Assembly (NCBI RefSeq): GCF_038025025.1
Contig: NW_027117344.1
Coordinates: 372,001 to 436,000 of the forward strand
DNA from: Phyllosticta citribraziliensis
Lineage: Eukaryota
DNA length: 64,000 nucleotides
Reading direction: 5' to 3'
Made by a program: the position numbers and the translations under genes. Under the pieces are notes generated by a model. That model did not search any database. It saw nothing but the letters and a program-made list of their open reading frames with translations, and was not told the DNA's origin. Positions 1-64,000 of the stretch are shown in pieces. How positions within the stretch are numbered: position 1 is the first letter of the stretch; every line of letters begins with the position of its first letter.

Positions 1-355
1 GGATTACAAGCCGGAGTTGGAGAGGAGGCGGGAGGAGAGAGAGAAGGAGAAGGTGGCGCGGAGAGGGCAAGAGCTGGACCGGCTGATGAAGGACATGAGT
101 GTTGGTGGTGCTTCCAACAAGGAACCAACCAAATCCAAGGGCAAGAAGAAGGCGGAACCGGAGACGGTGAGCGATATCGAAGACGAGGAAGACGAAGATA
201 TGGGGCCGCCGGAAGAGGATTCGGACGAATTCGAGGAGGACGAAGATGACGGTGGACTCCAATCAAGATATCAAAAGGCCCTCAAAGACGACCGAGACGC
301 GCATGGAGACGACATGAGCTTCGCAAGATACGTCACTCAGGCGTCTATGCGCTAG
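1..355 (+). CDS. 3' end of an unidentified protein (charged coiled-coil and acidic tail), truncated by window edge
   Basis: Frame is open from the window start to TAG at 353-355; E/K/D-rich translation; no family motif recognised. Confidence 0.6.
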   Translation, partial: DYKPELERRREEREKEKVARRGQELDRLMKDMSVGGASNKEPTKSKGKKKAEPETVSDIEDEEDEDMGPPEEDSDEFEEDEDDGGLQSRYQKALKDDRDAHGDDMSFARYVTQASMR

Positions 356-842
356 GGACTGAGAATCGGATCACGGCGTTGACGAGAAAATGATGGGTTG
401 CATGGATCGGAGTTTTGGAAGCTTTGGGTCGGCACAAGTCCACTTAGTATGGATCTCATACAAAACCACTTTCGTGGCCACTAAATTCTAGAGCCTGGTT
501 ATGGTTCAATATCAAGTTCCGTTCCTTTATGTGAATCTTCGGGTAGTCCTCGGAGACTTGTGGGTTACCTAAAACGGCCTGCTGCTACCCACGATTCGAC
601 TGCCCAAAATTTAACACCCATAGCCTTGACACTGATGATCATTCAAGTCGTTTCTCGTGCTCCAAAGACGAAGGCCATATTTCGACAATAAGTAGTTCGC
701 TGAAATTCCCCTCCGCGTCGCCTTGAACCCCGGCTCGCTTACGCTCAAGTCTTGGCGCATCCAAACTCTGGAATTTCGTCCCACGGACCACGGCGCGCGC
801 GACAACACCACCACGCCCACCGCGATACCCACGTCGACAATC

Positions 843-1995
843 ATGGCCGACCTTCTGAAAGATTCGCCGCTCCGCGCGGTGCAGGTTGAGGCCCTCGTGG
901 TCATGAAGATTATCAAGCACTGCAGCCAGGGCTTCCCTACCGTCGCGACCGGCTCGCTCGTCGGCATGGACGTCAACGGCACCCTCGAAATCACCAACAG
1001 CTTCCCTTTCCCCACCGTCGACGTTCCGGCCCAGGACAACTCCTCTCACGACAATGCCTCCAACGCGGCGGCCGCCGCTCCCCGCGCCAGGGCCAACGTT
1101 GTTTACCAGAACGAGATGATCAAGTTCCTCCGCGAGGTCAATGTCGACGCATCCAACGTTGGCTGGTACACCAGCACCAACATGGGCAACTTTGTCAACC
1201 TCAACACCATCGAAAACCAGTTCTTCTACCAAAAGGAGCTCAACGAGCGGACAGTTGCCCTGGTCCACGACGTCAGCCGGAGCTCCCAGGGCGCTCTGAG
1301 CTTGAGGGCTTTCAGACTGTCGCCTGCTTTCATGCAGTCGTACAAGGAGGGCAAATTCACGACCGAGAGGTGAGCACAAAGAATTTGAGGTCTCAAAGCA
1401 TAGCTAACGTGCTTTTAGTCTCCAGAAGAGCGGCCTCCGCTACCAGGACATTCTGGTCGAACTTCCCCTCACCGTCCACAACTCCCACCTCCTCACCTCG
1501 CTGCTCCACCAGCTTCCCTCGGCTCCTCCCAAGGACGAGCTCAAGTTCCCCTCGAACCTTGCCGAACTCAACACCGACCCCAACAAGCCCCAGGCGCCCC
1601 TTTACCCCAACTTCGACTCTCTTGAGCTCTCCATCGACCCGTTCCTCGAGAAGACCTGCGACCTGCTCCTCGACAGCATCGAGAACCACCACACCGAGCT
1701 CAACAACTACCAGTACTACCAGCGCTCGATGAGCCGCGAGCAGGCCAAGATCACGGCGTGGCAGCAGAAGCGCAAGGCGGAGAACGCGGCGCGGGTCGCG
1801 GCCAAGCAGGCGCCTCTGCCCGAGGACGAGTGGCAGCGCCTCTTCAAGCTGCCGCAGGAGCCGAGCAGGCTCGAGACGCTGCTCAACTCGAGGCAGGTGG
1901 AGCAATACAGCAGGCAGGTGGACGGCTTCACGGCGGCCGTCAGCGCCAAGATGTTTGCCGTCAAGAGCAACCTGCTCCCCGGCGAGCAAATATGA
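843..1995 (+). CDS. eIF3h: Translation initiation factor 3 subunit H (MPN/JAB domain), 2 exons
   Basis: [31 protein letters not shown] motifs; intron 1370-1418 (GTGAGC..GCTAAC..TAG) joins [16 protein letters not shown]-terminal EPSRLETLL. Confidence 0.93.
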
Positions 1996-4718
1996 GAAAA
2001 ATGAAGCGACGCGAGCGAGGGTGGACGGACAAAAGGAGGATTCTCTGTACGGGCTTGTTTGCATGGGCTTCGGCGTTGAATGAAATCGCGGCGATAGACA
2101 GGCCTGTCTCGTGGGCAGCAACAGGATTATGCCGAGGCGTCGCCTCATTGAGCGCCACGTAGAGGAGCGCGATGAGGTTAATGACATTGTCATTTTTGAG
2201 ATCGGATGCCGGCTGCCATGTGAGTTTCGCCCTGGGCTGAAGACATCACTCGGACAGGAAGCCTGCCGTGTGATTGAGGGTCGAAGTGGAATCATGAGGA
2301 AATCAATGACAGTTTTAAACCTGACTTCCCTGGAGGCTACGTGTGGCCAAGTGATGTACTTATCTCCCAAGAAGCTTACAATCATCAATCGAAAGCCTGT
2401 GGACCAGAACACTGCTTCTTTGGCCGCAAGCTTGAAGGAGGCACCTCCAGGAATCCCGCGATGTAGTTTTCGCTGGCGCTTGCCCGGGGTCTAGTCTCTT
2501 GATTCATTCGCCTTGGGATCCTCCGCTGCTGCGCCCCTCCTTTACTACAGACTGCCAATCAACACCATCATTCCTCAACGGAGCCCCTCAGCACCCCTCA
2601 GCCCAGCAAAGCTCCACTCCCCTTTTCTCTCTCGAAGCAAGTCCAACACCCGCGTCCCAAACAAAAAGACAGTTTCGAATTCTAGGTAAGATTCCGCAGC
2701 GCTAGTTGGATCGCATGGAGTGGGATGTGTAACGCCAAAGACGCATCCAAGCCTGAGTGACAGCGAAGAGGAGGGGGCAAAGAGACGCCTTTATACCTCC
2801 CGGCGGTGGCAGGTTGCACATGCTGAGAGGTCCAGGCAGACGCTGGCTACGCGTGATGGGGACTGGTTGCAGGTGCGTTGACCCCCTGGTACGAACCCCA
2901 GGTATAAAAGGCGACAGCGTCGGCGGACAAGGCTTCGACAACGAGTCGCCCACATTGGTGACCTTGAGGTCCACCTGGTCTGCCACGTAGGTACTGCGTT
3001 GTTGTTTGTTTTTTTGTTCTACTTGCTCTGTCTCGCGCGTTCGTTTTCCTCAGTCTTACTGTCACCACCTGCACTTCTGTTTGAATTTCTACCGCTGTGG
3101 TTCTTCGTTCACCGAATATCCTTGCAATCATTATGCTGCCACAGTGCTGACGTCCTCCATCACTGCGTATCGGAGCTCCTAGCTTGCTCTCTGGCCCTGA
3201 AATTGCTCTGCCGCTGCAAACACCGCGAGCAAGGCGCCCAGGAAGTGCATTCTGCCGGTTTGAGATAATTCAAGTTGGTAGGCCTTCCAGGTCAGCAGAG
3301 TTCGAAGGTCTCTGCAGTGGAAGCCGTGAAGAAAAAGTTGGCGAGAGAGACGGGGGTTTTATACACGGCAGAATCACCGCACAGACAGACTTTTTGGCGT
3401 CACGAGAAGCTGAGCTGCACATGCAGACGAGAAGCAAGCCATGTGAAAAGGGACCCCATGGCCTAGCTAGCCGTACGTCAGAAAGACCGGCCATGTGAAG
3501 CCGCCCTCCTGGATATAAAGACCACGCTCCCCGGAGGGTTGGTTTGCTCGACAACGACAATGCCCTGGTGTGGACTGTCGACGCACCATGGATCAACTAC
3601 TGGGTGGCCAAAGATCCAATCTTCTACTACTGCTTGGTCTTGGTTCCTCGGCTTCTCAGCTTTTTTGTCCGCCGTCTACTGAACATTTGCAATTTTCACG
3701 ACTGAGATGTTCGGATGAAGCGCATCATCACTCAGTCTTGACGTTAATCCACAGCATTGACGAACAATGAGCAAGACTAGAAAAAGATGGAACGATGGCC
3801 ATGGCACACAGCCAGAACTGACCGACCAAGACGCAGAAAACAAAAGTCGATGCTTGGGTCAGATTGGCAGACCCAGTCAATCAGGAGGAAAAGTTGTGTC
3901 CCTGTACGACCTTCGAGGCTCTTCACTGCCAATGAAAAGGAGGACAAGGAGGCAGAGTAGAGTCCCTTTTATACTCAAGAGCCAGGACTTTCACGAGCCG
4001 AGCATGCTAGCAGTGTCTGCCTACTCGCTGGCACCGCACTCGTGCGAAGAGGTCAGCAGTCTCGCCATTGCTTGTGACTGTCAGATTCTGGTAGCCGGTG
4101 TCGACTGCGCTTGTGATTGAGTCTTCTGTGGTGGTATAAAAAAGCCGCCGTCGCCGCCTCTGAGCACTCCTGTCCAAGGCCTTGCGATCTGACGACGAGA
4201 ACCAAACCGTGTTGGTAAGGCACTGATCTCTTGCATCATCCAAATACTGTGGGAGACTCTTTTGCGCGGCGCGGCGTGCCGTGTGCGCTCAATCCTTACC
4301 CCTTTTCCATTTACCGATCCACACCATTTCCCAGCTTCAACCTACATCACCAGCACCCCTCAACACCCCACATCACCATCCCACAACACAGCCCCCCATC
4401 ATCACCCACTCCCTCCCTTACCCTCCCACTCCCACTTCCACTCCCACTCATCAAAACACAAAGAACCCCCCACCAGCGCAGAACAGACACAGTGTACCTA
4501 GCCCATCAATGTGCAGCCAATAAGTCCTCTGCGCACGTAGAAGCATGCGGGAAGTGTGTTGGCGAGGAAGAGTGGTGCGGAGGGGTGCGTGTTTTATATG
4601 GCGGAGTCGTGGCGCGGCATGGGAGGCGCACGTGGAGCGGAGAGGGACGGAGGCACGGGGGATGGGGATGGTGGATGGTGGATGATGCGCCTCTTTCTTT
4701 TTGGTGGAGAGGAAGGGT

Positions 4719-4866
4719 GAGATGGGGGAGCATTCGTGCGTTGAGGCAGAGAGAGGGAGATGGAGGAGCGTTCGTATGTGGAGGGGAGAGGATGAGATGG
4801 AGGAGCGTTCGTGCACCGAGGCAGAGGGGGGAGATAGAGGAGCATTCATACTCTGAGGGAGAGAAG
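4719..4866. repeat. Purine-rich minisatellite, 4 x ~37 bp with ABAB higher-order structure
   Basis: Units begin at 4719, 4757, 4794 and 4831 with core GAGATRGRGGAGCRTTCRT; units 1/3 and 2/4 share their variable halves. Confidence 0.8.
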
Positions 4867-5063
4867 GGGACAGGGGAAGGAATGCTCCTCGTGTTCCGCC
4901 GTGGTGGTGACATTGTAAAGATCATGAATCTCTACCTACCTATCTTAAAATGCACACCTCTCTTCCTCTCTTCCTGTCTCTACCATCTACTACCACCTAC
5001 TCCCCCACCGCATCCTATGCCAATGCACCACGCCCACCACAACAAACACCGAGAAAAGATAAT

Positions 5064-8000
5064 CTACAATAAATCATCATCGTCATCCCAGCCCAGCGCC
5101 TTATACACATCGACGTCTCCCCTAGCCTCCTCTTCCACCTCCTCCACCTCTTCCACTACTCCACCAAAATGCCTCACTTCTGCTCTGCCAGACAACCCGC
5201 TCTTAACCGGCGTCTCGACAACGGCGGCATGCCCCGTTGCCATACTCGTGCCCCCGCCCCCGCTCCCGCCCCCATTCACGCCAACGACATCGACCTCATC
5301 CCCCTCATCTTCCTCGTCTTCGTCCTCACTATCCCGAATCTCCCTCAACACACCGCCGCGGCCGGCCGTCGTATCTCTCCCAGCCGCAGCCGCAGCCGTC
5401 ATCTTCGGCTTCGTAGGCGTAGCAAACACAACGCCGCCCGACGACGACGCTGCCGACGCACCCAGCGGCGCAGGCGGCAGCGGCGGCAGCTTGAACGGCT
5501 GGTGAGCGGAGGAACTTGACCCAGCGCCGACGCCGACGCGACCGACGAGGCGGTCGGCGAAGCTGGGGATGGGCGGGTGAGGGCGCTGGTGGTGCGGCTG
5601 GGGGGAGGAGATGTAGGAGGGAGGCGGGGTTGCGACTGGAGCGCTGACGTCGCTGGCGGACGTGGCGGCGAAGGAGACGGATTTGGGTTTGGCTTTGGGT
5701 CGTGAGGGGGTAGCGAGGACGGCGGGCATGGCGGTGGACGCGGCGGACGCAGCGTGGTGCGGTGGCGGAGGAAAGGGGTTGTCGAGTCTACTGGTACTTT
5801 CTGAGAGAGAAGAATGGAAAGGCGCAGAAGTGGCAGACAGAGAGGAGCGCGACGAGTCCATCAAATGAGGCGGTACAGCGCTAGGCCGGACGGCCGAAGA
5901 GGGGACGACGGTGTCGGACGACGGCGGCGGCACGGCAAACGGGTTGTCAAAGTGCATGAAGGTGCCGGCGAGCTGGTGCGTGGTCTGGTCGCGCGGGTCC
6001 ACCACGTACGAGCGGTTGTGCGTCGGCGTCGCGTCGACGAGGTGGTCGCTGGTCCGGCGAGGCTTCTTGGGCGTCGCGCCCACCTGCACCTTGTCCGCCT
6101 CCTTGAGCCTGCCGCTCGTTGTCGACTTGACGGCCGACTTCTTGGTCAGGCCGGGTCGCGTGCTCCCGGCCAACATCTTGCGGTCCGTCGAGTCGGCATA
6201 CTCCTTGACTGCCGACGCCCGGTTTGGCTTGGACAGGGTGGAAATGGCTTCCTTGAGTTCGCGCGCTATGCGCTCCTTCTTCTTGATCTTCGCTTCCGTG
6301 GCTGCGCTCATTTCCTGCAGGTCGATTTCGCGCTTGGCGAAGCGCTGGAACTGGGACAGAGAGTTGCGGCTCGAGGGTGGTGGGGCTGATTTCAGGGGTA
6401 TGGAAGAGAGGCTGACCTCGCTGCTCTCGCGCTTGAAGACGGGACCAGCAATGGCCGAGTCAGTTGCTGAACGTGATAATGATGGAGCACGCGAGGGCGG
6501 TCTGGTTGCATTCTCGGTTGCCACGCGCTGGAGCGGTTTGCGTCGACGCTGGGCGGAGCGGGGATCTGTTCGTGTCGTTGCTTCTCCGGGTTTGCTTCGA
6601 CTGCTAGATGAGGTCGTGGCTTTGGAGGGCGAAGCGCTGGGACCGCCGAGACGTTTGTTGATGGCTGCGGCCTTCTCTGGAAGTCTTCCCATGTAGCTTT
6701 GCAATGTTAGAAGTGATTCAACTCGGACAATTTAAGCACTCACAATGGAATGATGACTTCGACGCAAAAGCTCCTCAGTTTATCTGAAGTACCAGCCTTT
6801 GTCGAATTTGGCGTCTCTGCAGCAGCAGTACCTCCTTGGCCCGACTTTGAAATCTTGACCAACATCTCGTCCTGCTCCACAGACTGCCAAATGCATAGCT
6901 TATCCAGGAGCAAGTCGAGCAAGACGTGCAAATCTTGCAGCTTCTTCTTCCGCCTCTTCTTCTCTGGTTGCTGCGAGTCGACTTGTGTTTCTTGCTGCGT
7001 CTCGTCCTGATCCACAGCCTGGAATCCCGGACTCGCCTCGAGCGCCAGAATCTCCAGCACAAGAACGAGTTGAGCCATCGACTCGCGGACGCGCAGATCC
7101 CCGACTTTCCTTTTGAACATGTCCTGCGATGATTCTTCAGGGTGGCTTCCAGGCGACGAGGGAAAGTCTCTGATCCACCACTGCTTCACGTACTCGTCTT
7201 CTCCTGGATACATGCCCTCCTTATTCGGCTTCATCTTTTTAGACCTGCCCTTCTTCTTCTTTTCGGGCCGCTGCGCAGCAGCAGTGTCCTCATCATCGGA
7301 GAAGCCAGGCAGGGGCAACTCTTTAACAATATCCGGTATCTTCTCCCGATACTTTTTGTCGACTTGTCCCAGCTGCAGTAATATTGAACGGAAAAATGCT
7401 GCCAGCTCCCCCACCTTGAGCGTGCCGTTGCCGTCGTTCGACGTAAAGGCGGCTCGCGCTCGTGACAGAGGTCCCTTGACGAAAAAGGCCAGCGACGTCT
7501 TGGACAGGTACAGCATGTCCAGGTATTGCTGTACAAGCGCCTGAAACACTTCTTCTGCCGTCTGCGGTCGTTCTAGCTGAGAGTCTGGGCCGTCGACAGC
7601 CATGGACTCTGCAAATGGATCCTGCGGCTGCGTCTCGACAAAAGGGTCATCCACAGGGGCATTCTGCACCTCCTTCGACAGCGCGTTTGGCTTTGGCCGT
7701 CCCATCGACAGACGCGGCGCTCTTTCCGTCCTCTTCCCAACCTTGATGTCGGGCTGTTGGTCTGCAATGGCAGCGCCGGCCCACCAGGCACCGCCATTTC
7801 CATAATTCAGCGCCTTTTTCGGATTGGCATATTGACTCTGCGGTCGAGTACGAGCACTTGCTTGCTCCAAGTCTTCCACCTTGACCCAATGGCCGAGCTT
7901 GCACAGCGCGTACACGCCTCTCCGCACCCGTTCCACCGCAAATAGCGTCGTGGATCCCTGGAGCCGCGTAATGAGCACTTTCGGGCTCTCGAACCCAGCC

Positions 8001-8453
8001 CCATTCTCCCGTGCCGTCGCGTCCTCGCCCAGCGGCTTTGGCTCGAGAGCTTCAATGTGCGCGGAAAACAAGCGGGCGGACCCCGGCGTGGGCGGCGAAA
8101 GGTCGAGACACGAGAGGGGCAGCTGCGCGCGCTGAATCACCACGAGCGGCGTAAGAATGGTCGGTCTATCCAACGGGGCGGTTGGACATGGCTGTTGTGT
8201 TCGCGCCGAGCATTAGCGTTTTCTTCTCCACTGCGAGACCAGGTGAACGCACCCGGATAGTAATAGCCCTCTGGGCAAACGCCGCCGATGATTCCTGGCC
8301 CCTCTTCCGCTTCCTCGAGTCCAAGCTATGCGCCGTGGTTCCAGGTTGGCGGGTGGAGGTTGCGGCGTCGCGTGCGCCGGCGGCGGCCGTCTTGGCGAGT
8401 GGTGGGTTTTGCGCGGCTTTGGTATAAATGCTTTGCTCATGAGCAGACACCAT
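5064..8453 (-). CDS. SLD3: DNA replication regulator Sld3 (Treslin-like), 3 exons
   Basis: LKVRE-like 'LRVRESMAQLVLVLEILALE', 'LLLDKLCIWQS' and 'FCVEVIIPFY..RLP' Sld3 core; introns 8192-8252 and 6697-6743 restore the frame; long S/T-P-rich C-terminus. Confidence 0.8.
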
Positions 8454-8767
8454 AATGTGCCAGGTGGTGGGGAGCGTGCTTCGAGCCGGGCATGGCTCAA
8501 TTAATGTATCGTGGGTTGGGTGGTGGGACACGGCGCGTGGAGAAGCGACTTGGGGTTGCGGCGCGTCGAGAAGCGCGCTTGGTGGACCAGACGGCACCAT
8601 ATCCCTGGCGATACGTCACTGCACTCCGCATCCACGAATGGAGAAATGGTTTAGCAGTAGTGTACAGACACCTTGACATTCGAGAGAATACAGTTTGATT
8701 CATTCAATTGATGCTATTGTTGCCTTTTTTGGTTCATGCAATGCATAGTTCAATCCCCTCGCCACAC

Positions 8768-11109
8768 CTAAATGTACTCCCTCTCCGCATAGCTCTGAAT
8801 CATGCCTTCGTTCGTCGCCTCATACTCCTTCAGCGTCACCTTACCACCTTCCACCACAGTGTTTGCCTGCACAAACACCTTTCTCGGCTGCTTCTTGGCC
8901 AACACGACCGGTCTGATCTTGCCGGCGTAGAAGTCGTCGACGTGAGTAATGGCCTCGTACATCTTGGAACCCGCTTCAATATCAGCTGTCGCTTTGAGGA
9001 CGTGCAGCTCCTGGAGGTACTTTTCGACCGCTGGCCGACCGTGGCTGAGAATCTTGCTTCTCTCGAGGCGGATCGTCAAGTCTGACAAGTCGTCCTGGCT
9101 GTACTCAAGTTCGCAAAACTCCTTGCCAGCCTTCAGGAAGGTACGCAGGATCGAAAAGCGAGCCTGCATGTGTGCCTGTCCCCATTTGCGAGACTTGGGG
9201 TCCCAGAACTCAAGCGCGGCGACACCTGCGCGCGCCATGCTGAGATAACCGGCGTACAGAACATCTCCAGCAGGGCCGTCGAGGTCAATCTCACCGTCGC
9301 CGAAACCGAAAATTTTGAGAATATCAAAGTCGCAGGAGAGAGCCATAGCAACACACTCAGCGCGGCACTCTTCGTAGCTACCAGCCAGAGAGCCAAAGAC
9401 CGAGCCCCACGTTTGTCCAGGCTTATACCACTTGGTAACAGGCTTTCCAGTAAGAGGGTTGACGGGAGGATTCTTTATGTCGAAGTTGTACTGCCCAGGG
9501 GCAGTCTCTTGGAGAAGCTTGCCACAGCCGTGGCCGAGAAGCTCATGGAGGCCGACTTGCACCTCGAATGCATCGTCGCGGCATCGCTGGTAGACATCCA
9601 TGTCGCTGTCCTTAATGAACGGAATGGGCTCGTTTGGAGGTTTGGCAGACAAGACGTTGCCCAAGCTCACGTTCTTGAATCCCGCGGTTTGGCGAATGTC
9701 ATCGTAGTTGGGGATGTTGATTCCAGCAGGAATACTGATAATTGTTAGTGCAGCAAATGTTGAGGATGCCGAGACTGCTTACCCGCTGCCAGCAAAAGTC
9801 AGGACCTCGAGGGAAGTAAAGTCGGGGCTGAGGAAGTTGTCCTTTTCAAATTCTGTGCTCCAAGGAAGACGAGGGATGAGCGTGGGAGCCTTCTCAACCA
9901 GCTCACCAAAGGCACGCGTCCTCTCTTTGTTTACCATGGCTACAAAGCCCTCCCACTCGCCACGAATACCATGAGGGTCGCGGTAGGTCTCGACGAAGCC
10001 AATGTCGGTTTCAACTGGAGGACCCTTGTTTCTGATCCAATATCTCTGACTCTCCTTGTATGCCTCGAGCGAGCCCGTAACAAACGACTTTTCGTACGCG
10101 ATGAGCATCGACTTTTCAGTTTCATTGCCAGCGTACTGACGAGCGCTCTTGATGGCATCGGCGATGGTGGCCATCTCTCTCGAGTAGTCGCCGTACACCA
10201 GCCGGAGCTTCTTGCCCTTGAGCTTACCATCCAATTCCCACTCCGACTCGGAAATGTCGCGCTCGACCTTGGAGGGCTCCCGCGCGGAAGCAATCAGGAC
10301 CTCAAAGCCATCCTTGGTCTTTCTGACACGCGTGTTTTCGGGAAGCAGCTTCTTGCCCTCCAAAAAGTCACTGATGGTGGAGATTTCCTCCTTGGTAATG
10401 TCAGGCGAATCGGGGTAGTACGTCGAAATGTGTCCCTGGTCGGGGTAGCCCAGGTGGAGCTTGGCTACGCTGTTTCCGGCGTAGATGGCGTCCTGAAACT
10501 TTTCATGGAGCTTCAGAGTCTCGGGCGTCAGCGTGGCCAAGGCCTTGAGCTGTCTAGGCTCAAGCCTGGGGACGAACTTGGAGTCGCCAAAGCTCTTGTA
10601 GTTTCCGGCATTGCCTAGGAACTGGGCAGAGTAGTCAAGAAAAGCCTTGAGCTCGTCGTCGGAGAGGCCTGCGTCGGTTTGGAGCTTCTTCCAGTCTCCC
10701 TTGGCATGGCGATGCAGTGCGATGATGAAGTCGTAAATGTGCTCGGATTCGGGGCTGACCTGGCGGAGGACGATGCGTGTTCCTGCGTAGCATGCTCTGG
10801 GTTAAGTCAGCAGGGGAAGCAATTACAGCTCCACGGGTCGGACCATGGTCAGAGCGTGAACGAGTACAATCAAAGCAATGGCACGCTCAGGGTCAGGGTT
10901 CGCATGGACGCTTCTCCTGCTCCTTTTTCAAGGGAGGCGGCCACGCGACGGGCAGGGAGGTGACGGGATGCGGGGTATGCTAACATGGAGAGGTAGTGGG
11001 CGTAGAGCTTCTGGTCGTCATTGAGGGCTTCAAAGTGAGGCTTGATGGCCAGAGGCACGACGGTGGGAGGGCTGTCGGCCAGATAGTGCTTGACGACGTC
11101 TTGGTCCAT
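8768..11109 (-). CDS. DPP3: Dipeptidyl peptidase III (peptidase M49), 3 exons
   Basis: HELLGH and EECRAE zinc motifs; GFVETYRDPHG; introns 10797-10984 and ~9734-9783. Confidence 0.95.
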
Positions 11110-11829
11110 GGTTGGAGAGGGATGATTGGTGATGGTGGCGGTGGAAGAGTTGCGGCGGGGTTCAAGGAGCGGTAGTGGCAGCGGGACGCGCTTCACGGGA
11201 GAGGTAGTGGTCAGGATCCAATGTCTCTTGGCGAGGGGGGTTCCCTTTGTTGTGGGCGCCCGTCAGACATACAATTGCAGAGCCAGAGCGACACAAGCGA
11301 TTGTCACGGCCGCATGCAGAGACGGCGCCTCTCGTGATGTGGCGCGTAGAGGTGGTGGTAGTGTACACGCCTGTAGATGAGGCACCACGCCAGCTGTTCA
11401 AGCCACCAGAGGCCGGGCGCAAGCTTGCACCCGCAGTCGCCCAAGAGCGCAGAGGCAGGCGGCGCGGGAGAGTCCTCCAGGTCATGGATGGCTAATGAGG
11501 CAATCAATTGGTTCGAATTAGCTGGAGAGACTTGACACAGGCCTGGGAGAATGTTTTCTTGCCGAGCGGGCGCAGCGGGCAGTTGATGATGATTGGCCGA
11601 CGGCGACGCCAATTGTTTTTGGACTGGGTTGGGTTCGGCACAGACCACAACACCGCACTCTTTCCTCCACACCGACCACCTGCGCCCTCCCAGCTCCTTC
11701 TCCTCTTCCCATCACAACCTGACCTGAACCTTTCCTTCAACCCGACTCCTCCCAACCACAACCCACCTCCAGTCTCTCCAGCCCGTCCATCCTCCATCTT
11801 AGCTTCAATCCCACCCGCAGTCCTCCACC

Positions 11830-13559
11830 ATGCGCGAGATTGTACGTCCCACCCCCGATTCCGCCTTTGTTTTCACGCGTCCCCTGATTGCCCCGCGCCG
11901 TTGCCCAACACACATCCAAACACGACAGCTGCTAACCTGCCTTTTCGCTTCTCTAGGTCCACCTCCAGACCGGCCAATGTGTAAGCTTCTCCCTCTCGCT
12001 CCTTTGCGACCCGACTCAGCTAACTTGGTCCAGGGTAACCAAATTGGTGCCGCTTTCTGGTTCGCAGCCCCCGACGACGGCTTTTCCTGCGCTCCCTACT
12101 GACGCGCGCGCTTCGCAGGCAAACCATCTCTGGCGAGCACGGTCTCGATGGCTCCGGAGTGTAAGTCGACGCGCAATCCCCCACGAGCAACAGCATCCTG
12201 ACATTTTCGACAGCTACAACGGTACCTCCGACCTTCAGCTCGAGCGTATGAACGTCTACTTCAACGAGGTAGGTTCCTAGGCTACGTGATGAGCATCTAG
12301 TGCGAAACTGACACAGATGGGCCAGGCGTCCAACAACAAATATGTCCCCCGTGCCGTTCTCGTCGATCTTGAGCCCGGTACCATGGACGCTGTCCGCGCT
12401 GGTCCCTTTGGCCAGCTCTTCCGCCCCGACAACTTCGTCTTTGGCCAGTCTGGTGCCGGTAACAACTGGGCCAAGGGTCACTACACTGAGGGTGCCGAGC
12501 TGGTCGACCAGGTCCTCGACGTCGTCCGCCGCGAGGCCGAGGGCTGCGACTGCCTCCAGGGTTTCCAGATCACCCACTCTCTTGGTGGTGGTACCGGTGC
12601 CGGTATGGGTACGCTCCTCATTTCCAAGATTCGCGAGGAGTTCCCCGACCGCATGATGGCCACCTTCTCCGTCGTCCCCTCGCCCAAGGTCTCGGACACC
12701 GTTGTTGAGCCTTACAACGCCACCCTGTCCGTCCACCAGCTCGTCGAGAACTCTGACGAGACTTTCTGCATTGACAACGAGGTGAGCGCTGATTTATAAG
12801 CCGGCGAAAATCCCACATTGACTCATTTCGCAGGCCCTCTACGACATTTGCATGAGGACCCTGAAGCTCAGCAACCCCTCGTACGGTGACCTGAACCACC
12901 TCGTCTCCGCCGTCATGTCTGGCGTCACCACTTGCCTGCGTTTCCCCGGTCAGCTCAACTCTGACCTGCGCAAGCTGGCCGTCAACATGGTTCCCTTCCC
13001 TCGTCTCCACTTCTTCATGGTCGGCTTCGCTCCCCTGACCAGCCGTGGCGCCCACTCCTTCCGTGCCGTTACCGTTCCTGAGCTCACCCAGCAAATGTTC
13101 GACCCCAAGAACATGATGGCCGCCTCCGACTTCCGCAACGGCCGCTACCTCACCTGCTCGGCCATCTTCCGCGGCAAGGTCTCCATGAAGGAGGTTGAGG
13201 ACCAGATGCGCAACGTCCAGAACAAGAACTCGTCCTACTTCGTCGAGTGGATCCCCAACAACGTCCAGACCGCTCTCTGCTCCATTCCCCCGCGTGGCCT
13301 CAAGATGTCGTCGACCTTTGTCGGCAACAGCACCTCGATCCAGGAGCTGTTCAAGCGTGTCGGTGACCAGTTCACGGCCATGTTCCGTCGCAAGGCTTTC
13401 TTGCATTGGTACACTGGCGAGGGCATGGACGAGATGGAGTTCACCGAGGCCGAGTCCAACATGAACGACCTGGTGTCTGAGTACCAGCAGTACCAGGAGG
13501 CGTCGGTCTCGGACGCCGAGGAGGAGTACGACGAGGAGGCGCCTCTTGAGGAGGAGTAA
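11830..13559 (+). CDS. TUB2: Beta-tubulin, 7 exons
   Basis: MREI start micro-exon, [20 protein letters not shown] signature, acidic tail; typical fungal benA intron pattern (6 introns). Confidence 0.99.
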
Positions 13560-14511
13560 ACTGGCTACGAAATAGTCTAGTTTACAGGTGTTGGGTTGGG
13601 AAGGGATTGGTTGTGGCCCGCCAAGTTTATCGCCTGGCTTTTTTCTTTTTGACTTACCCCCCCTTCTTGTTTTTAAAAAGGTTAATGCAACTTGCCAACA
13701 ACAACAACAACAAAATGGATTCTTTGCGCGTGTGCAACAGCAGGAGCAGGCGAGTGATTGGCTGGCGCTAGGGTGTACCTACCTAGGTACTTGCGAGCGC
13801 TGCGGCGAAATGAATGCACGCAGGGAGGTGGGTGGACGGCCCGGGCTAGATTATCCAACATATGTCGAGCCTGACCTCTTAGGTTTCTCTCTCTCCTTCG
13901 TCATGCTGTTGTTGCAGCTAGGTGTTGTAGCCGTGGTATTTTTTGTAATTGCTTCTTTTGATTTAATTTGATTTTTGACTTTTGACTTTTGAGTGCTTGG
14001 TTATTTGATTGATCTGCCACATGAGTGCTGCATAAAGTACACATGCGCGACAACGGACTGAAGGTAGGCCAGCCGGCCCGGAGTACCTGTGCAGTATGTA
14101 TGTATGTATCTCTTCTATACCTACATTGCAGACGGATGCGAGGCAATGGCTTGGTTCAATTCGCTCTTTTTCTCTCTTGGAGGTTTTTTCTTGTGTACTA
14201 TGGAAGAAACCCAAAAATTGGGAAGGAAGCAGAGAGTAAATACAGGAATGTGATGTGGTATCTTGCACGTGTTGAAAACGCCGTCCGCCGTCCGCCGTCC
14301 GTCTGTCCGCCAATTACCCCTTCCCGCCCCCGGCTCAATGTCCTTTTTTTTTTTTTTTTGCGTCCATGTCGTTGTTCGTTTGCCTCTTCGTTTACTCGTC
14401 GTCTGTGCGTCTGATCTCTGTCTGGATGTGCGCGCGCACGCCTGTTGAAAGGCGCGTCGAGCGGCGGCATTCGACCCGTCTATCCCCCGCCCCGTCTCGC
14501 CAGCTTGCCGC

Positions 14512-15548
14512 TTACAACTCCTTCTTCCCACTCTCGCTCTCGCCCTTGCCTGCCGCCTGCTGCCTGCTCACCTCCCTCCTCTCATAAATGCCGGCCGTAA
14601 ACGGGTCCTCGTACCTCAGCGCGACGCTGTACGCCAGCCAAACAAACGCCGTCAGGGCGACGCCGGCGGGCTTGCCGTACCAGAGGGCGGTGCCGAGGAA
14701 GGACAGCGTGGAGCCGACGTACATGGGGGCGTCGGTGACGCTGAAGGGGAACGACGTCACGCGGTGATCCATCAGGATGCCGAAGTAGTCGCCCAGGTAG
14801 GTTCCCGTGACGCCGAGCGCGTACATGGACGTGAGGACCAGCGTGTTGCCGGCGGCGAGGAGGGCGAGGGAGGCGAGTTTGGCGACGGGGCTGAGGAGGA
14901 GCGGGTGCGTGGGTTGGTGCGAGAGCGCGGCGTGGTAGCTGTGGTGGTGAGCGTGTGAGCGGGACTGACTGCAAAAGATGGCGGGGAGAGGGTGCGACGA
15001 GGGACGAGGGACGGGGGAGAGTCGAGGACGGCTTACATGTAGTCGCGGATGATGCCGAGCGAAAAGATGGTCACGGCGAGCGCGTAGCACCCGTTGCGCG
15101 AGTTGCCATTGAACAGCCGCGTTATCGTCTTGTTGTGGTATTCTGCGGCGGCGGTCAGCCAGCTGCCTTTCCTCTCTTCCTTCTTTCCCTCCTCCGTCGT
15201 TGTATCTTTTCGGCCGTGGGTGGTGGGCAAGCCAACGTACCTGAGCGTGCCGCAATGCTACCGCCAGACTCCATGTCAGCACTCTAGTCTCCTTCGCTGC
15301 GAGAGAGGGGCGCACTCACTTCCAAAACGTGGGGTTAAAGGCAACGCTGCCAACCGTCACTGTTGTCCCCAGACAGTCAGCACACACACGTACGTCATTG
15401 CTACCAAAGCTCAATCCCCAAGATCTCTTGTGCCAATGCTCCAGTGCGTGAGAGATTTTGTGCATGTGGTGGTAGCTAGGTGGACGGGGGAAGGCCACGT
15501 ACGCCAGAAGCTCGGCTGCGTAATGTCGATGAATTCGGAGAGCGGCAT
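14512..15548 (-). CDS. OPI3: Phospholipid (phosphatidyl-N-methylethanolamine) methyltransferase, ~5 exons including a 17-nt micro-exon
   Basis: AFNPTFWN-IAARSE-YHNK, GTYLGDYFGILM, PMYVGS and YEDPFTAGIY PEMT motifs; canonical GT..AG introns. Confidence 0.9.
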
Positions 15549-16458
15549 GGTGGAAATGTGTGTGGATGGTGGACGAGTCCTTCGTTGACGCTGTACAGGC
15601 ACGTAGTTTGAGGCGAAGTCTACTAATGTGCTCAGGCCGGTTGGACAGAGAAGAGAGTGTGACAATGGTGTCCTGGTGCGGGTGGTTGAATGGCTGCCTG
15701 GAGCAGCAGCTATGCGCTCAATGGATTGGAATTAAGGTTGGGATTGCGGATGTCGTGACAGAGCTAAACGTATGCTTGCAACGAAGAAGCTGGAGGCAGA
15801 CAGAACAAAGGAAGTCTGAGAGAAAGAGGGAAAAACCGGAGAGGTACGAGGTGAGGTTAGGAGGACAAGAGGCGGGCGGGTGGGGATGTGGGGGTGACTG
15901 GCTGCACCTGTGGCGCTGGTGGAGGAACGAACCGGATACGCCCAAGCTCGAGCTGGCGTCACGGCTCCAAGCTGTGGTGGGGTGGGTACCTTACCAAACC
16001 ACTACTAATGCTAACCACAACTTCGACATCATCGAATTCATGGGATCACCTTGTCCGCACTCTTGGACCACACGCTCGACGCTCAGGTCATCCCGCCACG
16101 CCTTGAACTGCACCAGCGAGATGGCAAACAACCGTCAGCCGAGGGATCTCCAGCTTCAGCCCAAACCTGCCCCTCGAAGCTCACCTGAATCTACAACGAA
16201 AAAGCCGCGCAACACGACCCACTTCCCAGGCGCCTGTCGGACACGCAGCAGTTCCTGCAGCAAGAGCAGGACAAACCGAGCGAAGTTGCGGCACACATAG
16301 CCGGACACACAATGGAAATACAGGTCAAGAGGTCGAATACACGACCACAAGAGGCCGCAACCGCTGGTTGAACATAGCGACATCCGTTTCATTGCCCATG
16401 AGAAGCTTTCACCAAGGCAGAAAGATTGACTTTAATTGGTCTCCTAGTCGTTCTGCCC

Positions 16459-17870
16459 TCATTCTGCCTGTCCGTATGTCGCTACCCACGGCTCGTAACC
16501 CGCATTCAGGAAAATCCTTTGAATCTGGCGTCTCCTTACACCAACATTGCCGCCATCAAAGAGCGGCAGGACCATGGCCTCGTTCAGCAACTTGGCAAAG
16601 GGTTGGTCTTTTGCGTACGAAGTTCTGTTCTCACATCGGCATCAGCAATCCACACACGCACAGCATCGTTCGAACACGAAAAGAGGAGGGAGAAAAAAAG
16701 GGGGAAAACGTACATGCCGACGGCCTTCATCGCATCAACGACGCTCTGCACCGACGCCTCGCTCGAGTAGATTTTGGCCTGCAGCGCCAACTCGAGCCTG
16801 GCCTTCCAATCGCCAGGCCCCTTCTCCAGCGCATGCAGCGCCTTCCACGTCAGCAGCCTGCTCGTCTCGGTCCGCATCTTGACGTCCATCAGCAAGTCGG
16901 CGACGCTCTGCCGCTCCAGAATCGGCACGCTGCCGCCCCTGCTGTCGTCCTTGGCGAACTTGATGGCCGCGTCGAATGCCGCGCGCATGATGCCCACGCC
17001 CATGGCGCCCACCAGCGCCGCCGACGTGCCGAACGTCTGCTCGACGACTTGTGCGCCTGTTCCTGGTGGACACAGTAGGTTGGCGTGCGGGACGCGCAGC
17101 CCCGTGAACCGGCTGTGCGGGCCCGACGTCGAGCGGAAGCCAGCGAGCTCCGGCTCGTCGAGGACCTGATACGCGTCGGGCGGATTCGCCGCAATCACGG
17201 CCGGCGTGACCAGCAAGATGAGCACGTCGTCGGCTGGGTCGCGATCAGGATCTTGTGGACCGGCGTTGGCGTCTTCGTCGTCGCGGACGTACCGACACAC
17301 GACGCACTGCAGCTGCGCGCCGCGGCCGTCCCACCCGCCACTGTTCGTCGTCCACAGCTTTTCCCCGTCGACAATCCACTCGTTGCCCTCGCGCCGCGCC
17401 GTCGTGGCCAGTCCCCGCGCGCCCTTCTCCAGCCAATTCGCCGTCCCGCGCGGCTCCGAGTGCACAAACGACGCCAGCGGCTCTCCCTCCAGGCCGTCGT
17501 CCAAGAAGGGCGCCAGGAGCCTCCCCCGCTGCTCTTCGCTCCCCGCCAGAAACAGCGGCGTGAGGCCTAGCCCCGTCCCCAGAAGTGTCAGCGCGGCCGA
17601 CGGCTCGACCGCGTACAGCTCCTCCACGACGAGCGCGGCGTCGAGCAGGCTGGCCGCCGTGCCGCCCAACGCGGCGGGGATCTGGGCTTTGAGGAGGCCG
17701 GCGCGCGCCGCGGCGCTGTAGACGGGGCGCGTCGAGCGGAAGCGCGTGAGTTGGGTGGATTGCGATGGTGGAGGGTGGAGTGAGGGGACGGTTGAGAGGT
17801 GCGTCTGCGCGAAGGAGGCGGCGGCGGCGCGGAGGGCGTGTTGGGAGGGCGAGAGGGCGAAGTCGATCAT
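16459..17870 (-). CDS. Nitroalkane oxidase-like flavoprotein (acyl-CoA dehydrogenase superfamily), 2 exons
   Basis: MIDFALSPSQ, HSEPRGTANW, GEKLWTTNSGGWD; after intron 16625-16713 the last exon reads PLFDGGNVGVRRR, the NAO catalytic-Asp motif. Confidence 0.88.
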
Positions 17871-19418
17871 GGCGGCGGAGAGGACTGAGGATGTTGATGG
17901 TGTTGAGAGGGGGGTTTGCAATGGCGACAGCAAGATGGGTAAGACTTACATAGCTATATACCATGTATGTACATATGTACATCCATCTCACATCAGCCTA
18001 CCTACGGATCTACCTACAGATCCACCTATCTCTCAAGTCTCAACATCTACGTATACCTACACAGCCTCCCTCATGCACATCACGTCCCAAGTCCCAACAC
18101 CCCAACCCAACCATCTGCTGCCTGCCTACATGCCCCACACCCGGCGGACGATCTCCTCGGAGACCATCTCCATCTCCCTCCATGACTCCCCAACGAACAT
18201 CGTCGGCCCGGCTGGCCGGCCGGCTACGATAGACGGCAATCGGCCAGCAGCGACAACCTACCTACCTACCTACCTCAGCAACTTACCTCAGCAAGCGAGC
18301 AAGCAAGGAAGCCAGCACCACCACCACCGTCATTCATTCTGCCAGGCGGCCAGCCAAGGCGCACCACATGCGATCTATATGAGTCATGCTGTCAACGTCC
18401 AAGCAACCAAGCATCCAAGCATCCAAGCAACGCGAAGCCTTTCCCTCCCTCCCTCTTCCGCCTTGTCTTACTGTGTTTGGCTGCCATGCCCGGCGCGGCG
18501 TGGCGCCTTTGCTTGGCTTATGATGGCATGGCTTACTTTTGATGGCGAGGTACATGTAAAAGCATGTGTTGGAGTTTTAAGTGCGAGTTCGCCGAGGGGA
18601 GAAAGGATAGGTGGGTGGATGGTGAGGATGCGGACAAATGAATACATAAACCAGAGAGTAAGCTTGAGAAAGCGAGGAACGTATGACATTACAGCAGCCA
18701 GCAGGCCTACATATCAGGCGCATGCACACATGCATACATACAAACACCAAGGGAGGAATCGTCAAATCATCAAAAACCATCAAACCAAATCAACTCCACA
18801 AACCAACCACCTTCACAAACTGACCTCACCAGCCACCCCCAATTCATTCCAACTCCTCGTTCCAGTGGGAAAAGTCCCATTATCCCATCATTCCTATCAT
18901 TCCCATTTTATGTACCATCACGAACCCCATGCCTGAAGCAGGGTACGGTAGCGATCTGTCTACCGATCCCATCATCAGATTCCCTGCCTTCTCCCATTTC
19001 CTATCCAGACCGTACCAGACCGTAGACCCCCTAAACACCGAAGCCGAATCGAGACCGAATCGAGATGCTGAAATCCGCCCGCCTGTCCGTCCGTCCGACC
19101 GTCCGAAAACCGTTTTTTGGCAAGGAAAAAGAGTAAGGAAAAGAGAGAGGTTGTTGGAGAGAGAGGGGAGATGTCGAGTTGGTGGGTTGTGTAGACGTGT
19201 TGATTATCGACGTATGGGGGGTGTTATCGTCATGTCATGTCGTTACAGCGTGCTTGAATGAGGTAGGTAGTCTTTGATCTCTGTCTGAATGGTCCGTCTG
19301 TCTCTACTCTTGCCGTCTTGCCAGGCACGACGTGAATTCAAGAGAACAGCAAGGCAAGCAGGGGAAAGAAAAGAGGGGTTGACGCAAGGCGGGGAGAAAG
19401 GGTAACGAACGAGGGCAC

Positions 19419-21142
19419 TCAGAGGCCGTTGTCCGCGCAGGAAAAGGCGCCGCCGTACGACGCCTTCTTGTAGCCGTCGACAATGTCCTGGACCGAGGCA
19501 TACGTGCCGGCGCTCAAAAACAAGAAGCCAATGGCGATGAGGACGACGTTGACGGACGCGCCCACGGGACCGCGCCAGCCGCGAGTCTTCCAAAAGTCCG
19601 GGCCGTGGTCGGCCTTGCGCATGCGCAGGTACGCGACGCCCCAGAAGATGAAGCCGAAGAAGGAGTCGAAGAGGGAGCTCATGAGCGAGAGGAGGTCCGA
19701 GAAGAAGGGGATGACTTCGGCGATGATGAAGGCCAGGACCCACAGCACGGCGAGGATGAGGCCCCACGCCAGCCAGCCGACCAGCGTGTGGTCGCCCATG
19801 TGGCGCGTGCCGGCGAAGAAGCGGAAGAAGACGAAGCGCGCGCTGACGGACGCGTACAGCACGCCCAGGAAGATGATGGTCGGGATCATGAAGGAGAAGG
19901 ACACCTTCTTGTACATCTCGTTGCCCAGGCTGCCAAACGCCGGCGACGTCATGTAGGCAGTGCCCGTGTAGGCGTAGATGATGGCGCCCACCAGCGAAAA
20001 GACGATGACTTCGGCAATGGTGACGGCCCACAGGGCCTTGGGAAAGTCGCGGGGGTTCTTCATTTCGGCGATGAAGGAGGGAATCGTGATTTGGCCGATG
20101 AAGGTGTAGCTAATGTTCATAAAGGCATTCATGCCGAGGACGAAGCTCGTGCCCTTGACCGGAATGGCGTGGACCTCGATGGGGCCGAGCGAAGGATAGC
20201 CCGTCGGGTGGTCCTCGATGCCGGCGAAGATGGTGGCCAGTAGGACGGAAATGAAGGTGAAGAAGGCAGAGAAGGTGGCGAGCTGAGCAAGGGTCGAAAA
20301 GGTACGAGGGAGGGAGCAGAGCCAGGAGATGAGGGCCACGATGGCGGAGAAGCCGACAGTGCAGATGCTGTGGTTGGACATGGTGTTGAGGTACTTGGCG
20401 CCAACCAGACAGTGCAGGCCCTGGATGAAGGTATTGTTCAGCAGAAACATGACGGCAGTGAACCACCAGGCCCATTTGCCGCCGAAGAGCATCTGGCCAA
20501 TGTCGCAGACATCCTTAATTTCTGGATGGCGAAGGCAGAATTCCCTAGAAGGCGGTCAGCGGAGTGGTGGTGGTTGAGCGATTGGCTAGAAACTGACCAG
20601 ACTATCAGGGACGTGTAGAGCACCAGACCGGCCACGACAAGGGTCAAGATTAGACCAGGGACCAAACCGAGAACGGCGTAGGAGTTGGGGAAGGACATGA
20701 TGGCCAGGCAAATGTACTCGGAAAACAGCAGGGCAGCCGTCTACGGCGCGCAGTTAGCGAATGTTCAACATTAGCAAGCGAATTGATGTACCTTGGGCCA
20801 AGAGCAGGTGCGGTACTTGATGGCATTGTCCGACTCGAGCTCAATCTGCTTGCCAACGCTAATGGTGCTCGAAGTGTCCGAGTCAGGCGGCTGCTGGCCA
20901 TTGATCGGTTTGGCAACGGGGCCGCCGATGCGGGCACCCACGCGGGGCGGGCCCTGGTTTTCAGCGTCGCGGCCAATGTCGTCGTCCTCGAAGGCATCTC
21001 CGGCGGCCAGTTTGGTCTTTGCGCGCAGCGAATCCATGTCTTTTTTCTCGGGCTTGGGCGAGGATGCAGACTCGGAGGAGTTGGGGTTGGAGTTGGTTGA
21101 ATTGTTGTTGTTGTTGCGAGAGGAGCCGAAGCCTAACGCCAT
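19419..21142 (-). CDS. Neutral amino-acid permease (Aa_trans / Mtr-like), 3 exons
   Basis: IKYRTCSW..SEYICLAIMSFP, FIGQITIPSFIAEMKNPRDFPKAL, IPFFSDLLSLMSSLF; many hydrophobic segments. Confidence 0.9.
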
Positions 21143-22674
21143 TTTACCAGTCGAATGGCCTGAAGGAGAGGCGTGTAGTAGAAGGGTCTGCGACTGGAGG
21201 CCGTCGGCAGCATGAACGACAGCTTCTAATAAAACTGACGGGGTCGGGGGTCAGCGCGCAACGAGGTTTGCCGCTCGTGTACGTGCTGGGGAGGCAATGG
21301 GGTCAGGTCTGGGCGAGGCGAGGTCGGATTGGGGGTGGGAGTGAAAAATGGGACGTGGATGGGATAGGCATTGGATTTAAAGCAAAAGGTTGTGTCTAGT
21401 CCGGTAGGGTAGGGCGTTGGATGGCGTGCTAGGCCGTGGCCAGCGAATGGCGGCGCAGGGAAGCACGATGGGTCGTCAAACAAAGCCGGAGCGAGCGCAT
21501 GCTTTGGGCCAAGGGTACAATACTCGCCCAAGGACTCCCCACCGAACGCATGCAAGCACTGCATTCCTTCTGTCACTACTGTACTCTTCTCGGGGCTCCC
21601 GACGGCCAGGTCTCCACTCCACGCGCAACTCTCGCCTCCGCGCTGTTGGGGCCAATTCTTCACTCGAGACCTCTCTCTCCCGCTCCACCAGCCTTGTCCT
21701 CTGCCGCCCCAACGTCACATGGAGCAGGGTCCCGCGCCCTTTTACCTCTGCGTCCCTCGTCCCTCGGACATGTACTGTGCGTACGTGTTCTACTTTCTGG
21801 TCGTGTCCTGCACGATACAGTGGCGGCCTCCCTAGTCGACGGGCCAGCCGCCGCCGCCGTCAGGTCAGCCCAGCCCGGAAAACACCACCACCACTACCAC
21901 CACCACCAACATCATCCCCTCCTCTCAGCGCCGCCCGCGTCACAGAGCTGTCAGACGGCTCCGCTGCTGCTAAGCTTTGTTTCCCGATCACCTGCATCGC
22001 TTGATTGCTTGTCTCGACTAGGAAGCCACCGTCGTCCATCTCCTGCGCCCGCCAATCAGCCATCATCACATTGTGCGCCTCCTTGTCTTGCCGTGTACAT
22101 GTGCAGTGCGTCCAAGCCTCAGGCAGCCAGTCACATCCCGGATACTTTTTTTTTTTTTTTTTTTTTAAATTCCTTCGTTGCAACATGTCTTCTAGGCAGG
22201 CAACAGGCTGAAGGGCTGACGGGTGCAACTTGATAGATAGATAGACAGATAGGTAGGCAGAAGCGTGATTGGGCATCGCCGGCTGCTCATGTCCTCGGGC
22301 CTACACTGCAGCAGCACACCACTACCTTTCCGCAGCTACGCAGCCATTGGTCTACACGTGCGCCTCCTCTCATCGTTCAGTGCTCACTCGCCCCGTGGCG
22401 CCACCTTTCTTTGCTGCTCCGAGCACCCGCAATGGTTTTAGATTGACCACCTGCTGCTAGCGTGGCCGGCACTGTCATGGCAGACAGCGTTTGCTGGCAA
22501 GACAGCTGCCACCTGTTTTGTCCGGTTTCCAACGCTATCCCCTCTAAACCCTTTGCGTGCTAGCCCACGCTCCCCGGACGCCGTCTGCGGCATCCCCAGG
22601 TCCCGCCTGCCGGCAGATGGACGCTCCACGCCGGCTCCTGGTCCCGATCGAAACGACACCATGGCACCTCAGCC

Positions 22675-24248
22675 CTAGTCCTCGTCTTCCTCGTCCACCA
22701 CCCGCCGACGCTTCGACCTCGAAGATGCCACGACTTCCTCTTCGTCGTCCTCGTCTTGCTCCGCGTGGCCTCGTTTGGGGCTGTCCCGCCTCGACGGCCT
22801 GTGTGCCTCAATACCCTCGTCAATGTCCTCCTCCTCATCAATCTCTGGCTCTTCGTCACTGCCCGCGATAAAGTCATCCTCCTCGTCGTATTCGTCTTCC
22901 CTCGTCCTCCTGCGCCCTTGAAAGTCTTCGTCGTCGCTGTACTCGTCACGCCTGGCACGGTTTGGCTTGGAACGCCTCGATCCTCCCTCTTCGTCGTGGC
23001 CACTGTTGCCAGCCCTGTATCCTCCGTATCCGCCGCTGCGACTCAGTCCGCTGCGTCCAAACGCTCTGTTGTCCCTCTCGCGACGACGCTCTTCCTGTCG
23101 CTCCCTGAGACGCAGTTGCTTCTCCCGTTCCTTCTCAAGCACTTCAGCCTGCCTCTTCTTCTCCTCGGGATCTTCCTGCAGACTGAAGACTGTGGCACCG
23201 ACACCTTGGCGGGCGTTGGCCGCTGCTGCCAAGCTCGCCTGCAGTCTTTCAAGCGCATCATCCGAAGCTCCTCGCGCCGGCATCAGCGTCAACCCTGCCG
23301 TGACCTTGTTGGTGACGCGCACCGTCTGCAGAGTCGGGTGGGGAGAGCAAAGGTAGGTGAATGAGTCTCGCGAGGGATCGTAGGCCGTCGAGCCACCTCG
23401 GCGGTCCTTGACGGCAGTCGGCGTGGGCTTCGGCGGGTTGTGCTGGGGAGGGGCGAGTGGCTTGGCGTCGAATTCGTACTGGTTGAGAGGGTCGGAGCCG
23501 AGTTGGAGCGTGAGCGAGCCGTCGGACCAGCGAAGGACACGGGCATTCGATTGGATCTGAGACGGGTCGGAAGGCGAATGGCGCCAGCGGAGTGTCGTTT
23601 GGGCTGTCTTGTAGGAGGAAAAGGTCTCGGAGGGCTCCGTTTTGGAGTGGTGGTCTGTCGTCGGAGGCTGCCACTTTTCCAGAACGAAGCTCTTGGGCTC
23701 AAAAGCCATGAATTGGGGGACCTTGAGGAGATAGAGCTATGTCTGGGTCAGCGAAGCCGTTGCGCAGGATTGCGGTGGAGTTACCTCGTTGTCGCTCGAT
23801 CGTGGCACGGGATGTCGGGGGATGGAAATGTCCAAGACTTTTTGCTCAGTGTCTTCCAGCTCCTGATCGGGCTGGCTCTGGATGCGATCGCGGCGGTCCA
23901 TGTCATCGCCCGAGTCGAGCTCCTCATCGTTCAAGTTGCGCTCCGCGCTGTAGAGAGTTAGCTGGAATGAGGCGCAACAAGACAAGTGACAAACGCAGTC
24001 TGGTCCTCGGCCTGGTCGTCTCCGTCTTCGCCAAAGAGATCATCCTCATCACCAAGGTCGGGCTCGTCGTCGTTGAGGTCGCCATTGTCAGGCGCGCTTG
24101 CGGCAGCCCTGCGCTTGGTCACAACATTGTCGTCGTCTTCGTCGTCGTCGTTTTGGGAAGCGTGCGGGTTGGCAGACTCGACTGCGCCATTGGTCTCGAC
24201 GTCGTCGTCGTCAAAGAGGTCGCCATTTTCAGAGGCGGCGTCGGACAT
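22675..24248 (-). CDS. LEO1: Paf1 complex subunit Leo1, multi-exon
   Basis: LRWR..QSNARVLRWSDGSLTLQ Leo1 signature; acidic N- and C-termini; introns near 23735-23783 and ~23950-23995. Confidence 0.9.
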
Positions 24249-24660
24249 GGTTGCGGTGGAACGGATGGGGGAGAGGGAGGGCAGCTGTCTGTAGCTGTAG
24301 CTTTCCTTGGATCTTGGCTGGCGGCGCGTTGTTCAGATCCATGGCCGACGCGCCCAGACCAGACCAAAGCATCGGGGACGCAGCGGAGCGGACCAAAGTT
24401 GATGCGGGCGGCGATGTGTTGCCTGAGGGCCTGAGGCTGGACTGGGTTGGCGGGCGGCCTTCGCTCCCCTGACGGTGAAACGCTTGGGGTGAAGCAAGCC
24501 CTTGAACGCCTGCTCTACTCCTACCACCTCGACTCTTCTCTCCTCTCTCCCCTCTCCCCTCTCTTTGCCTCTCTGCTCGACCAAACACCGCTGTCAATTC
24601 CTCCTCCGTCCATCCTCCACGCCCTCTCCTCCATCTGCCAAGATTTCCGCCTTCGCTTCA

Positions 24661-26240
24661 ATGGCCTCCTTCTTCTCCAGCGTGTAAGTACCGCCGCCGC
24701 TCCGCTTGGCATTCCTTGAATCACCCCCGTTTACTCCTTGTGTTCGACGCCTGCTTCTGTTGTTGCTCGACGACATCATGTCTGGCACAGTCGTGTTTCC
24801 CTATGTCTATCCCATTATGCGTAGCACGTGGCTGGCACTTGTCCCTTTGTTCACTCACCCGTCTCCTGCTCCACCACCGTCACACCGCCCGTACTTGAAA
24901 CCCTATCTGCCTCCTCAAAGTCAACCTCACTCTTGCGTCACAGTCCTGTTTGCACCTCCGCATTAATTTTACAACGTCCCGCCCTTAGTCCCTATGCTTG
25001 AGCCGCATCTTGGCACTGCCCTGAATCATTCATCTACTGCTTGGGCAAAGCCCAAGACACTAAGCTAACGGATCATTCATTCAGCCGCCAGGGCTTTGGC
25101 GGACGCAAAGGCAACAGCAACCAGCAACAACCTCCTCCGCCAAAGGGAAACAACTCTCCCACTACATCGTACCAGAGCTCTCCTCAGCAATCCTATCAGT
25201 CTTCATCCGCCACGCTAGCGGCCCAATCGCCCTCAATGTCCGCATCAACTGCTGGCGATGCCCACCACGATGCTTCGCAACAGTCCGGAACTCGCAAGCC
25301 GCCGTACTTTTTCCGTGACGAGTATGCCAACCTCATCGTCAAGGGCAACTTCATGACCCTTGCCGCAAGACCAAAGATGGTCGACGAGGGCGAGTGGCTT
25401 GCTCACCAAGGTCAGCTGTCGTGGTAAATGCCAAGAAGAAGCCGCTAACATGAAGCAGTCGTTGAGCAATACCGCCTCCTCGACGGTATGATTAGCATCA
25501 TCAAGACCCTTGATGAGCGGACTGGACGCCCCATTTGCAACCCAGAGAGCTGCCCCACCATGTCTGCCGCGGGGTAAGTTTGTCGTGCAGTGCGTCCGCC
25601 AAACGTGATACTAACTTCGGGTAGCCACACCTACACATGGCTGGACAACAATAAGAAGCCCATCAAGATTCCAGCCTACCAGTATATTCAGCTCGTGCAA
25701 AAGTGGATCGTCGGCAAGATTAGCGATCAAAATCTCTTTCCTACCGACACCACCGTCCTGAACCAGCCTGCCGGCGGCACTGCCTCCTCTTATGCATCTG
25801 GCGGCCTCAACACCCCCGGCGCCAACACGCCTATCCCCGCTCCGCCGACGAGCATCAACGCCCCGCTTGCCCAGCTCTCTGGCAAGGAGTGGGTCGGCAA
25901 GCCCGTGGGATTCCCCGAGCACTTCCTCAACGACATCAAGAGCATCTACCGCCAGATGATGCGCTGCTACGCCCACCTGTACCACGGCCACTGGTTGGAC
26001 CCTTTCTGGCACCTGAACGCCTACAAGGAGCTCAACACGTGCTTCATCCACTTTGTCAACGTCGGCAAGCAGTTCGACCTCATCAGCGACAAGGAGATGG
26101 AGCCCATGATGCCGCTCATTCAGCTGTGGCTCGCCAAGGGTCTCTTGCCCGAGAAGCAGCTTGAGCAGCCGCCCCAGCAGGCCGCCGCTCCGCAGGCTCC
26201 GGTCCAGGAAAGCCAGGTCCCCCCTGGAATGGCCCAGTAG
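24661..26240 (+). CDS. MOB2: Mob1/phocein family kinase activator (Mob2-like), 4 exons
   Basis: IVKGNFMTLAARP..GEWLAHQ, CNPESCPTMSA, YRQMMRCYAHLYHGH; first exon 24661-24683, 401-nt intron to 25084. Confidence 0.88.
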
Positions 26241-27041
26241 TGAAGGCGCGCCGTAATTAGGGTTTGAATCATTGAGCGAGCGCGGAGGAATGACGTTACG
26301 GAGCCAGGTGTCAATGGAGGAATTGATGATCTTCACGGCCTTTTTTTGGAATCAACTATCGCATATGGTTCATGGCGGACGGAGCAGACGCACGGACGCA
26401 CAAATAGAAGGAAGCGAAAGCAGGCGGATAAAAAAGAATCGTCGAAGACTACGGTTTGGGGGAGGGGAGTTGGTCGTCTTTTCTCGCTCTTTTGGTGCCA
26501 ATGGAGGAGATTGACAGCTCGCTGCTGCTGATTACCTACCTGCTCAACCTACTCGTTCACTCCACTGCAGCTGTCGGGCCCCGAGGCATGCTAGTGTTAC
26601 TGAATCAGCAGTGGTCAACTGAGCGGGACAGATAGACATGCATGCCAATCTAATGATGTCGCGCGCAGTGGCTAGCCACTGCGCATCGATGTCCTCTCAT
26701 TCTGTCCATTTATTAAGCACTAAATGCTACCTCTCCATCAGACACACATGAGTGCCCTGCCGTGCTCTTATGCATATCTTTGCCCCAATTCGCCTGTATA
26801 GAGTGAGGGCCATAGCGAAGAGTGAAGAGAAATGTGAATACCAGAAATGGTTATATACACAACTAGCGTAATTTGTACATGAATGAATCCATGAGCTGCC
26901 CGACCTGCTGCTATGACGACGCTACATGTGCTGAGAGACAAGAAAGCATTGCTTGCTTACTTACGCACTCTTTAACTACCTTACCTACGCTTTTACAGAT
27001 GCAAACACACTACACCGACAAATGCTAACCTCGTCCTCTCA

Positions 27042-29672
27042 CTACCTCTTCCCACCACCACCACCACCACTACCAACAGCACCATTCTCTTTCCCGCGAC
27101 TCGTCGTTGCTGCTGCCGCCGGGCCTTGCTTTTTTACTTCCCCGCCGTCGTCTTCCTGTCCTTCCCACTGCGGACTCCACACCTTGCGCACGTGCGTGTA
27201 CAGCCGGCGGCTCTTGGTTGACATCCACGCCTCGGCCTCCCAGACCTTGGCGGCCTCGTCGGTGTCGGGGTCTGCGGCGGAGAAGTGTGGTGCGGTTTGT
27301 GCGGCGGTGGGAGGTTGTTGTTGGTCGGAGAAGACGGCGTGGGGTGGGAGGGTCGTTTGGTTGGGAGGAGGAGGAGGAGGAGGAGTTGCTGGTGATGATG
27401 ATATTGATGTTGATGTTTTGGCTGTGGGGGTAGAGGTAGGCGAAGTTTTTGTGGCCTCCACGCCACCGGCCTCGTCCTGCAGCAGACTCTCCTGCTCCCA
27501 CCAATTGAAGACACCACCACCGCCGCCGCCGCCGCCGCCGCCATCACTCGCGTCGGCTGCATGCGCCATGAGCCACTCCTCCTCCGCGCGACGTTCGTCC
27601 TCCTCCGCGCGCCACGTGCGCAAGTCGCCCGCGAGCTGCTGTCCCATGTCGGCGCGGAGGCGGTGGTCGTCGGCGCGCAGGCTCTTCATGAGCATGGCGT
27701 CGCGGCCGCCCTTCGCCAGACGGGCCGCCAGGCGCTGGATGGGAACGGGCCGGAGCCCGCTGGTCGCGTACGCCTCGGCGACGACGTGCTCGGCGACGTC
27801 GGGGCGGCGGCAGCGGTCGCAGAGGACGAGCATGTGCGCGTACGGCTCGATGTCGAGCGGTGGCAGCGGCGGGTTGGCGGCCTCGTGGAGAGTCTTGGGC
27901 GGGCTTGCGGGCGGTGCCGTGGCGCGCAGGTCTTGGATCTGCTGCCACACCATGACGCCGGCGGCCCAGTCGGCCTCGGCCGCCGTCGCCGCGAGGAAGT
28001 ACGTCAGGCCGCTGATGTCGAAGGCCCAGCCGTCGCGCGTCAGCTGCGTGCACAGCTCGATCGTGTGCTCCAGCCCTTGGAACTTGAGCGTGCCGACGAT
28101 GATGCGCGAAAACACCTTGGACGTTGGGAAGACCTTTTGCACGAGCTTCCCTTCTTGCGTGGGGTGGGGCACCACGCGGTTGTGCGTTTTGCGTGTCATG
28201 CGCTGGTTGTGCCAGTTGTGGTGGAGGAGAGGATGGGCCAGGTGTAGGTAGCGCTTGTTGGCGACGTATGTGCTGCCCGTCATCATGTTGACGTAGTTCG
28301 AAAAGTGGTTTGCCCGGCCCGTTCGCATGTAGTGGTTTAGGATGGCGCAGGAGGTGATTTCGTCAGGGCGTATATACGTCTCTTCCAACGCCTGGATGAC
28401 AAAGTCGACCAGCGTGGACTGCTCCAGCCGCGTGAAGCCCAGAATCAGTGCGTTGTAGGTGGTGATGTTGGGCGGCGCCGAAGATGTCATCAGACTGTCG
28501 CAAATGTTCATGATGAGCGTCTGGAGGCTGATTTCGCCCGAGAAACACTGCTCGAAGCAATTGAAGATGTGGTGGTTCATCCGGTAGCAGTCGAGATGGA
28601 ATTGACCGTGCGGGTCTTGGCTGTAATAGGGGTATTGATTGTGGAAGACCGGTGGAAACCTGGGAATATCCTCTTGCTTGTCTCGTGGAGGGAGGACCGT
28701 ATCGTACCATTGGCGGGTGATCAGCAGCTCAATCCTGCCCAATTGCGTCATGCTGGGCCAGAATATCTGGTGAAAATACACGGGAAGATTTTCGAGCCTT
28801 CTCCGTTTTTCTCTGACCGAATATTCGACGCCCTTGTCTCCTTTTCTGACGCCTTCTTTGATCAGACGGAGCACCAATTTTGCAATGGCAAGGTTTGTGG
28901 CCTGTATCTTTCGCCGCGTCCATCTACTTCGTAAACCTGCTCTTTTGGTTTCTTCCGGAGCATATATCGACTGAGGGGGCACATTTTCAATATCCAAATC
29001 TGCCGCAGTGTTGTGCTCCATGGTTGATTTCTGCCGTGCCAGCATGGTGTAGATTGTGGTATCTTTCCACAGTTCACGCTCCTGCTCTGACATCCAGCGG
29101 CCTATAGCTGCCTTCTCCCATCTCTTTTGCTGGGCGGCGTCAGAATCTTCCGAGTCGGCTTTTGGCTCAGCGTCCTCCGGGACCGAGTGATCTCCTGCCT
29201 CGCTCTTCTCGAGAAGCTCTCTCGCTTTTGCAGCTTGTTGCGTCCATTCATTAATGATCTCGGAAGATGTTGGCAACTGGGCAACGTCTTCTGCTGTTTG
29301 CGGCCCTTCGTCGGACTCGTCCTGGATCGAGTCGGCATTTTCATCCAAGTCATTCAGCAGCCGTTGCTTCTCATCATGTCCCAAGTAGCGCATTCTTTGC
29401 TCGACCGCCTTCTTCTGCTCTTCCAATTCGGACTTTGCCTGGTCAATGGCGTGGTTCCACTGCTCTCTACGTTGCTGCTTGCCGTGGCCATCTTCCAGCA
29501 TGCCCCAACCAAACATGAACGAGTATAGCAGCGTCGAGGTTGGGAAGAGGAGCGCGCGCCTGCCGGCCGGGGTGGAGGCGATGCGCCTGGCGAGGCCAAT
29601 CGAGTAGGACCGGCATTGGGAGCCTCGGCATGTGCATTTTGCTCGTAACGTCCGGGGCCATGAGGTTCGCAT
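27042..29672 (-). CDS. Pentatricopeptide-repeat protein, probably mitochondrial
   Basis: PPR-like PNITTYNALILGF..IRPDEITSCAILNHY; Arg-rich N-terminus from the first ATG (29672); low-complexity C-tail. Confidence 0.75.
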   Translation of the reverse strand: MRTSWPRTLRAKCTCRGSQCRSYSIGLARRIASTPAGRRALLFPTSTLLYSFMFGWGMLEDGHGKQQRREQWNHAIDQAKSELEEQKKAVEQRMRYLGHDEKQRLLNDLDENADSIQDESDEGPQTAEDVAQLPTSSEIINEWTQQAAKARELLEKSEAGDHSVPEDAEPKADSEDSDAAQQKRWEKAAIGRWMSEQERELWKDTTIYTMLARQKSTMEHNTAADLDIENVPPQSIYAPEETKRAGLRSRWTRRKIQATNLAIAKLVLRLIKEGVRKGDKGVEYSVREKRRRLENLPVYFHQIFWPSMTQLGRIELLITRQWYDTVLPPRDKQEDIPRFPPVFHNQYPYYSQDPHGQFHLDCYRMNHHIFNCFEQCFSGEISLQTLIMNICDSLMTSSAPPNITTYNALILGFTRLEQSTLVDFVIQALEETYIRPDEITSCAILNHYMRTGRANHFSNYVNMMTGSTYVANKRYLHLAHPLLHHNWHNQRMTRKTHNRVVPHPTQEGKLVQKVFPTSKVFSRIIVGTLKFQGLEHTIELCTQLTRDGWAFDISGLTYFLAATAAEADWAAGVMVWQQIQDLRATAPPASPPKTLHEAANPPLPPLDIEPYAHMLVLCDRCRRPDVAEHVVAEAYATSGLRPVPIQRLAARLAKGGRDAMLMKSLRADDHRLRADMGQQLAGDLRTWRAEEDERRAEEEWLMAHAADASDGGGGGGGGGGVFNWWEQESLLQDEAGGVEATKTSPTSTPTAKTSTSISSSPATPPPPPPPNQTTLPPHAVFSDQQQPPTAAQTAPHFSAADPDTDEAAKVWEAEAWMSTKSRRLYTHVRKVWSPQWEGQEDDGGEVKKQGPAAAATTSRGKENGAVGSGGGGGGKR

Positions 29673-30037
29673 AATCGGGGCAACATTCCCTTGGCTTGCA
29701 ATGGCCCGGCGGAGAGACGGAGGAGGAGGAGGGTGATGGGTGCGGTGCGCGAGCAGGCGATGAAGCCTGCAGCAGCGCTCGAAAAGGGCTCGCAGTCCCG
29801 GGGGTGGTGGGCGCAGAGGCGGCAGGAGAGGCCTGGGGATGCCGTTGTGGTGGTGGTGAGTTTGATTTTCGACCGAGACGTGAACATTTCCGGCGCCGCG
29901 GAACGCTGCACGGCGTCGATCACTGACGGCGCACGGCCATGACGGGCGCCGCCGCGCTGACGATTCAGCAACCACCCCGCTCTCAATTGCGACTGGACTT
30001 GCGACAACTCTTTTGCTTTGAATAAGAATCAAGCACC

Positions 30038-30822
30038 ATGTTGGCTCTCACTCTGACCGCCGAGCTCGAAGGGTTAGTGCCGCTGCGCCATTTCCCCCCC
30101 TCAGCCGCCGCATCGCGACCAAGCTCCCCTGCTAACACAGCTACAGCGTGACAGACTTGCGCCCCAACGACACGGCCGACAATCCCTTTTACTACACCTT
30201 CAAGGTCCAATGCACGTCCTGCCGCGAGACACACCCGAACTGGGTGGGCGTGAGCCGCTTTGTACGACCCCGCCCCGGATGAACGCCCGTCCACGCCGTC
30301 GACAACGAGACTGAGTCGCAGTAGGAGCAAAACGAAATCAGCGGAAGCAGAGGCGAGGCCAACTTTGTGTGGAGATGCAAAAACTGCAAGGTGTGTGGGC
30401 ACATGGCACTACTGGCGACAGAGCAAGATATTGATATACGCGGTCCATGTGCAGCGCGAGCACTCCGCCTCCATCACCGTCGCGCCCGCCGCCTACCCGC
30501 AATCCTCGCCGCCAAAACGCCAGCAGGTTATCACAATTGACTGCCGGGGCCTAGAATTTGTAGAGTTCAAGCCCGATGTAAGCTCGCCAGCATTGCCCCC
30601 AGCATGTTTCTAAGGACCGTGGGTCATGGCCGGGGTGTACGGCGCCTGGATCATCGACTGATATATACTTGCAAACAGGGCGAGTGGAGCGCAACAGGCG
30701 TCGAATCAGGAACCAAGTTCGACAGCATCGATCTCAGCGAGGGCGAGTGGTTCGACTACGACGAAAAGGCCGGCGAGGAAGTCAGCATCAAGGAGTTGAA
30801 GTGGGACATAGTGAGGGCATAA
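30038..30822 (+). CDS. DUF866/UPF0587 CXXC zinc-binding protein (CZIB/YCR090C-like), 5 exons
   Basis: MLALTLTAELEG.., FKVQCTSCRE, ANFVWRCKNCK, DCRGLEFVEF, EGEWFDYDEKAGEEVSI. Confidence 0.9.
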
Positions 30823-32434
30823 GGTCTTGCACGGTAGGTCAAATAAATGAAAATATGGACGAAAAGCAATTGGGGTTTTCACAATGGTCATTCAAAAGCA
30901 AGAAAACAATGGAGCGTAGGTCTTCCCACCGCGCCTGGTACAACCAGAAGCAAACGAGTATGAGAATGTTTATATGACTACCATTGGACAAAATACTAAT
31001 CCAAGTTTTCGAACCTTACGTGACTTCTAACTGCCAGTTGATCCTGATCATCTAAAAGTTCTGCTAGACGTCTGATTTGTTTGGTCACCCCCAAGTAGCA
31101 CTCACAACGAACACTTGTCGTGTCATTAAAGCAAGAGAAGCCCGAGTGGCCAAGGGCACACAGCAGAGCATTCATCCAAGGATGACGTCCGGAAACAGTC
31201 TAACCGACCATACCCCCTCAAATACACGACGCACCTACAACACCCCTCCTTCTGTGTCTCTGTCCTCACAAACCGGTCACTCCAACTACACCAAGACATG
31301 AGAGCAGAACGCGTAGACAACATGACCAAACACCCACCTCACACCCATATCACGGATGAAACCTGAACCTGAACCGCCGCCGCCGCCGCCGCCGCCACCA
31401 CCACCACCACCGCAACTTCGTCTCCCCTGCGTCGCTCATCATCCTTGACCCCTGTCTCGGGATGCTAATATACACGTATAGTGCGCGTGAGATATCGACA
31501 ACGATGACGCCAACACAGCGCGGCATCGAAATTTGTAGCGGCGGTGCAGAAAAAAAGGGGAAAGGGCGGAGAGGGTGTTGAATTGGAGAGCGGTACTGAG
31601 CACACCACGATGGTTTCGGAATGCCGCGTCTGTGGCCACCTTCGTTGGCGGTTTGTAGTGCGGTGTAGATAGACAACCTCACGCGTTGGTCTACTGCGGC
31701 ACAACTCCAGACCCCCACTCAGCAGTTACGTGCGTGCTTCTCTGGGTGTTTACTGCCAGCAGTGTTTTGAGTAGTATCGTGTACTGTCCCACGCCGTCCT
31801 CGCGCAACCAAACGCCGTCTACTGTCCGTCTGTCTGACCTGTAGGTACACGTCGTACCTCGCATCTTACAGCCAGATGGCCGGCCAAGAGAACAAACACA
31901 CACTATGCAGCGCCAGCCTGCTCTACCCGCCGTTTCTACATATCTCTACATGGTTTTGCGCTCCAGGCAGGTCTGCCCCTCCATTCCATCCATCCGCATG
32001 CCGAGCTCCGACAGCTAGACAGACAGATGGATCAACGCCAAGCCAGTCAGCCAGTTCGTTAGTTGGTGAGTGGGCACGTGTAAATATACAACATGAAGTA
32101 ATCAGCAAGCGAGCTAGCGCCTTGTCGAAACCACTCTTCGCGCACTTCGCCTTTTCGACGACAACACGGTGCTTGAAAAGGGCAAGTGGGCGCAAGCGGT
32201 AGTCATTTTATATTTTCAACATATTTTTGATATTGGGATATCTGGATGGGAGAGCCAACGACCACGACGTCGATTGTTCCTCCTTGCCTTGCCGTTTGGG
32301 CCATGGTAGCGCCAGACGACAAGCTGTGCTTTGTGCTATATGTTGTGGCAGACAGGCGAATGCACCATCATTCCAATCCATCCAGTCGCGCGCGCATCCC
32401 GAGAGAGCCTCGCCCTACGTAGGCCGGAACAGGC

Positions 32435-32754
32435 ATGTCGGTCATCTTAGTCACCGACACTGCCACGCCCTCCCTTCCGGTCCTCTCCGTCGGCGACCGG
32501 GCGCTCGAGCACCGACAGCTCACCGACCCCGAGCGCGACACGCCCGCTCGCCATACCATGGTGCCGCGTGAGTAGCGACCTTCCCTCTCCTGTCCGGCGC
32601 CGGCTAAGAAACCGGGCCAGGGACCCACGTCGGCAACCCCGACGCGTTTCCATTTGAAGAACGGGAGCGTATCGGGGGCGGAGGCGGGGAAGATGCCGTG
32701 CAGCTGGGCGGTGTCGAGTCATGCATGTCGAGTCGTGTCGTCCTTATGGTTTAA
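32435..32754 (+). CDS. Candidate 88-aa spliced orphan ORF
   Basis: ATG 32435; intron 32568-32620 (GTGAGT..GCTAAG..CAG) keeps the frame to TAA 32752-32754; no recognisable homology. Confidence 0.25.
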
Positions 32755-33142
32755 AGTAGATAGGAGGCGCAACTTGTTGACGTTGACGACAAGAAAGAAG
32801 GGTGCGCGCCGGCGCTGCGGAGACGGTTCCTGGTTGCGTGTGTGGATGGGTGGCCGGCGGGTGAGGCGGGTCGGTTAGCGGCAACGCTGCGGATGAGGCG
32901 TGCCGGTTTGTTGCGTGGGTGCAGGTGATGGTGGGCTGTTGCGACGGCGATCTGCGGTTGCTTTTGTCGTTCGTGGACGGACGGGTTGAGCGACGTCGTG
33001 TCGACGGCAGCGTGGCTATGCTTCCCGTAGGCAGTCGGCGCTGTTGTGTGGTGTATCGCCATCGACGTGTCGCTGCGGTGGTTTGGAGACTTGGTGCTCG
33101 ACAGTTGTGCACCGATTGTGTTTGTCATACGGCCTGTCATGA

Positions 33143-34184
33143 TCACGACAGGAGGATGATGGATGCGCAGGCAACGGTGATCATGCCTCGGAGCCAGAGA
33201 TCACGGCTGCAAGTCCCGTCGACAGTGCAAGAGTGCTGAGAGAATGTTAACATGTGGCTCGACTGGACAGAGATTTCCAACGTACCTTGTGAGCGTTGTC
33301 AGACTTTGCTCCACTGTGGCTGGCAGACGATGTCGTCTCTTGAGGGCTAGCTTTGACAGCAGCCAGCTCTTCAGCCTCCAGGGTGAGGGCAAGAATCTCG
33401 TCGTTTGACAGCTCCGGATCGTCCAACCTGCGAGTCGCCGCCGATTCCGAGGATCCAGCCCAGGTGGTCATGGCCTTGGTCATGTTGGATGAGTCGCTTG
33501 ACGCCTCGAGAGTCTGTAGGAAAGACGAGAAGCCATCACGCAGGCTGTCGGAAAGGGCAACGGCCAGGGAAGGCTGCTGTCCGTGGTCGTGGTCCATGAT
33601 GGCTGAGGATAGGTGGTTGATTTGGTAGACGAAGTGAGGCTGACGGTTGCAGATTGCAGACGGTAGTGCGATGACGACTCCGGCAGTGGTTGAACGGGTC
33701 GTTTTGGGGTGTTTGGTCTCAATATATTTGAACTAGGCCTTTAGCCGTGTGACGAGCGGCTCTAGGTCCTCACGTAAGAGGCGGATCCTTGCGGAGGCGG
33801 GGGCCAACAGGGATGAGGTGAACAGTTCAAAGTCGAAGCACTGGAGACGGCGATTTTGGTATGCGTCAAGATGATTGCTACCATTACATGTCAGTCGGAC
33901 TCGAGCACAACCTGTTTGGGCGTGTGGAATTACCTCGGAAGGAAGGCAACGAGCAGCGTGACGTAAGAGATGGTGGATGTAGGAGTAGAATCACGAATGG
34001 ATCGAAGAGTCAAGTTGGTATAAGCAGAGCTGAAGGCGACAATAAGTGTCTCGGAGCGGGCGTCGAGGGCATTTGTAGGGCGGACAAGATGTGGCGCCAA
34101 GTAGTGTGCATGCTTTGAGTAAGGTTTGCCATGATGCAAGCGCAGGCATCCGCTAAGGCGCGGTCCGGAAGACGTCTTGGGCAA
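33143..34184 (-). pseudogene. Spliced gene or remnant with an internal in-frame TAG and no clear start
   Basis: Phase-compatible introns 33878-33933 (GTAATT..CTGAC..TAG) and 33236-33285 (GTACGT..TTAAC..CAG); middle exon open except TAG at 33735-33733. Confidence 0.4.
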
Positions 34185-34782
34185 GGCTCAGCGGGAGTGG
34201 CCGCATGGATGCAATAAAGGACGAAAAACTAATTGCACGGCGCCTGTTGTGATCGAAAAGTCGGATCACGCAATGACATGTTGTGATAACGAGAGGGTCC
34301 AATCGTCGGGCAGACAGAAGACGACATTGGCGGCCACAAGCACCGAATGCACAGTCCAGGTTGCTGGAGGCACGCCGCTTGCCAAGGTCCTTCGTTCAGT
34401 CTCTGTAGACGACAATTTACCGTGTGGTGGGTGACGAGCCCAGGCACGCAGTTTCCTTGCTGTTTGCGGGAGGCCGTGGCCGTTGGTATCCGGACGACAA
34501 CATCAAGAGTCTGCAAACTCAAGACCCCAACCACATGCTTTTTCTTTTCTTTTTTCGACTTTTGGCTCTCGCTTGGTCCCGTCGCCGTCCGCAGCGGAGG
34601 CTCGCGACCGGCCCTGGCCCCAGTCCTAGCATTCACCCAATCACCATCCTGCGGCCCCCAACCCCGCCCTCGGGAGTTGGATGCGGTTGTGGCCCCCTGC
34701 TCTGCCCTGTCCCTCCCAATCGAGCAGTCCACGATGCCCCCATGGCCGTGGCCTGATTTCCCAACGCCATGACTGTTGCCTC

Positions 34783-35295
34783 TCACAGGTAGAGCCCTTC
34801 TTCTTCCTCCGCCTGGGGTCTTGCGCTCGAGCTCGGCGGCTCCTGCCTCTCTTGCCTCGTGTTCGCGGATTGCTCGGTGCCATGACCCTCGCCTCCATCG
34901 GTACCATCTGTGCCATCACGAGGTGCACCTGCATTTTCTGTGGTCGCGTTCGTATCGCTGTGCATTTGTCCGCTTTGCTGTGTTCCGTTTGTCGACTCCT
35001 TTTGCTGCGCCACCGTTGGGTCCTCGACCCAGGGCATGCCTCTGCGCTCCACCTCCAGTCTCAGCAGCTCGACGCGCCGCTCCATGCTCTGAATCGTCTG
35101 CTCATTCTCCCTGATGGCTTCTGCGCAGTCGGCGTCGCCCTCGTCGGCAAAAGGCTGCAGTTGGACATTGGAGCGCCGCAGGTGGAATGTCGAGTTGCGC
35201 AGCTCGGCGGCTTTGCCGTGCAAGGATGGAAGCGTGAGCTCCGTGATGGCTTCGGCGAAGCGCTCCAGCGAGATGGGCTGCGACTCTGAGGACAT
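34783..35295 (-). CDS. Tma17/Adc17-like small coiled-coil protein
   Basis: MSSESQPISLERFAEAI.EL....LH.KAAELRNS..HL.RSN..L..DC.EAIRENE..I, resembling the TMA17 family from memory; ends EEEEGLYL. Confidence 0.6.
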   Translation of the reverse strand: MSSESQPISLERFAEAITELTLPSLHGKAAELRNSTFHLRRSNVQLQPFADEGDADCAEAIRENEQTIQSMERRVELLRLEVERRGMPWVEDPTVAQQKESTNGTQQSGQMHSDTNATTENAGAPRDGTDGTDGGEGHGTEQSANTRQERQEPPSSSARPQAEEEEGLYL

Positions 35296-35598
35296 GTCGA
35301 TTCCAGATACTGTAGCTTCGCGAGAGATGTCGTTCAGACAAGCTTTTAAAGGGCCTGCAGCGCGAGATCTGATTTTCGCAAGATGATCGACGTGGTGACG
35401 CGGCGGGAGCTGTTGGCGACGCGGCGGAACCTGAGCGCGGCGGGAACTTTGGGTGGGTGGGCTGGCCTGGGTCCCAAAATTTAGCTTCGACGCTTGATCG
35501 TACGTCACTTACCTTACACTACATACCTTACTCCAAAACACCACGCGCATTGCGTCCAGTGGTATGCTTCCACTTCGACCCGCGCGCCTTCCTCCGCA

Positions 35599-37433
35599 AT
35601 GAGCAATGCCTGGTCCATAGCATGCAGGCCGTTTGCTGGGCTACGCTTCCACTTGTCTACTCCTCCGCCATGCGTCATTGCGCGTAGCATCGCTACCTGC
35701 TCGTCGTCGACAACACGCTCAGCACTTCGGCTGCCACGGCTTCAATCACACGACCATTTAGCTCCCCCGCTCCTCCGATACGTCTCATGTCGTCAATTCA
35801 GCACCACTCCCTCCGTCGCCAAAAGATCCCCAAAAGCCAAATCCTCTGCCCCCGCCGCCAAACAAGCACCTGCGAAATCGGAGCCCGAACAAGCCCAGCA
35901 GAATGAGAAGCAAGAGGAGGACACGCCGCTCCCAGGCGGCGACCTCTCAGCAGGGAAACTCGTAGAGATATTCGGCCCCGGCGTGTCTGCCGCGCAGGGC
36001 AACACCATACTGCGAGCTCTCCAGCACCGTCGCGTGACGGGTTCCCTCGTCGAAAAGGGCGTCCAATTCGACGACTTTCCGCATGAGCGTGCGCTCAAAG
36101 GCCTCGAGTATCTTCGGGCAACGTTCCCCGTAGACGAGCAGGCCGCCGCAGCCGAATATGCGGAGGCCGAGGCCGAAAGACTCGAGAGCGAGTTGGTCGA
36201 AAAGGCACAGGACATGGGATTGTACAAGAAGGACCCCATCTATGGATACAGCGAATTGGACGCTCTGCGAGCGAAGAACGAGGCCATATACGAAGAGCAG
36301 CAAAGGCAAAAGAAACTCGAGGAGGAAAAGAAGGAGCAGGCGGACATTGCTGCCGGCAAGACCAAGGGCAGAGCCCTGGAGAAGCCGAAGGCCAAGTTTG
36401 AGCTGCGTCGACGTAAGGACATATCCATTTTGCTGGGGTTAGAGACTGACGGTCTGCGATACAGCGCCAAAGAAGCCAGAGTCCGAGTTTACCAAGTACT
36501 ACAGGGAGCAAGCAACTCTGAGCCATGGCGCGCCGCCTGAGATGAGCTTCGTACGCACTCCTCTCCAAACATGCCACCACCACTCCTCCTAACGACCTCT
36601 AGATCCGCCGCGTCGGCCCCAGCGTCCTCCTCTGCCTCGCCGTCGTCCTTGTCAGCTACATCTTCGCAACGACCTACACCGCACCAAGCCGCACCGCACG
36701 CATCTGGCCGGACACGCCGCCAGCGCTCTCGACAAACCTGTTCCTCCTCAGCCTCAACCTCGTCGCCTTCCTGGCATGGAAAATTCCGCCCTGCTGGCGC
36801 TTCATGAACAAATACATGATCGTGATCCCGGGGGCGCCGCGCGCGCTGTCCATCATCGGCGGCATCTTCAGCCACAGCGCGCCACTGCATCTGCTCACCA
36901 ACATGCTGTTCCTGATGATCTTCGGGCCGTACCTGCACGACGTCGTCGGCCGCGCCAACTTCCTGGCCATCTACCTGTCCGGCGGCGCCGTCGGCGCCAC
37001 TGCCTCCCTGCTCCGCCACGCCCTCCAGCGCAAGTGGCACACCAGCTCCCTCGGCGCCAGCGGCGCCCTCAATGCCGTCGTCGCCGCCTACTTCCTGCTC
37101 GCCGACGCCGAGCGCCGCCGCGTGCCCTTCACCGACTACGAGGTCCCGCTGCAGGGCCAGGCTATCCTCGCCCTGCTGCTCTTCTTTGAGCTGTGGAGTA
37201 TGCGCCGCGCCCAGAATCGCGATCACGTTGCCCATCTGGGCGGCATGGCGACTGGCGCGCTGGCGGCTGTGCTGTTGAAGCAGCGCGTCGAGCGCGAGCG
37301 CGCGGAGGAGGGCGAGAAGGCGCAGGGCGCCGCCGCGGTCGCGAGGGCGCATCATCAGCCTGGTGATTTGATGGTCGATTGGGATGCTATCAAGGCGAGG
37401 GTGCCGTATTGGATGGGCGGCACCAAGCGGTAG
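35599..37433 (+). CDS. PCP1: Mitochondrial rhomboid protease Pcp1/PARL-like, 3 exons
   Basis: FSH..HL..NM, SLGASGA (catalytic Ser) and HVAHLGG (catalytic His); introns ~36413-36464 and ~36551-36602; presequence-like N-terminus. Confidence 0.85.
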
Positions 37434-37740
37434 AGATGGAGGGTGGAAATGGTTGCCCATTGTGTGACATCAGATGTTAGTAGTCTGTGTTCCCGGTAGA
37501 TGTGCATGTACTTTGAACGCGACAGTACTGCAGTATGTGCGGCGCGCACTGGTTGCAGACCAAACAAGTCTCCATCTCATTTGAATGAACAAGTTCAAAA
37601 AACGACGACCCTCGGCGTGGATCAATACTGCACGACACGCTAGTCACGTACTTGACAGGAATCTATCCACGTCCCTATTCACCGCGCACCCCAGCACCAG
37701 CAACGACTCCATCCTTTTGCCTCCTTACAGTACAATTGGC

Positions 37741-39169
37741 TTAGTCAAACTGGCTGAGATCCAAAGGCACGCTGCTCCCCCGCCCCGCCCTGTACTTCTT
37801 GGGCCCGCCCACGTATTCTCGCGGCTTTGGCAGCTGGCCGTCGTCCTGGAACTTCCAACGCCCGTCGTGGATCCTGAGCATCCCCACATTGATCGTCCCA
37901 GATCCGCCGCTCTTGCTGCCTGATGAGCCGCCGCCCCCATTGGTCAGCGTGTACGCACTCGGGTCCATCGTAGACGCGCGAGGCGGCGGCGGCGCTGCTG
38001 TGGTCGGGCTCCGCGATGGTGATGCCGATGGAGGCGGCGGAGGCGCCAGGGGCATCGTTGGCGCGTGCATAGGGGGTGGCGGAGGCGCGACAGGGGGAGA
38101 TGGGGCCTTTGGGGGGGATATGGATGCAGGAGGCGCGGACGGCGGGGGAGGAGGCGGGGCTGCAGGTGATGTTCCGCGTCCAAAAGCATTGCGAGCCGCT
38201 TGCTCGGCAAGTGACGGTGTGTGTCCGTTTGTTGGCGGAGGAGGAGGCCCTGGGGGCGGCGGCGGAGTTGCGCGTGAAGGGGGAGCTGGTGCGGACGATG
38301 GCGGCGGCGGCGGCGGCGGCGCTGATGGTGTTGCTGACGCTGGACGTGTTGGGGGAGCCGGTGCACCAATATTGGACGGCTTTCGAGAGGATGGAGGAGG
38401 CATCGGGGGCTTTTTGCCAATCGGCGGAGGAGGCTTGGGTTTGGAGATGGGCAGGTCGCTGAGCGAGTGTGTTGATGTCGGACGCAGATTGCCCTTGAGC
38501 GCAGCGACGGCTGGGTTTGGCGGAGGGGGAGGAGCTCCTCCTGGAGGCCGTGGAGCGCTTGGAGGCTTAGGAGCTGATCCAGGTGGTGGTTTCGGTACGC
38601 CTCGCGCGCGCATTGTCTCCGGATCTGACAGATATGGCGAGTCGGTGTTGGCGCCAGTGTCGACGCCTCCGCCTCCAGTCTTTCGAAGTTTTGGCATGCC
38701 CACACCTGCAAAAATGCCTGCCAGTTGAGGCGCTCCGCCGACTGCAGCTCCACCAGAGCTGTCAGAGCGGTCTCTTCCAGTATCGCTGCTGCTCCTTGCC
38801 CTGTTGCCTGGAACTGGAGGCGCGAGTCCGCCCGGAGGCTTCGCCATGCCCGGGACGGGGGGAGCACCCATTGTTGGTTTGGCGGGTCCGTCGACGACTT
38901 TCCCGATCTGAGGAGCCGAACGATCGTTGACTTGTGTGACTTTGCGCAGTCTTGCTCCCTTCTCGATGTCGCCAAGTAGCGCTCCCTGTTGCGTCATCAG
39001 CCTCCATGTGTTTGCATGAATGCGGGTCCGGCGTTCAACCACATACCCTTCCTTTCGCGGCTTGTGCTGGCGGTTTAGCGGGCAAGTTTCCAGGCGGCGG
39101 GGGCGGGGGAGGGCCTCCACCGAAGCCTGGCATCGGCGGAGGAGGTGGAGGGGGAGGAGCGGCGGGCAT
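37741..39169 (-). CDS. VRP1: Verprolin/WIP-like proline-rich actin regulator, 2 exons
   Basis: N-terminal polyPro, WH2 'GRGALLGDIEKGARLRKV..NDRSAP', 'GMPKLRK', C-terminal 'DGRWKF..LPKPREY.G..K.Y..G'. Confidence 0.88.
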
Positions 39170-39506
39170 GGCGGAGAGGCCGCGAGGGCGGGTAGATTCG
39201 AAGCTTCGAGCGGGTGATGCTGTGTTTTTGGGTCGATTCTCTAACGAAGGAAGAATACCACTGGGTGTGTTGGGCGCTGGAGCTTTGATTTGGAGAGGTT
39301 GCAGTCGAGAAGTTGCCTTGTGAGGTAGCGGAGGTTAGGTTAGGTTGCGAGAGCGAATGACATCGGAAAGAGCCACTGAGCCTCAGCCCGCCAGCCGAGC
39401 GCGCACGTCCCAAGGGCGCCGCAAGCACAGGGCAACCATCCCGCAAGCTCCCCGGCGAGCTCCACGACCTCCCGACCCGTACTCCAAGCTGTCGACTGCC
39501 ATCATC

Positions 39507-40760
39507 ATGAATCCCTCGCGTCTGGTTCGCCCGCAGCCTACCGCTATTCGTCAATTGTGCGGCGTCGCACTCAGACAGCCCGTTGGCGCGCGTCAAGCCC
39601 CGAGCTTTGCGACACTCAGCACCGCATGCTTTGGACGAAACCCACAAATCCACCGAACGTGTCTATCCGCGCGCCATGCGTCTACCAAGTCGAAAAGAGT
39701 TCAGGAACCCAACACTGTTGCGAGGAATGTGGAAAACGACCCGATCCTGGCCGGGCTCTACGCGCCTACCGCCGTAGACAATGTGGAAAAGAAGATAAAT
39801 CAGATTCTCGCACAAAAGGACACTGTCCCTCCGGAGGATGTCCTGGTACCAATCATGAGAGAGGCCGACAAATTGTCCGCCCTTCTCGTCAAGAGTGGCA
39901 CCGCTGAGAAAGAGTCAAACCCCAAGCAAGGCGCTCCAGACGCTGCGTCCTTGCTGTCAGACCTCGATAATGCGCCACCTTCGGCCAGGCTTCCGGTTGA
40001 CAAACTCTCGTCACTAGTCCACCAATTGATGCTACATCCTCCCGTCTTTATCAATCCTGAGATGCTGGGACTATATGTCAAGATTCAATCCAGGTTACGA
40101 CAGCCCGAAAAGATCCTTGACGTCTTTGACCTCTACGCCAACAAGCCAATTCCCAAGCCCAACTCGTCGCCTGTTCAGTACAAGCAGCCGAAGCCCGACC
40201 GGATATTGGCAGCAATTCCGACTCACATTGCAAACCAGGCTGTCGATGCTGCGCTTGCCAACAAAGATTTGTTTTTGGCAATGGAAATTGTCGAGAACAC
40301 ATTCAGGACGCGATCGTTCAACAAGGCCAAACTGGTCCGCAAAGTGACAGTGCCATTGCTGGGTGTCGGCTGTCTTCCCATTGGGCTCTACTACCTTGCC
40401 CAAATGTACGCAGAAGCACAGACATCAGAGGAGCACTTTTCGGCCGCTCTCAAGGTGTATGGGGGCGGAGCAGCGTATTTGGCGTCCGTGGTGGGACTCG
40501 GCTTCGTCGCAATCTCGACGTGGAATGATCAAATGAAGAGAGTGACGTGGGCAAGGGGAACGCCGCTGTCAGTTCGATACATGAGGGAAGAGGAGCGGGC
40601 TGCAATAGACAAGATTGCCCAGGCAGTGGGATTCCGGGAAAAGAGCAGATGGGGTGAGGAGGAGGGCGAGGAGTGGGAAGCATTTGTCGAGTGGGCGGCA
40701 ATGAGATGGATGGTGGTTGACGCCGTGGAGCTTCAGGAGGAGATGAATCCTGGGTCTTGA
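39507..40760 (+). CDS. Uncharacterised protein, probable mitochondrial presequence and two C-terminal TM segments
   Basis: 417-codon ORF from ATG 39507; R/S/A-rich N-terminus; hydrophobic VPLLGVGCLPIGLYY and AAYLASVVGLGFVAI. Confidence 0.75.
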   Translation: MNPSRLVRPQPTAIRQLCGVALRQPVGARQAPSFATLSTACFGRNPQIHRTCLSARHASTKSKRVQEPNTVARNVENDPILAGLYAPTAVDNVEKKINQILAQKDTVPPEDVLVPIMREADKLSALLVKSGTAEKESNPKQGAPDAASLLSDLDNAPPSARLPVDKLSSLVHQLMLHPPVFINPEMLGLYVKIQSRLRQPEKILDVFDLYANKPIPKPNSSPVQYKQPKPDRILAAIPTHIANQAVDAALANKDLFLAMEIVENTFRTRSFNKAKLVRKVTVPLLGVGCLPIGLYYLAQMYAEAQTSEEHFSAALKVYGGGAAYLASVVGLGFVAISTWNDQMKRVTWARGTPLSVRYMREEERAAIDKIAQAVGFREKSRWGEEEGEEWEAFVEWAAMRWMVVDAVELQEEMNPGS

Positions 40761-41044
40761 GGACCTAGTGGTAGTTGGTAGATAGGAGAAATTGACAGTG
40801 AAGCTTGCATGCCTATGTGCAACTCATGTTCCTGGCCTGGCCAACGTCACCGGCACCGCCCGCCAACGCCAAGCTCCGCGTACCCTGGTCTCTCCGCCGC
40901 AGATCAGCGCCGGTCGAAGCTCCAAGCGCACATGCTGCGACAACCAACCTCACCCAACATCTGCCACCACTGCTCTCATCTGGCGCTGGCTTCGTCTCCT
41001 CGTCCCTCTGATTATGAGGATACCCTCTCCCGCCAATCCTCAAC

Positions 41045-44000
41045 ATGCATATCGTCAAGCCTCTCTGGTTGACGCATCCTGGTGAGCTCCAAGTCGCAAT
41101 GGCCGTGTTTCCGCCGCGCTGTCGAATTCCAAAAGCTGACGCGTTGGATGCCATATAGGTGATTCGAGGGATTACGAGGTTTACAGTTGTCACATCTCTC
41201 CCGACGGCAACAGGCTTGCCACGGCTGCTGGAGGTATGCGCATTGGTTGCTCTGGAGCGCGCCGACCGCGTCGCATCTCGCGCCTTCGAACGGAGAACGC
41301 TGAAATCTGTCATAGATGGCCACGTACGCATTTGGTCGACCGACGCAATCATCAACTGCGATAATGTCGATTACAACAAACCAAAACAGCTCGCTGCTGT
41401 CAGCAATCACTCGGGCGTAATTCACGCCGTGCGCTTCTCAAGCAACGGACGCTATCTGGCATCGGGAGCCGATGACAGAGTCGTCTGTGTCTACATCCAC
41501 GACCCGAACCCACCGACACACTCTACATTTGGTATGGGACATTGGTGAGAGATGTGAGGGATTTGCTAAGATGTAGCAGGATCCAACGAGGAGCCGCCTG
41601 TGGAAAACTGGCGCGTGTTTCGCCGCTTAATTGGACACGACAACGACGTACAAGACTTGGGATGGTCATACGATTCTTCTATACTGGTTTCGGTGGGCCT
41701 GGATTCTAAAGTGGTCATTTGGTCGGGCCACACCTTTGAGAAACTCAAGACCATAAACAGCCACCAGAGCCACGTCAAGGGCATCACTTTCGACCCCGCC
41801 AACAAGTACTTTGCTACGTCAAGCGATGACCGCTCTATCAAAGTCTTTCGGTTCACTCCTCCCGCCCCCAACGCAACGGCCCAGGATTCCGTCAACAACT
41901 TTGTCCTCGAAAAAACGATCATTTCCCCGTTCGAGGCCTCTCCCTTGACCACGTATTTCCGCCGGTGTTCCTGGTCGCCTGATGGAAACCACATTGCTGC
42001 CGCCAACTCGACCAATGGCCCAGTCAGTTCCGTTGCAATAATTGATAGAGGATCATGGGATGGCGATATCAACTTGATTGGTCATGAAGGCCCGGTCGAA
42101 GTCTGCGCATTCTCTCCCAGACTCTTTTATCCCCGGCCGCTCGAAGAAGCCAACTTCGACGAGAATGGGGGCAAAGACCTTCCATGCGTTACTGTTGTTG
42201 CCTGCGCAGGACAAGACAAGACCTTGAGCATATGGAACACTAATTTCGCACGACCTGTTGTTGTTACTCAGGAGCTGTGCGGCAAGTCAATATCGGACCT
42301 TGCTTGGGCCCCGGACGGCGAAACGCTCTATCTCACCAGCTTGGACGGGAGCATATTAATGGCCCACTTCGAGCCCGGTGAGCTGGGCTATGTTGCTCCC
42401 CTCAAGGAGATCGAAGACTCGCTGCGAAAATTTGGCGCTGGACGGCGACTGGGAATGGTGGAGAGCACCGAGGCTCTTCTTCTGGAAGAAGGCAGCAAGG
42501 CTGGGGAGCTCAAAGGTGTCCAGGGTCGGATGGGAGAGCTCATGGGGGACGTCGGATCTCAATTATCAGCACCAGTGAATGGCCTGTCCGGAGCCCCTCG
42601 CACAAACGGCGTGAATTCTGGAGCAGGCGATGCACCAACTCCAGTCACAAACGGGCAGGCACTGCCAGCAAATCAGTCCTCGGGAGACACAAGGGTTGAC
42701 AAACTCAAGCAACGAGTCACGGTCACAAAAGATGGCAAGAAGCGCATTGCGCCCCTACTCGTGTCGGCGTCTTCAGGACTCGCAGAATCATCGTTACCTC
42801 AAACCCAACTCGTCACCTCTCAGCGAACTCGGTCCGGTGCTCGTCAAGACGACCCACACAGCGTCATCGACATGTCAAAACCGTTTGATGGATTTCCCAA
42901 AGGTGGCCTAGTTTCTCTGCTTCTCGGGAACAAGAGAAAATTCGCAGAGATAGAGGGAGACGACGAGCGTAGGGTGGAGAAGAGGCTTGCTAACGCAACA
43001 CGCAATGGCGCAGCTCCAATTCTTCAAAATACACCCGAGGGACTGGCGCCTGTCAAGCCCCAAGAGCGGCCCTCGGAAACTGAAATCCCTGAAGCACTAC
43101 GCCCTGCCGTCGTAAACCCCAGCCTGGCGGTCAGTCAACTCCGTCTTGCAATTCCTCTGGTCCGGAGCGTGATTGTTCGAACTGTGGACGCGAGCGAACC
43201 ACCGCAGCCAGGCAGTGACAGTTCAAGCGAAGTTGCCGTGATGCTCGAGGTTCGCAATGCCACTGGAGCATCCAGAACAGGCCGCCCTCAGGATAGGGAC
43301 CCTGCACGGATATCTTGCATCAAACGAGGTCAAAACCTGTGGCAAGATTTTATACCTCGAGCCGTCCTCCTCGTGACAGGTAATCCCAACTTTTGGGCCG
43401 CCGCAACCGAAGGTGGCTCCATCTACGTCTGGACGCCTGCTGGTCGTCGCCTTGTCAACGAGATGGTTGTTGAATCCAATCCCGTCATAATAGATTGCAG
43501 GGGTTGGTACCTCCTTTGCATCACGGCCGTTGGCACTTGCTACGTCTGGAATATCAAAACTCTCTCCTCTCCGCATCCACCTATTTCCTTAGCTCCTGTG
43601 CTGGACATTGCATCAGCAACACAGGGGCCGCACCTCACTCCCACTCCCGGTATCATCTTCGCTCGTCTCAATTCTGCCGGGCGCATCATCGTCGCCCTCT
43701 CCAACGGCGATGGCTTCTCTTATTCTCCCACCCTCTTCGTCTGGCAACGCTTATCAGAACCATGGTGGGCTGTTGGAAGTCAGTATTGGAACACGACCGA
43801 CAGCTCGGTTGCCAACCTGGCATCATCTTCCGCCGTCTCTGCTGCGAACAAGGAGCGAGAAAAGGATTTCGATGATGTAGCCCCAGAAAATCTCTCCGCC
43901 GGGATCATTCCCATGCTGGAGCGCAATACAACAGCTCACACGCTCGTCCGCGGCCGCGCTTTCTATCTCAGTCGCCTCATCAAGGCTCTCTTGTCAGCCG

Positions 44001-44500
44001 AGGGATACGAAAACCTCGAGTCTAGCATCAGCGTTGCGCATTTGGAAAACCGAGTCGCGGCCGCGTCGGCGTTGGGTGCTCGGGAAGAGTTCAGAATGTA
44101 CCTCCTCATGTACGCCAAGAGACTGGGTGCCGAGGGTCTCAAGGGCAAGATTGAGGAGCTGCTGCGAATGCTGATGGGCGACATTTTCGAAGACGATGAA
44201 GGAAATGGCGAGAAGAATGGCAGCAGGCAAGCAGAAGATTCGAACGCCATGGTTTTGAAGGATGGGAACGAGGAGCTGGTTGGTTGGAAGAAGGAGGAGC
44301 TCCTAAAGGAGATTGTCGTCGTCCTTGGTAAGTCCATCCCCAGTCTTCTGCTTCATCGTCTGCAAATGATTCTGACCATCACCGTAGGCAAACATCGCGA
44401 CTTGCAACGCATCACCGTGCCGTACGCGCGTCTGCTGGGCGTCATCGACAAGGACGCAGCAGATGGCGAAGACGCCGCCGCCATGGACACGGCGATATAG
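41045..44500 (+). CDS. HIR1: HIRA histone chaperone / histone transcription regulator, multi-exon
   Basis: MHIVKPLWLTH, WD40 repeats (GHDNDVQDLGWS), B-domain KQRVTVTKDGKKRIAP, C-terminal SIAHLENR-like Hira domain. Confidence 0.95.
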
Positions 44501-45213
44501 ATGTCGAAATCACGCCTTCTTTGGGTCTCTTCTGGTGCTCTACTTTTTCTCAAACTTTGATCTTGCAGGTTGGTTGGGATCCTTGCCTGTATGTATACTT
44601 TTGCCGCTTGCGAGCAAGCAAGGTCATCGTCGCGAGATATGTCCGGCGTTTGAAAAAGCGGTGCTGCGGGTGGAAGCAGTGGTGGTCTACATCATAGCGC
44701 GGAACTGACTTTCTGCTTTCTGTCTTGGTCGCCTGTTTGTCCGATTTTCTTGACAGTCGATACTCTTCATGCCGTTCTGGAGCCTTTAAGTCTATATGTC
44801 CAAAAGAGGAAATATCTCGTCATTTGAACACTGGGCCGAAGCCGGCGCCGTCGTCGGCGAAGTAGCAACAATAACGACTGACTGACCGGCCCCTCGCGCC
44901 TAGTCGTGACTCCTCCGGCCCAACGAGGCACTGTTGCCTGCGACGCCAGCACGACATACACCCACATGCCCGCGTCCCCTCGTGCGCGCGTGCCCGTCCT
45001 CCTGACTCTCCCATCCCGAGCGCTCGCTCGCTCGCTCGTGCCTGGCCCCAGCTCTCCACCCCTCCCCCCTATAAAACACCCCTCATCCTCTCCCCAACGG
45101 CGCCTCCTCAACCACAGCGCCAAACGCCTCCTCGGGCCAACAGAGCACGCACGTCGTCGGCAGACGGCGCTTTGCGATGCTCCGGAGACGAGGGAGCGAG
45201 GTTGCGCGCTGTG

Positions 45214-45509
45214 GTGAGTGTACGATGAGTGTTGCAACTTGTACAACTGTTTTTGTACGTGTTTTGATTTTGTGTGGGTGTGAGATTACTGTACGATTGT
45301 ATTTGTGTGGGTGTTTTGCTTTTGTGTGGGTGTGAGAGTTTTGTATAACTGTATTTGTGTGTGTTTTGATGGTTGCCTGTTTGCATACTGTTTGCCGCTG
45401 TGCTATTCTTGTACTTCTTGTGTACGATTTGTTGTTTGATTCCGAATCTGTATGCGTGTTTGTACTCTCTGTATTTTTATGGTGTTGTCTGTGTCCTGTT
45501 TTGTTGTAG
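45214..45509 (+). repeat. T/G-rich tract with a degenerate ~51-bp tandem repeat, bounded by GTGAGT and TAG
   Basis: Units start about 45240, 45290 and 45342 (TGTAYRAYTGT..TTTGTGTGGGTGTGAGA); strong C depletion on the + strand. Confidence 0.6.
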
Positions 45510-48500
45510 TCTCCAGGGGCGCTTCTAGCGAAAATGCCTGAGTGTCAACGTGAGAAAGATGAGGAATACTTATGATGGAGGTCAGCTCCGGATCTTAGGG
45601 GCGAAATTCATCATTTTAAGTCAGTGATGGATTGTGTCAAACAGGAAGGGTGAGAGGCTTGGAGGTAAGTCAGGCAGACCAGGGTAGTGGATGTGGACGA
45701 GATCCGCCAAAGTGTAATCCGGGATGAAGGGTGGCACCCGACAAGACAGTCAAGGGTCTTGCATTCGTAGATTGCGCAGCCTCTTCGAAAGACTAGAGGA
45801 CTAGATGCTGAGGAATCAGCGACGACCGGAAGATTTTTATACTGACAGGAGAAACAGACCTTCGTGCTTGGTCCACGCAACGAGGCTGAGCTGTGTCCAT
45901 ATGACCTCTCCTCCACTCCCATGTGTTGTCAAGCCCCTGACAGGCCCTTGGTTCTTGGGTATTCGAACGCACAGCTTTGCCGTGCCTGAAACTCCCTCCG
46001 CCAATTCGCGACTCGCGAGCCCTTCATCACGAAAGGGCAACCTCGGCGGTTACGGAATGTCGTCCACTTGCTTGGCCCCTCCTTTGGCTGAATGACCCAG
46101 ACCGGAGTTCTTTTGTCTTTGTCTTACTCGATGCTGACTTTCCACCAAATTCTGTCTACAGTATCGTTCAAAAAGCTGTCGAGCACCGTTGGGAAGTAAT
46201 GGGAATCAGCAACATCAGAAGGAGACGCAGCAAAGCGGAAAGGAGCAGGAGTTGCGAGGAATTTAAGACTGATTGCAAAGAGACAGATGACTGAGCGCGA
46301 AGACTTCGATATTTCTATGTTGCAGACGGCAGGAGCACCTGAAAGCGTCACTGCCTGTGTGGAAGCACGGGGAAAATCCCTCGCCGCTGGAGTGCTCCCG
46401 TGATTTCGACCCGTCACTTGACCGCAATGGCGGCACTGACCTCGAAGGTGTATAAATACGTCCATCGACCTTCCCTTCAAGCAACCACAAGTCCAAAGCC
46501 CTCAACACATGAGCGACTATGGCACCACGCCTGACTCTGGGATCGTTTGGCCGGGACGCGATTGAATCGGAAAACACCATTTGAAATCAACTGCCTCGCC
46601 TTTCCTCTCCTTTCATTTTGCTGCGATCATTCTAACGCTTTTGCTGCTCTCCACTGTTTCATCACGAAGATATGCGGTATTTCTTTACTTCAGAGATGCT
46701 TTTCGTCGTCATTTTTGTCTGGTCATCTTCATCACTCAAACTGAACAACACAACAGCAAGAGCGGCGAAGTCCTCGCCGAGCTGAAAACATTCTGGAGCG
46801 GCCGGGAGTTACCAAAAGAGTATCCTTCCTACTTGCAGTCTTGGTAGGAGAGTACATCATCGATGGAAGCTTTGAATCGCGCTCTCTGGAGTTGATAATC
46901 CACAGAAAAGCAGATCAAAGGAGTGAGGGCTTAAATACTCAAGATCCTGTCCGGTAAACGGAGGGGGCGTGCCAGAATGGACGAGCTTCACATGGCACTC
47001 ACGCGCTCGCAATGGACAAGTCCCCCTGACTTGTGATAGCGACATATGAGTCAGGTGCAAGCTCAGACGTTGGCGAAGGGTATAAAAGACGTCCCTCTGC
47101 CCGCCACGGACTTCTTCGCCAAGGTCTCGCTCCGCGGGGACGAGGCAAATCCCACGTCTCAAGAATGATGACTATTTGCCAAAGAATACCGACTTCTTGC
47201 CACGAAGGATATCGACACGGCACACTGTTTTTGTCTTCTTTTCCATGGCTCCCCCTGAATTAGGGGGCGTAGCGATGTTTGATGGGAAGTTTCGTCGGTG
47301 TGTAATGATGAAGGCGGAGGTGAATTTTGTGGGGTATTTCATCGTCACTCTGTACCGATTTCCCGTGGTAATGCTCTGCAAATCTGCAGACCTGGGCATG
47401 GACGCGAGGCAAAGAAAGTGACGAATTCTCAATGTCTAGTCCCCACAGAGGCAGACAAGAGTCGCGCGGAGGAATGCTTTGCACTCCTACAGTACCTCTG
47501 CATTGTTGAGGGCATTGGTGATGCCATGAACCCGGACTGACTGTAGAGAGAAGTGCAGCAGAGCCCAAAGCATGCGCCTTTTATATTCCTCATGCCTGCA
47601 GCGGTCACAAGGGAGAAGACTAGTCAATCAGGTGCTACTGACTCACTGACCACACCACATGAAAGTGCATGCCAATCGCACATGCAGTGAAATGTCTCCC
47701 ATGTGCGCGGTCAGTGCTCAAGGATCGAGGAGTATGTGATCGCCAGCAACACACCACTCGATCCAGTCATCAATTCACCGAGCCACCGCAGTCCTCCTGC
47801 GGGCTCAGAATGATGGAATCGTACCCTAACACTGCGTCTCCTGCGTCTGCGCAGAGAATCTACTTTTTGTCTTTCTGTCCTTTCGTTTCCTCCGCCGTTT
47901 CCTCCTTATAGGCCAAATGCTTACCACCATCACCACCCCCCAAACAGTCCGAACACCATCATTGCCCAACGCAGCTACACACACGCGTAAAGCCAGCCAG
48001 CCAGCGGGCGGCTCGTTGACTGTATGTAGGAAGAGTAAGAAGGAGGGGGAGGAAGCGCGGCAGGTAACATGCATAAACACCGCGCCACCCCCCGCTCCCA
48101 TCGAGCAAGCCACCACACCAAGACAGACTCGACATCGAGTCTTGAGGAAGCGTACTCGAAGCTGAGTACTGGAGAGAAGCCTGAAGACAGTCAATACTTC
48201 TGGCTCGGGTTGTTTCCCGTGCGGGCCCCTCTCATTCGTTACCCCTCTTTCATTCATCATGATCCTCCACCATAGTTATCAACATCATCCCCATCACAGC
48301 GCGAACAGAGGCGATCAAGATTTCGACGTGCTGAGGAAGGAAAGGGGGGGCACTGATGTCAGCAGCATCATCAGCATTATCAGCAGTGGCAGTCTAAAAG
48401 AGATTGCTTAATTTCTTCACTATCCAATCGCAAAGCAAGGCAAAGCAAGGCAAAGCAAAGCAGACACTTCCCAAAAATTTCAAAAAGGGCCATGGTTGAA

Positions 48501-48593
48501 AAGGCCTTGCGCAAATTCCGTGCTCGCGCTCCTCCTCTTTCTTCGCGCCCCACTAGACGAACGACCGACCGACCGACCGACCAACCAGCCAGG

Positions 48594-48627
<34 letters not shown>

Positions 48628-49045
48628 GAAGAACGAGGAGAGATGTAGCAGTCAAAATAGTCATCATGTGTCTTTTATTCTTTTCCAACGCCAAAACGCT
48701 CCGTCCGTCCGTCCGTCCAGTCCAGTCCGGTCCGGATCAGATCAGATCCAGAGCAAGCCCAACTCGCCGCTCTTCCTTCCTCATTCTTCTTCCTCGGATT
48801 GTTGTTGAAGACGACTAAAGAGTTGTGTGTGCGTGTTTGTTTCATCCCAGTAAACGTTAAGTTCCCCTGCCCGACCCACCCAGCCGGCGGTTTTAGTCCC
48901 TGACCCTCTCAATCGCGAATTCCCAAGTTTGAAAGAAACAAAGAAAAAGTAATGCCGTTGAAGACAAGAGAGAAGCTTTTGGTATCATCCCGTTCATAAC
49001 ACGTGTGTTGAAAGACTCATGCGGCGCTCAAGTGCGAGAATGCCT

Positions 49046-50555
<1,510 letters not shown>

Positions 50556-52292
50556 GTTGGATGGAGGATTTGGGCGAAGAAAGAGGTTCGAGGGGTGAGG
50601 AGAAGGAGTGAAGATGTGGCGGGGTTTGTATTGAAGAGGATAGAGTTTTCGGCGGAGGAAAGGCGGTTTACCCCACTAGCGGCGTAGCCTCAATGGATCC
50701 GATGCCGCGTCGCCGCCCCCACGTGCGTCGGACTACCCGCCCTTTTGTTCAACTCAACACTTTTATCCGACCGACAGCAATTGTCTCGTTACCATTGTCT
50801 ATTCTTTTTGTTCGCTCTGCAACCAGATGGTACATCATCGAGTGTTGCAGTCATGCAGAACCCTCCACGCCGTCAACCGCCTGTCACTGATACTCTACCT
50901 ATCGTCCCAATTCGGCATTCATCTTCGGTGCATTAAAACGTTCCGACCTGCCTCTTTCGGCGAAATATTTGAGCCAGACATGCCCGATGGATTACTCGTG
51001 CAGCCAGGCTTGCCTCTTTGCAACTCCGCACCTTGTTGTCTTGAGCTGGGCTCCATCACCACTGCGTTGAGATGCTCTCTGGAAGACTGGTAGCTGCGTG
51101 AACCTGAACCACGACCCGGGCAAAGATCTAGACCCCGAGCAGATGTCATTGCCCGGTACGATAGCTACATACCCTTAGCTTTGCATCGACAACCGATTTT
51201 GTAATTTGGACCAACGCGAGTGATTACAAACCCCGAGCGAATTGACACCGCAAAATCCTCTTCGCGAATTGGATGCGTTCACGCGGGAAGGACTCGCCGT
51301 CGTATTATCCCACACGTGAAGACACTTCCCCTGCATCTCCATCGTGCAGCGCAGACATGTAGACAGCACCAACCACGATTCATGCACACAACAACATAAA
51401 CACCGATCCACCCATATGTATACTTGACAATCTATCTTTTGATCAATGAGCCGCTGAACCAAGGGAGAAAAAAGGACGAAAAGTGGCAAAGAGAAAGAGC
51501 CAATCGCTACCACCAATCCAAGCCCATGCTCGATTCAAGCACCACCTCTAGTCTCTGCTCGCCAAACCACTGCTTGCTAACAAACTCTTCTCCCATTCAT
51601 TGCTACAAGCCAAAGTCGCCCAAATTCAAATCAGTCCACAAGACACCGGACCGTGATCAGGGAAATTTCGATGGGCTCATAAGAACAAGGTGCCTCGCGC
51701 GAAGAGCCAGTCGTTTGAATCGGTTGATTTATTGATAAAGAAGCAGTTGGTGGTGGTCATTTAGACTACTACTTGTATGCCGGGCTGGTGTCATGCGCGC
51801 AAGAGCAAATGACGCTGCTATGCCAGAATACGCGTCCGCATCTTTCTCTGGTGCAGAGTGGCTTCCTCCCTGTGGACGGACGCGAGAATTGAGTGGGTGA
51901 GGGTGAACGGGTAGATGGGAAGCCGAGACAGCCAGGACAACGGACTGGCGCCAACAAGGACGGAAGGATTAAAGGATGAGGTGGAAGGAGAGGCTGCAAA
52001 GGGGATAAGAAAAGTCGCAAACTGGAGGTGTCACATTCCTCGAAGCCCGCTCGTCTTGCCTTCGTAGCTGGTGCTCACGTAGCCCAGCTCTTTTGAAGTG
52101 GCTGCTGCTGAAACCCTTGCAAAACATAAGAAATTACGGGTATGGTGCGGGATTAGTAGGGGTATCGGCCGGTGCCAAGTCTTCTCCTTGTTGGAGGCTG
52201 GGGAGGATGGTGCTGATTGGAGTCCCGAAGAATTGTTGTTTGTGGCAATTTGCTGCAAAGGGACGATTGTGTGGGGTGACGATGGATCAATG

Positions 52293-53712
52293 TCAGCGGA
52301 GGCCAATGACGCTCTGCATTAATGCGAGTCAGTACGACGAAACAGTCAAAATGCCCTTGCTGTGCGTCCCCGAGGCAACGAGCTGCATGAAGGGAAGAGC
52401 TGCTCGCTATACGAGAGCCGCAAGATGCATGCCAAGCTGAATAAACCACACCACTTACCATTTCCAACGTCCACACTCTGCGGATCCACACCTTTAGCTT
52501 GCCTTGGACACCTTCGACGTTGTCGAGTTCCACACCTTCCCACCAGCAGCGGCGGGCGGGTTTGCGCCAAAAAAGCAAAAGCTTCTGAGCCATGCCGACA
52601 GCGTTGCTGTTGGCCAGATCGTTGCCCTTGATATCGGTCCGTAGCCGCGCCAGCGCAATGCTGCAGATCACGGCCTTGTTTGGTTCGCCTGCTCTGTGAC
52701 CCCAACGATCGTCGTGATTGAAGCCACTGCCAACTAGTCAGCTATAATTTACAGTGACGTATTTGACCATGAATTCAAGAGTTTGCGACGGGGCGCAGTC
52801 AAAAAGCGGTGAGTTTAAGCTTACCCAGCTGTCAACATTTCAATCAGATGCTGCTCCGTGGTCCCCGGCTCTTCGCTCTTCCTCAAGCCCGAAAAGATGC
52901 CGTCTTGTTGCAAGAGGGCTTTGCCGGCGGCTCTCTTGACTTGCATCATTTCCTCGTGCTCGATGTCGCGTCTTGGGGGAATGGCGTAGAAGTCCAAGTC
53001 TTCCCGTAGAACAATGATGCCTGCTCGATCCTGAAGCATATCCCGCGCAGAGCCATGCATGGGTTCAATGGGCACCGCCTCGTGCGGTTGGTCTCCAACC
53101 AGGGTAGATGGTGAGGGCGGGGATGTGGGAATAGTCTGTGCGACATTGCGGAAGAAGTCGAGCATGTATTGAAGGGAGTTTGGATCGTACTGTGAGTGAT
53201 AATAAATGTCAGAAAGATATAGTGCTGGGGAAGATAGGCGGTTGCGGATAGCTTCTGCTTTGGATCCCGAACGTGCAAGGGAAAGTTGTGTTATGCAAGT
53301 AGCTCCTCCAAGGGCTTCCTCAGAGGTGTGTTTGGTGTTTGGGGTACTAACGTCTACTGGATACACGTCTCCGTCCGGATAGGCATTCATGTGTCCATCA
53401 GGTAGAAGGCCATTGGGGAAGAGCGACAAGAGAACAAACTCGGGGAGCGTCAAAAGCTCATCTCGGGACAGAGTGAAGCGCACTCCTCTGGCAAAGGCAG
53501 TTAGAATCTCAAGTACTGCAGGTGGAGGTCCAGCGCATACCGAAGCTCAAGTGTAATGTTTTCATCCGAGCCGCCTAGTGCAGAATGTCAGCGACGTGCA
53601 ATCGAGGAACGAGGTGGGACATATGTTTCTGACCTCCCAAAGCATTGATGGGGGGACCTCCTCCCTGAGACACCTGGGTGATGATGCTAGCGGGCCCTCC
53701 GGCAGTCGCCAT
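52293..53712 (-). CDS. WHI2: Whi2-like growth/stress regulator (BTB/POZ-like), 6 exons; AUG-initiated form shown
   Basis: LLTLPEFVLLSLFPNG, IIVLREDLDFY, EQHLIEML..GF, KLLLFWRKPARRCWW, KVWIRRVWTLEM-SVIGLR*; five GT..AG introns. Confidence 0.88.
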
Positions 53713-54866
53713 GATGTATTGAAACGATTCCAAGGGACTGGATCCTTCGCTGTAGGGTGGAGGGGGTTCTCCGTCGTCGATATCTTTGCTAGAGCTACCG
53801 TCCTTTGTGTCGTGAGGAAGCGCTGCCTTGGTCTCGGCAACGGCGGTAGCAGCAGCTGACGATGAAGGCTCCTCGAAGGGCGGAGCTGGGGCGAAAGCCG
53901 GAGGAGCTTCGTTGAGGCCCTCAGTGACGGTGGGTTTGTTTGGGTCTTCGTCCGAGTTGGCTTCGGGAGGGAAGTAGAGCGAGGAAAAGGGAGGTGGATC
54001 CAGAGAGTCGGCCGTTGTGAGCGTGCTGGACGGGGTAGTGGGGGCGTTCGTCGCCGTAGAGGGCTTGCTGTCGGCGCGCAGACAGCTGTCGTGCTGGTGA
54101 GAGTTCAAAGGAGTGACGGACACGGACGAACCGCTACGCGGGCGCGGTGTTTGCGACAAGGTGACTGACGGTGGTGCGGGCTCGAGCTGGGAGCCGTGGT
54201 GGAGTGGAGATGGGAGATTCGAGGGCCCCTGCACCAGCCTCTGGCCAAGTGGACAAGGGCGCGGGCCTTTCACGCAGCAGCAGCGGCGGCGGCAGCAGAG
54301 ACAGCAAAGAGGCGAGGGCTCGAGAGATCAGATAGGCGCGACAGGCGGAGCGGCACGCGAGCTGGGGCTGGACGATGGCATGAAGTCGAGATGGTTGGAC
54401 CGACGGGCTACAAGGGTGTGGAGTTGGGCGACGTGCTCAGGCGCCTTGGCGCGCCCGCGCCGCCGTCTTGGGCGGTAGGTAGCGACAGCCCATCACCACC
54501 TCACTACTGCCAGGCCCGTTTGACGTCGACCTTTTGGGTCGTTAGGGGGACATGATCTCAATGCCGTTTATATTCTTGACTCGTCGCTGCCACCCTGCGC
54601 GCCTCGCAAATGCGCATCAGCACCTCTGCCATTGGAAGCCGGCCCTGGCTGCTCGCGGACATTTGCAGCGACCCAAATCTCCGCCAACACATGCTGCCGG
54701 CTCCCAACACCCATTCGGATCACTACTGCCAGCAACCAAGCGCCGTCGAGGAACCGGTTGGCGCTCGACTTCCGACCTGTCTCACTGGGGATTCCACTGG
54801 CAAGCGCTCTATCCATCTTCCCTGCCAGGCCTACCAACACTAGACCCCAAATTCTATCCGATCACG

Positions 54867-57399
54867 CTAGTGACGTCGCACGACTCCCGCCTCGTTTGCC
54901 TGATCCGCAATCCGCTTCTTGTAGTCGTTGACTGTGCCCTCAAAGTGCTCAATCGTGCCATCGTCACACACCCACAACGACGTGCACACGTTTTGAAGCA
55001 TGGTAACGTCGTGGCTGACCATGAGCACGCCACCCTGAAACTCCCTGAGCGCCGTCGACAGCGCATCCATGGCTTCGATATCCAAGTGGTTGGACGGCTC
55101 GTCGAGGACGAGAATGTGTGGGTTCTGCAGTGACAGGCACGCGAACGCGACACGCGACTTTTGACCACCAGACAGTAGCCCCATCTTTTGCAAACCCGTC
55201 ATGCCCGTGATACCAAAGGCTCCCAGGTGCCGCCGGTACTCCTCATCCGTCTTACCGTGGAACTTTTGCGCCATGAATCCCACCGCACTCATGTTCAGGT
55301 CCAAGGCATCAACGTGGTGCTGAGCAAAGAAACCAATCCGCAGACGAGGATTGTTGGAAATGAGACCCTTTGTCGGATCCAGAGCTCCGATCAGAAGCTT
55401 CAAGGCCGTCGTCTTACCTGCTCCGTTGGGGCCGACGATGCCAATACGCGAGTCCAATTGGACATCAAGATCAACGTTGGTGAGCAGCGGCTTGTCCGGA
55501 GTGTAGCCAAACGTCACACCGCTCATCTGAATAATGGGAGGAGAAAGTTTCTCGACCTCAGGGAACTTGAAGTGGACTGTGTACTCGTCTTCGGGAGCCT
55601 GCAGAACAGGCATCTTCTCGAGCTTTTTGATTCTGGATTGAGCTTCGGAGGATTTGGCCGCGTTATATCTGAACTTGTCGATGAAGGCTGTGATTGGACA
55701 ATGGTTAGGAAGTCCTCTGAGCTTAATGGTAGGAGGGGTAATGGTGACGTACCTTGCAGGTGGGCCCTCTCGCCCATTTGCTTCTCGTACTCACGCTTGG
55801 CAGTCTTCCGCCTCTCTTCCTTGGTCGCGTAAAAGGAATCTGGGGAAAGAGGTTAGTCCCGGTTTCGAGAAAGTCTAGACAGGGGTTACTTACCGAAATT
55901 GGCACCCTTGTAGTAGTCCAGCCGCTCGGAATGCTGGTGGATAATGTCCGTTGCCACCTCATTCAGGAATGCCCTGTCGTGGGAAACCACCAGAATGGTA
56001 CTCGGGTACGTCTGTAGATAGTTTGATAAGAAGGTGATGGACGGCACGTCCAACATGTTGGACGGTTCTGGTAACGCGTCAGCCCGAGATCCGGTTACGT
56101 GACTCGCCCTGTGGCCACTTACCGTCGAGCAGGAGCAAGTCAGGCTCGCAGAAGAGAGCTCGCGCAAGCGCCAGCCTCATTCTCCAACCACCAGAAAAGG
56201 TTTTGGTAGCGTATGCCTGGCGTTCTTGAGAGAAGCCAAGACCGGCAAGGATACTGGCGGCGCGAGACTCGGCCTTGTCAGACTCCATCTCGGAAAGCTT
56301 GCCATGGATGTCGCTCAACGTGATGTCGAGCCCCTCCCGCTGGTGATCAAGCTTTTCCGCATCCGCAGAGGTGTCTGCCATGGTGGATCTCTTCTCCTCC
56401 AGCTCTGCCAGCTCGGCGCTGATTTTCTGCCCAAACGGTCAATACGAGCATGTGGAATGCCAAGCCCGAGGCACCTTCTTACCTCTTGCTCTTTGAGTAG
56501 ATGCTTTCTCCAGACATCGGCATCCAAGACGGATTGCAAAGCCGATGTATCATCACCGGCAATCTAGATGGTGTCAGCGAGGTTCCAGATGGTGCGAAGG
56601 CTCGATATACCTCTTGCTCGACGTGGAGAATCGAAATGTGCGTAGGGATGGCGACTTCTCTCTTGCTGAGCGCGCGGAGGAGCGTGGATTTACCAATACC
56701 GTTCTGACCAACCAGACCGTAGCGGCGGCCATATGCCAGGGTCAGGTTGGTGTCGGTGAGGATCCTCTGGCCGGCAATCGAAATGTCGATGCCGTCGACC
56801 TTGATGTCCTTGCTCTTTGCACTGGAATCAGAGCCAATCTGCAGGGGGTTGACCTTCATGAAGAACTCTTCGTAGGACTCTGTCTCGTTGGGCTCGTCAA
56901 GCAAGCGCGAGGCCTCGTACTCGACGAACTTCATCTCCTTCTTGTCCTGCTTGGCGCGGATCTTGCGTTCGGCCTTTTCAAGCTTCTTGCGGTCAACCTT
57001 GGACTCAATCTTGCGAGAGCCGGCGGACTCGAGGTCGACGCCGCCACCAGCCAGGCCCAGCGTCGACGACATGTTGCGCTGCGAGGCAACATGGATGGCT
57101 TGGTCGAGCTTCTTGGCCGAGGGGGCCATCTGGCGGCGGTCGCCATCAACACCGGAGTCGAGCTTCTCTACAAACTTGGCGACGAGGTTGCGGACGGACG
57201 TCTCATTCTGGGAAGACAGGTCACCTGACGCGGAAACGAGCAGAGCCGTGATGATGGCGGCGGCTTCAGCCAGCGGCGAGGGCGCGTTGGGATCAGCATC
57301 CGGGTTGAAGGAACCGGCGGCATGCTGGAGATAGCCCACGCTGTACTCGGACAGGACTGGGTCGATGTGAGGGATCTGACGGCGAATTTCAGCCTCCAT
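54867..57399 (-). CDS. GCN20: ABC-F ATPase Gcn20/ABCF3, multi-exon
   Basis: Two NBDs (GQNGIGKST, FSGGWRMR, LLLDEPSN; GPNGAGKT, LSGGQKSR, LDEPSNHLD); no TM domains; N-terminal extension. Confidence 0.92.
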
Positions 57400-58607
57400 T
57401 TTGCGATGGGCGATGCTGTGGGTTGGCAGATGCAGATGGGCGACGGCGTGAGGCTGCGGGGCACGAAAGGGGACGTGTGGCGCGGGCTGGTCGGACGGCG
57501 AGTCGACAGGAATAATTTTTTTCGGCCTGTGGCTGGGCTAGCCGGACCTTTTTCGACGAGGAATCCGCCCTACGCCTGCGCATCCTCGTCCCATCCCATC
57601 GCATCGGCAGTGCCTGGCGCCACCATTACTCGCACGGCGCCACCACTGCCAGCTGGCGGGCAGTCTTGGTTTTGGAGCAGAGAGGGGCAATCTCGATCGA
57701 GCCGTGTGTCGTCGACTGGGCCGCTCGTTTGCCGCGAAGCAAGGAACGGACAGTCCCTCTCTCTCTCTCAGAAACAGAAGCAGAATCAAGCAGGCCGCCT
57801 TTGATTAACCATTGTGTACATGTGCATGTACTGTACGGACAGTCCAGGTCGCACGGCGCCAGGCCTGGCGACCGAATAGGCAGCGTGTTTTTGTTGTACC
57901 CGCCGGCCGTCCAACGCAGCCCAGCCGCATGCATGCAATTCCGCAGCCATTGGCAGGGCGAGGGCGGCAGAGGGTGCGTGAGTGTAGGGTGCATGCCTCT
58001 TGGTCAACGGCTGGCCCCCGGTCAGCAGCCCCGGCCAGGGTCTCGGGCGAATTGACGACGACGTTGGATGTCTGGCCTGCGAGGGCGGAAAGGGAACCAC
58101 CTACGGCAGCGAACAGGACCTGCACGGCAGAACTGCACGCTGCCAGGGACAGACGGAATATGTCTCGCTCATCAAGTGTCGTCGACATTGACGGCGCGGC
58201 CCTGGCGACGGGCTGCAAGCATTCCTCCAAACTTTCAGAGCCCGCTCGCCAACGGGGGACCCCCCCTCCCCACACAACAGACCGCCCGCCGATCCTGGTG
58301 CGCCGTTCCCACTGGACTCTATCAGTCCCCCAAGCACCTGGACTAGTTACCTTAGGCCCCTCCTAGGCCACTTCATCACTTGTCATTTCCTATGACACTT
58401 GCTCCTCCACCACCTCTCCGCTGCTGTCTCCCGTACCTCTTCCTCCCGCTCTGCTCTGCACTCGCCCCTCCCCCAGCGCTCCGCTTGCACCCCCAGCTCC
58501 TCGCCCTCGCTGATGTGGTCCGCCATGCCATAATGACCACGACCTTTTCCTCCTTCTCCCTTCCATCTTGTGCCTTGCAGTTGGAGGCGCCGTTGTAATA
58601 CGGAAGC

Positions 58608-61600
58608 ATGAAAACAGTACCCACGGTACGGAATCCCCCCACCTCACCTGTGCCGTGTGTTTGTTTTGCCTCAGGCACGCACTCCGATGGCTGACGACTC
58701 CAAAACACAGCTGTGCGCTTCCGCCACCATTGTTGGCGTCTCGACTGCCGGATTGGCCATCGGCCGCCCTGAAAAGTCCCAAAAGCCTGCTCCATTTGCC
58801 AGGCGCAGGCTCTCTGCAACTTTCGAGCGTGGTATCAACGCGCCTCTCCCTCCGCGACCATATTCGGTCGCCGGATCTCTTCCTCCTGTCGAATTAGAAG
58901 CACCACCAGAAACGCGCCCAAGCATTGAACGGGGGCCGCTGCGATATCCCAAAAGGCAACCAGTGGATCGACCCAGGCCTCAGTCAGGCGTCGACATGGA
59001 TGGAGGCGCTGGGACCGTCACCATGGTCGAGGAGGCGACGACGACCAACATTGGTGTGCGGGATAGCATGAGGTTGCGGCCGTCGTGGGTCAAACGACTG
59101 TCGCTGGTTTCTCTGGCGCCTTCTTCGACTCGCACCGATTCACCGACGCCGTCGTACTCGAACGGGTCTGTGGCCTTTTCCCACGACGGATCGACAGCCC
59201 CAATCATCGGCAGCACATCACCCGCGCCGCTCCCGCCAAACAAGCTTGTCAAGCGATCAACATCGGTCCGGCAGCCAGGCGGCCTTGATCGATCCACGAT
59301 AACAACAACAACAACAACACCCACAACAGCCCGGTCGAGGACGACGCTGCGACGGCCGGCAACCAGCCATCAACGGTCGCAGACGTGGGGCCAGCAACGC
59401 ATCCGGACCGACGTGTACGCGGACCAGCAGCCGGAGCGGTGGAAACAGTATTTCTCGGGACGAGCGACGCCGGTGGGCAAAAAACAGGCGCGGGTCATTA
59501 CACGCATCGTGGGGTCGCAGACGCAGGCGCCGACGCTGGTGCTGGCCAATGCGGTTGCGGCACCGAGTTTGGAAATGGACGATGCGACAAGTCAGGCGGG
59601 CGACAGCGATGATGCCCGCAGCGTGGCCCAGAGCGAGGGAGCAACGCCACTCATCCCCGCGACCGCCTCTGAAACCCCCGCAGAGGCTCTTGCAGGCTCC
59701 GAAACAGGCCAAGGCGCTGATCGACCCAGCCGCTTCTTCTCCAAGGACGTCCAGCAGAACGCGAACCAACAAACATCATCACGCCGCCGTCCAGGCGTTG
59801 TGCGCGCTGCAGTAGGGCGCTTGACCCGCGCTAATCACCATGCTCCCTCTCCCTCGCCATCAGCCACAGCCACACCCTCCATGTCCCCAGACCAGGTCCA
59901 GGTCCCCAACACCATGGCCAATTCCGGCTCCTGCAGCGACCTGCTCACCGCCCGCCCGCGCCCCAATGCCAGCTTCGACTCGACCCGCCCGCACTCGCTC
60001 CGCCGCGACTCGCGCTCCGTGAGCAATGCGTCCAATGGCATCCCGCCCAACCGCCTGCCTCCCATTCCTCCACAGGCCCCGTCGTCTCCAGTGATACCCT
60101 TCCGCCCCTCGCGTCACTCGATTGCCGCCTCGGAGCACGCCTCGACCCTGGTTGGCTCCGACGACCGCCTGGCCTTTAGCGACGACTCGGAGTTTGACTT
60201 TCAGAGCGACACAGTCTTTGACTCCATGCGCACCAGAGGTACCCGCGCTTCGTCTGGCGCTCCTGCACCCGGCATCGAAACCATTTTCGACGAATCGCCC
60301 CGCTCCATCAAGTCCAAGGTCTCGCCCTTGCGCGACCTGCTGCCCAAGGGTGTCTTCCCCCAGCTCATCAACCCGGACATTAGCGAAGAAGAAGAGAGTC
60401 AAGCCACTCCTGTCCGCGCCCGATCCACCGACAAAGGTCTCCGAGGATCCACTACTCCTGTTCCTAGGTCCAACAGCATCTCGGCCTTTCATTCTCACGT
60501 GTCGACACCATCTCCTCCGGAACCTCTTCGCTTGCCCTCTTTCGCCTGGGACGACGGCGACGCCGACGAAGATAGCCTATGGTCCATTGACGACAACGAC
60601 AGTAGCATGTGGGATGACCCGGACGACAGTATCCCACAAATGGGATTAGCTACACCCCTCTCCCTGAAACGAAGCAATCCCATCCTCATTGCTGCGGGAC
60701 CAAGCCTCGCGCCGCGGGCCAGCACCGACACCCACGACAGAGATACCAAGAGCAGCATTTTTGATTGGTCCGAGCCCGGCCCCGAGCGTGGCCAAGGGAA
60801 CCGTACTCCTCCCAGGCCTTCCACTGTCCACGGGAAAAAAGACACGCAAAACAGAGGAGGTCGGCCTGTCGGCCGTCGGGCACCCAGTGGACTCCACGCT
60901 CGTAGCCAGAGTGTCCCGGTAGTCCCAGATCTCGCCGGCAAGCGGGACCCCATGACCACCAACAAATTCGGTACCTGGGCCATGGGAAGCAAGGGCGCTA
61001 CGGAGGACTGGAACGACGACTTTGACTTTAGCGAGCGCGGAGAAGAAGAGGCCGACAGCGGTGCTGGTGAGGTGGTGGAAGTCGCAAAGACCATCCTTGT
61101 TCCACGAAGCATCAGGGAACAGCAACCCACCATGCGGGCCAACATTGGTCTGCTGCGGGAATGGTTTGCGCTCATTGGAGAGCTCAAGGAGCTTCGTGGC
61201 CGCGCGACATCCTTGAATATTTTGGAAGGTCCTTTGGCAGATATGTGGCAAGAGGTGGATGCCATGATTGACTTGGCGGACCAGGAAGTTGATGACCCTC
61301 CACTTATCCCGAGCCTCTCGCCACCCTCGTCACCTGGTTTCGATGCCGAAGCATTTGAAGAAGGCCCCACATCTACTCCAGCGTCAAATCGCGCACGTGG
61401 CCGTTCCAATCTTCACCGGCGCGACAGCATTGGCAGTGGTGCGTCCTCTTCGGCTGCCATTTCAGTGGGCGCTCACCGCAGGAAATCCATTCTGCCAGCC
61501 AATACTACCGAAGACATTTTCAGCAGTCCATCACCTACCCGTAGAATACCCCAGGAAACTCCCTACGCCACCCCGAACGGCCGACCACGAAAGAACTCGG

Positions 61601-61986
61601 AAGCCGTCGCTCGATCCGTCATTGAAGCCTTGCAGCAGCGAAGGACTACGACTGCACCTGCGCAGTCAATGCCACCCGGCAAAAAGGTTCCTTTCGATAC
61701 GGCTACTCTGAAACACATTGTGCCGTATGTCAATGGACTCATGCGCAAAGTCAAGGAAGCTTTGCGTGAAACCGAACGACTCTACTCCAGCCCTGTCCAA
61801 ACCCCACGAGGAGATGAGGGCGAAGCTTCTTTCAGTCAGTTATTTTGCACCGAGCTGCCGGGAGAGTCGCCATCATCACGTTGCACTCAACCGCGATCCC
61901 GTATCAATCTTGCCGCTGATGCATTTCAGGCGCCGAAAGATACTGAAGTGGTCACACAACAGTTGAGGTCCTTGACAGTCGTTTGA
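58608..61986 (+). CDS. Large (~1100 aa) Ser/Pro-rich, mostly disordered protein of unknown function
   Basis: 3.3-kb open frame; possible first micro-exon MKTVPT (58608-58625) with intron 58626-58674, otherwise ATG 58687; ordered-looking islands RPSTVHGK, RSQSVP, KFGTW.MG.KG..EDWNDDFDF. Confidence 0.85.
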
Positions 61987-64000
61987 CATGGCTGCAGCTC
62001 TTGACGCCTCACGAAGACTTGATGAATATTGACCATTACGGGCAACGTGCGCCGTCTTTTTTTGAAAGACCTTGGACGCTTTTACACAATCGCATCACAC
62101 GAGGGATGAAATTTTGAGGCGGCTGCTTTATGCGGCCTCGCCTGATTGAATTGATGGGCTTGTACTTATTGCGACATTGGTGTTTCTCGGATCGAGCGCT
62201 TTTCAGCATTTGAGCGAGTCCTCAGTTGTTTTCTTTCAAACAGCAAAGCGCATGGATTTTTTTGCTTCCCTTTTTTTGCCCCGTCCTGTTTTTGCAGCAT
62301 TATCTGGCCATGCGGAGTCGGGAAAGGCCGGCCGGTCAGAGCCTCATCCAATGTATTATCTTAGGTTTTCCTTTTTCTTCTCTTCCCCTTTCCAAAAAAG
62401 CATGGGCATGCGTTGGTTGCTGTTCCCTTTCCCATAACAAGTTCACACACTCTCAACATGTCCATCTTGATCCTCCCACAACCAAATTTCCGCGGGCTTA
62501 TTTCTGATGTCTGGCGGATGGGTTTGGAGAGCGAGTCGGCAGGCAGGATACGGTCTGTACCGGACGGACAGACTCCCTTGCACGATATAAACATCCAGGC
62601 GACCACCGATCCATCCATCGCATCCCACCATGATCGCGTCCCATCCCTCCTGCGTATCCTGCGACGTCGATTGCCGAGATCTGCTGTCAGTATGGATGGT
62701 GGGTGGGCCGCCTCCTCCGCTCCATGATCAAACAAGAGCAACGGATACGGCCAGCAGCTGGGCTGGCTCATGTCGTCTCTGCAAGGGTTGGAATTGGGTT
62801 TGACATGGGACGTCTCAGCCTCTCACCTCTCTCCCACGCACCCCCCGGTCAAGCTTCCTGGTCCTGGGCCCGGTTGCGTTCGGTTCGGTTGGGGCTGCGC
62901 CTTGGCCCCGGCACCCCCCGGTCTCTGCGGCTGGACGTATCTTTGTTTTTCTTTTCTTTTCCTTTCTCGTGGCTGCTTGCCTGCCTGCCTTGTTCGCGCA
63001 AGCGCGCCTTTTTCTCTCCGGATCGTTCGTGCAGAGTCACGTACAGGGGCTGGTTGGAAGAAGCGCAGGCAGGCATCGCCTTTTTTTTTTTTTTTTTTTT
63101 TTTGCAGCGGCGATGGGGAGGCTCAGTGGATAGACAGTGAAGCGATGGACTTCGGGACAGGCACGCGACAAGACAACGCACGGATTGGAACTTCTCAAGA
63201 AGCGATCCGACTGAGCAAGTGAGAGGAAGGGAATGAATCAACACAGCAAAAGCATCATGGTACACCAATGAACAATAGAGCTAGCTCTGCATACATAGAG
63301 CGAGCGAGCAAGCTAGCAAGACTCTTGCCCTCTCTCGCCCGCTTTTTGCGCTCACGCGTCAACCGAGTTCTTCTTGCCGCTCTCTTTCTTTCTTCATCTC
63401 ATCCTCTCTCTCTTCCACAATTCTGTACGTGAGTACGAGACGCCCGTTCAAAACCCAGCCGGCCCGCTCTTCCACCGCAGCGCAGCGCATTGCATCGTGC
63501 ACAAGGCGAGGCAAGGCACTACGGCGGGACGGGGTAGCCGTCTGGCCTGCCCTCGCCTCGCCTCGCCTTGCCTTGCACCGGACCGCCTTGCCTGCGTTGC
63601 TGCGCTGTGCCTTGCCGTAGTTGCCGTCTGTGCTGTACACACGCATACGTAGGTGTACTGTACTGTACTGTACGGTGTGAAGCGCTGCCGGTTCCGCTGC
63701 CGTTGCCGGTGCGGCACCCCCAAGTCAATCTATCCGGCGCACAAAGCGGGCCGGAGGAGGGCAGGGAGGGTGGAAGATGGACGGACGGAAGGGCAGACGG
63801 ACGGGTCAGCGGTACAGCGGGCGGGTGGGCATGGGGATGGAGATGGCAATTGTATCGTGACTTCATCTTTGCATCAGTACATCATGCATACATACATAGC
63901 TTCACAGTAAGTACATACATAGGAGAGAGCAGCACTCAGTGCGCCGCCATCATCCAGTCCGTTGTCGCGCCGCACAGAGCGTAAGTCCTGTATGCATGCG

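Follow-up and report, generated by a model that had tools for sequence, protein, structure and literature searches.

A conserved UUG codon as the probable start of an N-terminally extended WHI2 form in filamentous ascomycetes

The gene WHI2, which encodes a regulator of stress and growth, probably gives rise to two proteins by leaky scanning, a long form of 449 amino acids that starts at the UUG codon at position 54159 and a short form of 300 amino acids that starts at the AUG codon at position 53712, a reading to which we assign a probability of roughly 80% on the basis of comparative sequence data. WHI2 is located on the minus strand of the window, the 64,000-nucleotide stretch of Phyllosticta citribraziliensis (Dothideomycetes) DNA analysed here, whose numbering is used throughout. 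According to this model, ribosomes would first move along an AUG-free leader of about 214 nt, and a fraction of them would initiate at UUG 54159 (CACC-UUG-U), thereby producing the long form, whose first 149 residues have no predicted structure and contain short conserved motifs including an invariant PPxY. Those that do not initiate there would scan another 447 nt, which are AUG-free in every frame, and would then start at AUG 53712 (AUC-AUG-G) to produce the 300-aa core protein, the WHI-2 of the literature. The model presumes that initiation takes place at the UUG itself, that less of the long form is made than of the short one and that the PPxY motif would draw a ubiquitin ligase of the Rsp5/HulA type to the long form alone. 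To the best of the literature searched, in which we found no relevant paper on Whi2 and a non-AUG start, an N-terminal extension or leaky scanning, the UUG-started long form of WHI2 is previously unreported; non-AUG extensions as such are already known.

Identity and transcript structure of WHI2

Close relatives of the encoded protein carry public names such as 'general stress response protein Whi2', Whi2 or WHI2-like, and the short form is similar in length to the Neurospora WHI-2 protein (300 versus 297 aa; a comparison of lengths, not of aligned residues). A Pfam search returned no family and a sequence search of the PDB returned no match. P0001, a relative of 474 aa that differs from the 449-residue window product at five positions, was modelled with AlphaFold2 at low confidence (mean pLDDT 52); a strand-strand-helix-helix start lies at residues 206-234, and residues 1-200, which include the extension, lack predicted secondary structure. 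For the Neurospora orthologue, the accessible text reports BTB/POZ domains identified by InterProScan (PMC6987382), and complexes of Whi2 with phosphatases of the Psr1/CSP-6 type have been described in Neurospora, Magnaporthe and yeast (PMC5800702, PMC8295519; available sections).

The core coding sequence (52293 to 53712, minus strand) consists of six exons in the spliced RNA contigs and ends with the stop codon TGA 52295-52293. The five introns (53574-53632, 53488-53540, 53190-53351, 52727-52824 and 52314-52458) are defined by RNA joints, all of which have GT..AG borders on the minus strand and were seen in four RNA runs. The longest evidence comes from contig X1 record 1, which spans 2724 nt with no mismatch, has all five introns removed and is unspliced from 53633 to 54373; the runs X2, X5 and X7 agree with it over their reach. 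The extension is hence on the mature WHI2 mRNA and has no joint inside it, and the spliced frame encodes 449 aa when read from TTG 54159 and 300 aa when read from the first AUG. Mapping of the introns with RNA contigs, which the initial annotation had proposed, thus revealed an intron-free extension into which no AUG-bearing exon is spliced. In two studies, the WHI2 contigs extend to 54373 (X1 record 1) and 54361 (X2 record 6), with no loose ends listed at their 5' ends; such ends hint only weakly at where transcription starts. The AUG-free leader between the contig end and the proposed start comprises positions 54160 to 54373 (minus strand).

An AUG-free open frame upstream of the first AUG

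In the window, the WHI2 frame is free of stop codons from 54327 to 53713 (205 codons), because the nearest in-frame stop above ATG 53712 is TGA 54330-54328. No ATG is present in any frame between 54378 and 53713, a stretch of 666 nt that is flanked by the ATG codons at 54381 and 53712. Both the open frame and the missing ATGs had been claimed in the initial annotation and were found again on the minus strand, as were the peptides quoted there, the possible start codons CTG 54237 (AGG CTG G), GTG 54273 and ACG 54015, and a short upstream ORF of 17 codons (ATG 54381 to TGA 54330-54328; 54328 to 54381, minus strand), which shares the frame of WHI2 and probably lies outside the mRNA or at its extreme 5' edge.

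In 2000 dinucleotide-preserving shuffles of the window sequence, a mean of 2.7 ATGs was expected by chance, the probability of finding none was 0.034 and that of an open upstream WHI2 frame was 0.02, chance levels which are only moderate when computed from the window alone. The contrast within the transcript is stronger than the shuffle statistics: no ATG occurs in the 661 nt that separate the RNA contig end from the first AUG, versus 17 in the next 897 nt of spliced coding sequence. The decisive support comes from comparative data.

Conservation of the extension as protein sequence

The proposed extension (53713 to 54159, minus strand) comprises 149 codons without an ATG in any frame and is conserved at the protein level. 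It is matched by 194 proteins at E ≤ 1e-3 and by 169 at E ≤ 1e-10, and the relatives that carry names belong to several classes of Pezizomycotina. In all 61 unique non-edge metagenome ORFs, the upstream frame is open for 123 to 296 codons before the conserved methionine and lacks an in-frame methionine, and the reading frame is maintained through many insertions and deletions. The mean pairwise differences at codon positions 1, 2 and 3 are 0.417, 0.346 and 0.628, respectively, the third position being the most variable one. Judged by these comparisons, the extension is genuine coding sequence. The suggestion of an extension of around 100 to 200 aa with a PPxY motif, to be checked in orthologues, has therefore held up: it is 149 aa long, conserved as protein and located on the mRNA, and its frame is kept without in-frame stops in 61 of the 61 unique ORFs.

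We consider it highly improbable that the extension is untranslated and that its conservation reflects an RNA or DNA element of a long 5' UTR. Such an element would agree with the published Neurospora protein, which is the short form; however, it would explain neither why the frame stays open despite the many insertions and deletions nor why third positions vary most, and it is at odds with protein-level E-values between lineages of down to 1e-47 and with fold z-scores close to the start of about 0.

Several short motifs are conserved within the coding extension. The first conserved block (VT-L-SQTPRPRSGSSVSVTPL; 54100 to 54165, minus strand) forms the 5' limit of conservation in the alignments; the motif x-T-L-S-x-T-R-D-x-S-D-G-S-S-V recurs in it across lineages, and many of the best protein matches start at query residues 53-56. 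It is followed by the motif PPPFSSLYFP (53968 to 53997, minus strand), in which P111, P112, P113, F114 and S115 are nearly invariant among 36 aligned sequences and P80 and P81 are invariant among 30 full-length proteins. In the AETKAALPHDTK motif (53803 to 53838, minus strand), T166, K167 and L170 are nearly invariant and D173 is invariant. The PPxY motif, PPPPY encoded at 53766-53752 on the minus strand, lies inside DDGEPPPPYSEG; residues E187, P188, P189 and Y192 of this region are invariant in the 36 sequences, which were retrieved without any pattern, and P157, P158, P159 and Y161 are invariant in the 30 full-length proteins. As the PPxY block was part of the patterns used to retrieve the metagenome loci, the conservation of PPxY was measured on the protein sets only. 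The motif is conserved within a region that lacks predicted structure in the low-confidence model. PPxY motifs and WW domains are a textbook pair of interaction partners.

The UUG codon at position 54159

The long form seems to begin at UUG 54159 (54157 to 54159, minus strand; context gtCACC TTG tcg), as indicated by the aligned codons and the boundary of conservation, and would thus possess 149 extra residues. In 36 metagenome lineage-cluster representatives, the codon aligned to TTG 54159 is TTG in 28, GTG in six, CTG in one and TTA in one case. Position -3 is a purine throughout (A in 28 and G in eight of the 36), position -4 is C in 32 and position -2 is C in 27 representatives. TTG accounts for just 12% of the remaining leucine codons of the extensions and is used zero times at three other conserved leucine positions. 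The locus with TTA (L055) carries a TTG at the second motif, where two Chaetothyriales-like loci have TTC. Nucleotide conservation sets in sharply at position -12 of the TTG (ccACCnnCACc TTG tcg) and does not exceed 0.2 bit further upstream, except for single columns at -45 and -31. Furthermore, an in-frame stop is found two to six codons above the aligned start in five of 35 representatives, and no AG acceptor is present at the conserved boundary.

Motif rules left the start unassigned in eight of the 61 unique loci (L004, L007, L016, L062, L063, L074, L078 and L079), and these were left out of the counts of ATG depletion and start context. Locus L060, for which the rules assigned CTA and the aligned codon is GTG, was kept in the ATG-depletion count and dropped from the analyses of start context and upstream conservation, and L055 was dropped from the latter. 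UUG is usually a weak near-cognate start codon. No significant downstream hairpin that could boost initiation was detected by folding 80 nt in each of 15 loci (z-scores from -1.4 to +2.7, about 0). A 4-bp ACGG..CCGT stem recurs around 26 nt downstream of the start and is not significant. Taken together, a non-AUG start in good context, as anticipated by the initial annotation, is supported by a near-cognate codon conserved at the 5' limit of the extension, and a UUG-started WHI2 long form is apparently common to most filamentous ascomycetes. Relatives from the Sordariales and the Eurotiomycetes display this gene architecture, which is likewise expected in Neurospora crassa and Aspergillus nidulans.

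None of the start codons named in the initial annotation is the conserved one, and TTG 54159 was absent from its list. ACG 54015 shows synonymous drift among relatives (ACA four, ACC two, ACG two and GCA one), which makes it a negative control for the conserved TTG. In a close relative, an in-frame TAG lies downstream of GTG 54273. The third codon, CTG 54237 (54235 to 54237, minus strand; AGG CTG G), is a possible additional, genus-specific start, since the TAG of the close relative lies five codons above it and the ORF there opens just before the CTG; being in frame, in good context and ahead of the UUG, it may account for some initiation. That the long form is mainly produced from CUG 54237 or from GUG 54234, with a length of around 475 aa, and that the UUG is merely the ancestral site, is unlikely in our view. 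The CUG has an A at -3 and a G at +4, would be the first of the two codons met by scanning ribosomes, and the window and the close relative have no residue differences over the 25 codons from V32 to S56. This identity may, however, just reflect low divergence within the genus. Furthermore, the residues above the UUG are not conserved outside of it, nucleotide conservation begins only at -12 of the UUG, and other lineages have in-frame stops two to six codons above the UUG.

Translation from AUG 54381 with readthrough of UGA 54330-54328, the second route considered by the initial annotation, is disfavoured and has to be regarded as extremely improbable. The 17-codon ORF does share the WHI2 frame; however, the contigs of both studies stop at 54373 and 54361, below AUG 54381, which is a weak hint that this AUG is not transcribed with WHI2. 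Moreover, the 56 codons between the UGA and UUG 54159 are not conserved and contain an additional in-frame TAG in the close relative, and upstream ATGs of other lineages are found at variable distances (34-441 nt) and in variable frames.

Two forms and leaky scanning

The first AUG (53710 to 53712, minus strand; tacATC ATG G) is where the 300-aa short form is proposed to begin, as suggested by the conservation of its methionine, its context and the length of the product. The methionine is nearly invariant, and the context at the metagenome loci reads TACGTN/TACATC ATG G. Between both starts, 50 of the 53 unique start-assigned loci contain no ATG in any frame. When synonymous codons were shuffled in 37 clusters, 54 out-of-frame ATGs were expected versus one observed, and none of the 300 shuffles had as few. 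This near-absence of ATGs points to leaky scanning as the process that would yield both forms. The two isoforms suggested by the initial annotation are thus backed by the exclusion of AUG in all frames across lineages and by a first AUG conserved in strong context. Evolutionary traces of leaky scanning are rarely as clean as this near-exclusion of AUG, which extends over around 450 nt in 37 lineage clusters.

In the studies consulted, Whi2 of filamentous fungi is described in its short form only. The WHI-2 protein of Neurospora is given as 297 aa (PMC6987382), and HA-tagged WHI-2, expressed under its native promoter, migrated near the predicted size of 32.2 kDa (PMC4184795), which matches the short form. 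As the accessible text on this blot names just the product of about 32 kDa, the long form may be scarce, conditional or absent in Neurospora. In the phosphoproteome of A. nidulans, sites S103-S111 were assigned to WHI2/AN10545 (PMC8399174); these fit the numbering of the short form and are uninformative on the extension, and the accessible part of the supplement of this study contains no AN10545 entry. Conservation is continuous across the first AUG, which sits within a conserved block, and what is retained at this position could be the methionine residue itself, not its role as a start.

Should the long form be real, a third of WHI2, with its most conserved linear motifs and its sole PPxY, has been overlooked, and a link to a ubiquitin ligase becomes testable, as the overlooked third holds the PPxY. 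It is tempting to speculate, although we consider it rather unlikely, that the UUG-initiated form is a regulated proteoform produced when start-codon stringency is lowered by nutrient or translational stress, and that its PPxY recruits Rsp5/HulA to the Whi2-Psr1 phosphatase, thereby coupling the initiation machinery to TORC1 and stress signalling across the Pezizomycotina.

Comparison with known systems

Yeast genes such as ALA1, with an ACG, and HFA1, with an AUU, encode dual isoforms by means of non-AUG upstream starts. As proposed for WHI2, leaky scanning past a weak near-cognate codon to a downstream AUG gives rise to two N-terminal proteoforms in both cases; however, the extensions of ALA1 and HFA1 are mitochondrial presequences, whereas the putative WHI2 extension comprises 149 unstructured residues with a PPxY and other short motifs and no sign of a targeting peptide.

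A further parallel is cpc-1 of N. crassa, whose N-terminal extensions are translated from near-cognate codons that are conserved (Ivanov et al. 2017, PMC5487733). Like the cpc-1 extension, that of WHI2 is found throughout the Pezizomycotina, lacks an in-frame AUG, is conserved as protein and has a putative near-cognate start with a purine at -3, and WHI2 is likewise a regulator of the response to nutrient stress. In cpc-1, several near-cognate codons are interleaved with uORFs, whereas WHI2 has one dominant candidate (UUG, GUG or CUG) and no conserved uORF. Furthermore, initiation on cpc-1 was demonstrated in extracts and by profiling, whereas the WHI2 start is predicted here from sequence. 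The available text of the cpc-1 paper makes no mention of WHI2.

Human KCTD11, a BTB protein that a review of the KCTD family groups with Whi2, has a long form that starts at an AUU codon (PMC6566181). In its case too, according to this review, the form annotated from an AUG lacked part of the protein, and translation actually begins at a non-AUG codon further upstream. The extension of KCTD11 has 39 aa and completes the BTB domain, whereas that of WHI2 would precede the whole core and contribute motifs of its own. We know of no evidence that relates the two events.

WHI2 has been studied in Neurospora with regard to cell fusion and clock output and in plant pathogens with regard to TOR signalling and mitophagy. 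The 300-aa product resembles the proteins described there, namely NCU10518 of N. crassa (297 aa) and MGG_11241 of M. oryzae, in length and presumably in domain content; the accessible parts of these studies mention neither a PPxY motif nor a long form nor a non-AUG start further upstream (PMC6987382, PMC4184795, PMC5800702, PMC8295519). Partners that bind ligases of the Rsp5/NEDD4 type via PY motifs include the arrestin-related adaptors and Sna3 (PMC9282857, PMC2171029; abstracts). Similar to these, WHI2 would present an invariant PPxY in a region without predicted structure. Unlike the arrestin-related adaptors and Sna3, the WHI2 extension has neither an arrestin fold nor a membrane anchor, and the link to Rsp5 is putative.

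The upstream ABC-F gene and fused gene models

The gene upstream of WHI2 encodes an ABC-F protein and ends with the stop codon TAG at 54867 to 54869 (minus strand), which its RNA contigs cross without a joint (X1 record 2, 54580-55200). In many public models, both genes are fused. A longer transcript or a splicing event, for instance an ABC-F-WHI2 fusion or another exon, could in principle provide an upstream AUG, and fused models are indeed common: ABC-F and WHI2 are joined in 59 of the 120 models listed as relatives of the window ORF (about 1150-1320 aa), and for a Sordariomycete-like copy (locus L077), 30 of 120 listed relatives have WHI2 joined to a G-patch protein. Such a source of the start is nevertheless very unlikely. 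In the window, X1 record 1 (53633-54373) runs unspliced through the modelled acceptor, X1 record 2 likewise crosses both the stop of ABC-F and the modelled donor without splicing, and no RNA joint connects ABC-F with WHI2. In addition, the modelled junctions vary between Phyllosticta species, the fusion partner varies by class, and the AG acceptor that such an exon would require is missing at the conserved boundary. No contig of the four runs covers 54374-54579; a gap between contigs proves nothing and is evidence neither for separate ABC-F and WHI2 transcripts nor for a transcription start at 54373.

Prediction programs are forced to find an ATG, which this ORF lacks, and have therefore produced chimeric or 'partial' models. 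Through these models, incorrect labels like 'ABC-F 3' and 'dipeptidyl-peptidase III' are propagated, and WHI2 models could be corrected by starting them at the conserved CACC-TTG. Among the 120 listed relatives of the L077 copy, 11 are flagged as 'partial'.

Mature mRNA and open frame of WHI2

In agreement with the initial annotation, a direct check found no ATG in any minus-strand frame between the ATGs at 54381 and 53712, a stop-free WHI2 frame from 54327 to 53713 (205 codons) and a 17-codon ORF in frame with WHI2, which runs from ATG 54381 to TGA 54330-54328. Judged on the window alone, the absence of ATGs (P = 0.034) and the open frame (P = 0.02; 2000 dinucleotide shuffles) are only moderately unusual. 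The gene itself shows a more marked difference: the 661 nt preceding the first AUG lack ATGs, whereas the next 897 nt of spliced coding sequence contain 17, and the extension (149 codons, 53713-54159) has no Met codon compared to 10 in the following 300 residues. The leader also holds a CTG/CCG-rich simple repeat at 54269-54304 (ctgctgccgccgccgctgctgctgc), which encodes the stretch of the open frame that is rich in Cys and Arg and not conserved, and which was skipped as repetitive during read placement.

Contigs from four public RNA runs were aligned over 52000-55200. Five GT..AG introns on the minus strand (53574-53632, 53488-53540, 53190-53351, 52727-52824 and 52314-52458) are removed alike in all four runs, which thus hold spliced RNA. 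The WHI2 contig X1 record 1 (2724 nt, no mismatches) is joint-free from 53633 to 54373, where it ends, and the whole extension together with 214 nt upstream of the proposed start TTG 54159 is therefore part of the mature WHI2 mRNA. Intron mapping, which had been proposed as a check for a spliced-in AUG exon, revealed no AUG-bearing exon joined to the 5' side of WHI2 in these contigs. A second contig, X2 record 6, stops at 54361. Loose ends are listed neither at 54373 nor at 54361, and these two contig ends, from two studies, give only a weak hint of where the mRNA truly begins. With the RNA-supported introns, translation from TTG 54159 yields 449 aa and translation from AUG 53712 yields 300 aa; five residues of the 449-aa product are different in the protein derived from a close relative's transcript. 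At its other end, X1 record 1 extends 867 nt further than 52000 and reaches roughly 1.16 kb beyond the stop codon (approximately 51133-52293, minus strand). This stretch is explained either by an unusually long 3' UTR or by overlap, in the assembly, with a transcript that converges on WHI2.

Fusion gene models

The ABC-F gene lies directly upstream of WHI2 on the minus strand and ends with TAG 54869-54867. Among the 120 matches listed for the window ORF, 59 are ABC-F-WHI2 fusion models of around 1150 to 1320 aa, the fusion type of Dothideomycetes. In a separate list of 120 relatives, of the Sordariomycete-like copy L077, 30 are G-patch-WHI2 fusion models, the type of Sordariomycetes, and 11 are marked 'partial'. 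The modelled junctions are unlike even among Phyllosticta species, and in the organism studied here the contigs cross the modelled donor as well as the modelled acceptor of the ABC-F-WHI2 fusion without a splice. The likeliest reading of these fusions is thus that predictors, obliged to find an ATG, produced them in error, and both the RNA contigs and the comparative pattern speak against an upstream AUG supplied by splicing or gene fusion, as such models would have it. Public models often join WHI2 to whichever gene lies upstream (54867-55790 plus 53713-54159 in the window; protein relatives P0002-P0077 and P0272-P0384), and WHI2 fragments are mislabelled, for instance as 'ABC-F 3' or 'dipeptidyl-peptidase III'.

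Conservation of the extension

The window is fungal, and the 250-aa stop-to-stop ORF with the extension shares 86-100% identity with named proteins of Phyllosticta, a genus of the Botryosphaeriales (Dothideomycetes). A HMMER search of 1.84 billion representative proteins identified 194 relatives with E ≤ 1e-3, of which 169 reach E ≤ 1e-10; many of the best matches start at query residues 53-56 and extend through the first Met. Named relatives come from genera that we take to belong to the Dothideomycetes, Eurotiomycetes and Leotiomycetes, from many lichen-forming genera, and from many Sordariomycetes, including Sordariales, Xylariales, Hypocreales, Glomerellales and Magnaporthales. Scanning metagenome contigs yielded 80 loci with DNA. 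Among the unique ORFs that do not run off a contig, all 61 have 123-296 open codons ahead of the conserved Met, with no in-frame Met among them. Mean pairwise differences at codon positions 1, 2 and 3 are 0.417, 0.346 and 0.628 (139 well-occupied columns, 36 cluster representatives), and conserved blocks include PPPFSSLYFP, PAFAPAPPF, AETKAALPxDTK and DDGEPPPPYSEGSSPLxSFTYVMA. On this evidence the extension is coding and old. Two other explanations, a conserved but non-coding leader and readthrough from the 17-codon uORF into the WHI2 frame, are both disfavoured by the comparative pattern together with the RNA contigs. Of the four rivals weighed, a genus-specific CUG start is the only one not disfavoured in this way.

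Proposed start codon of the long form

Protein conservation sets in at the motif x-T-L-S-x-T-R-D-x-S-D-G-S-S-V, whose Leu codon is TTG wherever the motif aligns (in the window TTG 54159, context gtc ACC TTG tcg). Eurotiales-like loci have GTG at this codon and Capnodiales-like loci GTG, CTG or TTG. Chaetothyriales-like loci carry a second motif, TT(A/E)LS, with TTG in seven, CTG in one and TTC in two, and one such ORF opens only after the first motif; in the two TTC loci (L074 and L079), in which Phe replaces the TTG of relatives at the second motif, no near-cognate start could be assigned. Across the 36 representatives, the aligned codon is TTG in 28, GTG in six, CTG in one and TTA in one, preceded by A (28) or G (8) at -3, C at -4 (32) and C at -2 (27). 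When anchored on this codon, information stays at or below 0.2 bit upstream of -12, save for single columns at -45 and -31, and climbs from -12 to ccACCnnCACc TTG tcg; an in-frame stop lies only 2-6 codons upstream in five of 35 representatives. Swapping among UUG, GUG and CUG is a textbook mark of a non-AUG start when three other features accompany it: synonymous codons that are not near-cognate are excluded, -3 is a purine and conservation sets in abruptly. In fungi, the consensus context places CAMM ahead of the start codon.

Two controls support TTG 54159. TTG makes up 12%, and CTG 7% (6.9%), of the remaining Leu codons of the extensions, and neither is ever used at three other conserved Leu positions of the 36 representatives from L001-L080, which hints that near-cognate codons, besides AUG, are avoided between the two starts. 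The codon at ACG 54015, one of three start candidates named in the initial annotation, varies freely (ACA 4, ACC 2, ACG 2, GCA 1). Translation of the long form thus most likely starts at TTG 54159, judging from the sequence comparison. ACG 54015 is dropped as not conserved, and GTG 54273 is followed, in a close relative, by an in-frame TAG. The third candidate, CTG 54237, is a possible additional start specific to the genus; the sequence there is unconserved outside it. The close relative, found in an RNA-seq library labelled plant metagenome (X5), carries a 15-nt insertion at 54247/54248 that resembles a near-tandem repeat and places the in-frame TAG five codons ahead of CTG 54237. Some 26 nt past the start codon (approximately 54122-54134), a small ACGG/GCGG...CCGT stem recurs in many lineages, is found at the matching place in L001, L021, L049, L070 and L080, and overlaps the D-G-S-S-V codons; folding z-scores for this region were not significant.

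Two probable forms by leaky scanning

The near-cognate start and the conserved AUG are 129-175 codons apart, and in 50 of 53 unique loci this interval lacks ATGs in all frames; the other three, which are related, have one out-of-frame ATG each. Synonymous-codon shuffling of 37 clusters predicts 54 ATGs where one is seen, and none of 300 shuffles fell below 40. The AUG itself is nearly invariant and lies in a strong context (TACGTN or TACATC, then ATG G). Since elongating ribosomes that started at UUG would be indifferent to out-of-frame AUGs, while those scanning past it would have to reach the next AUG and would be the ones on which selection acts, the exclusion of AUGs points to selection on ribosomes scanning beyond UUG. 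The two isoforms suggested earlier are in line with this exclusion and with the strong-context AUG. The accessible sections of two studies give 297 aa for Neurospora WHI-2 (PMC6987382) and describe HA-tagged WHI-2, expressed from its own promoter, migrating near the predicted 32.2 kDa (PMC4184795), which fits an abundant short form. The main caution on the long form is that no long band is mentioned in those sections of the latter study.

In its proposed mechanism, the WHI2 case is like cpc-1, ALA1, HFA1 and KCTD11, and ALA1 and HFA1 are well-known examples of non-AUG initiation. According to the accessible parts of the respective papers, the mechanism is also well established for cpc-1 (PMC5487733) and KCTD11 (PMC6566181). 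WHI2 thus adds a case rather than a new mechanism, and stands out for how widely it occurs, how clean its signature is and how it affects annotation. Literature searches, including the available parts of the Neurospora and Magnaporthe Whi2 papers and of the cpc-1 paper, found no paper tying Whi2 to non-AUG initiation.

PPxY motif of the extension

No secondary structure is predicted for the extension, and model confidence is low. Its PPxY motif is invariant in 36 sequences retrieved without any pattern and in 30 full-length proteins. PPxY motifs bind WW domains of Rsp5/NEDD4-type ligases, and the WHI2 extension might do so as well. The window copy has a single PPxY (53766-53752); Sordariomycete and Leotiomycete copies (L070, L077, L080; P0271-P0386) carry a second one, SPPPQYP or SPPP[QRK]YP, upstream of PPPFSS.
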